A DNA stretch of 64,000 bases from Hydrolagus affinis (Eukaryota), in contig JAAILG010001009.1 in NCBI GenBank assembly GCA_012026655.1, positions 1 to 64,000 on the forward strand, in the 5' to 3' direction. The number at the start of each line of letters is the position of its first letter. The stretch's first letter is position 1. Both the position numbers and the translations under genes were made by a program. Positions 1 through 64,000 of the stretch are shown in pieces. The notes beneath the pieces were generated by a model. The model had not been told where the DNA came from and did no database searches. It saw nothing but the letters and a program-made list of their open reading frames with translations.

Positions 1-111
1 TAGAGATGGGGGGGATGTGAGAGAGGAGAGAGGAAGAGAGGGAGAGAGACACAGAGACACACAGACAGAAAAACACAGAGATGGAGAGGGTGGGAGACAC
101 AGAGAGAGAAA
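1..111. repeat. GA-rich low-complexity/microsatellite tract
   Basis: Degenerate (GA)n/(GACA)n sequence. Confidence 0.85.
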
Positions 112-313
112 GATATTTACCTCCTGAGAAGATAGGCCCCGAATGCGCGCGCACCCGGGAGGCGCGCGCACACGGAATGCGCGCGCAGTCCGAATGCGCG
201 CGCATTCGGAATACGCGCGCATGCGCGGTAGGAAAAAATCGATATTTCGGTATATCTCGATATGAGCCCATCGATATATTTAATCGGGAAAATATCTATA
301 TCGATGTTCCCTA
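112..313. mobile_element. CpG-rich right end of a probable non-autonomous hAT DNA transposon
   Basis: Ends ...ATATCGATGTTCCCTA, the reverse complement of a TAGGG-type hAT terminus. Repeated subterminal ATCGATAT and GAATGCGCGCGCA motifs. The left end is not seen. Confidence 0.5.
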
Positions 314-327
314 GTACTGTATGTGCA

Positions 328-708
328 GTCCTGTTGCTCAGTGGTTAGAGCACTCAACTTGCAAGCGAGAGACTGGGTTCAATTCCAGACAGGGCGAAAC
401 CTTGGGCAAGTTTCCTTACTCCACATGTCTGATAATAATCCTTTTAAAAAAAAATCAATAAATAAATAATAAATTGGTCATTTCAGTCCATGACTGTTTG
501 TGGGACACTGCTATGCACAATTGGCTGCCACGTTTCGCCCACAAATATACAGTCAATTCACTGTCTTGGAACGTCCTGCCGACGTGAAAGGCGCTCTATC
601 AATGTAATTTTGTTGTTGTTGTTGTACAGAATACTCTGTGAAGTGCTTCGAGTCATCTCAAAGATGTGAAAAGCGCTATATCAAATGCAAGGATTATTAT
701 TATTATTA
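328..708 (+). mobile_element. Full-length young tRNA-derived SINE (SINE2-1_CM-like) with an L2-tail insertion
   Basis: A box GCTCAGTGGTTAGAGC, B box GGTTCAATTCC, body CTGTTTGTGGGACACTGCT...AATTGGCTGCC, L2-like tail ending (TAT)n. More than 20 homologous copies in the window. Confidence 0.88.
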
Positions 709-796
709 ATTCACACATAGCTTCAGTGAATGACAGTTTTGATAAGAGAGGGAGAAATATGACCTCATAAATAAGTAGTTGTGTTCAGGATTTTAC

Positions 797-994
797 CATT
801 TGATTGTGCTGGGACTCTCCAGTTCAGCTTGATCATGTCTTTCCTGTGGTCCACTTTGCTCCACTCAGGTGGATGTACACCCTGAGGCACATCTTGTTCA
901 GTGGTAGCTCGGCTGATGTTACTAAAGCCACGTCCATAACTATTCCAAGCAGCTACTTTGTAATCATATGTAACATATGGGTCTAAATTGGTAT
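797..994 (-). CDS. USH2A: Usherin coding exon (human exon 53 equivalent), 198 nt; absent from the ORF track
   Basis: Manual translation (D)TNLDPYVTYDYKVAAWNSYGRGFSNISRATTEQDVPQGVHPPEWSKVDHRKDMIKLNWRVPAQSN(G). Acceptor ccccgcag|AT, donor AATG|gtaaaa, phase 1 to 1. Confidence 0.96.
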
Positions 995-2648
995 CTGCGG
1001 GGTTGGGGAGGTGGTTTGGGGGAAATAAAAATAAAAATTAAGGTTACAAGTGCTGTGATCCACAACCATCACTCAAACATGCATCCTTCTCTCCGTGAAA
1101 TGCAGTAAAAATAAATCTGACCGAAAAAATTCTTAACCATTTCTCTGGTGTCCAATCAAGAGCTTTCAAGCTGCATGAAGCAACTACTCTATAAAGTGTT
1201 TGTTCCCTGCACACTGTGAAGCAGTTTTAAATGCTAAAATTTAATAGGAACAATTTTACCTGTTAGTATTTTTTTTAATGGTATCACCGACATATTGTGC
1301 AAGAGAAGTGCAGCAGTTGAGGTAACTTTGACAAACCATTCAATGTGGTGCATGAATTGTTTGGTAATACACTCAGCCACTAGCCATTGTGTATGTAATC
1401 CCCCTTTCACCATGCATTATCCTATAGTTATAACTGAAGGTGAATATAGTTTGTGTTCTCTGTGAAGTCTTTTGAGTTTAAAAAAAATGTACCGGAAGAT
1501 TAATAATACATGTATATAATTTGTCTTTGAAAGACACCCAAATCAACTGTCACAAAGATAGGAGTGGGCACTAAAAATTCTCATCTGAGTACAATAAACT
1601 ACATTCTAGTGTATTTATGCTGTACATAAAAACATGCTCAAACATCACTGATTGTGTTTTGGTTTCCTCTCCGCCTCCTATTTTCCCACTGGAATTGTTG
1701 GGCTCAAATGCTGCTAAATATTTTCTGCAGTGCCATATGATGCAGCTTTTGTTGGCAGGACAGAGCCCCACTGTCTTACTGCTGTGATCGTAAGAGAAAT
1801 CTACTCTGCATCAAACCCCGAGATGTAAACCCAGATACAATGGCAGGAAAAGGACATTTTTAAAAAGAATAATATAAATGGTGGTGAGCAATAGTTGAAG
1901 CTATTAGTGGCAGAGTTAGCTTTTCATAAGTGGTCAACAAGAGGCAGCAACCGGGGTTTGTTAAAATAAAATACACAGGCACATAAAAAAAACTCAACAG
2001 TAGGCACCAATTATAAAAGGAGACAGAGATCACTCTGGGCTGGAAGCAAACCCAAGTCCCAGAGGTGAAAGGGCAATGTGCTAACTCACTGCACCGCACA
2101 ATCCCACAACAGAATATATTTAATTTGTGATGGGCTGACAGGGCAGTTATGTCCTTCTCGTTGTTTGGAGAGTTTTACAGTGTAAACAGCTCTGTTGTGC
2201 CCTGTGCACACCTCTCTTAAAAGGTCAAATTGGGACACTATTAGAATAAATTTCCAATTTGGTACCAAGGAAAAACTTCTTAATTAAACCCACTGTTTGC
2301 CATTGTATAAGGTTTGCTTCGGTATCTTGTGTGTTGGCATCTCATAAGACTATTATCTACAAAGAAGCCCAAGTGACAGTACAGCTCAGTATATTAAGAA
2401 ACACTGATATGTAAGTGCCTGGAGGGCTGTGCAGTTGCATAATTTTAGAAATTTGTAGCAAAACTACAACCTGAATGTGTTGGCCTTATGAATAATAAGG
2501 CTTTTAGACTTCAGGGCTTTTGGTCTCGTAGTTTACATTGCCAAAAGCAAAATCAGATATAATTACATCTCATTCTATCAAACACATTCAAAGATACAAA
2601 TTAAAAACACTTTTGGTAGGAAAATGTACCACCCAGTTTTGCAATTAC

Positions 2649-2859
2649 CAGTAAACGTATATCTGCTGGGACCTCCAGTGTAGATGACCTCCTCTGGCCA
2701 GTAGCAAAGCCTTTCATTCGTGTCTTTGTTCACTCTGGTGGGAGGTGATGCCCTTTCTGACCAAGTGCAAATATGAGTTGCTGTGTTGAAATCACACTTG
2801 CCACAGTATGCCTTCTCTTCCTGGGACAGTGGGCAGAGAATACCGACACCGCAACCCTG
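2649..2859 (-). CDS. USH2A: Usherin coding exon (human exon 52 equivalent), 211 nt (208 nt with the second AG)
   Basis: QGCGVGILCPLSQEEKAYCGKCDFNTATHICT...LCYWPEEVIYTGGPSRYTFT(D). Tandem acceptor caacag|cag|GGT, donor ACTG|gtaat, phase 0 to 1. The 5' boundary is less certain than for the other exons. Confidence 0.9.
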
Positions 2860-3015
2860 CTGTTGGAAATTCAATATGTGTGTTATAAGCGACAATCCAG
2901 CAGTAGAGCAATGCAAATGCAAGTACCAGAAGAAACAGCATTAGATCAATGACAAAGCGCTTGGTCAACTTAAGGAGAAAGTTAGCAGAAAGAAGGTGCT
3001 GCACATTACAGTGTA

Positions 3016-3636
3016 CAGATATCCCGCCCCGACCGCGGTTTTTTCTACCGCGAATTTCATTAATCGCTGCGACAACCCTTGCCAACCACGGCAATGGGTT
3101 TGCGTATCCACGGGCTTTAACACTAACACTAGCGTTTGGAGCTAGGACCGAGTAGCGATGTCGCCATCAACCAGCGACGATGTTGCTTCTCCGCATCCAC
3201 CCCCCCTCGGTGTCACCCACCACACCACCTTCTCCACATCCACCCCCCCTCGGTGTCACCCACCACACCACCTTCTCCACATCCACCCCCCCCTTGATGT
3301 CACCCACCACACCACCTTCTCCACATCCACCCTCCCCTCGGTGTCACCCACCACATCTCCACATCCATTGCCCTCTCACTCGTTGGTAATTTATGATCTG
3401 GAGGAGGAGGTAGGGAAAAAAGATGCGCAAGGCCTCTCTTCCATGTAACAGCACGCAACAACCACCTCCCCCATCATCATCATTAGGACTTAGGTAAATA
3501 ATATGAATTTTTTTGTGTTTAGTTCAAGGACAAGCAAACTTACTCCCCCTATCCCCATGTTTCCCATAGGGCCCTGCACTTTCCAACCGTGGAAGTTTTC
3601 AGGAACGTATCCCCCATGATTGGGGAGGGATACCTG
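3016..3636. mobile_element. Tc1/mariner (Tigger/pogo-like) MITE family A, copy 1, containing a minisatellite
   Basis: TA|CAGATATCCCGCCCCGACCGCGG ... GGGGAGGGATACCTG termini; reverse-complement homologue of 4923-5405. Confidence 0.8.
3194..3366. repeat. 43-bp minisatellite, about 4 copies
   Basis: Unit CATCCACCCCCCCTCGGTGTCACCCACCACACCACCTTCTCCA starting at 3194, 3237, 3280 and 3324. Confidence 0.92.
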
Positions 3637-3765
3637 TCTACTCAAACTTGGGTACAAGAGTGCTCGGGACACAAATGTGCATGATACTAGATGCATCTTG
3701 GTATTCAAAGAATGTGACACACAGGCACAGCGAACTCGAAATCTATTGTAGAAAAAAGAAAACGA

Positions 3766-3912
3766 GTGCAGATATGTGTCAAACCAATATTGTACAGATG
3801 TATATCACACCAATATTGTACAGATGTGTATCACACTAATAATATACAGATGTGTATCACACCAATAATATACTGATGTGTATCACATTATAATTGTACA
3901 GATGTCTGTCAC
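3766..3912. repeat. 26-bp minisatellite, about 5 copies
   Basis: Unit ACCAATATTGTACAGATGTGTATCAC with variants. Confidence 0.9.
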
Positions 3913-4139
3913 TCAGTATTGTAATTAGATATAGATTATACGAATGATTCAACTGAGCACTGTTTATATTGCTTCTGCTTCCAACGGGGTAGTTGAAAAG
4001 TAATAAAATTAAAACCTTCAAACTTAGACAATAGAAATGGACGACTGGGAGGTAAAGGGATGCTTATCAATGTTTTCCTTGGAGGGAAGCCAGCGAGAGT
4101 TTAAGAAAGAAGATGTGGAGTTAGGTGAATATAAAGCAG

Positions 4140-4355
4140 TAATAATAATAATCCTTGCATACTGTACATCACTTGGCAGATCAGGGGAAGTCTCAACATA
4201 TTTCACAGGATTTTACTGCAAAATGTGTATTTTGTGATGAATGAGGCAGCCAACTTGTGCACAAACAGCCATGAAGTGAAAGATTAATTTTATTTGGAGA
4301 ATTGTTGGCCAGAACATTGAAAGAAACTCCCTTCTCCTTTTGAACAGTATTATGA
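4140..4355 (-). mobile_element. Old DeuSINE (SacSINE1-like) 3' fragment
   Basis: Reverse complement of the (TAT)n tail, GGCAGCCAA..TGCACA motif and TTGGCCAG(G)ACA..GAAACTCCCTTCTC Deu-domain segment. Confidence 0.65.
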
Positions 4356-4922
4356 AGTGAATGACCAAACCAATTGGCGGGGGGAGGTGGGGGGAGGGGG
4401 GGATCAAACTTAGATCTCATAAGACAAAAACGCAAAATACTGCAGATGCTGTATTTTGAAGATCTCAGGATCTTCTCTTGGAATGGTTTGACTGGCTTCA
4501 TACAATTGGACAGATGTTGTACAGATATTGTAAATCTGGGTGCACCATTTGTTAGATTGCAGCTTATTACGCACAAGTCAACTGGATGTAATGTGTGATA
4601 TTCCAAAACAGGATTTAAATTATATCTGCTAACAAATATCAAAATCTGATTAATATGTGTACCCCTGTATTTCCCAAATGACCAAGTGCGATTTCCGAAT
4701 ACAGCAAACAGTGAAGAAAGACCAGTGAGCAATATATGATTAGCCTGTTTGGCTTTTCAGCCTTCGATTTGCTCCTCCAGGCTTTTGGAAATCACATGTA
4801 GCCGATTTGCAGTTGTTGCGAGTTGAGATGGCTTTCAATGTTACAAATGGAAACTGCGCTCAGCATTTTGGACCAAGCTGGCAAATTTTGCAATTGGATT
4901 ATGCACCAGTGATTTTCTTGTA

Positions 4923-5405
4923 CAGGTATCTCTCCCCAACCGCGGGGGATACGTTCCTGAAAACCCTCGTGGTTAGTAAAACCGCGGTTGGCAAATACAA
5001 GGCCTTAGGAAAAACATGGGGTTAGGGGGGGTAAGTTTCTTGTTCTTTTACTAAACACAAAAAAAACACAATAACTTAACAAAAACAATAAATGTTCAAA
5101 TAACACAATCAAAAAGAATATAAAACACAATAAATTCATGTTATTTACCTCAATCCTAAAAGAGAAGCGACACCGTGGCTGGTTGATTGCGACATCGCAA
5201 CTGGGTCCTAGCGCCAAACGCGAGCACGAAGCGACATTGTGGCTGGTTGATGCAACTGGGTCCTAGCGTCAAACGCTAGTGCTAGTGTTAAAACCCGTGG
5301 ATATGCAAAATTCACTGCCACGGTTGGCAAAGGTTGTTGCAGAGAAGAAACCGTGGATACGTGAAATACGCTGTTGAAAAGACCGCGGTAGGGGCGGGGT
5401 ACCTG
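4923..5405. mobile_element. Tc1/mariner (Tigger/pogo-like) MITE family A, copy 2, intact
   Basis: TA|CAGGTATCTCTCCCCAACCGCGG ... CCGCGGTAGGGGCGGGGTACCTG|TA, giving imperfect 23-bp TIRs and a TA target-site duplication. Confidence 0.88.
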
Positions 5406-6107
5406 TATTTCATATTTATACATTTATCATTCTGGAAGAACATCTACATTAAAAGTGCTCCCAAGTGAGAACACCTTTTGCTTTCTTTATAAACAAACTA
5501 CGTATGTAACTACGTAACTACTACTTTTAGACGGCTAAATTAGCAAAACATATTGCGATTTGAAATGACTTGTTTAAATGAGGATTACCGTACGGTACAA
5601 TTTAACTCCACTATAAACGTGCCTGGCAACATTCTGCATGAAGTTCTATATGTAGTGGTAACACTCTGATAAGCAAGCACAATTAGGGCATTCTCCACAC
5701 ACATCTTTAAGGTGATACAATCTATTCCTGATCATTGTCTAAAGGAGCTTGGTGTTAAGCTGAAGTTAAAATTCACCATTTTTATAATTACAAAAAAGCA
5801 ATATTGACGACATTTATGCTCTTACACTATTTGTGACATTTCTGCTTTTTTTTAGGAAATAATATTGTGGGATACAATATATAGTTTGGGACATGATCTT
5901 GGCCAACAGAAAAGTGCCTCCGCAATTTTTTCAGTGGAAACCGCTATAAACGGTGGCCTCCGCTATAAACAATGATGTTTCTGGCCTTGGGTCTGTTTAT
6001 CCAACGTCATTGTGGGCATGCACACAGGAAATGGGTTTTGCTCCACTCGGAGGACCCTGTTGTTGTGATCGTCTGTGTCTCTGTCTCAATGTATTATCTA
6101 TTATGTT

Positions 6108-6314
6108 TAATAATAATCCCTAGGAAAAAAAATAATGTTGATCATTTCAATCCACAACTGTTTGTGGGACGCTTCTGTGTGCAATTGGCTGCCGGGTTTT
6201 GTCCACAAATATACAGTCAATTCACTTTACAGTATATTCTGTGAAGTGCTTTGAGGTGTCTAGAAGATATGAAAAGCACTGTATCGAAATCCAAGGATTA
6301 TTATTATTATTATT
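6108..6314 (+). mobile_element. 5'-truncated young tRNA-SINE
   Basis: Matches the body and tail of the 328-708 family. Confidence 0.85.
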
Positions 6315-6315
6315 T

Positions 6316-6700
6316 TGTGAGTGTGTGTGTGTCTCTTCTCTCCGTATGTGTTCGTAAGTATGTCTGTGTGTCTCTGTGTATATGTCTATGTGTTTTTGTG
6401 AATGTCTGTGTGTGTCTCTTCTGTATGTATTTTTCATGTGTTTATATGTGAATGTGTATCTGTGTCTCTCCCTCCTCCTGTGTGTGTGTGTACGTATGTA
6501 ACTTTGTATGTATGCCTCTCTCTTTGTGTCAATGAGTGTGTGTATGTGTATGTGTATGTGTTTCTTGTGTCTATGAGTGTTGTGTGTCTCTCTCTTTCTC
6601 TCTCTGAGCATGTATCTCTCTGTGTCTGTAAGTGTCTCTGTGTGTCTCTGAGTCTATGTGTCTCTGAAAGTCTCTCGCTCTCTGTGGGTCTCTGTCTGTG
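6316..6700. repeat. Long degenerate (TG)n/(TC)n microsatellite
   Basis: TG/TC-rich low-complexity tract directly after a SINE tail. Confidence 0.9.
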
Positions 6701-9700
6701 CACGGTGTTCAAATTTATTTTTCAAATTTCCCCACATTTTCTATTGGCCCTGGACATGACATGTGCATTCGACTGCCAGAATGATTGAAGACGATCTGAA
6801 TGGACATTGGTCTTCTTTCATCCAGCTACACTGATGTTCTTAAGGCTACGGTCATGAAAGAGGATTCGCATAAAATTTGGGAAAAGTCTTAAATTCAGTT
6901 CTCATTTGGGTGCAAAAGCGGCTCTTGCATTGAGACAGAATGTAAGAATGTTCAAACATTTTGTACAGTCTTGCTTTTTAAGGCAAGGGTCTAAAAGACT
7001 AAGGCCATAAGAATTGTCTTTAATGTGCAATGATACTTTCCAGTCTGTATTTTGATGTGAAGTGCTGTGAAAGCTGACCTGCAGATTATAAATCACCGGG
7101 ACCCTTAACTAAGTCCTCCAATCATCGTTATGTATTCATACAACATACAGTAAATCAACTGTGAATCTTGAGGTTGCTGCATCAGAGATCTCTGGGGAAC
7201 ACTTCATTTTAAGTGTTCTATATCAACTACTTGAACAGTGTTTGAAAATGCAGTATTCTAATTGAGCAAAGAACTCCAGATACCAACACAGTACAAAGGA
7301 CAATCAGCTCAGCTCAATATGCTTCCATAATATATGACAGGCATCAACCAATCCCCCTCTTCAGTATGGGGATGGCAATCTCTAAAAGAACTGATCCCAA
7401 ATTAATTCTCAATTCAAGAATTTTTGCTCAATTCTGAGCAATTTTGAATGTTAATCACAATGGTCTTATTGTTTGGAATTTCAGATCCATCGTTAAAATA
7501 AGATGTGATTAAACACGGTTTAATATTCAATGATGTAGGCAGCACTGACTCAATGGCCAGTGTCTTCTTGGAATTTCAGCAGAAACAATGAGTACAAACC
7601 ATCGGCATTGGTAGAAAATATAATCAAGGAATAAATAGAAATGATTGCTTCCAAACCCACTATGAAGGATTATATTCAATCCACGACTGTTTGTGGGACA
7701 CTGCGCTGCTGCATTTTGCCCACAAAATATACCGTAAATTTGCCTGGAAGTATATTCTGTGAAGTGCTATGAGACTTCTCGAAGACTTGATATCAAATGA
7801 AAGGATTATTACTACTATATGAATGCAAGTTCTTGTTGTAAACACCTGATATTCAAAGAATTATATTAAATGTGATGGCACAGAAACCTGCTATTTTCCC
7901 CAATTAGTTCATATGAGCCTCCACCCGTACTAATCATATCTCCCAAACTCCGTTCCCTTCTCCCTAAAAAAAAAGCAATGTGTTAAGCTTAAACTCAGAA
8001 CCACAAATTTGTTTCCCTTCTGCAGTAATCCTTTCTGCAAAACTGCATTACCCAAACTGCATGAAAATGATCAGTCGTTTATTATTGCTGTGAGATAGAT
8101 CATTGCTAGAAATTGAACCAATATAATAATTAGAAAGTAACATTTCAGCAAATCTTTCAGGGCAAATCTATAAGTTGGTTTTAAACGTTCAGTAACACTG
8201 TGCAATACGTTTAATTGATTAGCAATAAGCACAGGTTGTGAGACATTTACAAGTAGGCTGCAATCATATTTGGATCCATAAGAATATCACCATTCATTTT
8301 CAGCTTCCAATGTATTATTGTGACTACTTTATCATGGTGTTATAGATTCAGCTTGAAACAAATAACACATTGCATAATGAGTGGAAACATTGATTGGAAA
8401 ACTGTAATCCGTTTGATGGATTCTCAAGATATATTTAAACCCTGAGCGAGAATTCAAAATAAAACATGTTCTGAAGCCTGGATTAGAGAGCACAATGGAA
8501 TTAAATCACTCTGTTCGGTTATTACTTGTACTGAATGAAAGACGGACATCCTTGTTGATACCTCTAAATTTGCCAGTTTTCTCTCCATTTTTCACTGTGC
8601 ATGGGTATCAGGAAACATGTGTAGCCAGGAATCTACGGATGGTGACCAGAGTCAGCAACTTTTTGTATGCAACTTCTTGTTGTGTTGGTGGATATAAATA
8701 CCATAAAAAGAAGCTGACGAGAGCTATTTTTAAGCTATAGTTTGAGGTGCAGCTTTTTTTTTAACTCCCTTGTGGGTTTTCTATGGTAAACTGACAGCTG
8801 AGACTAGTACAGTGCGATGTTCACAGAGGGGATTAAAGGTGCTTGGGATGTCATTACTGCAGGTTTTCAGAGGAATAATCTGCAGTTGATTATGGGGAAA
8901 ATCATACATCCAGTATATATCATAACCATGCTGGACACTTAAAGTGAAGTAGTGTCATTTCGCAATGATGCAAAGACACAGGTAAGTAATTACATCTGCA
9001 AATGGATTCCTCATTACAGGAGGCTGTCCTCTTTTTCAAAATAATAACCTTACTGACAATTTATTCATGATTTGGGATGAAGCGATAAACCCTAGATAGC
9101 AGTACCGAATGTAATAGCGCTGCATCTCTAAGTGATTCACAACCAATGTTTATTACAAATTAATAACATGTTACATATGTTATGCAAAATTTATAATCTG
9201 GGTATAGCTCTGTATTTACACCTCTGCTGAAATATTACTAATTAATTATTATAGTGAAACGTCATTTTATTAAACATGTTTTACTTATTCATACCAATGT
9301 GATTCTGATCTTATTAAACAACTATACATTTTTTATAGCTGGAGCATTAGAGCTTTGTTAAACATTAAGCACTACATTTTAGCAGACGTTTGAAATGAAG
9401 TGATACCAATCTGTTTTAAATAAAATAGCTTATGCATCACTTTGTCATTTCTTTCCAGCACATGTATACCCCAGTCTCAGCTCTTATCACAAGGAGGAGG
9501 TTGTGATGAGTGTTTGCCAGTAACTGTGTAATTTAATGTTTTAATGGGTACTAAATAATATCACTTTACAATATTTGTCTAGGAAAAGAATCAGATGGTT
9601 TAGTATTTTACATTAAATCCTGTGAAAGGCTTTGAGACACCCTCCTGACATGAAAGGCCCTATATCAAATACAAGTGTTATTGTTATCAGGCTTCTGGAG

Positions 9701-10724
9701 CGGATCATAATCTTACTGTCATAAAGTATGTAGAATACATTGTGTGTGTGTGTGTGAGAAAGAGAGAGCTTGGTACAGTTCATGTTTCTTTTAATTTAAA
9801 GTATATATATGTAAAAATGGCAGTGCTACTGTAATTGTAATCTATTTTGCAGTGATATTCAAGAAGTGATGATGAAATAAAGCTTGCTTTACATTTAAAA
9901 CAAAAGAAACATTTTAATTTTCTCCAGCCCATGATGAGGGTGCTGACTTATACTGGAGAAGAATTCCTTAGCCAACCTCCAATACCCAAACTAAGTGGAC
10001 CTGAATTCTTGATGTCTCAGGTTAGAAAGTGAATGTCGACAAATTAGACAACCATACAATAAGAACTTGCATTCCTGTGTGCAGTGTAGAGTCCCAGAGC
10101 ATCCCATGCGGGCATCAAAGCAAAACCTGATCCTGTTTTGTGACCACATTCATACTTTCCAGCGGGGATGAGTGGATAGTGATCAAGAGAAAAAAAGGCA
10201 TTATTCTTTCCATTCAAACTCAAAGCCCTCGTTCTGTGCTTCTTGAGATCAGCCGAATCAGCACAGACCGGGAACTTGCTGGTGTGTGTGGCTCAGTTCC
10301 ATGCTACACAGATATCCACTCAGCCATATGGCAGCTAAGTCAGGATACGTATGAGCAGTTCCTTAGCTTGTAGTTAATAAATCCCTTCTATTTTCCATTG
10401 ACCCGGCATGAATTTTTAGAGAAAAAAAAATCGGATGGTTTAGCCAAAGGATCAATTACGACATCTTTGCTAAAGACTTGTGAAGGACTTGGTGAAGACC
10501 TGTTTGGCTAAAGAATGTTACTTTTGCCTCTTTCACATCCACAATCGCACAGATGAACAATTGGAATCACACACAGATAAGTGTGTTCATCCAGCAACCG
10601 AGGCAGATAATCCACATCTGTCCAGGCAAAAACACTTAAACCTTAAACTGGTTGCATCAATCACAAACGTGAGGTAACAGCGACTTTAGTGCACACGAAC
10701 AATGAAGCAAAGCAAGCGTATTAC

Positions 10725-10942
10725 CTTTAAAACTGTTCCACTTGAAGTCCTGTCAGCACAGACCTGTTTTGAGGGATTATAACCGACCCCATTACAACAT
10801 TCCTCATTACGAGATATAAGTTCAGTACCACAGCACTTCATTTGAGATGCATCACTGATGTGGGATTTCCTTGACCCATCAGGACTGCAACAGCAAAGGG
10901 CAATTGATGCATTCACCAGGTCCTGTCCACAACAGACCATCC
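10725..10942 (-). CDS. USH2A: Usherin coding exon (human exon 51 equivalent), Cys-rich region, 218 nt
   Basis: MVCCGQDLVNASIALCCCSPDG...MKCCGTELISRNEECCNGVGYNPSKQVCADRTSSGTVLK. Acceptor tgtgctag|GG, donor AAG|gtaat, phase 1 to 0. Confidence 0.96.
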
Positions 10943-11959
10943 CTAGCACAAAGAAAAACAGAGTACTTTATTTTTTTATCACCTTTGGTATAGCAATGCC
11001 ACTCTAATTATTATCAAGCTTGTTCCAGTATGATAAATTGCTAATTGCTTAATACCCTAATCAGTGTTCATTCTTTGCACAGATAAACTATGACAGCGCC
11101 ATTAATTTAAATAGCAATTTCACTTAACAGCCAGAACTACACACCAGATTTTATGCAACATTTCAGCAACTGCATCCATCACTGCGGCATTCTGACATAA
11201 AGATGTCTGACGTGTGCTAACTCACTTAGAGAGAGCAGATGTTGCCGAGTGTGGTTTGGTAGCAATTCCCAGACTGCGTCACTTCAGCCTGAATGAGTAG
11301 CACATACAGAGCACTGCAAGTTTTCTAAAATAGCCTTGCGTATACTCTTTCAACCCTGACATTATTTTAAAACATCAACTGCACTGCTTGACATCTGTCC
11401 TTTCACCCGATGACCTTATTTTTTTTCTTCACAGTCTTGCATAATACAATTCTTTATATAATTTTTTTTTAAAAAAACTAAATATCAGGAAGGTTTTCTA
11501 TAAAGGATATAATAATCTTTATATTTGATATAGCAGCTTATCACGTCTTTGAGACGTCTCAAAGTGCTTCACAGAATATACTGTAAAGTGAATTGACTGT
11601 ATATTTTGTGGGCAAAACATAAACCTGAGATGCAATATTCTTTGAGGTTCTAGCTGTGAAATATGCCTAGTCTTTTTGTAACTTTCTCTGATAGAAATTC
11701 ATCTGTTTATTAATACTGTGTAGTCCAATGGTTTGAGTTTCTTCCTGTGTTCTTGCCTACAATCCAACTGATAAAATCAACCATTCCTTTCCGGTTATTT
11801 ATGGGACAATGCTGTATACTTACTCGCTGCCACAATTGGCTACAGATATACAGTGACTTTACAGTATATCCCATAAAATGCTTTGAGAGACATTCTCAAC
11901 AAGGTGATAAGGTGCTATATCAAATGAAAGGATTATTACTATTATTGTGACATGATAGA

Positions 11960-12300
11960 CGAATCACAGGAGTGCATTGAAAATTCTCAAAGCAGTTCAC
12001 AAGTAATTTCTGGCAAGTATACAAGTGTAGTGACTCTATATTTGTTGGCCAGCGTGGCAAGCAATTTGTGCACAGCAAACAGCCATGATTAAGTTATCTG
12101 AAAGATCGTTGGCCAAGGAGAATCTCCTTTCTATTTTGAAATAACGTCTTCAGACCATCTACTGAACAGGCAGTCAGGGCTTCCATTTTATAAATCATCC
12201 GAGGGACAATACCTCCCTCCAACACTGCATTGGAGTGTCAATTTAGAGTGTGAGCTCGAAGACCCAAGGTGGGGCTTGAACTGACAAACTACTCTCCCAG
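11960..12300 (-). mobile_element. Old DeuSINE (SacSINE1-like)
   Basis: Reverse-strand Deu-domain motifs (...TCATCCGAGGGACA...CACTGCATTGGAGTGTCA) and a degenerate tRNA head. Confidence 0.65.
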
Positions 12301-12315
12301 AATAGACAGGGTGCC

Positions 12316-12632
12316 AAATAATAATAATAATCCTTGCATTTAATATAGCGCATTTCACATCTTATCGGCGTCTCAAAGTGCTTCATGGAATATACTGTAA
12401 AGTGAATTGACTGTATATTTGTGGGCGAAACGCAGCAGCCAATTGTGCACAGCAATGTCTCACAAACAGACATGGATTGAAATGACGAATTTTTTTTAAA
12501 AAATTGAAGGATTATTATTAGGCATGTGTGTGGAGTAAGGAAATTTGCCCAAGGTTTTTTCCCTGATCTGCCTGGATTTGAACACAGATCTCATGCTTGT
12601 AAGGCAAGTGCTCTAACCACTGAGCAGCAGGA
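12316..12632 (-). mobile_element. Full-length young tRNA-SINE
   Basis: Reverse complement of the family consensus from the (TAT)n tail to GTGCTCTAACCACTGAGC. Confidence 0.88.
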
Positions 12633-13119
12633 GCACCGACCTTTCGTCTAATGAAAGGTGATCGACCTGAAACATTAACAGACATTACTAGTTTATTCAG
12701 CCCATCAAGGGTGGACCACTGTTTTTTTCCGCCACATAAACTAATGAATCTAATCTCATATTTCTGAGGGTTGAAATTCCAGCTGGCATTCTGTGCAATG
12801 ATTTCACCAGGAGGTGACCGGAGGAACCATGTCCCAGCATGAATCAACATCTTAAAAAAGGATGACATATGTTTTCAATTTGAAGGAATATTCTCCATTC
12901 TGCTGGAAGTTTACAGTGGGCAGTGAATTCCAAAAGGCAGAATTCTAGATTGACTGAAACTGGTAATACTGATTTATTGAATTAACAGTAAACTTGATTT
13001 GATCAGGTGATTCACTTCGTGACTGTTTGTGGGACATTGCTGTGCACAAATTGGGAACATACATTAAACCAAAGTCCCATTTCCCAGTGTCCTGGCCATT
13101 ATTCCTCCGATAAACTGTT

Positions 13120-13685
13120 TTGAAACATCTCAAAGCGCTTAACAGGATTTACTGCAAAGTCTAGTAACTGCATACATTAAAAGCCCATTTATCCATGACT
13201 GCAATCAATAGTTATTGCTTTATTGACAAGTATCCATACAATATTCTGTTATTATTTAGTATATTATTAATATGGTATGTTTAAAAAAAGTTACTTTTTT
13301 TATGTTGGGTTTTCGGCCGAATATCCAGCATGCTGTTTAACCGGCATCAGCCAGGTCCTGAGGGTGCAGTAATGTGTACGCAATAATGTCCAACAACTAG
13401 CCATGAAGTGAATGCCCAATTTCAACTGAAAGAGTTTTAGCCAGGATACTGGGAGAAACTCCCTTTTATTTTCAAATAATGACACAGGGTCTTTATCATC
13501 CACTTCAATAGGACAATGCTTTATTTTAACATTTTAACATCTCAGCTGAAGGACAGGACCTCTGACAATCCTAGCACTGGAGCGTCAGCCTAGGCTAGGA
13601 ATTCACGGTCCTGACATGGGCTTTGAACCCACAACATTCTGTCTCAGAGAAAAGAGTGCCCCCCAACTGAGCATACCTGACATCA
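13120..13685 (-). mobile_element. Old DeuSINE interrupted by a Tigger-like MITE fragment (about 13175-13367)
   Basis: Deu-domain motifs and tRNA head at 13440-13685. The insert begins TA|CATTAAAAGCCCATTTATCC and is homologous to 42142-42575. Confidence 0.7.
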
Positions 13686-14599
13686 CGCTACAGAAGACCT
13701 CTTAATCCCACCTCCTTGCATTTTCCTAATATCCTTTATTACTCTATCTTCCTAAATATCTATCTACTCCCTAATTGATCCTATCCCTCTGACTCCCTTG
13801 GGCCATATGTTCTGCATTTTCACACACCCCTGAAGAAATGGTTTCTGATTTGCCTTCTAACAGAATGAGATTAATCATAAATGAAGGTTGTTATGGAGGA
13901 AAAGACCTCAGCTAATTTTGTGCTGTTTGTGCAACTAAAGTCCCACCAATAACAATATGATTAATAGCCAAAACTGTGTCATTGTGTTTGGAAGAATTTT
14001 GATGACAGCACAAGATAACTGGGGGAAACTAAACAACTTTTTAGCTCCTTTTTCAATTAGCTTCGGAGGAGATGGGGTGAGCAGGTGGTGTGGGGGTAAG
14101 GAGAGAGTCAGGACCTAAACCTCAGCTCTAATAGACATCTTGCTAAAACATGCAAAATATCTGGCTTCCAAATGATATGTAACATTGAGGGTGGAGAACA
14201 GCTTGCAGTGAGTTTAGGATTTAATCTTGTGTTTCTGCTGAAATTCCTAACCTGCTTGGGCTTTACTCCTGTGGTTTACGACATCCTTGGAAATTGATAA
14301 TTGAATTACCGCCTTGTAAATCATTGCTGGTTAATTCTTTTATTTGCTGTTGCCTTTAATATATCTACAGCTACCTGTTGTATTATCTATCGATGACCTT
14401 CATGGTAAAATGTGATTTGCTTTTCACTTCCCAATAAATGCGTTAACCATCAAAGACTTCAGTGCCTATAGTTGAAGCATCGTGGCTCAGTACCAAACCA
14501 CTCCAGCATTGTGCTGCAGGATCTGGATTTGTGCCTATGCTTTCTCTGAGCCAACCCACTGCCAACAAGGAGGGTAATCTGAACCTCTCTTTCAACACT

Positions 14600-15534
14600 C
14601 TGCTCTTTTTAATTTATATTAATGATCTGGACTTGGGTATAGGGAGCACTATTTCCAAGTTTGCAGATGACACAAAGTTAGGAAAAATAGTAAATAGTAA
14701 GGAGGATAGTAGCCATCTTCAAGAACATATAGACAGAATGGTAAATTTAATGTGGAGAAATGTGAGGTGATGCATTTTGAGAAGAGAAATGAGGGGAAGC
14801 AATATAGGCTAGCTAGTACAATTTTAAGGGGTGTGAAGGAACAGAGAGACCTGGGGGTTTGTGTAAGTGATTTTTTGAAGGTGGCAGGACAGTAGATAAG
14901 GCTGTTAAAAAAGCATATGGGATACTAGGCTTTATAAATAGGGACATAGAGTATAAAAGTTAGGAAGTTCTGACTAACCTCTATAAAACTTTGGTTAGGC
15001 CTCGGCTAGAGTACTGTGTTCAATTCTGGTCACCACACTTTAGGAAGGATGTTAAGGCATTGTTAAGTGCAGAGGAGATTTACCAGGAATGAGGGACTTC
15101 AGTTTTGAGAAAGGCTAGAGAGGCTAGATTTATTCTCACTGGAGCAGAGAAGTTTATGAGGAGACCTAATAAAGGTTTTCAAGATCATGAGGGGATTCAA
15201 TAGGATAAACAGGGAAAAACTGTTTCCACTGGTGGGTGTATCAGTGACTCATGTTCACAGATTTAAAATAGTTTCAAAAAGAAGCAGAGGGGAGGTGAGG
15301 AGAAATTTTTTCACTCAGTGAGTTGTTCAAATCTGGAATGCATTGCCTGAAAAGGTGATGGAGGCCGATTCGATAACAACTTTTAAAAGAGAGGTAGACA
15401 TTTATTTGAGGAGAATGGGTTTGTGCGGTTATGGGGAGAGAGCTGGGGAGTGGATTTGAATTGTTTTTATCAAAGAGCCGGCATAGACTCGATGGACCGG
15501 CTCTTTTGTGCTGTAAGATTCTATGATTCTATGA
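14600..15534 (+). mobile_element. 5'-truncated CR1 LINE (RT C-terminal part and 3' UTR), decayed
   Basis: Translates FLIYINDLDLGIGSTISKFADDTKLG, a CR1 reverse-transcriptase motif, with later frameshifts. Ends in the CR1 terminal repeat (ATTCTATG)2. Confidence 0.92.
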
Positions 15535-16489
15535 ACAGTGACCAATGCATGAAACTGGTGGGAGACTGAGAGAAAGGTGGCCGAATGGGGGGTGCTGGAG
15601 GGGTTGAGGGAGGGCAAGATTCTGTCTACTGGGAGAAATGTCCCATAGGAAGACTCGGCTGGTGAAAATCAAACAAAGTACTGAAAGGGAAAGAACTTTA
15701 TTCCGTTGCACATTTACGTTGTTGCATGTTTATCATGTTGTACGTTTTCCCAGCAGAATCATCAGAAAAATAGTGCCAATTCACCAACAACAGCACGGTA
15801 TACAACGGGATAGTAAAGCAAATCACTTTTAAACACCTCTCTTCCACCTTGCCTCTGTCCCTTACCAAGACCTTGGTGGGTGATCACAGGCACGGTCAAA
15901 GACGAACATTTTGACCGCCCCTATGGTTGCCTCCCACTCCCCCTTTTCCTTTGCTTCATGCCCAACCCCATCACTGTGCAGTGCTCTGAGATATTATCTT
16001 ATCTGAAGGGTGCTACATAAATGCAAGCAGTTGCTTTTTCCCTGCAGAAACACAGCAGCGTAGTTCCAGCAACTCTTGCTTGCAAGCTGATTTTCTACTG
16101 GGCAATGCATTTTCTCTCTCTGTTGAGCTGAGACTGTACATATGCATTTAGTAAAACATCAATCAAGCTAGTTTTTAATACAAACAAAAAAATTCAAAGA
16201 AATGTTGTGATTTTATATTTTAACATTATTGCCGTGGATCTGCAGTACGGGCATACTGCAGAGCCACTAAGCGTTTGAATGTCTATGATGTGAATTTACT
16301 TTGGGGCAGATGAATGGAGAACATGCGTAATTCATAAAGCTTATTGGGGGAGGAAATTGTGTTTGATAGAACAAACAGGGGAAAAAAGAAACTGATAATT
16401 GTAAGGAATCACATACATGGGCATGCAAATATGCCGAGTGGATTTATCAGAATGTGTCAAGATATATATGCACAGCAACAACTAGGTGT

Positions 16490-16884
16490 CATAATAATAA
16501 TAATTCTTACATTAGATATGGCACCTCTCACATCAGTAGGGCATCTCAAAGTAGGATTTATTCTTTTATTATTATTCTAATGTGTAGTCACTCTGTATTT
16601 ATATAGGCCAAGGTGGTAGCTAGTTTGCAACTAGTAATGTCTCACGAACAGCTTTGAAGTGAGTGATCCATTTTATCCAGCACGTTGTTGATTCGGACAC
16701 TGGGATAAATCCCCTTCTCTTTTTGGATAGTGCCACAGGATCTTTGACATCCATCTAAAAGGCAGACAGGACTTTGGTTTAATGTCTCATCTGAAGGACA
16801 GTACCTTCAACAATGCAGTACAACCCCAGCACTGTATTGGGATGTCTAGTTAGATAGAAGGAGTTCAAAGTCCTGACATGAGAT
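16490..16884 (-). mobile_element. Old DeuSINE (SacSINE1-like)
   Basis: GTGCCACAGGATCTTTGACATCCA...GGTTTAATGTCTCATCTGAAGGACAGTACC is the reverse Deu domain. Confidence 0.72.
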
Positions 16885-17241
16885 TGACTCAGAGGTTAGA
16901 GCACTTCCTTACAAGCGTGAGACCTGTGTTTGAATCCAGGCAGGTCAGGGTGAAACCTTGGGCAAGTTTCCTTAGTCCACATGCCTAATAATAATCTCTC
17001 CAAAAAAGACCCAATAATAAAATTGGTCATTTCAATTCACAACTGTTTGTGGGACACTGTTGTGAGCAATTGGCTGCCGCGTTTCACCCACAAATATATT
17101 TTGACTTTACAGTATGTGAAGTGCTTTGAGACGTCTACAACAACAACAACAAAAATTACATTTATAGAGCACCTTTCATGTCGGGAGGACATCTAGGAGA
17201 TGTGAAAAGTGCTATATCAAATGCAAGGATTATTATTATTA
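16885..17241 (+). mobile_element. Full-length young tRNA-SINE with an antisense L2-tail insertion
   Basis: Family consensus from head to (TAT)n tail; insert at about 17138-17187. Confidence 0.85.
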
Positions 17242-17944
17242 CTGTATTATGATTTATTACACCTAAGTGTTAATAGTCTGATAAGGTAAATTCTATATAA
17301 ATTCTATGTAAATGTTGCTTTACCACTTCAGGATTTTTAAAAACATTTTGACATTGTAACAAAGTACCAGCATTTTAAGCAACCTACATTTTTCCCCAAC
17401 AGTGCATTATGAGACAGCACACCAAGTTAATGCTATTTATTCTGCCTGAGTATTCTGACATGTTTATTGACACACAAATTACCAGCATTTTGCATTGAAC
17501 CACTGAATCAGACTGTTTGCAGAGAGAGAAAGGCCATTCCATCCCCACTTTTTTCTTTTGTTTTTAACAGAATCATTTCATGCTGATTGCTGCTCTGTTA
17601 CCACAAGCTGATTTTGTTCCAAAAATACAGCATTACCATTAGGATTTGCTCAAGTGTTACTGGTGATACAACCTGACCACAGCTGGTAATACAAAGACAC
17701 ACAGTGATAATCTAATGCTTTGATTATGGTAATACAGTATCATGGTAATGTATAGAGTCTAACAAAATATTTTGATAAGGGCACACTTGCAAAACCACAT
17801 GATAATCTAATAGAAATAAAAGGGAAATTTGAAAGCTGGCAATCTGAAATTGAAAACACAAATAAATGCTGAAATGCAAAGCAGGCTCAACAGCATTTTT
17901 GTTTTTCTCCTCCCTACCTCTGTGACCTTGTAACATCATACCCC

Positions 17945-18265
17945 TGCCTCTATTTGTCTGACTCTGGCCTGCACCACGTCACCTGCTTTGCCTACCCAAC
18001 ATTGACGGTTTGGCCTTCAGGCTTCCTGCCCCCACCCTCTGGAACATCATCGCAAAGTCTCTTCGCCTCGCTCCCTACCTTGCCAACTTCAAGGCCCGTC
18101 TCAAGAACTTCCTCTTCGACTGCGCCTTCGATTAGCCTCCTACTTCCAACCTCTCTGACCTCCAAACCTCCTGAATCCCAACCCCGATGCAAATCGGTGA
18201 ATGTCTACTGCGATGTCCTCCTGACATGAAAGGCACTATAACCATGTAATTTGCTGTTGTTGTTA
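17945..18265 (+). mobile_element. L2-clade LINE 3' fragment
   Basis: GCCTTCAG...GCCCCCACCCTCTGGAAC (the RAFS..AP.LWN motif) and a 3' tail TCCTCCTGACATGAAAGGCACTATA..(GTT)n shared with 38185-38455 and 48860-49410. Confidence 0.8.
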
Positions 18266-18813
18266 TCAGCTGTGCTGATAGTAGAATCTCTTCAACATGC
18301 TTAAAAGTATCCAAACTAGACAGGCGTTCCACATATGTATGTTATTTACACATGGAAATGCCGCTGTGTTTAGAATGGAAAGTGTACTTTTCTCCTGGGA
18401 TAGGGATGAAGCTTATTTACCTAATGCCCAGTTTGGCAATAGCCAATGTGTAAATTGGGCCTCTGGCAGCATTTTTGCCATGCATCCAATTTTGCTGCAT
18501 TTTTATCTCCATCCATGTACAGTACTTACTACAGAATACTGCATTCCCTGACTCAGAAATGAACAACAACAAACAGCAATGACAACTTGTATTCATATAG
18601 CGCCCTTCATGCAGGGAAGTGACTTTCACACAGGGTAGTGACCTTCACTGAGGGTAGTGTCGCAGAATGCTTGACAGTGGTGGAGTCTGACATTAATTGC
18701 CAATTTTGACCAAATACCCACAAACCTCTGCACAAGTTAGCCAAGGTGCGAATGTTCTCTCTCTTCTGTGACGTTGATTTGAATTCCTGCCTCCCCAATG
18801 GCACAACTAAATG

Positions 18814-19230
18814 CAATAAAAGCTTGTTTATCCGGCACCCAACCAACCGGAACACTCAACCCCAACCGGTATCTCCCAATACAATGCACCATTCTAGCAA
18901 ATCGATCTTATACTGGAGCCATCCGGGACACTCGCGCGAGTATGATCACTTTGCGCATGCATGCAATGCTTGTGCGTGCGCACTTATTAAACTTAACAAA
19001 CGCTGGAATTTTTATTTTACCGATCATTTTACTGAGTGAGCTGGAATGCTTTATTGGTAAGTATCCATGCAATATTCTGTTATTATTTAGTCTATTATTA
19101 ATATTGTAGTTTTAAAATAAGTTAATTTTGTGTGTAGGATTTTCGGCAACTTGCCGCTTGAATATCTGGCATATTTAATTAATCGGCATTGGTCAGGTCC
19201 TGAGGGTACTGGATAAACAAGTTTTTACTG
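18814..19230. mobile_element. Tigger-like MITE family B
   Basis: TIRs CAATAAAAGCTTGTTTATCCGGCACCC ... GGGTACTGGATAAACAAGTTTTTACTG|TA; internal homology to 42142-42575. Confidence 0.82.
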
Positions 19231-19234
19231 TAAT

Positions 19235-19685
19235 AATAATAGTACTTACATTTGCTATTGGGTCTATTGTGTTAAGAGGATGTCTTTAAGTACTTCATAA
19301 GTTATATGGCAAAGTGTAGTGTGTATTTGGATGTGAATGCAACAGTCAATTACGGCACAGCAATCTCCCACAATAAACCAAGTAGTAAATCAATAATTTG
19401 TTGGAGGATTGTTGGCCAGGACATCAGAAGAAACACCCTTCTCTTTTCAAACAGAGCCATCAAATCTTTAACAACCACCTGAAAAGGCAAACAGCATCTC
19501 AGTTTAACATCTCAGTTTAGCATCTCAGCATCTCCGAAGGACAGCAGCTTCAACAATGTGGAATACTGCTACACTATATAGGCGGGACAGCCTAGACTAT
19601 GTTGGTGCAAAGGCACATAGTTTGAATGCACAACCCTCCAACTGAGAGGCGAGAGTACTACCACCTGAGCCTGGCTGACACTCGG
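19235..19685 (-). mobile_element. Old DeuSINE (SacSINE1-like), near full length
   Basis: Tail, TTGGCCAGGACA, TTTAACATCTCA..CCGAAGGACAGCA Deu motifs, and a tRNA head ending CTGAGC..GGCTGACAC. Confidence 0.72.
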
Positions 19686-20346
19686 CTATGTCTGTGAAGT
19701 GCAGTGTGAATAATAATACAAGAACAAATGAACATCCACCATTCTGTAGCAATTAGCAACCTTTTAACCTTGGACATCCTCCTGACGTGAAAGGCGCTAT
19801 ACAAATGTAATTTTGTTGTTGTTTTGAACAAAAATCAATCTCTAACAAACAGTAATAGTTAATAAACCTCAGACTTAGAATCACCAGAGGCACTTGAACT
19901 GACAAGAGTCGCTGTTCGTGACGGGCCTCATTTAAAAATGTTCAAAACTATGCTGTTTTTGCCCATAAACAGAGTACACCACAAATTCCTGTCCCGCTTC
20001 AGAATGATTTTTCTCAGACACAAAGAACTCCAGTTAACTCCATTAAAATGCAGAGTGTACATATAATATATGTTTGTCGTCCTGGCAAGAAAAAATACTT
20101 TGAAGCGGTCACTTTCAAAGAATGCCATCTTACTTTTTAATATGTAGCTGGTGAATAACTGAATTTACCCTTCAAATATCGACCAAAACGTTGTACTCAA
20201 GTTCTAAACAGACAGGAACGTTCCATTTGTATAGAATTAAGTGATAAGGCTTTTTCTCAAATGCAAGACTGATTATAAACGGTGCCATAAATGTTGTCTT
20301 ATCCTTTAAGTGATGGGCCACAAGCTACATTTTTTTCACACCTTAC

Positions 20347-20568
20347 CTGTAATGGGTGCGTATGTAGTGCCTATTTCTTCATTGCCACAGCAAACACGTG
20401 CTTTGCTAACTGCTTGACCACCACAACACTGTTGATTAAAACCATCATGAAGTGATTTGGTACAACATATCTGGTCTCCTTCTTTGAAGTAAGGGTAGTC
20501 CCCACAGCATGAATCGCCAATTCCTACATAGATCTGATTCTGATCCTCATTGAAGCAGCAAACTTCAC
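20347..20568 (-). CDS. USH2A: Usherin coding exon (human exon 50 equivalent), Cys-rich region, 222 nt
   Basis: EVCCFNEDQNQIYVGIGDSCCGDYPY...QICC...QQCCGGQAVSKARVCCGNEEIGTTYAPIT(G). Acceptor ttttcag|GT, donor ACAG|gtaag, phase 1 to 1. Confidence 0.96.
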
Positions 20569-20734
20569 CTGAAAAGAGTATATTTATTACATTAGTATTG
20601 TATAAAAAGGGCCAAATGCAACAAATTGTGCTGCATAGTTTTATGACATTTAGCATAAAAATCCCTAGTGCTCTTTCATTCTAAGTGTTTTTAATGTGTA
20701 CCTGACACCACTTTTACAGTTCTCCATTTGTAAT

Positions 20735-20910
20735 AAATTCCAACTCACTTATCTCTAAACCGTTAATGTCAACATTCCTCTAATATCGACAAACAAGTGA
20801 AATGTTAATCGCAGAATATCTATTGTCTGCTTGTGACTACCTATACCAACAAATAAATGTCCACAAAACTCGAATGGTCCCCCACATGTCGACATAAGTG
20901 GGTAGGACTG
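20735..20910. mobile_element. Degenerate Tigger-like MITE
   Basis: Right end GTCGACATAAGTGGGTAGGACTG|TA is imperfectly complementary to left ATTCCAACTCACTTATCTCTA. Confidence 0.45.
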
Positions 20911-22467
20911 TAGAGCTAGTTTTTAGTTAGCAGGTGTCTTGACTTGATTATTACTACATTATTATTACTATATCATTACATATTACTGTACTTTGCTGAA
21001 GAGTATCTAAAACAGACTCAGAGTTCCACATACACACCCACCTACAAGTGGATATTTCCCTGTCTCTGGAATGGAATGTGGCTTCTGTCCCTGGAGGGAC
21101 ACACCCTATGCACCTAATTCCCGTGTGTTACGTACAGATTGGCAAAAACTAGGACTTGAGGATCCTAGAGTGTGCGTTGGGGTAACTGCTGGAGATTAAA
21201 CAGCTAAAACTGCATAACTTGCCATTGAAAGCACTCTTGAAAATTTTGCGTTACTTGTCCGGCTAGAGCTACCTTATCCATTAGTGTAAGGATTTGGCTT
21301 CCAGGGTTAATAGCAAATGAGTGTAAAGAGTCTCTGATCCCTGAATCTCCATCCTCTATAAATTAAATCTTGAATTATAAGAAGTGGGAAAATAGCTCTA
21401 ACAATACTGGCCTGCAACGTTTAGTGACTATTTGCCCCTGAAAGTCTAACCGATGATGCGGGCTGGCTGGTCTGTCACCAGCAGTGTCTGGAGTACTGTG
21501 GAATCACCTGGTTCAGGAACCAGATGACTGAGACTGCCACGGAGAGTTGACTCGATTACAATATTTTGTTGTCAAGCATGTCACCTTGGAGCAAACTCAG
21601 CTCCATGGAGGATAAGATAATAAGGAGGATAATAACATTATTAATAATATTTGTAGAGGTAGAAGGTTTCGCACTGAAAAAGACACATACAGGATATTCT
21701 TTATCTAAATTGAAGCTCTGAAACAGCCATATCTAAATATCTAAAGTGAGGCTCTGTCAACCAGTCTTGAATTCCACCTGGGAACTTCCAATGAACACAA
21801 TCAGCTGTTGAAAGTGAAATTTAATTTCTACAATCTCAATTATTTGACATTTGGAGAAAACAAAAAACTAGATAACAGTTGTATGATATGATAGATGAGA
21901 ATTTCATAGCGTCTGAGATTTATATTATATTACATTTCTGAAGCCGAAATATTTACCCTTTCACTCAACAGCAAACAACAACGAGACCACAATTTTAATT
22001 TCTGATCCCAGGATGCACAATGAAGGCAGAAGAAACGAACAAAACACCAAAAGCAACAATGAGTCAAGCAGTTACAGTAGCTCAGTGGTATTATCAGCTA
22101 TTATGCAGGAGAACCTCAGTTTACATTCAGCTTTCTCCCACATCTAACAGACTCACTATGACCCTCAGAAGATTGGTAGTACTTAAGCAGGGATAAGGTT
22201 TTGACTTTTATAGGTGCTGACAGATCTCGGCATTGCTGTTAGAATGTTATAACCATGTGGAGGTCGATTGTTTTTTTTCTTCCAGCAACTAAGTCTGCCG
22301 ATTATGGGCCCACTCAGTACATGATGTACTTAAGCTTCTGAGGTTCATCTGTGCAGTAATGGGAAACAAAGCACCTCTCCCACTTAACCTCTGCCTAAAA
22401 TGTCAAGTGACTCAATGTCAGCAAATGGCTGGCGGTAGAACGCAGATAAAAGTTTAGGCTTGCCTAC

Positions 22468-22636
22468 CTGGCAGGACTCTAACGTAATCATTCTCACAAC
22501 ACTGATACCCAGGTTCGAATACGTGGAGTTGCCCACTGCAACACACAACTGAGGAGTTGAAACTTGAAGCAACGTATCTGTCTTCACAGCAACTGTAGCC
22601 TGGCTGATGGCTGTAAAGTACTCCATCACAGCAAAC
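22468..22636 (-). CDS. USH2A: Usherin coding exon (human exon 49 equivalent), Cys-rich region, 169 nt; the ORF track shows another frame
   Basis: Manual translation VCCDGVLYSHQPGYSCCEDRYVASSFNSSVVCCSGQLHVFEPGYQCCENDYVRVLP(G). Acceptor ttaatag|GTT, donor CCAG|gtagg, phase 0 to 1. Confidence 0.96.
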
Positions 22637-23131
22637 CTATTAAGAACATTAGGGGACATTTCATGCAAAACATATCATCATTTTACCCACAGTAACATGT
22701 CGGAGTAAAAGTCTGAGCTGTAATGAATCTGCTCAGCTGTAAAGTAGGAACCCAGTGAGTCAAGAAAGAGTTTAGAATGGTTCAAATCTGCTCAACAAAC
22801 TAACCTTTGCGTTGCTGATTATGACAAATGACTCCAGCCACAGGCTGGCATATACATAATATAATATAAATATATATATGTGTGTCCAAACGCTTAAGTT
22901 TAGTATTGTCATTTTTTATTTGAAACTTTCACATTAAATAGCTCTTTGAGCTAAGTAATTTGTGGAAAACATTACTTGGTTTTAAAAAGGGGAATAAAAG
23001 AAAGCAAATGCTGGAAATTTGAAATAAAATCGGGAAGTGAAGACTAACACGCAACAGGTCAATCAGCATCTGAAAGATAACATCATAATCATTGTAAACA
23101 TTTTAAAGCATGAGGAAGAAGATAGGATGAT

Positions 23132-23838
23132 CTAGAATCATACAGCACAGAAGGAGGCCATTTGAGCCAACGTGCCTCTGCCGGGTCTTAGAAAGAGCTA
23201 CCAAGAAAGGCAACCACTGGAAAGAAGAACTTGAACTGGGGGCTGCATTTTGTATTTGTCTGATTGTTTTTTGTTTGATTTTGTTATTCTAATATTGCAT
23301 TTTTGTACAGTTGTGGCATCATATGGTTTTACAACCATATGATGCAAAACATCCCAATCATTGCAATCCACGACTATTTGTGGGACACTGCTGTGTGCAA
23401 TTGACTGCCGTGTTTCGCCCACAAATATACAATCAATTCACTTCACAGTATATTCCAAGAAGCTCTTTGAGACATATAGAAGACGTAAAAAAAAGCCCTA
23501 TACTAAATGCAAGGATTATTATTATTACCTTTGTAGGTCTTCTGATACGTTATGTCAGTTGAATGAATTCTAACTTTGCATCCAGTTAAAATGAACAGGT
23601 CTGAACTGAGTTTAGCACTGTGGAACACAATGGAAATAAAGGGAAAAAAAACTAGTCCCATTCCACTACTTTTCCCCCATAACCAGGCAACTGTTTCCTT
23701 TCCAAGCACCTATCCAATTCTCTTTTGAAAGCTACTATGGAATCTGCTTCCACCACCCATTGCAATGCAGACCGTAACAACTCTCTGGTAAAAACAATTC
23801 TCCTCGTCGCCCCTTTGGTTCTTTTAGCAATTATCATC
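23132..23838 (-). mobile_element. CR1 3' fragment in two pieces (about 23132-23200 and 23650-23838), separated by DNA that includes a SINE piece (23362-23527, +)
   Basis: TAGAATCATACAGCACAGAAGGAGGCCATT is the reverse CR1 tail. The second piece translates ..VVEADSIVAFKRELDR.., the CR1 ORF2 C-terminus. Confidence 0.75.
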
Positions 23839-24087
23839 TAAGTTTTTTTTAAAAAAAACCTTAAACATCTACTCATCTATTTCTAATGCAATGTGCAGAG
23901 CAGGTTCAACAAGCTCAATGTCCTGCTCTTCTTCTTCTAATCAGAGTGAGGATTTCTGTTTTTTCCCAATGCTTTGCAGTGTGCTGTGGATGACCTTCAT
24001 TTTCTGTTTTGTAACAAGACGACAAAATGTTACCACTTTCCTGAGGAACACATTTCATCCACTCTATTTTAACGCTCACAGACATAA

Positions 24088-24200
24088 ATTTCGCCCACAA
24101 ATATACAGTCATTCACTTTACAGTATATTCTGTGAAGCGCTTTGAGACGTGGGTAAGATGTAAAAAAGCGCAATATCAAATGCAAGGATTATTATTATTA
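24088..24200 (+). mobile_element. Young tRNA-SINE 3' tail
   Basis: TTTCGCCCACAAATATACAGTC...GGATTATTATTATT. Confidence 0.85.
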
Positions 24201-24589
24201 TAAAAAGTGGTTGGTTATGCAGCTCAGTGCCATCAACCGCGGTTGTTTTATATTAAGCAATAACCAAAACCCAATCGACATTTAAGCTAAATTTTTCTTC
24301 CCCTCCACCTCCACCTCACCCAAGGCACTGGAATGAGTTTCTGATTCCAAATGTTTCGCACAAAGTTTCCTCTTTCAATTTTCTCCATTAATTTCCTGAA
24401 AGAATGCAGACTTGTCCTGGAATACATTAGCACAGCTGGTTTACATTGGGCATTCTTCAAAGCTGAACCTGGGTATAGGTACCAGCAGGAGCTGCCATCA
24501 TAGCCATGCCTGATCCTTGTGCAATTTCAAGCAAGGCCTCTGGATAACAATGAGGAGAAGGGACTTTATAATAATATAATAAAGGTAAT

Positions 24590-24893
24590 CATCTTCATCC
24601 TTGCATTTGATATAGTGCTATTCACGTCTTCTAGACATCTCACAGCACTTCACTGAATATGCTGTAAAGTGAATTGACTGTATATTTGTGGGCGAAATGC
24701 AGCAGCCAATTGCGCACAGCAGTGTCCCACAAACAGTCATGGATTGAAATGACCAATTTATTATTGGGGGGTTTTGAGGGATTTATTATTATGTGGGGGG
24801 TAAGGAAACTTGCCCAAGGTTTTGCCCTGCCTGGAATTGAACCTAAGTTTCTCACTTTCAAGATGAGTGCTCTAAACACTGAGCTACAGGACT
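24590..24893 (-). mobile_element. Full-length young tRNA-SINE
   Basis: Reverse complement of the family consensus including A and B boxes. Confidence 0.88.
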
Positions 24894-25021
24894 CTAAATC
24901 ATATCTATCTATTCTCTTGAAGGGAAGCATTTCAAAAGAACCACTTTGTGATAATTAGCTACAAAATTCCAGTTTGCTACTATAGAGTGTTCATAATAAT
25001 TAATAGAGGGACATTCAGTAC

Positions 25022-25220
25022 CTGACTCAATGGCTGATAACAGGTGTGCTCACAAATATTTTCAGTTGTTTTACACTCAACGTAGGTGCATTGTTGGCTG
25101 TTCTGGTTTACTTTTGGGCTCATGGTATCCACACAATGATGCAAAGTGCTTCTCCAAAGCTCATAACCTTTCAGGATACCATTCGTTCGACCGGGAGACG
25201 TCCAATCAATTTGAAGAGAT
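25022..25220 (-). CDS. USH2A: Usherin coding exon (human exon 48 equivalent), 199 nt
   Basis: SLQIDWTSPGRTNGILKGYELWRSTLHHC...CTYVECKTTENICEHTCYQPLSQ. Acceptor tgcctag|AT, donor CAG|gtactg, phase 2 to 0. Confidence 0.96.
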
Positions 25221-25296
25221 CTAGGCAAATACAGAAGATTAACATTAGAAGGAGCTGTATCAAAAAGTGCTGCCCTGATATTTGTATACAGGTCAG

Positions 25297-25415
25297 GACA
25301 CTGTAAGACAAGGCAGTGTTAGACTGAACGTTGTTAGACTGGACAGTGTCAGATGAACAATATAAAACTGAACAGTGTAGGGTGGACAGTAGAAGACTTG
25401 ATAGTGTAAGATTGA
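25297..25415. repeat. Degenerate 15-bp tandem repeat (ACTGRACAGTGTWAG-like), about 8 units
   Basis: Periodic GACTGAACAGTGT-like units. Confidence 0.6.
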
Positions 25416-27067
25416 TTTTTGTTTTGTTTAGTTAAGCTTAACCAGTGTTGGACAAGACAATTTGCTTATTTAGACCACAATTTGTTAGTAAAATGACCAA
25501 GAACTGTAATTCTGAATTGTAAACAACAAAAAAATGCATTTTTATAGCATCCTTCACATAGGATAATGTCTTAGAACACTTTTACAGTACGTGGTTCCTT
25601 TGAAATGCTTCCCTTCAAGAGAATAGATAAATATAAGTCAGAGTCCTGTAGTTCATTGTTTAGAGCAGACACTTTGCAAGTTGGGATGCCAAGCAAGCAG
25701 GAAGGGGTAGAGGGAAATGGCTATAGGCACGATTGAAGAAGTAGGTTTTCAAATGGAATTTAATGACATCTGAAGAGTGGGCAAGGTGGAGAGACAGACG
25801 CAAAGGGAGTTCTTGAGTTCATTGTTGAATAAGTGCAGAGAGACTCGATGCTTGGCCCCCAATAGTGGCATGGCAAAGTGGGGAAACATGTTCAAAATCT
25901 GTGTTAGCTAAGCAAGGGAGTGCAGGTTAGTAGTTAAGTGGGAAAAATAAACCAATTTTGTGGATAGTATTTGGGCTTAAAATGAATTGATTGATTCACA
26001 GACAGCAAATCTGTATGGATGGACTTTGCTTCACCAATTGACCGTATCCAATGTTTGTTTAAATGTGGTTGGGGCACCTTATGGACGTTCATGCTTTAAA
26101 TATTTTTTTTGGGAATACCCATAGAATAGCAATAATCTAAAGCAACCAGCTGTCAAATGTAAAGACAATATTTGTTAAAGGTGCCGTAATGCATCACACA
26201 CAGTGCAATGTCATTCTAAGATAAAATCTGGTGAATTTCAAATTCCTTCGATCAGGAGTACATTATCCTATGAGATACCACAGACATGTTTAAAGTGCAA
26301 ATCATAAGAACATGCAATGCAGGAATTATTTAAAATAAAAATTAATAATATTTGCATTTGAGAATATGTTTTCCATTCCAGTTCTCAAAAGTGCTTGACA
26401 GGATTAAACTGTACTATTTTATTACTCCCCTTGGAGAAAACTTGTGTAAATAAAAGTAATATGATAAAACAAAACAGTATTTAAATAAGCACAGTGTTGT
26501 TGAATAACATTACGGTTAAATAATTACTTTTCATAAATCTATGAAGTGCAAATGAAGGTTGGGGATGTCCGAAATGTGGATTCCGATTAGCTTCAGTGGT
26601 ATAGCACATTCTTTGTATAAACAACAGTAAACCCTGCAATCAGTGTAGAAACAGAAAGCATTGACAATTCAATTCCTAATTAGAAAAGGGCTTCTCAACT
26701 CTGACAATTTGTTATTTTACTAAAATAATGATTGCAAAATTTGGCGAACATACAAATGAATTCTGTGTGGGTTACTAGGCACCAAGCACTGTTGACAATA
26801 CAATATAACAATTATTGCATTTAATATAACATTTTATAATGTCATCAGTATATGTCAAAACAGGATTTTACTGTAATGTGTAGTGACTCTATATTTGTAG
26901 GCCGATGTAGCAGCTCATTTTATACACAGTGAGCCTCACAAACAGGCATGAAGTGATGACCAATTTTATTTTGGGACTGTGTGTTTGTAGGCAAATGAGG
27001 ATCATATTAGAGAATTGGATGAAGAAAACCATTTGACGCTTTTGATCACATCCATCCAGAATGCCCA

Positions 27068-27587
27068 CAATAATAATAATAATAATAATACTTGAATTTG
27101 ATATAGCGCTTTTTGCGTCTTCTAGACCAGTGGTTCTCAACCAGGGGGACATGTACCCCAGTAGGTATAAAATTACTTCCAGGGGGTACATTGATTTATT
27201 TAACTTTCTTATTTAGCATTTTATAGCCTTCTAAATTGTATATTTATTTGTTATTCCCCTCGTTTTGTATGTGCTAGTTATTTTGTTATATAAGAAAAGT
27301 TTTGTCATAAAATGCAAGTGGAATGAGTGGGGGTGGTTTGTGTCTGTATGTGGTTGGGTGGAGGTACACGATAATGTTGAAAATGAATAAAGGGTACGTT
27401 ACTGAAAAAGGTTGAGAACCACTGGTTCACAGAATTATACTGTAAAGTAAATTGACTATATAATTGTGGGCAAAGTGCGGCAGCCAATTGTTCCATAAAC
27501 AATCGTGGATTGAAATGACCAATTTACTATTGTTCTGTTTCTTGAGGGATTATTATCAGGCGTGTGGAGTAAGGAAACTTACCCAAC
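27068..27587 (-). mobile_element. Young tRNA-SINE split by a hAT MITE
   Basis: SINE tail at 27068-27127 resumes at 27425 as TTCACAGAATTATACTG. Confidence 0.82.
27128..27424. mobile_element. hAT-Charlie-type MITE (297 bp)
   Basis: Perfect 15-bp TIRs CAGTGGTTCTCAACC / GGTTGAGAACCACTG. Left flank TTCTAGAC fits the Charlie NTCTAGAN target consensus. Confidence 0.9.
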
Positions 27588-29329
27588 GTGCTAATACTAC
27601 CGTCCCACTACGGCAACAAGTTTTTTTTTCAAATGAATCCAGTGACCTTTTAAAGTGGAAATGGATTTCCACATTGTCAGACACCAGGAAAGTGATCAAT
27701 TGTCCAGTAGTCAGTGGTAGTCAAGATGAAAAACTCAAAAAAAAAATATCTAATACATATATTACTGTGAAATCCCATCATTGAATCCTGCCCTGTGCAG
27801 TCCTGTCTCCAGCTGCTTCTCCCACTCAAACAATTATTAAAAAATAAATAAAGAAATCTTGCTTTGACTAAGGAATGATGATTCATCTATTTTATAAGCG
27901 CTTCACAATGAAATTTCACTAGCAATGAGAGTTGAAGCCATCAAAACATAGTTTAATTGCATTTACACTTAAACAGACATTTGTATCACGCTTTTCCACC
28001 TAATCATTTATTAGTGAAAATGAGATCATTTCATATTCACTGCAAGACCAGCTCAATTAATCTGCTAAAGCACGTTGTCATATTTCAATCAAAACTCCAA
28101 CCATGCTGTGAGTTTTATACCTAATCCCAGTACCCACGGATTGGAATTAATAAATTTGCAATTGATTAAATTCCACTCCAGCAAATCTAGCATGGCAAAT
28201 AAATGAACTATTGAGGGCAGATGTAAACTGTGGCCAGGCATGTCAGGGCAACTGATAATAATAATCATAGTAATCAAGACATCTCAAAGTGCTTCACAGG
28301 AATCACTGCAAAGTGTGGTGACTGTATATTTGTAAGGTGAATGTGGCAGCCAATTTGTGCACAGCAATGTCCCACAAATATGCCCCTCCAAACTCTTTGC
28401 TCATATGACTTGCGATGTACCCATCGATCGATAAAGCTATCAATCTGAAACACAACTAAAATCCACGCCCACCACTGGAAAACTAGTGAAGAGAGGCTCG
28501 AAAGATGATCTAAAGTTCAGCAAGGACCCTTCATTAGAACCATAAACCGTTGAAACCTTTTTTGTACCATAAAATAAAGTTAATCTCACTTATATTTCAG
28601 GCAAGCTATGGTAATGATTAGAGATAGTCAAAGATTAACAGGATCTTGTCAAATTATAGAGCAGATGTGCTATAGACCTCAAGATGTAAAGAAAATACCT
28701 GGAGCCATTTTCTTAAAACTCAGCATGCATTTTTTTTTAATGCTTCTTTAGGTTTTGGGGCCATTTTCAACATAGTGACATTATGGTCAGATCACACATT
28801 TAGCTTCAGAGGACTTCATTCCAAATTGTAAGCAACCACATATCTTTGACTGGTTATTTGTATTTTTTTAAATGCATTTCTGCAGGATCCTGAATACGGA
28901 TGGTGGAAAGAAAGATCAGATAATGTTTGACAATTTCTGGATGCATTCCTCTGTTAGTTGAGCGGATTGTGCAATTTGAGCCTTTATTGTGTGATTGATT
29001 TATGCGAAGACTGCATGAAAGAGCTGATGCATCTCCTTGCCTGTGAGCAGACAGTAGCGACTGGCTGTTAGTGCTAACAGTTAGAGAGTTCAAACACTGT
29101 ATCACTGCTTTGAAAAGTAAACAGCTTTGTTCAAGGCATTTATCATTTTAAAGAGCATGACGCAAGTGACTACAAATTATATTTTATTTTTTGTTAACAT
29201 ATTGCCTCATTTAAAAACTACATCGCATAAGGTTTCTAAAGTTATTTATTTTATATAGTGTAAAAAAACATTCAACTGTGTATTCACGGATTGATGCTGC
29301 AGAATTCTCACAGAGTGTGATGGGACCCA

Positions 29330-29905
29330 AGACTGCTGTGCCCTGTCCATTGGACTGTGCGTTCCCTGCTCCCTTTGTTCCACCCTCCAGCACCCAAACC
29401 TTCAGATACTATGCTCCTCTCCCTCTCTGGAACTCTCTCCTTCAATGTCCCTGTTTTCAAAGGATCTAAAATCCTGCCCCCCAGCTTGTATGGACAAGAT
29501 GGAAGCAATCTCTCTTGTCTACTGTCAAAGTCTCCTCACTCGCGGCTCCGACCCCATCAACCTCCCTGGCCTATCTCTCATACTCATTAACCTGTGTGCA
29601 ACCTTGGCATCCGGTTCAATTTGCAGCTGTCCTTCCTGCCCCACATTCGGTCCCTGACATGTACTGCTTTCGTCTCTGCCCTCTGCCACATTGCTAGCCT
29701 TTGACCCTTTCTCACCCCGAATGCTGCTGAAACCCTCATCCACACCTTTGTCACTTTCTGCCTTGACTTGTCAAAGGCACAGCTCACTGGTTTCCATAGT
29801 TCCACCACCCAGAAGGTCAAGAGCTCATCCAGAACTCCATTGCCCATGTCCACACCAATGCTAAACTCAGTATGCCCATCATGCCAATACTCGCCAGGTT
29901 CCAGT
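29330..29905 (+). mobile_element. Decayed L2-clade LINE ORF2 fragment(s)
   Basis: C/T-rich sequence with AACCTTGGCATC and GCTGAAACCCTCATCCACACCTTTGTC (AETLIH.FV) and CTCATCCAGAAC (LIQN) motifs typical of L2 ORF2. Confidence 0.7.
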
Positions 29906-30363
29906 AGCTCTTTTCCCGAATTAATCCCTCACACAAGAAAGGCAATGACACCCAGCTGACCCAAAAAAATCAAGGAAGAGTTGGAATTTCTCCCCCAGAG
30001 GCTATGTAATGTTTGATTTTAAAAAGCAGCAACAATCTGTTTATATATACATATATATATATATCTATTTATAATATATATAGAGATATATATGTATTAA
30101 CAAACATAAATATACAGTGTATTCACTTTCCCTTTGGATCCTCCTCAGTTCTACACATTCTGTCATTTTATCCTTGTGCAGTTAATTTATTAATGCAGCT
30201 TCATTTTGCTAAATTGAATAAAAGCAAGTGATCGTACATAGAACGGAACAGGGTTGGCATATGCAATCACAGGCCCAAGATTTTTTTTGTAAAAATATTG
30301 GCTATGATTAATATCTGATCATTGGTGAAACAATTATGCTCAGGATGTAAAATAGATTCTTAC

Positions 30364-30476
30364 CTTGAACTGATGACATGGATATGTGGTGCTGCAATAT
30401 CACCTGGTTCATCCTCGACAGTAGTGATTTGGGTGATATTGCCTTTCACACAGGCGTACACTGTGCAGACCTCAAC
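30364..30476 (-). CDS. USH2A: Usherin coding exon (human exon 47 equivalent), 113 nt
   Basis: VEVCTVYACVKGNITQITTVEDEPGDIAAPHIHVISS(R). Acceptor ccgaag|GTT, donor AG|gtaag, phase 0 to 2. Confidence 0.95.
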
Positions 30477-31048
30477 CTTCGGTGGACAGATAAGTTCATT
30501 AAAATAGAAATTTGCATTGATTGTGCAAAAGCTGTCAAGTATAATTTTAATGTTTTCTGAATTAATACTCACATATATAATATATAGATGGATACAGATA
30601 CAGGCTTGTAGGAACTGGCCTGCCCTAATATTAATGGGAATATATATTCTTAGTTTCTGAAGCAAGCTAAAAATATGGTAATTATGCATTTCCAACTGCT
30701 CACTCTAACAGGACCAGAAAAGAACATTGCGGTCACATCAGGCCTCTATTTTCCCCTTCAAAGCACAAAAAAATGTCACATTAAAATAAATTTTTAGTTC
30801 TCCATCCTCACCTCAAAAAACAACTAGGGGGGAAAAAATAAGTTACCTTTAAATTAATTAATTGAACCTTCAAAAAAACAGGCGTAACATGGGCATTTAA
30901 ATCAATTAGGAATTTATCTGGATTTATCAGAGGCTATTAACGGCACCCGATGTTCACATCCATGAAGTCTGGCTGTGTGATCTTTCAGCTTGCAGAATGC
31001 AGCATTCAACCCAACTGCCTGTTAGCAGAGGATTTTGCTTTTACGCAA

Positions 31049-31353
31049 GCAATAACAATAACAATCCTCGCATTTGATATAGCGCTTTTCACATCATCTA
31101 GACGTCTCAAAGCGCTTCACAGAATATACTTTTAAGTGAACTGACTATATTTATGGGTGAAATGTGGCAGCCAATTGTGCACAGCAGTGTCCCACAAACA
31201 GTGGTGGATTGAAATGACCAATTTATTATTGTTTTTTTTCAGGGATTATTATTAGGCGGGTGGAGTAAGGAAACTTGCCCAAGGTTTTGCCCTGCCTGGA
31301 ATTGAAACCCAGGTCTCTCGCTTGCAAGGCCATTACTCTAACCACTGAGCTAC
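31049..31353 (-). mobile_element. Full-length young tRNA-SINE
   Basis: Reverse complement of the family consensus. Confidence 0.88.
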
Positions 31354-32579
31354 ACAACTCCTGGTAAAAAAAGCTACAGTTATAGTTAACCATCAGAGCT
31401 TTAATTCTTTCAGTGTTGTTTGGATTCTGTCTCTTGTGTTTTCCCACCACTGCTTTCTGCCACACCACTTCCATCTTCACCCAGAAACCTGACAGACACC
31501 ACAAATGTCATCCTAAAAATGGCTAATGGGAGGTGCGATTTCACTGAGCAGGAAGCAGCTCGGTCATGCTTTTCTTTCTCTGAAGATAAAACACTTCACC
31601 AAGGTGCAGATTCCCCTCCAGTATTCTGTCAGGAAACTGACAAAATAAGGAGGATGGGTGACTTCTGATATCAGTTGAGCTCGGGGCATCAAGTTCACAG
31701 TGCTCATAGTTGAGAGTTCTATGCCATGTTTGTGTTGCTGGAAGTGAAGTGCTGGAGTTTTCAGCAGGTAAGTATTTGGGAGGTGGTAACATGAATTATG
31801 CTTCTTGTTCGTAATTCTATTGGCCAGAGGCTAAGGAGAGCAATTAACCCGTGCATCTAAACTGCATGATGCTCCACTAACTATTGTTAATAAAGAGCTG
31901 CTCATATGACCAGCTCCTCAATAACATAACAAATAATCTCTTAAAAGTTCTTGATTGCCTGCTTGGAAACGTACAAGATGGATCTCCACTGCCTGAGTTT
32001 GTACTTACTGCTGCATTACAAAGTCAGCCTATCGTTGAGGCTAACTTCATAAAATTGGTTTGGCAAATCACCACTGGTGCGCTAAACTTTATACAGCAAC
32101 GTGTATTTTGACACACCACTTTTCACACTGAGAGAAAGTCTCAAAGCCTCTCAATGGGTTTACTCTGAATGGTAGTGAAATTTGGATTGTGTGACTCAAC
32201 TCTCAATTGTGCTGGGTCCCAGTTCCCCCAAAGCAAGCAGCGTAAAATAAACTTAATACTCCACTGCTGGTAACCGGAGGCCTGGGATTCCATTTAGTCT
32301 TACCCTCTAAGCCCCAGCTTGCCTTCATATTTTAACATTTGTGGTAATACCATTCAATTCAGTCTGAACTCCAAAACTGGTTCTCGTGAAGTGCTTTGGG
32401 GGGTAAAAAACGTTCCCAAAGTTTCAACTTGTGGACAAAAAGTCTTACAGGATAAGACAAGGTAGAATTTTGGAGCCTGTGGTTTTCCACACCATTCTCT
32501 AAGGCAGGATATAAAGAAACCTGAATATGCACACAGAAAGCAAGAAACATGATAGGAACAGGTTACACTAACTCCTAAC

Positions 32580-32782
32580 CTGTATTTCATATACAGTGAA
32601 TGGAAACAGGTCCGTCAATATAAACGAGCCCGGCAAATTCATGGCAGTCTGATACTGCTTGTTATTCACATAAATAGAATATTCCGTGACAAGCCCATTT
32701 GGGTTTGACGGTGATGTCCAGATGACACGAACAGCTGTACTATTGATCACGATGACCTCTGGAGGTAGCATGCCCTCAGGCT
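32580..32782 (-). CDS. USH2A: Usherin coding exon (human exon 46 equivalent), 203 nt
   Basis: (E)PEGMLPPEVIVINSTAVRVIWTSPSNPNGLVTEYSIYVNNK...LFPFTVYEIQ, nearly identical to human. Acceptor tttatag|AG, donor CAG|gttagg, phase 1 to 0. Confidence 0.97.
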
Positions 32783-33495
32783 CTATAAATGGAGAGGGGA
32801 AAAAAAAGCAGTCTAAATTCCAGCTGTCACAGAAACCAGTTGGTTAACGAAACATGTACAAGCATTTAAGTATTGAAGCAAAAAAGGAAAACGGTTCAAC
32901 GAGTATCTGGTCAGCTTATTGAAATAAAAACGCAATCATGCAAGAAAAGAGTTTACACAGACAAAAAAAGGGAAACTTTAAATAAATAAGGAAATGTTAA
33001 TTGAACAAGATACGAGAGCCATCAAGCAAATATGAATCAGACAAATTATACCGTGATTTGTTATCGGAATTTTAAGATTTTCGTTTAGGAAACTGAAACA
33101 TAAACAAATAAAGGATTTTTTTTATTTCTGCAGAAGATCAGGCACTATTGACATATCTGATTTGTTGCGGGAATTTTGAGGAAGATCTTTCTGTTCTATT
33201 ATGTTGATAACCACTACCGAATTCTATCACTCCTGTTAGTGTTGGCTGTTCGTGCTTCGCGTTGCCACTGCCACAGCCTATTGAGCAGCTAAACGTGGCA
33301 TTATGCATCTCCTGATGAATATATAAATCTTCATTTACATTCCCGTCCAGTGTGCTTCCGCATTGCAGCCACCAGTGACTGCCACCTCCGAAGCAAGAGT
33401 TCCAGGGACGAAACACCACACCCAAGCTGTGTTTAAAGGGACCATTCCTTTTTCTTCCCACTCCCCCTCCCACTTGCATAGGGGGCAAAAAGGAA

Positions 33496-33787
33496 AATAA
33501 TAATAACCCTTGCATTTGATATAGTGCTTTTCATGTCTTCTAAATGTATCAAACTGCTTCACAGAATATACTGTAAAGTGAATTGATTATATTTGTGGGT
33601 GAACTGTGGCAGCCAATCGCACACAGCAGTGTCCCACAAACAGTCATGGATTAAAATGATCAATTTCTCTTTTTTTTGAGGAATTATCAGGTTTTTGGAG
33701 TAAGGAAACTCGCCCAAAGTTTTGCCCTGCCTGGAATCGAACCCAGGTCTCTCGCTTGTAAGCCGAGTGCCTTAACCACTGAGCTTA
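33496..33787 (-). mobile_element. Full-length young tRNA-SINE
   Basis: Reverse complement of the family consensus. Confidence 0.88.
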
Positions 33788-33898
33788 CATTACACTGGGA
33801 ATGTAAATGAAGAATATAAGTATAATAATAATAATAATCCATGAATTTGGTAAAATGTTTCAAAATCCTTCAGTGTAAAGTACTGTAAAGTGTAGTGA

Positions 33899-34220
33899 TT
33901 AATAATAATCGTTGCATTTGATATAGTGCTTTTCATGTCTTTTAGATGTCTCAAAACGCTTCACAGAATTGTAAAGTGAATTGACTGTATATTTGTGGGC
34001 GAAATGTGGCAGCCAATTGCAGACAGCAGTATCCCACAAATAGTTGTGGATTGAAATGACTAATTTCAATCCACAATTTATTATTGTGTTTGTTTGAGGG
34101 ATTATTATCAGGTGTGTGGAGTAGGGAAACTTGCCCAAGGTTTCGCCCTGACCTGCCTGGATTCAAACACAGGTCTCACACTTGTAAGGCAAGTACTCGA
34201 ACCACTGAGCTACAGTACTC
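33899..34220 (-). mobile_element. Full-length young tRNA-SINE
   Basis: Reverse complement of the family consensus; carries a local inverted duplication at 34044-34076. Confidence 0.88.
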
Positions 34221-34360
34221 CATTCCACTGATTGTAAATTTTGTGAAGTGAATGAGGTAGACAAATTACACACAACCATAACCTCACAAACAACTATGGT
34301 GTGAATCCATGACTGTTTAATGGCCGGGACACCAGGAGAAACTCCTTTCTCTTTTTGAAT

Positions 34361-34753
34361 TAGAGGTGATCTTATAGAAACCTATAACCTTATTAAGGGG
34401 CACGACAGAGTAGATAGTGGGAGACTGTTTCCCCTGGTTGGAGAAACTATAACCAGGGGTCACAGTCTTAAAATTAGGGTTCAGCCCTTTTGCACTGAGT
34501 TGAGGAAATCTTCTTCACTCAGCGGGTAGTGAATTTATGGAATTCGCTACCCCAAAGGGCTGTAGATGCTCAGTCCTAGAACGCATTCAAGACTGAGATT
34601 GATAGATTTCTTGTGGATAAAAGGATTAAGGAATATGGGGATAAGGTGGGTAGGTGGAGTTAGAATTGATCAGCATGATCTTATTGAATGGCGGGGCAGG
34701 CTTGAGGGGCTGAATGGCCTACTCCTGCTCCTAATTCCTATGTTCTTATGTTC
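34361..34753 (+). mobile_element. CR1 LINE 3' end inserted in an old DeuSINE (about 34235-34890, minus strand)
   Basis: LRGDLIETY.LIKG-type ORF2 end, GGGGCTGAATGGCCTACTCCTGCTCCTA hairpin and (TATGTTCT)n tail. Deu-domain sequence resumes on both sides. Confidence 0.88.
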
Positions 34754-37254
34754 TTCTGAATAGTGCAATGGGATCTTTCACGTACACCTGAACAGACATG
34801 GGGGGGAGCTCGGTTTAACATCTCATCCAAAGGATGGCAATCCCAACAATACAGTGCTCCTCCAACACTGTGCTTCCATAGACTATATGAGTTCAGTCCA
34901 GACCCGCAAATATCACAAGGGAGCTGGTCATGTCATGTTGCTCAGCATCTCTCCACAATGTGGAGATATTCCCTTCAGCACAGTGGCTGCTCATGCTGCT
35001 AACCTGTGATCACAACAACATAACAGAATTCCTGATCATTGTCCCACAAATCAATGTGGATTTCTCTGTGCCTGGTCCCCACCCCAGCAGTGTTGACTAG
35101 AAATCCTGCTTTGCAAGCAACAGAGAGAGAGAAGACAAAACCTTTTATTTTCTTGTAACAGCATCAGAAACAAAACGGGGACATGTGTTGGGTTGCAATG
35201 TTCATTTGTCTGTCAACTGGAATCAGGGATCCAGCACTGCGGGCAGCACTGTATGTGCAAAGATTTCAACATGACATTCAGTATCAAAGGGAGTTTACAA
35301 CACAGAAAGAAGCAATTTGGCCATTATGTCTGTGGAGATGCAATTCCCTGCATCTGCTCTGATACCATTACCCATTACCCTGCTCTTTCCTCATTTCCAA
35401 TGATATTATTTTCACTGAAGTATTCACCCAATCCCTTATGCGTGCTCTTCTGGTCGCAATCATAATTTGTTCACTCAATCCACAACTGTTTCTTGGAACA
35501 CTGCTCTGTGCAATTAGCTGCCATGATTCACCCACAAACTACACAGTCAATCCACTTCACAATATATTCTGTGAATCGCTTTGAGGCATCTTAACAAGGT
35601 GATCAAGCGCTATAATAAATGCTTAAGGATTGATATTATGACTATTTGTGGTAAAGCATTACACATACTGACAACCTTTTTGTCTTAACCCATTTTATTC
35701 TGGTGATCACCTTCAATGTTACATTCTAGAGCCTCTCATTACTGATTTGGAGCAGCAAAGATAATCTTTTATATAAACAAACCTACCCAAAATAATTAGA
35801 CATTTTTAAATTCTCTATTGGATTCCGCCTAATTTTTTGTGTCAGGCAAAATCAGTTTCCTTTTTTTCGACTCCTTCCACATGACTGTTTCCTCTTATGC
35901 CTGCTATTATGCCTGCGCTTTGAGAAGTCGATAAGATGTGAAAAGCGCTATATCAAATGCAAAGATTATTATATTATTATTATTGTAAATCTCTGTTGTG
36001 TCCTCTCCATCACTGCATCCTGTCTATCATGTGCTCTATCCATGTCTGTATCCTCTCCGCGCCTATATCCTCTCCACAACCATACCCTTGGTTTAACATC
36101 TCACTAGAAGATATTTGTGAAGGTTATAAAGAAATGCTAATGTTGAAAATTTGAAACAAATGCTGAAAATGCCAGGAATGCACAGCGAGCTGATCAGCTT
36201 CTGACAGAGATCAGTACACTTATACTTTGGCTTTGATTCTTCAACTAGTGGTCTACTTAGTTTCACCTCAATCTGTTTACCCTTGTCCTATTCTTCACTA
36301 ATATATTCAGGGCCTGATCTTATACTTTTAGAATTGGTGCAATACCAAATTTTGGCCGAGTTACTGGCACAAATTAGATTTTTATGCTAAGATAAAACTT
36401 CAATTTCATGTTTTATTTGCTCCCAGGCACTTCTGATGTGTTGGCAATGAAAGCAGCAAATTATCAAATCATCGCAAAACAAAGAATTCTCTGCCAACTT
36501 TACAAAAATATAGAGAAAAAAAAGTGGAACAAACCAAGTCCTTTGTCAAGTTCACTGAATGTACTTTTCAAGAGGGGCCAGTTTCCGAAGGGACAAAGAC
36601 TCCAACAATTACAGGCAACAATCCACATAACACACGAGCAGTGTATACTGTGAGACAATTTGAGACGTCATCCTGACATGAAAGATTCCATATAAGTGTT
36701 TCATCAGAGTGTTGGTTTAAAATAAATTACATAATAATAAGCGGAGGGATGGACCTTTGGCATTTCTTTTCCCCCCACAGATCTCAGTCACTCGTAGTCA
36801 AAGAATGACAGCTTTGACCAGATCTAGTAGCTGGAATTATTGGGGTGTGTGCACTACCCACCATCCCAAGTCACTTTATGGGGATTAGGCCATTCTATGT
36901 CATGCCAAAATTAAAAACACAAAGTGAAATCTCAGTGGAACAGTCCTTGAAATTATGCAAATAAAATGATGTCCCTTTTGTTTCCTCACAAACTGTGCAG
37001 GTGTAAAACAAAAACTGTTAAACATGATAATCCCTAAATAATAGGTTGAATGGTTTCCGAAACCTCAGATGTCTGTACCTTTTCACAATCCTCGATAGTT
37101 AGAAAAGTAAAACATCTGTGTGGATAAATATGTAGGCACAGAAAGTTATGAGAGATGGGAATTAACAACCAAGTATAAATGAATAATTCTGCGTGTGGAA
37201 TAGAGCTGGGACTTAGAGTGGCACAGTGGCAATCTGTGCTAGAGATTCAACAGG

Positions 37255-37680
37255 TATCAGCCTAGCTCAGTTGGTTGCACTCTTCCCTCTGAATCAGAAG
37301 GTTGCGGATTCAGGCAACATTAAGGAATGTTAAACTCACAATCAAGGCTGACACTGCAATTTTGTACTGGGGGAATCCTGCATTGTTGGAGGTGCCATCT
37401 TTCAGATGAAACATAAAACCGAGGTGCAATCTGCCTGTGAAAGATCACCAAGCACTTTTTGAAAAGAAAGGAGAAAGGAGTTTCCTCTGGTGTCTTTGCC
37501 GTCAAACGACTGAACCAATCAAATTGATCACTCACTTCTTAACTGTTTGTGCAACATTGTTGTTGTGTATCAACTGGCTGTTGCACTTACCGACAAATAC
37601 AGTCACTGAACTGCACCAAATCTTAGTGAAGTGTGTTGAGATGTTTTGATAAGGTGATACAACAAATGAAAAAATTATTA
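37255..37680 (+). mobile_element. Old DeuSINE (SacSINE1-like), near full length
   Basis: tRNA head AGCTCAGTTGGTTGCAC..; Deu domain GGAGGTGCCATCTTTCAGATGAAACATAAAACCGAGG..GATCACCAAGCAC..GGTGTCTTTGCC; L2-like tail. Confidence 0.8.
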
Positions 37681-37916
37681 TGGTAAAAAATGGATCTACA
37701 CAGATGTGCAATGTTTGAGCAACACCCTTTCCCCCCCCACCCCACCCTCTACTAGAGTCGCTGATCTCAGATTGACTGCCAAGCACAGTCTAGACATCTC
37801 CACACATTAGAGCCCAAACTCTGCACTATATAGCAAATGTGACTATAGATTGGTCATATAATTTGAGGAATGTTGTGGTCCTGGGAGGAAGTAAGACATT
37901 GCCATGGCCTTACTAT

Positions 37917-37978
37917 TGTATGCCTGACTTTCAAAGCAGTGTACACCCCAAGTGTATGCCTGACTTTCAAAGCAGTGT
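37917..37978. repeat. Direct duplication of 26 bp (period 36)
   Basis: TGTATGCCTGACTTTCAAAGCAGTGT occurs twice. Confidence 0.9.
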
Positions 37979-38184
37979 TGCACTTTTTAGCCAATGTTGT
38001 AAGGACAAACATTGCTCTTTTATGTTTACCAAGCCTGGTTTTAAGTCCCGACGAATATTTATTTTGTGTGGGAAGGTTGAGGGCAGGATTGATTACTTAT
38101 GGATTGCCCGAACACAGCAGTTATGGCAAGAGCATCGGTAAAAGTTTTCCAAATCTTGGTTTATGACAGATAGAATAAAACACC

Positions 38185-38455
38185 AAACCCACACTGCTGT
38201 CCATCGCTCGTCTGTGCCTGAGCTAAAAGTCTTTCTGCCCCCAACCTTTGGAACTCCATCCCACAATGCCTTGCTCCCTCCTTTACCTCCTTCAAGACCG
38301 GTCTCAAGACCCTCTGCTTCGACCGTTTCGTCTGCCGCCCTTCCTAATCCCAAACTTGGCCCCCCACCCACCCTGCTCAGGTCTTGACTTCCGACTGTTC
38401 AGCACCTTGGGACATCCACCCGATGTGAAAGCCACTCTGTAATTTTTTTGTTGCT
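38185..38455 (+). mobile_element. L2-clade LINE 3' fragment
   Basis: Homologous to 17945-18265 and 48860-49410, same tail. Confidence 0.78.
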
Positions 38456-39189
38456 GTAAAAGGCTTTGGCTTTGCTTTTTAACATTTACATTAAACTATA
38501 ATTACAACTGTAATTGTAGTACATTATTTGGTGCAAACATAGCTCGGCCTGTTCAGTGTATACACAAAGTTCTGATTTTTCCTGGAACTCCCCCGCCTAC
38601 AGGCACATCAGCTCACACACCAATTGTAGCAGAAATCAATTTTAAAGGTGAGGGTTGACGCTATTAGCATCTTAGCAGATGCTGTCTGCAAGGGCTTGTA
38701 GGTGTGCAGGAAAGGTTAGAGTTCAGAGAGGGAAATGAAATAAATGCAACAAAGACTTAAGTGTTAAACATTACTGGATGTACTGGATATATAAAATGCT
38801 GCACAGCTTTAATGTTGTGCCTGGATGTGAGCCACATATCATCCATTACCCTATGTGGATGATATTTGACATTTTTGGTATGAAATGCCTGCGTTAGGTT
38901 TGAGCAAGAGTTGGTCAGTAAGGCATGTGGCACCAGATGGGATGTCAGCTGTCACTCAAGGGCATGCAGCGAAGCAAGCAAGGCATGGGAACATGATGAA
39001 TCGCAAAAGAAGGGATTTCTATAAGTGGAGGGGATTTGTACACGAAGATACAGCAGTCTCCATCCAACCAGCATTAGCTCTTTATTCCTCTTCTATTCCT
39101 CATTGCCTCCCAAATAGAGTTAAATGAAACAAAATTGACATCACCATTTCTTAAACTGCAGGGAACACAAATGTGGATCTAAGGTTTAT

Positions 39190-39382
39190 TGATAATTTTT
39201 GCATTTGATAAAGTACTTTTCACGTCTTCTAGATGTCTCAAAGAGCTTCAGAGAATATACTGTAAAGTAAATTGACCGTATAATTTGTGGGCAAAACACG
39301 GCAGCCAATTGTGCCCAGCAGTGTCCCACAAACAGTCGTGGATTGATTTGATTGATTGATTGATTGATTGATTGTTTGTTTG
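39190..39382 (-). mobile_element. Young tRNA-SINE 3' half running into a (GATT)n microsatellite
   Basis: Family body and tail; (GATT)n begins at the SINE motif GTGGATTG (39342). Confidence 0.82.
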
Positions 39383-40439
39383 TTAGGTCTCAAAAAGAGG
39401 CATTCACAGAGGGGATAGCTACAAGTATTTAAGAAATTTGACTGGATGCAAAAAATAAACATCGAAAAACACTTAAACACAATTCAAGAATATTGTTGGA
39501 ATATTATTAATAATACACAACAGCAGGTCAAGAGGGTACAGGTTGTGAGAATTAAGCTGTAGACAGACTAAAAAGTATTTTGTTATTTGGAGGCTAATGA
39601 ACAACCGCAACTGTTCTCAAGAAAGTTGGTTATTCAAGAAGCAGCTTGATGCTGTAATGGATAGACGGTAAGGTTCTTAATGTGGAAGGATGAGATCAAA
39701 CGGGCCAAAGGGCCAATTCTGTATCAATATTGATATACATCTGTACAGTCTGCTTCACCTAAGTGTATAACCTGTTTAACTACTGTATATTTTAAGCACA
39801 TTCCCCTCCCACCTATTCCTCTGGAAGCTTGTTCTATCAAGTGTTTAACAGTAATTTTCTTTTAAGTGCAGTTTTGCAGTCTATACACAAATTGCACATT
39901 TAAACAGCAGATTAATGATCTCCATTTGCATCTCTGCAAATGCTAATCTGTTAATTGCTCATCTACATGGGTCAGTTAACATCTCATTATTCACATACAA
40001 TGAGATTCTAGCCAACATATATGTCATTCTTCTAAATTCTTTAAATTGTTCCAAAGTGTCCAATTAATGTACCATTAAACAGCATTTTTCTAAATAAATG
40101 GCTTTCTTTAACAGAGCATTTTTCCTTGTTGTTGGGAGGGGCTCAGAATCCCCCACCTCCCTCCAAACATTATTCAGGGTTTAAAAAAAAACCTGAAATG
40201 ACTTTGTTTCTTCTAATTTAATCCATTCAAATGATTTGATGTTTTAAGTTCTTCCCACTGTAAACATCTCCACCAATGGGACATTTGCACAACTGACTTT
40301 GTTGGGAGGGGAAACAAAATATAGTTTTATGGTTTATGCCACTTTAGAAAGATTTCATCTGTTAATGTCTCCACATGTACAATATGATTGGATGAGGCGT
40401 TAGCTGAAAAAACCCTACCCAATGCACCTGTCTTCATTG

Positions 40440-40840
40440 AAATAACAATAATTCTTACATTTGATACAGCGTCTTATTACATCATGAAAGACATTTCGAA
40501 GCCCTTCACAAGATTCAACTTAAAGTACAGTGGGTGTATATTTATTGGAAAATGCAGTAGCCATTTACGCACAGTAATGTCACACAACCAGCCATGGAGC
40601 GAATGACCAATTTTATTTGGGGGATTGATGGTCAAGGCACTTTTGGAATATTGACATGGACCTTCATGAGGCAGACAAAACTTTGATTTAACATTTCATC
40701 CAAAGACAGTATCTTTGTTGATATAATACTTATTATACAGCACAAGGATAGCACAAGGGTGTCAGCCTGCACCATGAGTTCAAAGTCCTGGGTAAGTATC
40801 AGCGATAAAAAAACAAATAGAGAGATGAGAGAGTGCTCTA
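40440..40840 (-). mobile_element. Old DeuSINE (SacSINE1-like)
   Basis: Reverse tail, TTTAACATTTCATCCAAAGACAG and GTGTCAGCCT motifs. Confidence 0.68.
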
Positions 40841-41707
40841 GCATTTAATTAGGAATTGGTTCAGAACCAGATCGATTAGTTTTGTCAATAAGTTCATTCA
40901 GTGAAATGACTGGCCAGAATTCTTTCACATATTGGGAATTGAATAAAACTGCAAAATAAAAGTTTGTCTCTAACATTTCAAACAAGACCTTGCCACATTT
41001 CTCAACAACAAGAACGACTTGCAATTATACAGCTACCCTTCAGGCAGGGCAGTGTCTTGGTGTGCTTGACTATCCTGTAGGTTGCAATGAGGAAGTGGTT
41101 TAAGAGCCAGGTGATTCCCAGTTCAATTGTAGAAAATATAACCAAAGAGCCTCACCCTACTTCCTTTCCCGTGGTTGCAAGTTAGTAAAACATGGCTGGT
41201 TCAAGCGGAAATTTGCCTGAAGTTCTCGTTTCGGAAAAGCTACCGACAAAATCTCAAGGGGACATTTTTTTTTATCAATAGCTGAACATGTACATCAAAC
41301 CTCTTGGCAATTCAAGTTTGGTTCCGCGTTCAGCTGTCACCCTAAAAGCACACTGCTCGGGAGAACAAATCACTTAGAAATACTAATCGTTTTTATATTT
41401 TTCCATTTATTGACAGAGCATGCTATATTTTGAAGTTCCAAACATCAATGTGGAGATATATTGGTGCACATGGGGAGATCTGAACAAACTGTGCTAATAT
41501 ACTCGATTAGAGCTATCCGCAACTGTCTCACTGGGACCCCGTATTGATCTATTACTTGATGACAACTGCACTTAAGCATTTTAGCTATTTTCCTTCAATA
41601 ACAGGAAATTTTATTATGGATGGATGACTGATTTCAACCTCCAAAAAAATCAATCATGTTCATTCTCAGATTTTAAACTGTTCCGAGCATCTGTGATTTT
41701 TACTAAC

Positions 41708-41917
41708 CCCCATCAGCTGTGGTCACGTGGACTGTCTCACTCCTCACACTGTGGGCACTGTTGAAAACCTCAATGGAAAGTTGATACTCTGTGTTTGGGC
41801 GCAAATTGCCAAGCAGAGTGTGGTTTACATCAGCTGGGAAGAATGTGGAGTTGCGAAAGGTGGTGGAGTTAATGTGTAGGATATAGCACTCCACGTCGCC
41901 CTGCAAGTCTTCCAAAG
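41708..41917 (-). CDS. USH2A: Usherin coding exon (human exon 45 equivalent), 210 nt
   Basis: (T)LEDLQGDVECYILHINSTT...LGNLRPNTEYQLSIEVFNSAHSVRSETVHVTTADG. Acceptor ccaaag|CT, donor GGG G|gttagt, phase 1 to 1. Confidence 0.95.
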
Positions 41918-42141
41918 CTTTGGTTTTTTTTAAAAAAGAGAGGACAACAATTGGTTAAACTATTGAGATTGGCTGGTGTCTGTCAGTTATTAACATTTAT
42001 TACAACTAGACTATAACTGAGCTATGTGTTTCGCCCACAAAATACACAGTCAATTCAGTTTACAGTTTACTCTGTGAAGAGCTTTAAGACGTCTCAACAA
42101 CATTATAAGGCGCTATATCAAATGCAAGCATTATTAGTATA

Positions 42142-42575
42142 CAGTAAAAGCCCATTTATCCATGACCCGATCAACCGTAACTTCCGTATAACCAGCACCT
42201 CAAAAAAAAAGTCCCCATTTGATTAACCAGATCTTATCCGGCACAATGTATCAGTATCAGTATAATGCCTGAAGATGACACTGCCGTTTTTTTCCCTCAC
42301 AGAGTACAGCACAATTACCTCTGAATGCTGCACTTCCTGTGCTGTGTTTATAGACTGTAATCTATATTTATTACTTTATTGGTAAGCATCCATACAATAT
42401 TCTGTTATTATTTAGTCTATTATTAATATGGTATGTTTGAAAAAATTTAATTAAAATTAAAAAAGTTAAAAATTAAAAAATAAAATTTGTTTTGTGTTTT
42501 CGACCAAATATCCAGCTCGCGCTTTAATCAGCATTGGCTAGGTCCCAAGGGTGCCGGATAAACGGGCTTTTACTG
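42142..42575. mobile_element. Tigger-like MITE family B, intact, inserted at the tail of a SINE (42025-42137, +)
   Basis: TA|CAGTAAAAGCCCATTTATCC ... GGATAAACGGGCTTTTACTG|TA, giving TIRs and a TA target-site duplication. Confidence 0.88.
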
Positions 42576-43509
42576 TATTTAGTTCACCAAGCCACGGTAT
42601 GGAATCCATCCAGAGCTTTAATTTTAAACTTTTCAGAACTACACTTACCTATAAATGCACAGTCACTTCTAGTCAATTGCATTAGGCACTTGAAAAGATT
42701 TCTTCTAACGTGAAAGGTGCTATAAAATAATCTGTACAATTGATATGTCTCCTTTCACGTCAGGAAGCGACCTCAGAATGCTTCACTGGATGCACTCTAA
42801 AATGTAATGACTGTGTATTCTACATGCAAACATGGTAGTCAATGTGTCCACAGCAATGATACACAAACAACCAAGAAGTGAATGACTAATTTTATTTAAA
42901 GGATTGCTGGCCGGGACACTGAGAGAAAATTGCTTTTTCTTTAAAATAGTGTAATGGGATTTTTAACACTACTCTGAACTGGCAGACGTAAATCTCAATT
43001 GTTGTTATATGGATATATATATATATATGTATATATATTATATATATATATGAATCATAATCATGGGATTTTTTCAAGCCACAATAAGTATTGGTACAAA
43101 CAATTAATACATTGGGCACTTGAGAGAAAAGGAACATATTCCAAATTTAGTGGAGGGAACAAAATAGAATTTAATGAGACCACAGGGCAAAGCGCCAAAC
43201 AGGGTTCCTTACAGTCATCAACAAGGTTTCTGAAAATCTTCATTGACCACAAAATGCTCATGAAAATCTCTGCATATACAACATAGAATCATAGAATCTG
43301 CTTCTTTTAGAAACTATTTTAAACCTGTGACCTCAAGTCACTGACACACCCACCAGTGGAAACAGTTTTTCCCTGTTTTCCCATGTGTAGTTTTCCCACA
43401 GAGCTCCACAAGTTGTGTAAGAGATGTATGAAACAGACTATTGCTGGTAGTTTTCACCTGTAATATTTCATCACAGTGGTAGGTCATCTTACAAATACAG
43501 TCACTACAC

Positions 43510-43675
43510 TTTACAGCAAAGATTCATGGTACAGTTCACATGATCAACTGTTATCAAATCTAATGCAGGGGTGTCTTCTTACCACTTTTACAAGCTTGAT
43601 GATGAGATAATTACATAAATCCATGAATAATCCTTACATTTATGTTCAATTTCTACCAATGCCACATTAGACTAA
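43510..43675. repeat. Exon-less tandem duplicate of the exon-44 flanks
   Basis: 43510-43573 matches 43821-43878 and 43571-43675 matches 44094-44198. Confidence 0.88.
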
Positions 43676-43890
43676 CAATAATCCTTGCATTTCATATAGC
43701 ACCTTATCACGTCTTTGAGACGTCTCAAAGAGCTTCGCAGAATATACTATAAAGTGAACTGACTGTATGTTTTGTGCACTAAAATGTGGAGCACTTGAGT
43801 GTGAAGAAAAAACCCTAAAGTTTACAGCAAAGATTCACCATACCAGTTTACAATGTTATCAAAAGTAATGCAGGGGTGAATGGTACGTAC

Positions 43891-44054
43891 TTGGTCTGCT
43901 CCATTTGGCTTCTATCGTTGTGTGGTTTACAGCCTCTGCTGTGAGGTTGCTTCCTCTGACAGGGACACCTGCCAGTGTGGTGGCTGTAACTTCTTCCCCT
44001 GCTGTGTAACCTGCATCATTAGACACTACCAGCTTGTATTTATACGTTGTATAC
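43891..44054 (-). CDS. USH2A: Usherin coding exon (human exon 44 equivalent), 164 nt
   Basis: YTTYKYKLVVSNDAGYTAGEEVTATTLAGVPVRGSNLTAEAVNHTTIEAKWSRP. Acceptor catttag|GT, donor CCAA|gtacgt, phase 2 to 1. Confidence 0.96.
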
Positions 44055-45861
44055 CTAAATGAATGAACAACAGACACGTTGATTGACAGTTTAGTGCCTT
44101 CTTAACACTTTTACAGGAGCGCTGATGAGATAATTGCATAAATCCATGAATAATCCTTACATTTATGTTCAGGTTCCACCTCCACCACATTAGACTAAGG
44201 AGTCATACATTAGCTGGTGCACGAATTTCAAACAAAAATGAAAAATTGTTGAAAGCATATAACATTTCCATTAAACGTGCACATTACTGACGTGTAAATT
44301 TGAGGCTGGCATTCTGAGAAATGTGAAATACCATAATAAGGTAGAAATAATATGTCTTCAAAGGAATCTCATTTAATAGGTGTACATAATTGGTGTTAAA
44401 TTAATTCTCCCACACTGTTGCATTGAGTATCTTATTCCAACAGACTCTTACTAGGGTCAGTGCCCAATGACCAATATTAATATCCACCTCCATAGCCCAC
44501 TGTAGAAATATTCTTGAATGCTTTTTTACCTCTTTATATTTGTCACCTGATTGGTATCATCAAGCAAATTGCCCGACATCAAATTGTTTACAGAACTGTA
44601 GAAATTTACAGCACAGAAGAAGTACCATGTCTGTGCTGGCTCTTTTAACAAACCTATCAATGCAATTTTCACCTTTTTCCCATATCCCCGCTTTCCTCCT
44701 TTTTAGATATCTATCGAGTTCCCTTTTGAAAGCTCACATAGAATCTGTTTCAACCTGAATTACAATTTATAGCCCCAAGTAGATGTGCAACTGTCTTGAA
44801 AATACAAGCTCACTTCACTATGTATGCGATGATTAGCTTCCTCACTCTCCTGCATGTTAATAATCCGCCACCTTGTGAAGTGAGACTGTATCGCAGATTG
44901 TCACACAAGTAATGGAAAAGCCAATTGACAACATGCAAGGTAGACTACAGTTCTAAGAAGTGTTGGAATTGGACAGACAGGGAGACATTTGGTGGTATGA
45001 ACTCAATTAGATCTCAACAACTGTTAGAAGTGGAAGAGAAGCGGTCTGGCCAGCGCACAGCGATTGATGACATTCCAGCTCATCTTCTATTCAACGCCAT
45101 TAACAACATTCTACTCCAAAGCATGCAGCAACAGGAATAGTATAGTAAAAAAGGTAGTTTTTTTTGTTACAGGCTTAGTTTCCTCAAGGATATGTGGACT
45201 GGTTGTGCAGCAGTTTATAATTTTTGAAGAATCTTTCGGTTGCTAACTACGCACTTTATTCAAGAAAATATGCTCCATTAACTTGATTTAAAACTATAAA
45301 AGGAAACAGAGGATCATTTTAGACACCCCAGCCTCCTCATAAAATAAAATTAATTTTAAACAAGTAATATTCAGCGAAGGTTGTCTGATAACGCAAGCAT
45401 TCGGCCAGTGTCTTGTTAGCAGATCCATAAAACATGAGTTTGTTGCATTTAAATTGTATTTTAATGTGATGGTGTGGAACTTGGTTGGGTGGGGGAGTGG
45501 GGGTGGGGGGGGGGAGGGCGGGGGTGGTGGTGGTGGGTGGGTGTGCAGCCTTGACGTATAGATTTAATGTTTGTTAGTTTTGAAATACACCTGGATCACA
45601 AAGAAATGCTGTCTTCTTAAACAATTGCCTCCAAATGCACATAGTGCAGCTGATGGAATGGAAAGCCATTACAAGATGAGACAGCTTCCAAAATCACAGT
45701 AAACACAACTGTCAGTCAGTTTTATTTTTATTCAAATACATTTTATACACAAAAGCACTTATTTCAAATATTATAAATACTAGGAAACGGCAAACATCAC
45801 ATAATAAATTATTTGCAAATGAAATGGTAATTTGTTTGAAGCTGATGTAGTTTAATCTAAC

Positions 45862-45984
45862 CTGTTAAGACCTTTATCTTCATAGTACATTTGTGTCCCT
45901 GAGTAAATATTCAACCAAAGATTTAAATCTTCAGGGGGATTTGTTGTGAGTGGTTGTTGGGATTTGTGCCTTAGCAACTCATAT
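45862..45984 (-). CDS. USH2A: Usherin coding exon (human exon 43 equivalent), 123 nt; absent from the ORF track
   Basis: Manual translation YELLRHKSQQPLTTNPPEDLNLWLNIYSGTQMYYEDKGLN(R), homologous to human YELLRRKIQQPLASNPPEDLN. Acceptor tttttcag|AT, donor AG|gttag, phase 2 to 2. Confidence 0.96.
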
Positions 45985-48859
45985 CTGAAAAAAACACAGG
46001 TTGCACAGTATGATTATCAAACACAATGTCTGGTGACAAAATCGCTGATAATTACCATTCCTAAAATCATTGTTTAACAAATTTTCCTTTCATTTATTTA
46101 AACACTGTATACAATTTAAATAAAAATACATTTCCCCCATATTCTGCACAATATTTGACTGCTTTCACAATACATGTGCATTTTTAAATTTATTATTATT
46201 TAATCACTATTTGATCAGATATTCACAGAAATTTACAGCACAGAAAGTCATTCAGCCGATGCTGATACTCTCTTGTCCATTTGAGCTAATGAATCTAGTC
46301 CCAATTCCCTGTTTTCTACCCATACCTTGTTATATTGTTTCCCCTCCAATATTCATTTATTCAATTTCCTTTAAAATACTGCTACACTCCTTCAGCTTCA
46401 CTAGCAACTTATGACAAAGCATTCTGTATTCTCACAATTCTCTACATCAAAGCATTTCTTCTAACTTCTCCCTAAATCTTCAGTCACAATCCTCAATTTA
46501 TCTTTGGTATAAACTACCAATGTGAATAATTTTTTCTCTAAACATTTCAGTCACAATTAATCTATCCTGTTTCTGTGAAAACTACTCCCAAATGTTTAGC
46601 CACTTAACTAAAATTCCTAAACTCTACTAACTAACATCCTAATGAACTTCTGCTGTACAAAGATTACTATAATGATTACGCTTACACTTGGTTAACACAA
46701 TCCACAAATTAAACCCCAATGAAATTGTTTTTCCTCCATTAAAACTTCAGATTCTAACATGTATATGGTTGGATATTTGGGAGTATGAAGGTATGTGATG
46801 AGCACTGTCCACCAGCCATTGAATGCAGCTTGTATTGGCGGCAGATATATATTTCTTCACCTCAAAATCCACAAGGTCATAAACCATGCATCTGAATGCT
46901 CCATGAATGTGGCAGTAGAAGATTTGAAGTTGTTTAGTTTATATTTATGTTGCCATGTTTCTACAAAGGTATACTCCATACTCAACAATAACAAAATTAC
47001 ATTTGTAAAGCACCTTTCAGGTGGGGAGCACATCCCAAGGTGTTGAACAGTCGTGGATCAGGAGCTGAATGTTGGGGAGCAGGTTTGGGGTGATGGAGGG
47101 CAGAAAGGTAGGAATGTGGTGAAGAGTGAACTCACTCTGGTACAAAGTTAACACTCACATCAGCAGCATGATAACATACTCTGCTTTTGTTCTCACATAC
47201 ATTTGCAAACCCGATGGCAGTAAGACCACAGTGAAGAATTACTCGCTCAAGATTCATTCACTCTCTTTCCACCCTAATACTTCCCCTCAGACACCTTCAC
47301 AACAAGCAGGACACAGTATTGTTTGCTCTGTAATACTTTTGTGCTGCAATTTTGTCTTTGGTGGTTTGAACGCATAGCTTCAAACAATCTCTGAGCTGTC
47401 AGAGCACATCTGCCTTCTTACCTTTAAGTTAATTAAAGAATGTCCTCCGCTCAAGCGTAAAATCTGCCGGATAATTTTGTTTATTAAGAGACCCAAGTGT
47501 AGGCCAAAAGCCATTGTGCAACACACCAACAAGAGGATTTGTAAAGAGGAGCAGAGAGGACAAGATGAATCGCGATGTAATAGTTATGTATGGGATTTTT
47601 TAAAAAGCGTCATTTTAGCTGGATAGATAGAGGAGGACACGGCTTGTTTCATACCTGCTTCATTTACACCCCAGCACAGCAACTCCATAAATTCCCTCCT
47701 CAAGGTTATGTGAGGAGACTGCCTCCAATACAACTGACCACTGATTTATTCTGCATGTTTCACAATCAGATCTAATTTGTGATATTTTCAAACAGGAATC
47801 GATGTGCTAATTGCAATTTCCGGTTGTGAACACTGAAGGTCATTTAATTTACAATATCGGCTTGCTTTGCTCTTCAGAATTACACACATGGACTTAACTT
47901 GTATGAAAATTAAAATTTAAGATCATGCGGAAATTTGGAACATTATTCTTAAATTGGGGTTTTAATTTGAAAACTGAATTTCAGCAGGTCTTTCAAAACA
48001 AAGCATAACCTAGTCATGTGATAAATTAATCTGGATTATAGCAAGCCACATCACAATGTGGTTACCTTGTTGATTAATTCTACATTTACAACCGGAAGTT
48101 GCAATTAGTTGCAGAATTGTTATGCCAGAAGCTGGCCCAAACATTCGCGCCATTAAATTGTAAATATATATATAAGTATGCTATATTATAAATATGCTTT
48201 ATTAACTAACTAACTGGAGGATCATTAATATTATTTCCCGATGCATCAAAATGGATTAGATGGACATTTCTACATGGCAAGTATAGAATTGTCAGATTAT
48301 GAAAAATAGCATTAAACATGTGTCTTAGGTCTGTGGGCTGTTATAGTATCCAGCGCGAGCCCTGTTGTGATTCATAACATTGGTAGCTTTTTGAAATATT
48401 ATAATATTGAGTGTTAATGAATCTACCTTAACCTGATGCTATTAGTGCCCTTCTGGATATCATTTAGAATGGAATCTGCAGAGCAACACAGAATTTCAAA
48501 GAACTGGGAAAACAGTCGTTACTATTTTCAATAAAATATATATTTTATAAAGAACAACTAGAGTACTTTGCGTGTCTATGCAACATGCTCTTTGTTTCAT
48601 ATAAGTAGGCAACAAAATGATTAACACTGAATATTTAACCTTTAGTTTACTTCACTATATTGAGAATGATTCGGCAATGCTTGATAAATTTACAGACCTT
48701 GGCAGGCTACTACATCTTGCTGGAAAAAACACAATGACCATGTTGATGTGAATGTATTAGGGCAAAAATAGGTAAACTCATGCAACCAAGGTTGGGACAT
48801 TTATTAATGAATCACCCCTGACCATCCCCATGTCCTACATTACGTCCCCTGATTGACAG

Positions 48860-49410
48860 TATTGGTTTGACTATGCCAACAGCCTCCCCAACTCCTCCCT
48901 CGATAGGCTGCATCATCCAGAACTCTGCAGCCTGTGTCCTCTCCCGCACCAGGCTTCGTGACCCTATCACCCCCATTCTTTCCCAACTTCACTGGCTGCC
49001 CATGATCTGGAGGGTTTCATTCAAAATCCTCAGCTTGCCCCACCCTACCTCTGCGATTTCTTAACCCCTTACCAACCTATTCGCTCCCTCCACTCAGCGG
49101 GCTTAGGGCCTCTCCATGTTCCCCAACACATCTGCCCCACCATCGGCGGGCGAGCCTTCAGCCACTCTGCCCCCAACCATTGGAATTCCATTCCGCAATC
49201 TCTCCGCCTTGCCCTCTTAGTAGCCTTCTTCAAATCCTGCCTCAAGACCCTCCTCTTCGACTGGACTTCGGTCACCCTCCCTTCCTTTCCCTTACGTCCA
49301 CTCTCCCCGATCCCGACCCCAGCTCGGGTCTGAAGCACTGACTGTCCAGCGCCATGGGACATCCTCCCAACGTGAAAGGCACTATAAAATGTGATTTTGT
49401 TGTTGTTGTC
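48860..49410 (+). mobile_element. L2-clade LINE 3' fragment (about 550 bp)
   Basis: Translates IQNSAACVLSRTRLRDPITPILSQLHWLP, a classic L2 ORF2 C-terminus, then GGRAFSHSAP.HWNSIP. Tail GGGACATCCTCCCAACGTGAAAGGCACTATAAAATGT..(GTT)n. Confidence 0.9.
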
Positions 49411-49535
49411 GCTGAGTTAAAAAATAAATTAAATACCTAATTTTATATTTAAAAAAACACAGGCTCCAGAAGTTAAGAGGATTTACAATAAAATATGGGT
49501 GAAATAAGTAACAGTAATTGGAAGAGGAAGCTTAC

Positions 49536-49864
49536 CTTACATTTGGCCCATTTGGTCTTGTTGGAGGTTGCCAGGAAACAGCAATAAATGACTCACTGAT
49601 GGGGGTGACAGCCAAGGGGTTAGTGCCCTCGGGGATTGTAGGGTGAGTAGTAATTCTAGTTGGCAAACTTTCAGTGCAGCCCGCTGTATATCCTCCTCCA
49701 CCAGTGCAAGCGACAATCGTCACTGAGTAATTAGTGAATGGGATCAGGTTCTGCACTTTGTAGTGCAAGGTTGAGGTGTTGGAAATTGTGACTCGCGGAT
49801 CTGGCATTCGGATTTCATAGTGAAGGATTTCACCATTGACCATTAGCGGAGGCTGCCAAGTAAC
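49536..49864 (-). CDS. USH2A: Usherin coding exon (human exon 42 equivalent), FN3, 329 nt
   Basis: VTWQPPLMVNGEILHYEIRMPDP...LIPFTNYSVTIVACTGGGGYTAGCTESLPT...SWQPPTRPNGPNV(R). Acceptor ctgcag|GTT, donor AG|gtaag, phase 0 to 2. Confidence 0.97.
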
Positions 49865-51024
49865 CTGCAGAACAAATGGAGATATACTTTAACCAGATTC
49901 ACGCCGGTGTGCGCTTCATAAATGTCAGTAAAATAAGCCAACTCAGCTAGAACCCACCAATGTTAGATTCGGGTGGTTTTCAAACAGGCAAACGATTCTA
50001 CCGAAAATTCTTTGATTTCACCCCATTGCGTTTATTTTAATGGCTTTGATTCTCAAAATGACCTTGACAAGCCAAGTACAGTCCAGTTTCTAGCTAATAT
50101 CAATAAATTTTCAAGCCAATAAATGATTATTATTATTCATTTTGATTGTTTATCAATGAGGTGCATAAAGCTGGATTAACTTTCTCGACTTTCTATGAGA
50201 TTTAGAAGAAATTCACTGGCATCAATGCAGATGTGTATTTGACAGTCAATATAATAGCTACAAATTACACTTGAAGTAGCTAAGTGACCATTGATGTACC
50301 AGCACACACAATGCAACTGGTTTGCACCCATGAACTCCAACAAGGTGAGTCCTTATTGTACCCGGGCAATCAATGGAATGTGTTTTCTACAGGAAGGGGA
50401 GAAAAACTGGAGGACAAAAACAGATCTGGCTCTGATGTGTGTGTGTGTGTGTGTGTGTATGGGGGATGAGGGGCGATGATTGCATTATAGAATAAAGCAG
50501 TAATAAAGCTACACCAAACATTTGAAAGTCAAGAATCAAATGATACTGAATGAAGTGAGAATGGATATGAAGGCAGAAATATAATGAGGGATTTGCATGA
50601 CTCACAAATCACAAGTACAAAGCTCAAACAATTTGTTGCTCATCGGAACACTGAGGCTGAATTACTGGCTGTAATCCTCTGCCACCAACCCTGGATTTGT
50701 TCTAAAATTTGTATGGAATTATTTAACCTTTGTTATTGAAGCTCTCTTTTCGGCTGCTGCTGCGGATTATCACAGAATAAATATAGGTCTTCAAAGGAAT
50801 TGGGGTTGTTGAGATGCAGGATAGCATGAGACCTCACAGGATATCAAGTCCTTTCAGGTGTTGAATTAGAGAGCAATTTATCAACCTCTGCATAATTTAA
50901 AACAACAATGGATTGGACGATTAAAATAATGAACAACAATCTTTTAAAAAATGGAGCCTCACTCAAAACATCGAAACAAGATGTAGGATTCTCCCGAACT
51001 ACCCGCAAGAAGAGGAAATGCAAA

Positions 51025-51258
51025 ATCTTGGACAAGTTTCCTTACTCCACACGCCTGACAGTTATCTCTCAAGAAATAAAAAACAATAATTGGTCACTTC
51101 AATCCAGGACCGTTTGTGGGACATTGCTGTAGGCAATTGGCTGCCGCGTTTCGCCCACAAATATACAGTCAATTCACTTTACAGTATATTTTGTGAAGCG
51201 TTTTGAGATGTCTGGAAGACGTGGAAAGCGCTATATCAAATGCAAGGATTATTATTAT
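51025..51258 (+). mobile_element. Young tRNA-SINE lacking the tRNA head
   Basis: Close match to the family body and tail with CpGs retained. Confidence 0.87.
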
Positions 51259-52244
51259 AATAAATGGGATAAACAACAAGATGCAAATGCTGATTGTCAC
51301 ATTTGCCTGACCTGATAATAGCAGCTGCAAAGATTACTCTCGTCCCTCAATACCCACCTCCCCACCCTCCAAACAAATACACACACCAGAACCAGTGCAG
51401 ACAGTGGGGAAGAGAAGAAGGAAGCACACGTGGATTGGAAATTAGTTTCCAGGTAAGTGATATAACCACTTTTTAACTGTGCTCCCTGTTCCCTGACCCA
51501 TTGGAATTTTTCACCACAGAGTACTGCTGAGGTTGGTGAGCATATGGACTTTATCCAATAGTACTTTAAATGGGCACTTGCAATACTCTATGGTCAAAAT
51601 GTGCCTCTGGATGCTGTGAGGTCGAGATATAGATCGCAGGCACCTGACGGATGTCTTCAATCTGTGGAGTGTTGAAAGTAGCCATGCTCATAGTTGAACC
51701 ACATGAATTCCAGTGTGGAGTCAGCTCATTTTATGTATCATCCACCTTCACTATTTTGGTCGGTAGCAATCTAAGATTGTGTTTTTGGTGCCAAAAAGCT
51801 CTTTTACAATGTTTTAAAAAGCGTTGTGAGACGTTAATAATAATAATCCTTGCATCTAATACAATGCTTTTCACGTCTTCTAGACGTCTCAAAGCGCTTC
51901 ACAGAATATACTGTAAATATAGTAGTTCACCTGACATGAAATATAAATCTAAATGCATTGTTAAAGTAACAAAAATGTGGTTTGGAATACTCAAAAGTAA
52001 TAATACTTAAGAATGCAGAGCTTTAAATATCTTGATTGTCAGGTTACTGCTCTTATCTTACAATGGAGGTTTGGACACAGCAATGGAAACTATAAAGATT
52101 CATTTAGATGCCACCTGAAAAGTTACAAAGCAATATTTAAGAAAACATCTGATATATATAAAATATACAAGTATGATTGATCAAGGGATAGGGGTATCAG
52201 ACCCCAAAGATTCCACAGATCTTTCCATTTGAAAAGCATATTTC

Positions 52245-52525
52245 ATAATAATAATAATCCTTGCATTTGAAATAGAGCTTTTCACATCTTCCAGATATTT
52301 TAAAGCGCTTCACAGAATATACTGTAAAGTGAATTGACTATATTTATCGGTGAATCCACAGCTGTATCCCATAAACAGTCATGGATTGAAATGACCAATT
52401 TTTTTTTGAGGAATTATTTTTAGACGTGTGGAATAAGGAAACTTGCCCAAAGTTTCACCCTGCCTGGAATCTAACCCAGGTCTCTCTCTTGCAAGGAGAG
52501 TGCTCTAACCACAGAGCTACAGGAA
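52245..52525 (-). mobile_element. Full-length young tRNA-SINE with an internal deletion
   Basis: Reverse complement of the family consensus. Confidence 0.86.
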
Positions 52526-52702
52526 CTCAACTTGTTTAATGTTGGGAAGATGTCTCAAGGTGCTTCAAATAATTTACTGTAAAGTGTACCGACTGTTTTG
52601 TGTAAGCCAACGTCTAATTTGAAGCTGCTTTATGGTACTATCTCATAAACAAATGTCTTTTTGTCTACAATACAGCATCAAAATATAATTTCACAACACA
52701 TG

Positions 52703-53745
52703 AGCTCTCATACAAAAGCTTCAATGCAATATTAACCACAATATTTTAAATTAAGAAGAAAAGTTGTCACAACATTGGAAAGTTACCCTACATTGAGGTT
52801 TGTTAGACTAAGCTTCCTCTCCATCAATTCTCATGGCTGAGATACAGAGAGTACAGAGGCTTTAAGATGTTCAAATTATATATCCACAAATCTGAACAAA
52901 ATGGTTGACGCTTTATTGTTAGTTGTCACTCGCAGAAACATCCTAGAGGTGATTCAAAAATCTATAATTAAGGAATAAGGCAAACTCCATTTCCAGAAAG
53001 TGATAGAATATTCTCTTTCATTTTTGAAATGTTGTTTTAAGCTATACTTCGCATAATGCAGAATTTATTGACAATCAAGGCTTGTTTCAATGGGTATTCA
53101 GATACAGGGTGCAAAGAGGAATTAGACAGTTAGTTCCTCCAGTTTGGAAAACCCCTCTCCCTTAAGCAAGAATATTTCTGTAGCCATATCATCTGGATGT
53201 TTGCAAAATTAGAAATAAAAGGCATCTCACGAAGCGGACTGAGAAAACAAACAGCTACCTTTTTGGATCATCTTTACAAGGTGCTGAAGGGCAGGCTGTG
53301 CCTGTGGAATTGTACTCCAGCAAGAGTCAATGTCTTTGGGAAATTAGTGAAATAGGCAAAGTAAAGAAATTGATGCTTAAACAATCTGAAGAGACAGAAA
53401 AGTTATCACTAACAAATCAAATTGTGCTAGTGAGGTGAAATATGAAATGAAAAAAGAAACTATTTATTCATTTAAATTTTGCAAAACAAAAGTAAGCTTA
53501 CAATAACATAGTTGCACTTTTTTCTCCAAGTATATATTTTTATTGCTAAGAAAGTCCCCAAACTTAGTTAATGCACTAATTTATTCTTAATTTAACTTGA
53601 TGAACAAAATTGGGGTTCTCGTGTACAAATTAAGCTCTCATACAAAAGCTCCAGTGCAATATTAGCCACAATATTTTAAATTAAGAAGAAAAGTTGTCTC
53701 ACCATTGGAAAGCTCCCCTACATTGAGGTTTGTTAGACCAAGCTT
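52703..53745. repeat. 113-bp direct duplication (52703-52815 and 53633-53745)
   Basis: Ungapped alignment with about 8 mismatches, offset 930 bp. Confidence 0.92.
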
Positions 53746-55752
53746 TTAAAAATCTAATGATTGTCCTTGTTGCAATTTTGTAGCACAAACATTTAATTTG
53801 TTAAATTTAATTATGGTATCAAAGGTTCCTTGTTTTTTTTACACGACCCTTTTAACAATGATCTTTGAGAGACAAATGACAATGACATCCGCATAATAAT
53901 TCTACTGTTTCATATTGCGCAACATATGCAACATAAGTTTCCAAAAAAATTCAATCTACTTTTTATCTGTATTGTTTTAATATGTAAATGTATTCAGTAA
54001 TATCCTTGGGAGAGCGAAACACCCCTAAATCTGGCATTGATACAAATCAAATTCCAAAGAAGCATCTGGCATTTGAACAAACTGAAACCAATTTGCTTTG
54101 ATATTTGGTTGATTTGAACTTAGGAAGAAGTCAGTCTCTTCAGGGCATGTTTGTTCGCACTAGGTAGGATATGCTACTGAAAGTTTGTAAAGGATTCAAA
54201 ACACTTCATTCACAAACATTGGGGAAGCTTTCAAACCGCTGGCTCTCAAAAAGATCAATTCATAAGATTGTAATAAAGATGAAGAAAACTGCATCCTTCC
54301 AGAAAATTTGAATTATTCAGCACAAAAGGAGGCCATTCGACCCATTGTGACTTTGTTGGCTCTTTTAAGAGATGTCCAAATCAATCCCACTCCCCCATGC
54401 TCTCCCCATAGCTCTGCAAGTTTGTCCTCCCCCAAATAATTATCTAATTATCCTATCAAACCATTTGTTTGTTTATTTCAGTCCAGTGGATTAAACCTGT
54501 TCCAGCTGTTGATTACCCATTTTGTAAAGAAAAGTTGTAAAATTTTCCTTTACAATCCTGAAACTGTAACCTCTGTAACCATGGCATATCATTGTGTTGT
54601 TCTGGATTTATTTTCACGATCCAAATTATAATCCTGACCCCACTATGACTGACCACTTCCAAGTTCTCCTTCCAGTCCATCCTTGCTTGGTTTCCTATGC
54701 AAAGTCCAACACAAAATTCAAGAATCTCTTCCTCATCCATCATACTTAAATAACTAGCTTAAAATCTGCACAACCTAGCTGTCTCCTCCATTTTCTCACT
54801 CCATCCATCCTCCGATTTTCTCCTTTTATTTGATAAGAGCGTGTGCCTGAATTCCGTGCTTTCCTACAGCTGTCTTGCATCATTTTGCCTTTGTCCATCC
54901 AACCCATTGTAACATTTCACAATCTGTTGACGATGTAACAGATGCCTCTTTGTACAGTATATTCAATCATTTTTTAACGTCTACTATGAAGAGGCTCCTT
55001 CCCAAGTCCATTGCTTCAATTCTGAAGAAAGGGCTTAGTCATAACGTCAATCTACCTTTTTACTTTCAGATACTGATCGACACCCTGTGGATTTGCACCA
55101 TCTTTCTGTGTGTGTGTGTTTTTATTTTACTTTGAAGTTTCCTTTTTATCTCATTGAATGGTTCTATCGTGCATCGTCTAGCGAGCAGATCATATTGAAT
55201 GACAACCCCACTAGAATCAGCACATCCCCTCTATAAAGCTAGCATGTTAAATGCAGGAAAATAATCTAGGAGCCATTCTCCTGAGCCTGAAACAAAATCA
55301 AAAGAAACAAAGTGGAACCTTGATTGTCCGCCAATTTCAATTATCCACTTGAGGGCTGTTTTCTGACAGTGTAGTTGAGATTAGGACGTTGCTGCTAAAG
55401 ACACCTCGGGTGTACCTGCTATTCTGCGCACCTGGGTATTAATGTACCAAAGCACTCCTCAGAATTGCATCAGAAAAATTAAGCAATATTCTCAAACAGT
55501 GTAACTTATTGAAGACCATACAACAGCAACTTGCATTTATGTAGCTCCCTCCACCCAGGGGAGTGTCTCGCAGGGCTTGTCACACGCTGCACGACACGAT
55601 TTGAGCAAAATAATAATGCAGACATGAATTGTTCTTTTATCGGTGACACTGTGAAACACTAGTAATGGTAACTCTGAAGCTGGAAGTTAAAGTAAATAAA
55701 TTATACATTTGATTGGGTGCAAATAAATGAATTAACATTCGCGGGAAGTTAC

Positions 55753-56381
55753 CTGCACCGAATTTGGGTCTAAAGCCTGGACCTGGGGTGGTTGTATCCC
55801 AGCGGGTCTCGAAGGTCTTGTTGTAACTTGAGTCCAGGCACTTGAGTTTGTTCCTCCATTGATGGTGCTAACCAAGATCCTATATTCATACGTGGTCCAC
55901 GGGTTAAGGGCTACAGAATGATCCACATATCTCATGGGCTGCTCAACCTTTGTGGTCACGAGAGTGGAGATTTCTTCTGTTCCCTTAACCTTCCTTTCTA
56001 TCACAAAGCTGTCAATGAGACCATTGGGACGGAGTGGCTGTTGCCAAGATACAAGCACTGAGGTCGGGGTGTCGGAATAAAGTTCGGGATTGGGAATATC
56101 TTCAGAGGCAGTGGGGAGAGTTCGAACCAAATGTGACTGTGGTGACAGAGAACATCCCGCTGCTGTGCAACATTCCACTTGGAAAATATAGGAGGTGTAT
56201 GGTCGTAGATGGGATGCAGAATATCTAGTGCTGTGACCTGACAGTTGGACTAGTCTGGAACCATTCTGGTAAACGCTGTAATGAGTGATATTTCCATTCG
56301 GCTGAGATGGGTGTTGCCACGTGACTAACAGACTTCGAGACTTGACATCCAACAAAAGGGGTGGATCCATCAGCCCTGGTC
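55753..56381 (-). CDS. USH2A: Usherin coding exon (human exon 41 equivalent), two FN3 repeats, 629 nt
   Basis: Translation (R)PGLMDPPLLLDVKSRSLLVTWQHP...VTTRPSRPAGIQPPQVQALDPNSVQ matches usherin. Acceptor ttctttcag|GA, donor CAG|gtaact, phase 1 to 0. Same length as the human exon as recalled (c.7595-8223). Confidence 0.97.
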
Positions 56382-59300
56382 CTGAAAGAAATCGAAAAAT
56401 GAGAATTAATTTCCAATCCATCTGTTTTAATTTACTGTTGTCTTCATTTTTGCCCTCACAGGTTCCGTGTACGAACCCATGGGGGCAGGCAAGTGTTCAC
56501 CTGCACTCATACCCCTTGTGAATTGACTGGTCATTGGGAGTTATGTGAGAATTGACCAGGGTCTCACCTTCAGTATTCCCCCGTGCTCCACGCCTTCTCT
56601 CCCTGTAGGGATCTGCACAACCGCTTCTCCCAGCAGCATATGTGAGATCAAGGCATTCCCTTGAAAGGGGAATTGTCTGCTTAAAACTTCATTTTGTCTT
56701 AAATGTAAATTGTTTTGTATTGTATTGTATCCTGCCACTCCTCCACCTTGTACGCAAGAGTATATGATAATCATTCTTATTAATCATCACATTGAAAAGT
56801 CAATACACACAGTCACTCCACTTTACAGTATGTCCCGTGAAACAATTTGCAATGTAATCCCGACGTGAAAGGTGTCACACCAAAGAATTATTACTATTGC
56901 ACATCAGAAGGACATCTCAAAGCATTTCAATGGATATATTGTAAAGAGTAGTGGGTATTTTGTAGTGTTATACTAAAGAACTGCACCAGTCTTGTATCCA
57001 GAAATTTTAATGGTATATTTTTGCTTTTTAATTTCCCCTCTATTTTGACTCAACAGGCACCAATTGCGCTCTGATACCTTGTAAGGCATCACACTAACAG
57101 GCAGCTGAATAGCGTGATCAGTGAGACAGAAGTCGAATGCCATGGATTTGGCCTCATGGATGTCACCATTGCCATATCCAGGAGGGGAAGGTGGGGGGAG
57201 GGAGGAAGAGGAGGGTTCACTTCTGACAGTCCGTGAATACTGACATTGAAAACTACTCATTGCATATGAATTAAAACCATCTGATAGATCTGTGTTTGAA
57301 CTACCATTATTAAACATGTAAAAACTTACATTTCTGACTTGACTTTTATGACACTACTTCTCTAATGTCCAGCAGCATGTATGTTTTAAAATATATGGTT
57401 GTGAAATGTCAATTAACAATGATTCAATTGATACACCCGCTTCACAATACTCTACTACTCTACATGTAACCTATACGTTGCAGTAGTGTATCACAGAATT
57501 AGGGTATGGTTGAATTTGACAATTCAACGTCAAGCTAAGGATATGTTAATTGTTTGTAAAATATCAGATTTCATCTGCTTTGTATGTTAGAAGTGGGAAA
57601 AACACATTTTCATTTCACGAACTGGCTGAACTGATTAGTTACGTCTCGTTCACTCAAGAACCAATTTCCTTTCACACAGTTCAGCACTGATGATTCTTCA
57701 CGTGGAGTTTTAAGCCACAATTTCCCATGTCATATTAGATAATATGTTACCTTGGGGTTCTTAGTTGATGGTATTTCTTTTCAGGTTTCTTATAATTGTA
57801 CAATTCTGAGTAAAAAACCAGTCAGAAAACAGTGCAAATTAGACCCCATTGTTTGAATTACTCCGTTTTGCTTCCTTGGTGAATATATATGCATGCATAA
57901 TATTTGATTGCTAGCTCTATAATGTGATACACAAGGAGCATTTGCCAAACAAGCTACAGCAAACATTAACATAAATTTGTCTGGTGTTAATTCACAAGAT
58001 GAAATGACTGCAAATGACAGCTTGCTTAAAACAATAATCAGAAGAAAAAGATTTCTTTCTTTGCACAACAGTATCATTGTGTTGCTCAAATCACAACTGA
58101 AAACCATTTGCAATACAATTTTGCAGCCCCATAAATGACAAAAACATATACAAAATAATAAATTCAGGTGGTGCAGACCTCCAGACAGTTTTCGCAAAGG
58201 GTTAAAGTACAACAGACTAGATGGGAAAGCATAATTTACCAGATGTCACTCATTTCTAAAACAGTTAATATTACACATGCAAATTCTCCTGACTGGACCA
58301 GCAGGTGAGTCACCTCATGACAGCAGGGCATTCACACTGGAGAGCGAGGCAAAATTGTCCAGCTCAACTCATACCTCCTATTGACCAAATGTACAGCAAG
58401 ATTTGGCAGCAGTCACAGAGAGGCTGACAGCTTCGACCGCTTTTACTGACTGAAGCGGGCTGTGATATGTGGAGGTGGGGGTTGAAGAGGTGATAGTGGT
58501 GGGGTAGAGGGTGGGGGTGGGGTGGGGGAGAGGGGGAGGGTTGGGGAGAGGAACAGTCCAGGTGGAAAACAGGAGTGCGGAAGGGCGAGTGGGAGGGGGC
58601 AGCGGATGAGGAGTCCACCTGGAAAGCATAAATGTAAATAACAAAGCGCTCACTATCACAGTTAGGTTATTAGAGAAAAAAAATCTCAACAATGCATCAT
58701 AGCTCTTGTTCATTATTCTTAGGTTTTATCGCCTGGAATGATGGGCAACCTCCAGACAGTTCTTCAGAACGCTCAATAGTCTGCTTATACATCGGGTTAA
58801 TTTCGAACACACCTCATTGTTCAAGTTCAAACTGTCAGGGAAGGAACGCCAGCGTTTCTTAGCATTCATGTGTTTATCATGCTAATCCTGGTTTTGGCAT
58901 TCATCTACTCTGTGTTAATATTACAGATGATTTTGCTGGGACTGTGACAGGGGCTGCCGATTTAGCCCCTTGCTCGTTGATAAATAAACATTGCACACAT
59001 CTGACCTTTAGGTTAACAGGTTTTTATGCTTGCTCCACTCAACACTGTTACTGATTCAATTATCAGAAAGGTTCAAGTGCCTTCATGAATACTGAAAGAT
59101 TCCACCGTATGTCTGTATAGGTGTTATGGAACAGCAAATTTGATGCAACTCTCATGAGAAATTCCATAATTGTAAATAATTTTACCACATGAGACAATCA
59201 AGTCACCTTGAATGCAAACCCCTGGTCTGCTGAGGAATGTGTTATTTAAGCTTTACTGGTCTGTGTTAAATTCTGCAATTTGAAGGGCTGTTAAGTTTTT

Positions 59301-61211
59301 CAATTGAAATTTCATTTAAAATTCAGCGCTTTTTATTTCATTGATGCTTTACTGCTCTCAAGGTACAAGCAGGATCTTGGTGCAATAACACAAGTCCAGC
59401 TCAATCAGTGATCAGTAACTGCCATAATTCCAGGACATTCAATACACTTATAAACTAGATGTTGCAATCTATAAATTGCCAGCCGTCCACTAAGCAATGA
59501 TTACACAGCTACATTTCTGCCGATTGCAATTTATGACATTTGTATAACGGATAATTTGCTACATTTAAAAAAAATCTTTTTTTAATAAACAAGGAGATAT
59601 TTTTGGGTGGGGGTGATCACATGAATTCATATTAGATTTGGCGTTAGAAAATAAATATTAAACTTCTACAAATGAATGCATTTATGTTTGAATTGTTTGC
59701 TGGTCTGAACAATGACTGATGGTGTAAAAAATGAAGGATATTACAGTATAGACCCAATGATATGGTCCATTAGTGTGTATGAAGTGATGGGTCCTAAAAT
59801 ATCATTGTATGCGTGTCTTGCCTTTCTGACTCATACAGAAATGTGCCAGCCAAGCTACAATTAAGTAAAACGGCTCATACCAACTGCCTCTGCTCTCTAA
59901 TCATTTGAGAGAGTACTATCCTACTTGGAATTGGGGTATTAATAGCACTTTATAGTTGTCTTGCAATATTGGATTATTAACCCTTCACAAAAAATTGTTC
60001 TGTAAAGACAACAAACTGAATGGCAGAATTCAGAAGATGATTTCGGCAGTTTTTTGAATTCTTTCCAGGCATATATTGTATATCCAGCATATCAATTCCA
60101 TCAATTACACTGTTGTGCTGAAGTCAACAATCTGTCCATCTCTAAAAGGATACTCTCCAATAAAAATAAACATTGATGCAAATACTGGTGTAGAAAGCAA
60201 TCAGGGCACATGTAGGCAATTCATTAAAAGTGCATTACTCTTTCAAAGAAAGGGTGAAATACAGCTCGCATAAGAAAATACTCAGATTCAGAAGGCTACC
60301 AAATTCATTGGCTCTTTCCCTGTGAAGGTGCTTTTGTGTCTGTGTGCGTCGAGGAGGGTAGGTCACTTACGAGGGAATGTGACCTCAAACGATTTTGACA
60401 CATTCCATCAACTTAAAAAAAATGCCACTGTCATAGCAAATTTGACTTAAATGAACCTCTAAGCGATAAACAATACAATGTGGAAAAAAAGTGAGGATTT
60501 TCAGGTTGCTTTACCGTTTCTTAGCACGTAAAGAAATAACTAGATACAAGTCCAGCTGAGGGCTAAACCTCTGGTCAGAGACAGCACGTCAATCAACAGC
60601 TGCATCACTGACTACACTAACTGGGGAATTCTACAATTCCCCCCAGCTCAAACTAATGGCGATTTTGCAAGAGCTTCTAACTAGGTAAAATCTAATTGAG
60701 GATTTCAGCACTTCCCCCCTCCTCCATGTAGCAGAGGGAGCATTTACTCAATGCTGACTCCCTGAGGAGTAAAGATTTCTCTGGCTAAAAACTAACAATT
60801 AGTTCACAAAGAATTTCACAAAGAACTGAAGAATTCAAAAATTCTAAAATTGTGCCTCCTGGTTATAAGATAGAACCTATTAACAGCTCGAAAGTAAGAA
60901 ACGATCCCTACACTTAACTAAATGATGATGGTGATATTAAAGCAAATAAATCCTATCCGAGGTTAAAGAGAACTCCATGGGGAAAGATATGCGTGGACTT
61001 AAGGACCAGACATGTATAAATCCTCCTGACCTGGACTCAATGCTTTAGGTGGTCTACAGGGAAGCAGCAGAAATCAGCCTCAATTATGCCCATAGAATAC
61101 TGGGAACATTTCAGGCTAAGAATTTAAAGGGAAACTGTCCACATGTAACTACTGTAGCAATTTGATTATCCAACTCCCACTTACACAATCTGAATAATTT
61201 AGATTAATAAG

Positions 61212-61420
61212 AATAATAATCCCTTGGAAAAAACAATAATAAATTGGTCATTTAAATTGGTCATACCGTGACTGTTTATGGGACATTGCTGGCATAATTG
61301 GCTGCTGCATTTCGTCCACAAATATACAGTCAACTCACTTTACCGTACAATCTGTGAAGCACTTTCAGACATCTAGATGACGTGAAAAGAGCTGTATCAA
61401 ATGCAAGTATTATTATTATT
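61212..61420 (+). mobile_element. 5'-truncated young tRNA-SINE
   Basis: Family body and (TAT)n tail. Confidence 0.84.
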
Positions 61421-61739
61421 AGGTTGTTACTTTTTGTTTATTTGTTGTTAACTAATGTAGAGCCTCACTGGAGATTATTCTGTGTCCATGATTCCCAGGT
61501 AGCGGAATGGTGGATGTGGGTTTAAGTGCTCTTCTCCTCAGTTTGAGAAGTTTAGTGAATTTGTACCTGTGTGCTTATAAGTAAAGTTGGTGCAAATTAA
61601 TGACAACTTGCATTTATACAATACCCATCTTAATGGAAACTGTAAGGAGTATAAACACCAGCACAGATTAGTTGAAGCGGGTGGTCTGTTTTCATTCTGT
61701 ACAGTCTATGTAAATTTACGTAATGTATCAGAAATACAA

Positions 61740-62056
61740 AAAAGTAGTGTCGATCAGGGTCCAGGTGTGAGATTGGAAGGAGAGTTGATCATCAAACGTG
61801 AAAGTCAAGGTTGAATACTGGGTTAGTGAAATTGAGAGATGAGTCAGAAAGGTTGAGGAAGTCGGAGGTTGAAAATAGTCATTGGTGGGACCCGAATGAG
61901 GATGTCTTCTGTTTTGCGTACGTTAAACTGAAGGCTCATTTGCACGGGGAGGTCTGACAGGCAGGCGGTGGACAGAACATCAGTGGACACCCAGAATCAA
62001 GAGGGGAAACAGAAAAGCCTAGTCGGGTGTCATCTGCATAAGTGTGAAAACTAATT
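61740..62056 (-). mobile_element. Decayed L2-clade reverse transcriptase fragment
   Basis: The minus strand reads TTT CAC ACT TAT GCA GAT GAC ACC (FHTYADDT, the YADD catalytic motif), followed by a LN..KTE-like segment. Confidence 0.75.
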
Positions 62057-63252
62057 CCCTGTTTAATAATTATGATAATAAATGCAAATTACATGTAATG
62101 TGACATTACAAATGCAAAATTTGAATTGTGCTATCTGTATTAATAAGCGCACATGGGTAAATTCTGCATGCTTATTGAGCTTATTACGCTTAGTGTAAAA
62201 CAATATTCAGTTCACATATCAAATAATTTGTTACATGGTGTACAATAACCCCATTTATAACTCTTTTAATTGTAGATGATCAAACTCCGTGTGTTATTTC
62301 CATATGAGTGTACAATGGAAGAGGGTAATCACTCTTGAGTACACTGGGAGATTGGGAAATGCTTACCAGAATAATTTCATAGGTGATCATTTCAGTGCTC
62401 GTAAGGTGATATTTTTGAATTCTAAAATAGGTCATAGATTTCTACATGGTAAAATCATGCTCAAAGTGGAAGCTAGCACAATTCAAGAAGTAAGAATTCA
62501 GGTATGAAATAGCATTACATGATGGTCGTAAAGTATTAATGGAATTGTAAAAGCAAAATCCAGCCAGTTGGTTCAACTTTTTAAAATCGCTATACATCAA
62601 AAACGGTTCACTAGCTGCAGAAATCAATGGAAAAGATAACATGGGAAACTGAGTTAACACTTTTAGAAAAAGTGTTAACTCTCTCCTTCCCCTGCCTCCA
62701 CACACACTAAATATATCAACAACTTTCCATTTACTATTCTCCCAAAAATAAACAAGTGCTACAGAAACAACGAACAATTTAACTTAACTTGTCCCTCTCT
62801 GTTATATGGAGAAATACCAATGCAGGAATATAGTTGAGGACCCAAGTCTTATATCACAGCCAGCTTGAGTGTCAGTGGACGGTCGGTGGTCTCACTGCTA
62901 ACTAGTAGCGTCTCCGCAATAAAATGGGAGGAATTAACTCATTATTTTGTTTTTCTATCTTCTGATTTTTGTTTTATTACCTCTCCGATTTTCAAGGTTC
63001 TCATGTGGTATGGTACTCAGGACTAAGACAAGGAAACCAAATTCACAAGATCACCAGAGAGACGTGCGGATAAAGAAGGCCCTTCAGCCCATTTGCTCTC
63101 ATCTCTTGGGAATACCCACACTAACATTCTCCCATCACAGCATTAAGTTCTTTCGTAACTGGATCCAGTGACATCGATAAAAATTCTATGTGTTTTTTCA
63201 CTGCTTCTATTTCTCATTAGCCAAGGGAAGATCTTGGCAGAAAGTGCTGGAT

Positions 63253-63357
63253 ATTAATAATAATAAGCACTTCATGTAGTGCCTTTCCACATCTTTGAGA
63301 CGTCTCAAACCGCTCCTCAGAATATATTGTAAAGTGAATTGACTGTATTTTGTGGGC
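63253..63357 (-). mobile_element. Young tRNA-SINE 3' tail
   Basis: Reverse complement of the family tail. Confidence 0.82.
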
Positions 63358-64000
63358 TGTGAGGCCATTGAAAAGGAATACAAATATGACAAGTAAATGG
63401 CTGCAAACATTCTGCCTTTAAAAAAAATCAGAGTCCAAATACATCACTTCAGACAATGTTTTGCATAGTACCCAATGAAAACTGCTAGTTCCTGATTCCT
63501 TAGTAAAAATACATTTCAATTGAATACAAAACAGCTTGGGTACATGCAGCTCTCAATCAGATATAGGACAGCATTGAAGCCACCGCTGAGAGCTTCAGAA
63601 TAGTAACTGGAATCTGAATTCCCAGGCAACTGAAGGCAGCAGGGAATCTTGTTTGATTGTAAAGATGATTAGGTGTTTTGGATGTGTGTTTGATTAAAAT
63701 GTCATGCACTCGGATGGTTCTGGGTTCACACAATGGAGTTCAAAAACGAGTAATGATTTTAGTTTTGAGCAATTAAGTTGATAAGACAAGCTGGCGAATT
63801 AAGTAGGAAAACATCTTTTCTATAATAAAAAAAAGAACCTTCCTCAAGTTCAAAACCATGGCACCCTAAATTACATCTCAAAGCAAAATCCGACAAATAA
63901 AAAGCAACGCAAACCCATTATACAAACTTGGTTTCAACAGGTTCTATCAAATAAGATATAAAAATAGATTGTGCTAACTGAACCGAAGTGATAGTAATAA

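What the first reader, a model, noticed from the sequence alone, without database searches (positions are those of the whole stretch)
43510..44198. Ghost of an exon duplication: tandem copy of the exon-44 region with the exon missing at a GTG microhomology
Seen: 43510-43573 (TTTACAGCAAAGATTCA...TGTTATCAAA..TAATGCAGGGGTG) matches the intron flank 43821-43878 on one side of exon 44. It runs directly into 43571-43675 (GTG.CTTCTTA.CACTTTTACA...ATAAATCCATGAATAATCCTTACATTTATGTTCA...CCACATTAGACTAA), which matches the other flank, 44094-44198. The 218 bp missing from the copy (43879-44096) contain the whole 164-nt exon, both splice sites and the adjacent intron ends, and both breakpoints share GTG. 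A SINE tail (43674-43776) sits between the copies. Inference: exon 44 is phase 2 to 1, so a tandem exon duplication would frameshift usherin; a microhomology-mediated deletion of the extra exon would have rescued the gene. A single template-switch event that skipped the exon is the alternative.
Basis: partly seen in the sequence, partly recalled or inferred. Interest (0 to 1): 0.7.

Follow-up and report, generated by a model that had tools for sequence, protein, structure and literature searches.

The report
Old exon-less tandem duplication in usherin
An intron of a fish's usherin gene holds an old partial copy of the neighbouring exon's flanks without the exon; it likely arose exon-less in one copying slip, an ordinary kind of mutation scar, rather than as the rescue of a broken gene.

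Summary
The feature is real. Two arms (43504-43573, 76%; 43571-43675, 86%) copy the flanks of the 164-nt usherin exon 44 (43891-44054, minus strand). They join at a GTG, and 218 bp are missing. The sequence has no other match in the genome. Contigs from other organisms carry the same exon-less copy, including organism D (7-12% intron divergence), so it is not an assembly artefact. A probable RNA contig of D splices exon 43 to 44 to 45 and skips the copy. One refinement: the copy probably continues past the SINE (43778-43814). That makes it a head-to-tail tandem duplication of about 430 bp with the SINE inserted inside the left copy (ACTAA on both sides), not between the copies. A hand count dates the duplication at roughly 1.6 times the age of the split from D. 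The 'rescue' story is not shown: no exon-bearing copy was seen, and 47 of 141 placements of a 218-nt deletion remove the exon by chance. Rough rate arguments favour a copy born exon-less by template switching and kept because it was harmless. A 49-nt core is oddly unchanged in both copies (p about 0.007). Ordinary class; low interest.

The parts
43484..43516 (+). SINE-like internal fragment that forms the left flank; its last 7-13 nt overlap the start of the duplicated unit
   Evidence: Aligns to SINE copies in the window, e.g. 43491-43516 and 43484-43528; inverted pair I5
43504..43573 (+). Arm A' of the left copy (copy of the start of intron 44, next to the exon-44 donor)
   Evidence: 76% to 43815-43878; present in organisms A and D
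43571..43573 (+). GTG junction where 218 nt are missing
   Evidence: Microhomology of 3 nt; same junction letters in organism D; removed by a further 17-nt deletion in run X1 of organism A
43571..43675 (+). Arm C' of the left copy (copy of intron 43 upstream of the acceptor)
   Evidence: 86% to 44094-44198, 15 differences
43600..43648 (+). 49-nt core with 1 difference from the original (44123-44171); unexplained
   Evidence: Scan-corrected p about 0.007; D's copy is 56 of 58 identical to the window's original
43676..43777 (-). 5'-truncated SINE with its ATT tail at the left, probably inserted into the left copy; ACTAA on both sides (43671-43675, 43778-43782) is a likely target-site duplication
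   Evidence: Alignment of 22 copies; 150 matches of >=90 nt in 864 kb, mean 81%; tail at the same place in D
43778..43814 (+). Likely decayed right end of the left copy (homologous to about 44194-44243)
   Evidence: Global alignment p 0.012-0.038; D's letters match best at 44196-44215; the 9 nt that A and B carry after 43788 fall in the alignment gap
43815..44243 (+). Original, exon-bearing unit (right copy); its ends are approximate
43879..44096 (.). 218 nt absent from the left copy: the exon, 12 nt of intron 44 and 42 nt of intron 43
43891..44054 (-). Usherin (USH2A) exon 44, 164 nt, phase 2 to 1
   Evidence: tblastn map; probable RNA contig X17 joins it to the exons ending at 45862 and starting at 41917

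Best explanation
This is an old, partial copy of the exon-44 flanks, likely a head-to-tail tandem duplication of about 430 bp, whose left copy was likely born without the exon when the replication fork switched template twice in one event. One jump went back to recopy the unit, and one went across the exon at the shared GTG. Carrying no exon or splice sites, the copy would have been harmless and could drift to fixation, whereas copies that kept the phase 2-to-1 exon would have been purged. A SINE likely inserted later into the left copy. All of this predates the split from organism D. Shown: the two arms, the GTG junction, uniqueness in the genome, presence in relatives. Inferred: the tandem geometry, the order of events, the single-event origin and neutrality.
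For: Geometry and microhomology. A microhomology of 3 nt or more occurs in only 1.8% of 35,806 distinct possible deletions (5.7% of 47,895 placements) inside the unit, which fits a microhomology-guided jump. The exon-less form was found wherever the copy was seen: contigs of organisms A and D, and probably B (one contig at 43560-43595 table 3, not among the listed pieces). No exon remnant lies in either intron (13 and 75 of 100 shuffles scored as well). Probable RNA contig X17 splices 43-44-45 and skips the copy. Single-event complex CNVs are about 5% in human and up to 12% in fly, and FoSTeS, MMBIR and SRS cannot be told apart at breakpoints (PMC4056370 passages). Rough rate argument (inference, recalled rates): a harmful doubled exon lingers for about 10^2-10^3 allele copies, and a suitable deletion arises at about 10^-9 per generation. 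Rescue is then about 10^-7 to 10^-6 per duplication, against perhaps 10^-3 for a copy born exon-less.
Against: Sequence alone cannot separate one event from two; the end product is the same. A hand count leaves time between the duplication and the D split (6-7 shared differences in 105 nt before it, 4-7 per lineage after), enough for a later deletion. Small deletions do occur here: 9 nt in the window's lineage and 17 nt in run X1. Three nt of microhomology fits MMEJ as well as template switching. The continuation past the SINE is only modestly significant. The best local match of 43786-43814 within 42000-46000 is 43113 (score 29); the post-C position ties at 25 among the top six. The rate estimates are order-of-magnitude and rest partly on recalled human values.
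Confidence: 0.55

Rival explanations
1. Two steps without rescue: a full tandem duplication was tolerated (extra exon skipped, mutually exclusive, or silenced by a splice-site change) and fixed. A later neutral microhomology-mediated deletion then removed the dead exon.
For: There is time before the D split (hand count). Deletions occur in this region. 47 of 141 placements of a 218-nt deletion remove the exon and its sites. Tandem exon duplications can be mutually exclusive (PMC6071210 and PMC9013439 passages).
Against: It needs two rare events. The copies would be about 265 nt apart with intact splice sites, so double inclusion is the default expectation. No pairing partner for the core was found (53 of 200 shuffles scored as well). 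No intermediate was seen.
Confidence: 0.28
2. One reading: a frameshifting duplication of exon 44 was rescued by a microhomology-mediated deletion of the extra exon.
For: A doubled exon would stop at codon 9 of the second copy. The deletion removes the exon, both splice sites and a branch-point-like motif, and little else (the motif was not tested).
Against: Simpler rescues (collapse between 430-bp direct repeats, a splice-site point change) should be more frequent (established knowledge, not tested). The rate argument disfavours rescue by several orders. The tight fit to the exon has a one-in-three chance given the size. No intermediate in any run laid.
Confidence: 0.1
3. The copy is a reverse-transcribed, spliced antisense RNA inserted next to its source.
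For: On the plus strand 43876-44094 begins with GT and ends with AG, and a SINE tail abuts the copy.
Against: Splicing would leave three G at the junction and the copy has four; D shows no gap there. There is no pyrimidine tract before the AG. The SINE is on the opposite strand and lies inside the copy. The head-to-tail position is untypical of a retrocopy.
Confidence: 0.04
4. An assembly artefact or a dispersed repeat.
For: The assembly is fragmented (245,464 contigs), and the genome search skips very common words.
Against: The copies differ by 14-24%. Independent contigs carry the copy with their own changes. Only the two local places match in three genome searches.
Confidence: 0.02

Closest known systems
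Complex CNVs by FoSTeS / MMBIR / serial replication slippage (PMC4056370 passages; PMC4303224 abstract: non-contiguous duplications in DMD)
   Same: A local, co-oriented, non-contiguous duplication with short microhomology at the internal junction.
   Different: Here it is about 430 bp, old and shared between species rather than a patient allele. The outer junction has decayed too far to read a microhomology.
Tandem exon duplication and mutually exclusive exons (PMC9013439, PMC6071210, PMC9741552 passages)
   Same: A tandem copy that includes the intron flanks of an exon.
   Different: The second exon and its splice sites are absent, so no alternative exon exists. Searches for exon homology like those in PMC9013439 would miss it.
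Microhomology-mediated end joining (MMEJ) deletion
   Same: A clean junction with 3 nt shared and no filler bases.
   Different: It cannot be told from a template switch at this junction. Longer microhomologies (5-7 nt, 7 options) were available for removing the exon and were not used.
Short-range template switching in great apes (PMC7954356 passages)
   Same: Local template switches that leave fixed scars in genomes.
   Different: That model inserts a reverse-strand fragment of median 12 nt; here the arms are direct and 60-105 nt.

Membership tests
Head-to-tail tandem duplication | Two co-oriented homologous units | tested here: met
Head-to-tail tandem duplication | The end of copy 1 abuts the start of copy 2 (later insertions aside) | tested here: inconclusive
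   p 0.012-0.038 from window letters; relatives' letters add support; a rival local match scores higher
Microhomology-mediated junction (MMEJ or template switch) | At least 2 nt shared at both breakpoints, no filler | tested here: met
   3 nt; chance 1.8-5.7%; same in D
FoSTeS / MMBIR / SRS single event | All junctions arise in one event | not testable with these tools
   Needs an intermediate lineage or a de novo event; none seen
FoSTeS / MMBIR / SRS single event | Microhomology at every junction | tested here: inconclusive
   Inner junction yes; outer junction near 43810-43820 too decayed
Tandem exon duplication with alternative exon | A second homologous exon with splice sites | tested here: not met
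   No remnant; probable RNA contig skips the copy
Dispersed repeat | Many copies across the genome | tested here: not met
   2 places only; these searches skip very common words
Processed (spliced) retrocopy | Exact loss of a GT-AG intron | tested here: not met
   Off by one G on the plus strand; by inspection, none of the four equivalent cuts gives GT-AG on either strand
Known structured RNA | Rfam match above the gathering score | tested here: not met
   2 hits, E 1.1 and 3.4, both far below threshold

The most novel reading that the evidence does not exclude
The copy is not inert. Its 49-nt core (43600-43648 / 44123-44171) is a regulatory element that the duplication doubled while the exon was cut away, and both copies have been kept under selection across species. 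At its boldest, the locus is a fossil of a frameshifting exon duplication rescued by deletion that left usherin with a doubled intronic control element.
Probability: 0.1. Interest if true: 0.5.

Novelty: new member of a known kind. Interest (0 to 1): 0.2.

Why it matters
If it is a neutral scar, it matters little. It is a tidy, dated example of survivorship: near a frame-asymmetric exon only exon-less duplicates persist, and searches for duplicated exons would miss them. It can also serve as a shared phylogenetic marker. It would matter more if an exon-bearing intermediate turned up, since that would record the purge of an exon duplication directly, or if the 49-nt core proved to be a conserved, doubled regulatory element of a deafness-blindness gene.

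Tried and rejected
RNA: one search listed no RNA holder on record. Raw-read run X18 laid 0 reads (27% of the run read), which is no test. X12 is low depth, and only the exon appeared among its listed unique pieces. X8 was laid on the original only and is identical there. Of 19 runs listed, 8 were laid. Background, first pass: it missed the gap in the target itself, so all 18 non-array events were realigned; one tandem array was dropped before counting. One search (80-aa query) gave only generic FN3 proteins; Pfam found nothing for exon 44. Rfam was negative. No complementary partner was found for the core. The left flank of the copy is not homologous to the left flank of the original (1892 of 2000 shuffles scored as well), as expected for a head-to-tail duplication. 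Taken singly, the window's post-SINE segment (349 of 2000 shuffles) and D's non-SINE motif (851 of 2000) were not significant against the post-C sequence. The inverted 9-11-mer around the SINE is probably chance, since D differs there. Earlier scan findings: none. Paper searches listed no paper on this locus; (tandem exon duplication + microhomology + deletion + frameshift + intron + evolution) gave 0. The library lacks most subscription papers, and no supplements were read.

Full report
1. Observation. Both arms are real: 43504-43573 matches 43815-43878 (76% over 71 columns) and 43571-43675 matches 44094-44198 (86%, 15 differences in 105). They meet at GTG; the microhomology is exactly 3 nt and 218 nt are missing. 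The missing part holds the exon 43891-44054 on the minus strand, 12 nt of the downstream intron and 42 nt of the upstream intron.

2. The gene. A longer exon finds 13 homologs at E<=1e-20, 5 of them named usherin or USH2A; the closest is an unnamed catshark protein at 69%. tblastn with three of these places the exon between neighbours of 123 and 210 nt. Passages of two papers number human intron 43 from c.8682 and intron 44 from c.8845 (PMC7960924, PMC9035000), so exon 44 is 164 nt, phase 2 to 1. A doubled exon would stop at codon 9 of the second copy. A 5,036-nt contig of run X17 (organism D, RNA by guess) joins this exon directly to the exons ending at 45862 and starting at 41917, so the copy is not included in that transcript.

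3. Not dispersed, not an artefact. Three searches of the 1.11-Gb genome find only the two local places (they skip very common words). Of 19 runs listed, 8 were laid. In organism A (X1) one contig spans 43490-43643 and carries its own 17-nt deletion across the junction. In organism D, an X13 contig covers 43491-43598 (only 25 letters right of the junction). A 208-nt X14 contig matches 44123-44180 at 56 of 58; its displayed flanks show the same GTG junction on one side and the SINE tail on the other, and its length fits the window's copy. Only 30 of its 111 left letters were displayed. Organism B probably has the copy too (table 3). D differs from the window by 7-12% in intron pieces and 6 of 164 in the exon.

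4. Anatomy refined. The SINE is a tRNA-headed, ATT-tailed family (head label recalled from the look of the alignment). This copy is on the minus strand and 5'-truncated, with ACTAA on both sides. The 37 nt right of it align to the 50 nt that follow arm C in the original (58 of 5000 random 50-mers and 192 of 5000 shuffles scored as well). The alignment opens a gap where organisms A and B carry 9 more letters that resemble the original. D's letters there match best at 44196-44215, exactly where arm C ends. Against this: each piece alone is not significant, and a place at 43113 gives a higher local score. The likely structure is therefore: left flank, copy 1 (A', deletion, C', SINE, decayed end), copy 2 (A, exon, C, end), a head-to-tail duplication of about 429 nt. 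The left flank of copy 1 is a SINE-like fragment that runs into the unit's start.

5. Age. A hand count from the letters printed splits the 15 differences in arm C: 6 are shared by both species' copies (before the split), 4 are on the window's copy, 4 on the window's original, and 1 is unresolved; D's copy has 7 more. That dates the duplication at roughly 1.6 times the age of the split, with wide error. One search showed only 40 of 50 listed differences, so D's original is incompletely known. The deletion and the SINE also predate the split.

6. How surprising. Inside the unit, a microhomology of 3 nt or more occurs in 1.8% of 35,806 distinct deletions (5.7% of placements), so the GTG is probably meaningful. 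Removal of the exon is not surprising: 47 of 141 placements of a 218-nt deletion, and 7,315 of 47,895 deletions of 50 nt or more, take out the exon with its splice sites. In 864 kb of this genome there are 19 local unique duplications, one a tandem array that was dropped. Of the other 18, three show a second unique arm across a gap of more than 50 nt: the target, L014 (gap 86% dispersed repeat) and L008 (inside a long repeat-rich open frame). Local duplicates are thus routine, about one per 48 kb, while a clean gap of unique sequence was seen in 1 of 18.

7. Mechanism. One event with two template switches and two events in sequence give the same product; passages of PMC4056370 say that FoSTeS, MMBIR and SRS cannot be told apart at breakpoints and put complex single-event CNVs at 5% (human) to 12% (fly). 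The abstract of PMC4303224 describes non-contiguous duplications in DMD by replication-based mechanisms. My ranking rests on an order-of-magnitude argument with recalled rates. A frameshifting allele survives for some 10^2-10^3 copies, and a deletion of the right size and place arises at about 10^-9 per generation, so rescue by this route is about 10^-7 to 10^-6 per duplication. Collapse between the repeats or a splice-site change would usually come first. A copy born exon-less needs no harmful stage. A tolerated duplication with a later neutral deletion is intermediate; NMD and mutual exclusivity are known ways to tolerate one (PMC6071210 passages). Hence 0.55 one step, 0.28 two steps without rescue, 0.10 rescue. 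An antisense spliced retrocopy fails by one G.

8. Unexplained. The 49 nt at 43600-43648 differ from the original at 1 site while the flanks differ at 14 of 56 (scan-corrected p about 0.007), and D's copy is 56 of 58 identical to the window's original. This was noticed after the fact. Gene conversion shortly before the split, selection on a doubled element, or chance could each explain it. No Rfam family or pairing partner was found.

9. Literature and verdict. Seven searches listed nothing on this locus. I saw passages of PMC9035000, PMC7960924, PMC9013439, PMC9741552, PMC7954356, PMC4056370 and PMC6071210, and the abstract and outline of PMC4303224; no supplements. The feature is a real, old, well-preserved member of a known class of local rearrangement. 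The rescue story is attractive but unproven and not the likeliest. Interest 0.2.

Noticed in passing
window 43600-43648 and 44123-44171: A 49-nt core nearly unchanged in both copies and in organism D's copy (p about 0.007, post hoc); conversion, selection or chance.
   Followed up: partly
window 43788 and 43566-43582: The window lacks 9 nt that organisms A and B carry after 43788; run X1 of organism A has a further 17-nt deletion across the GTG junction.
   Followed up: partly
window 43279-43387: A 109-nt high-copy element is absent from organism D's contig (jump 43278 to 43388) and matches 15207-15288 at 91%; likely a younger insertion.
   Followed up: partly
window 52703-52815 and 53633-53745: A second, younger local duplicate in the same gene (113 nt, 93%), with no second arm found.
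   Followed up: partly
window 43105-43134 and 43780-43809: A 30-nt match at 70%; it competes with the post-C sequence as the source of the bases right of the SINE.
   Followed up: partly
window 43876-44094: On the plus strand the skipped stretch is one base off a GT-AG intron; on the minus strand the right breakpoint touches a branch-point-like motif about 40 nt before the acceptor.
   Followed up: partly
L014:7100-7495 and 9390-9572: A gapped local duplicate whose 227-nt gap is mostly dispersed repeat.
   Followed up: partly
L008:7503-10000: An open frame of at least 832 codons with internal non-contiguous duplications and no Pfam match below E 0.08; a 36-nt tandem array lies at 550-1313 of the same locus.
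   Followed up: partly
window 44232-44336: Organism D has 82 other letters in place of 103 just right of the duplicated unit, which blurs the unit's right end.
   Followed up: no
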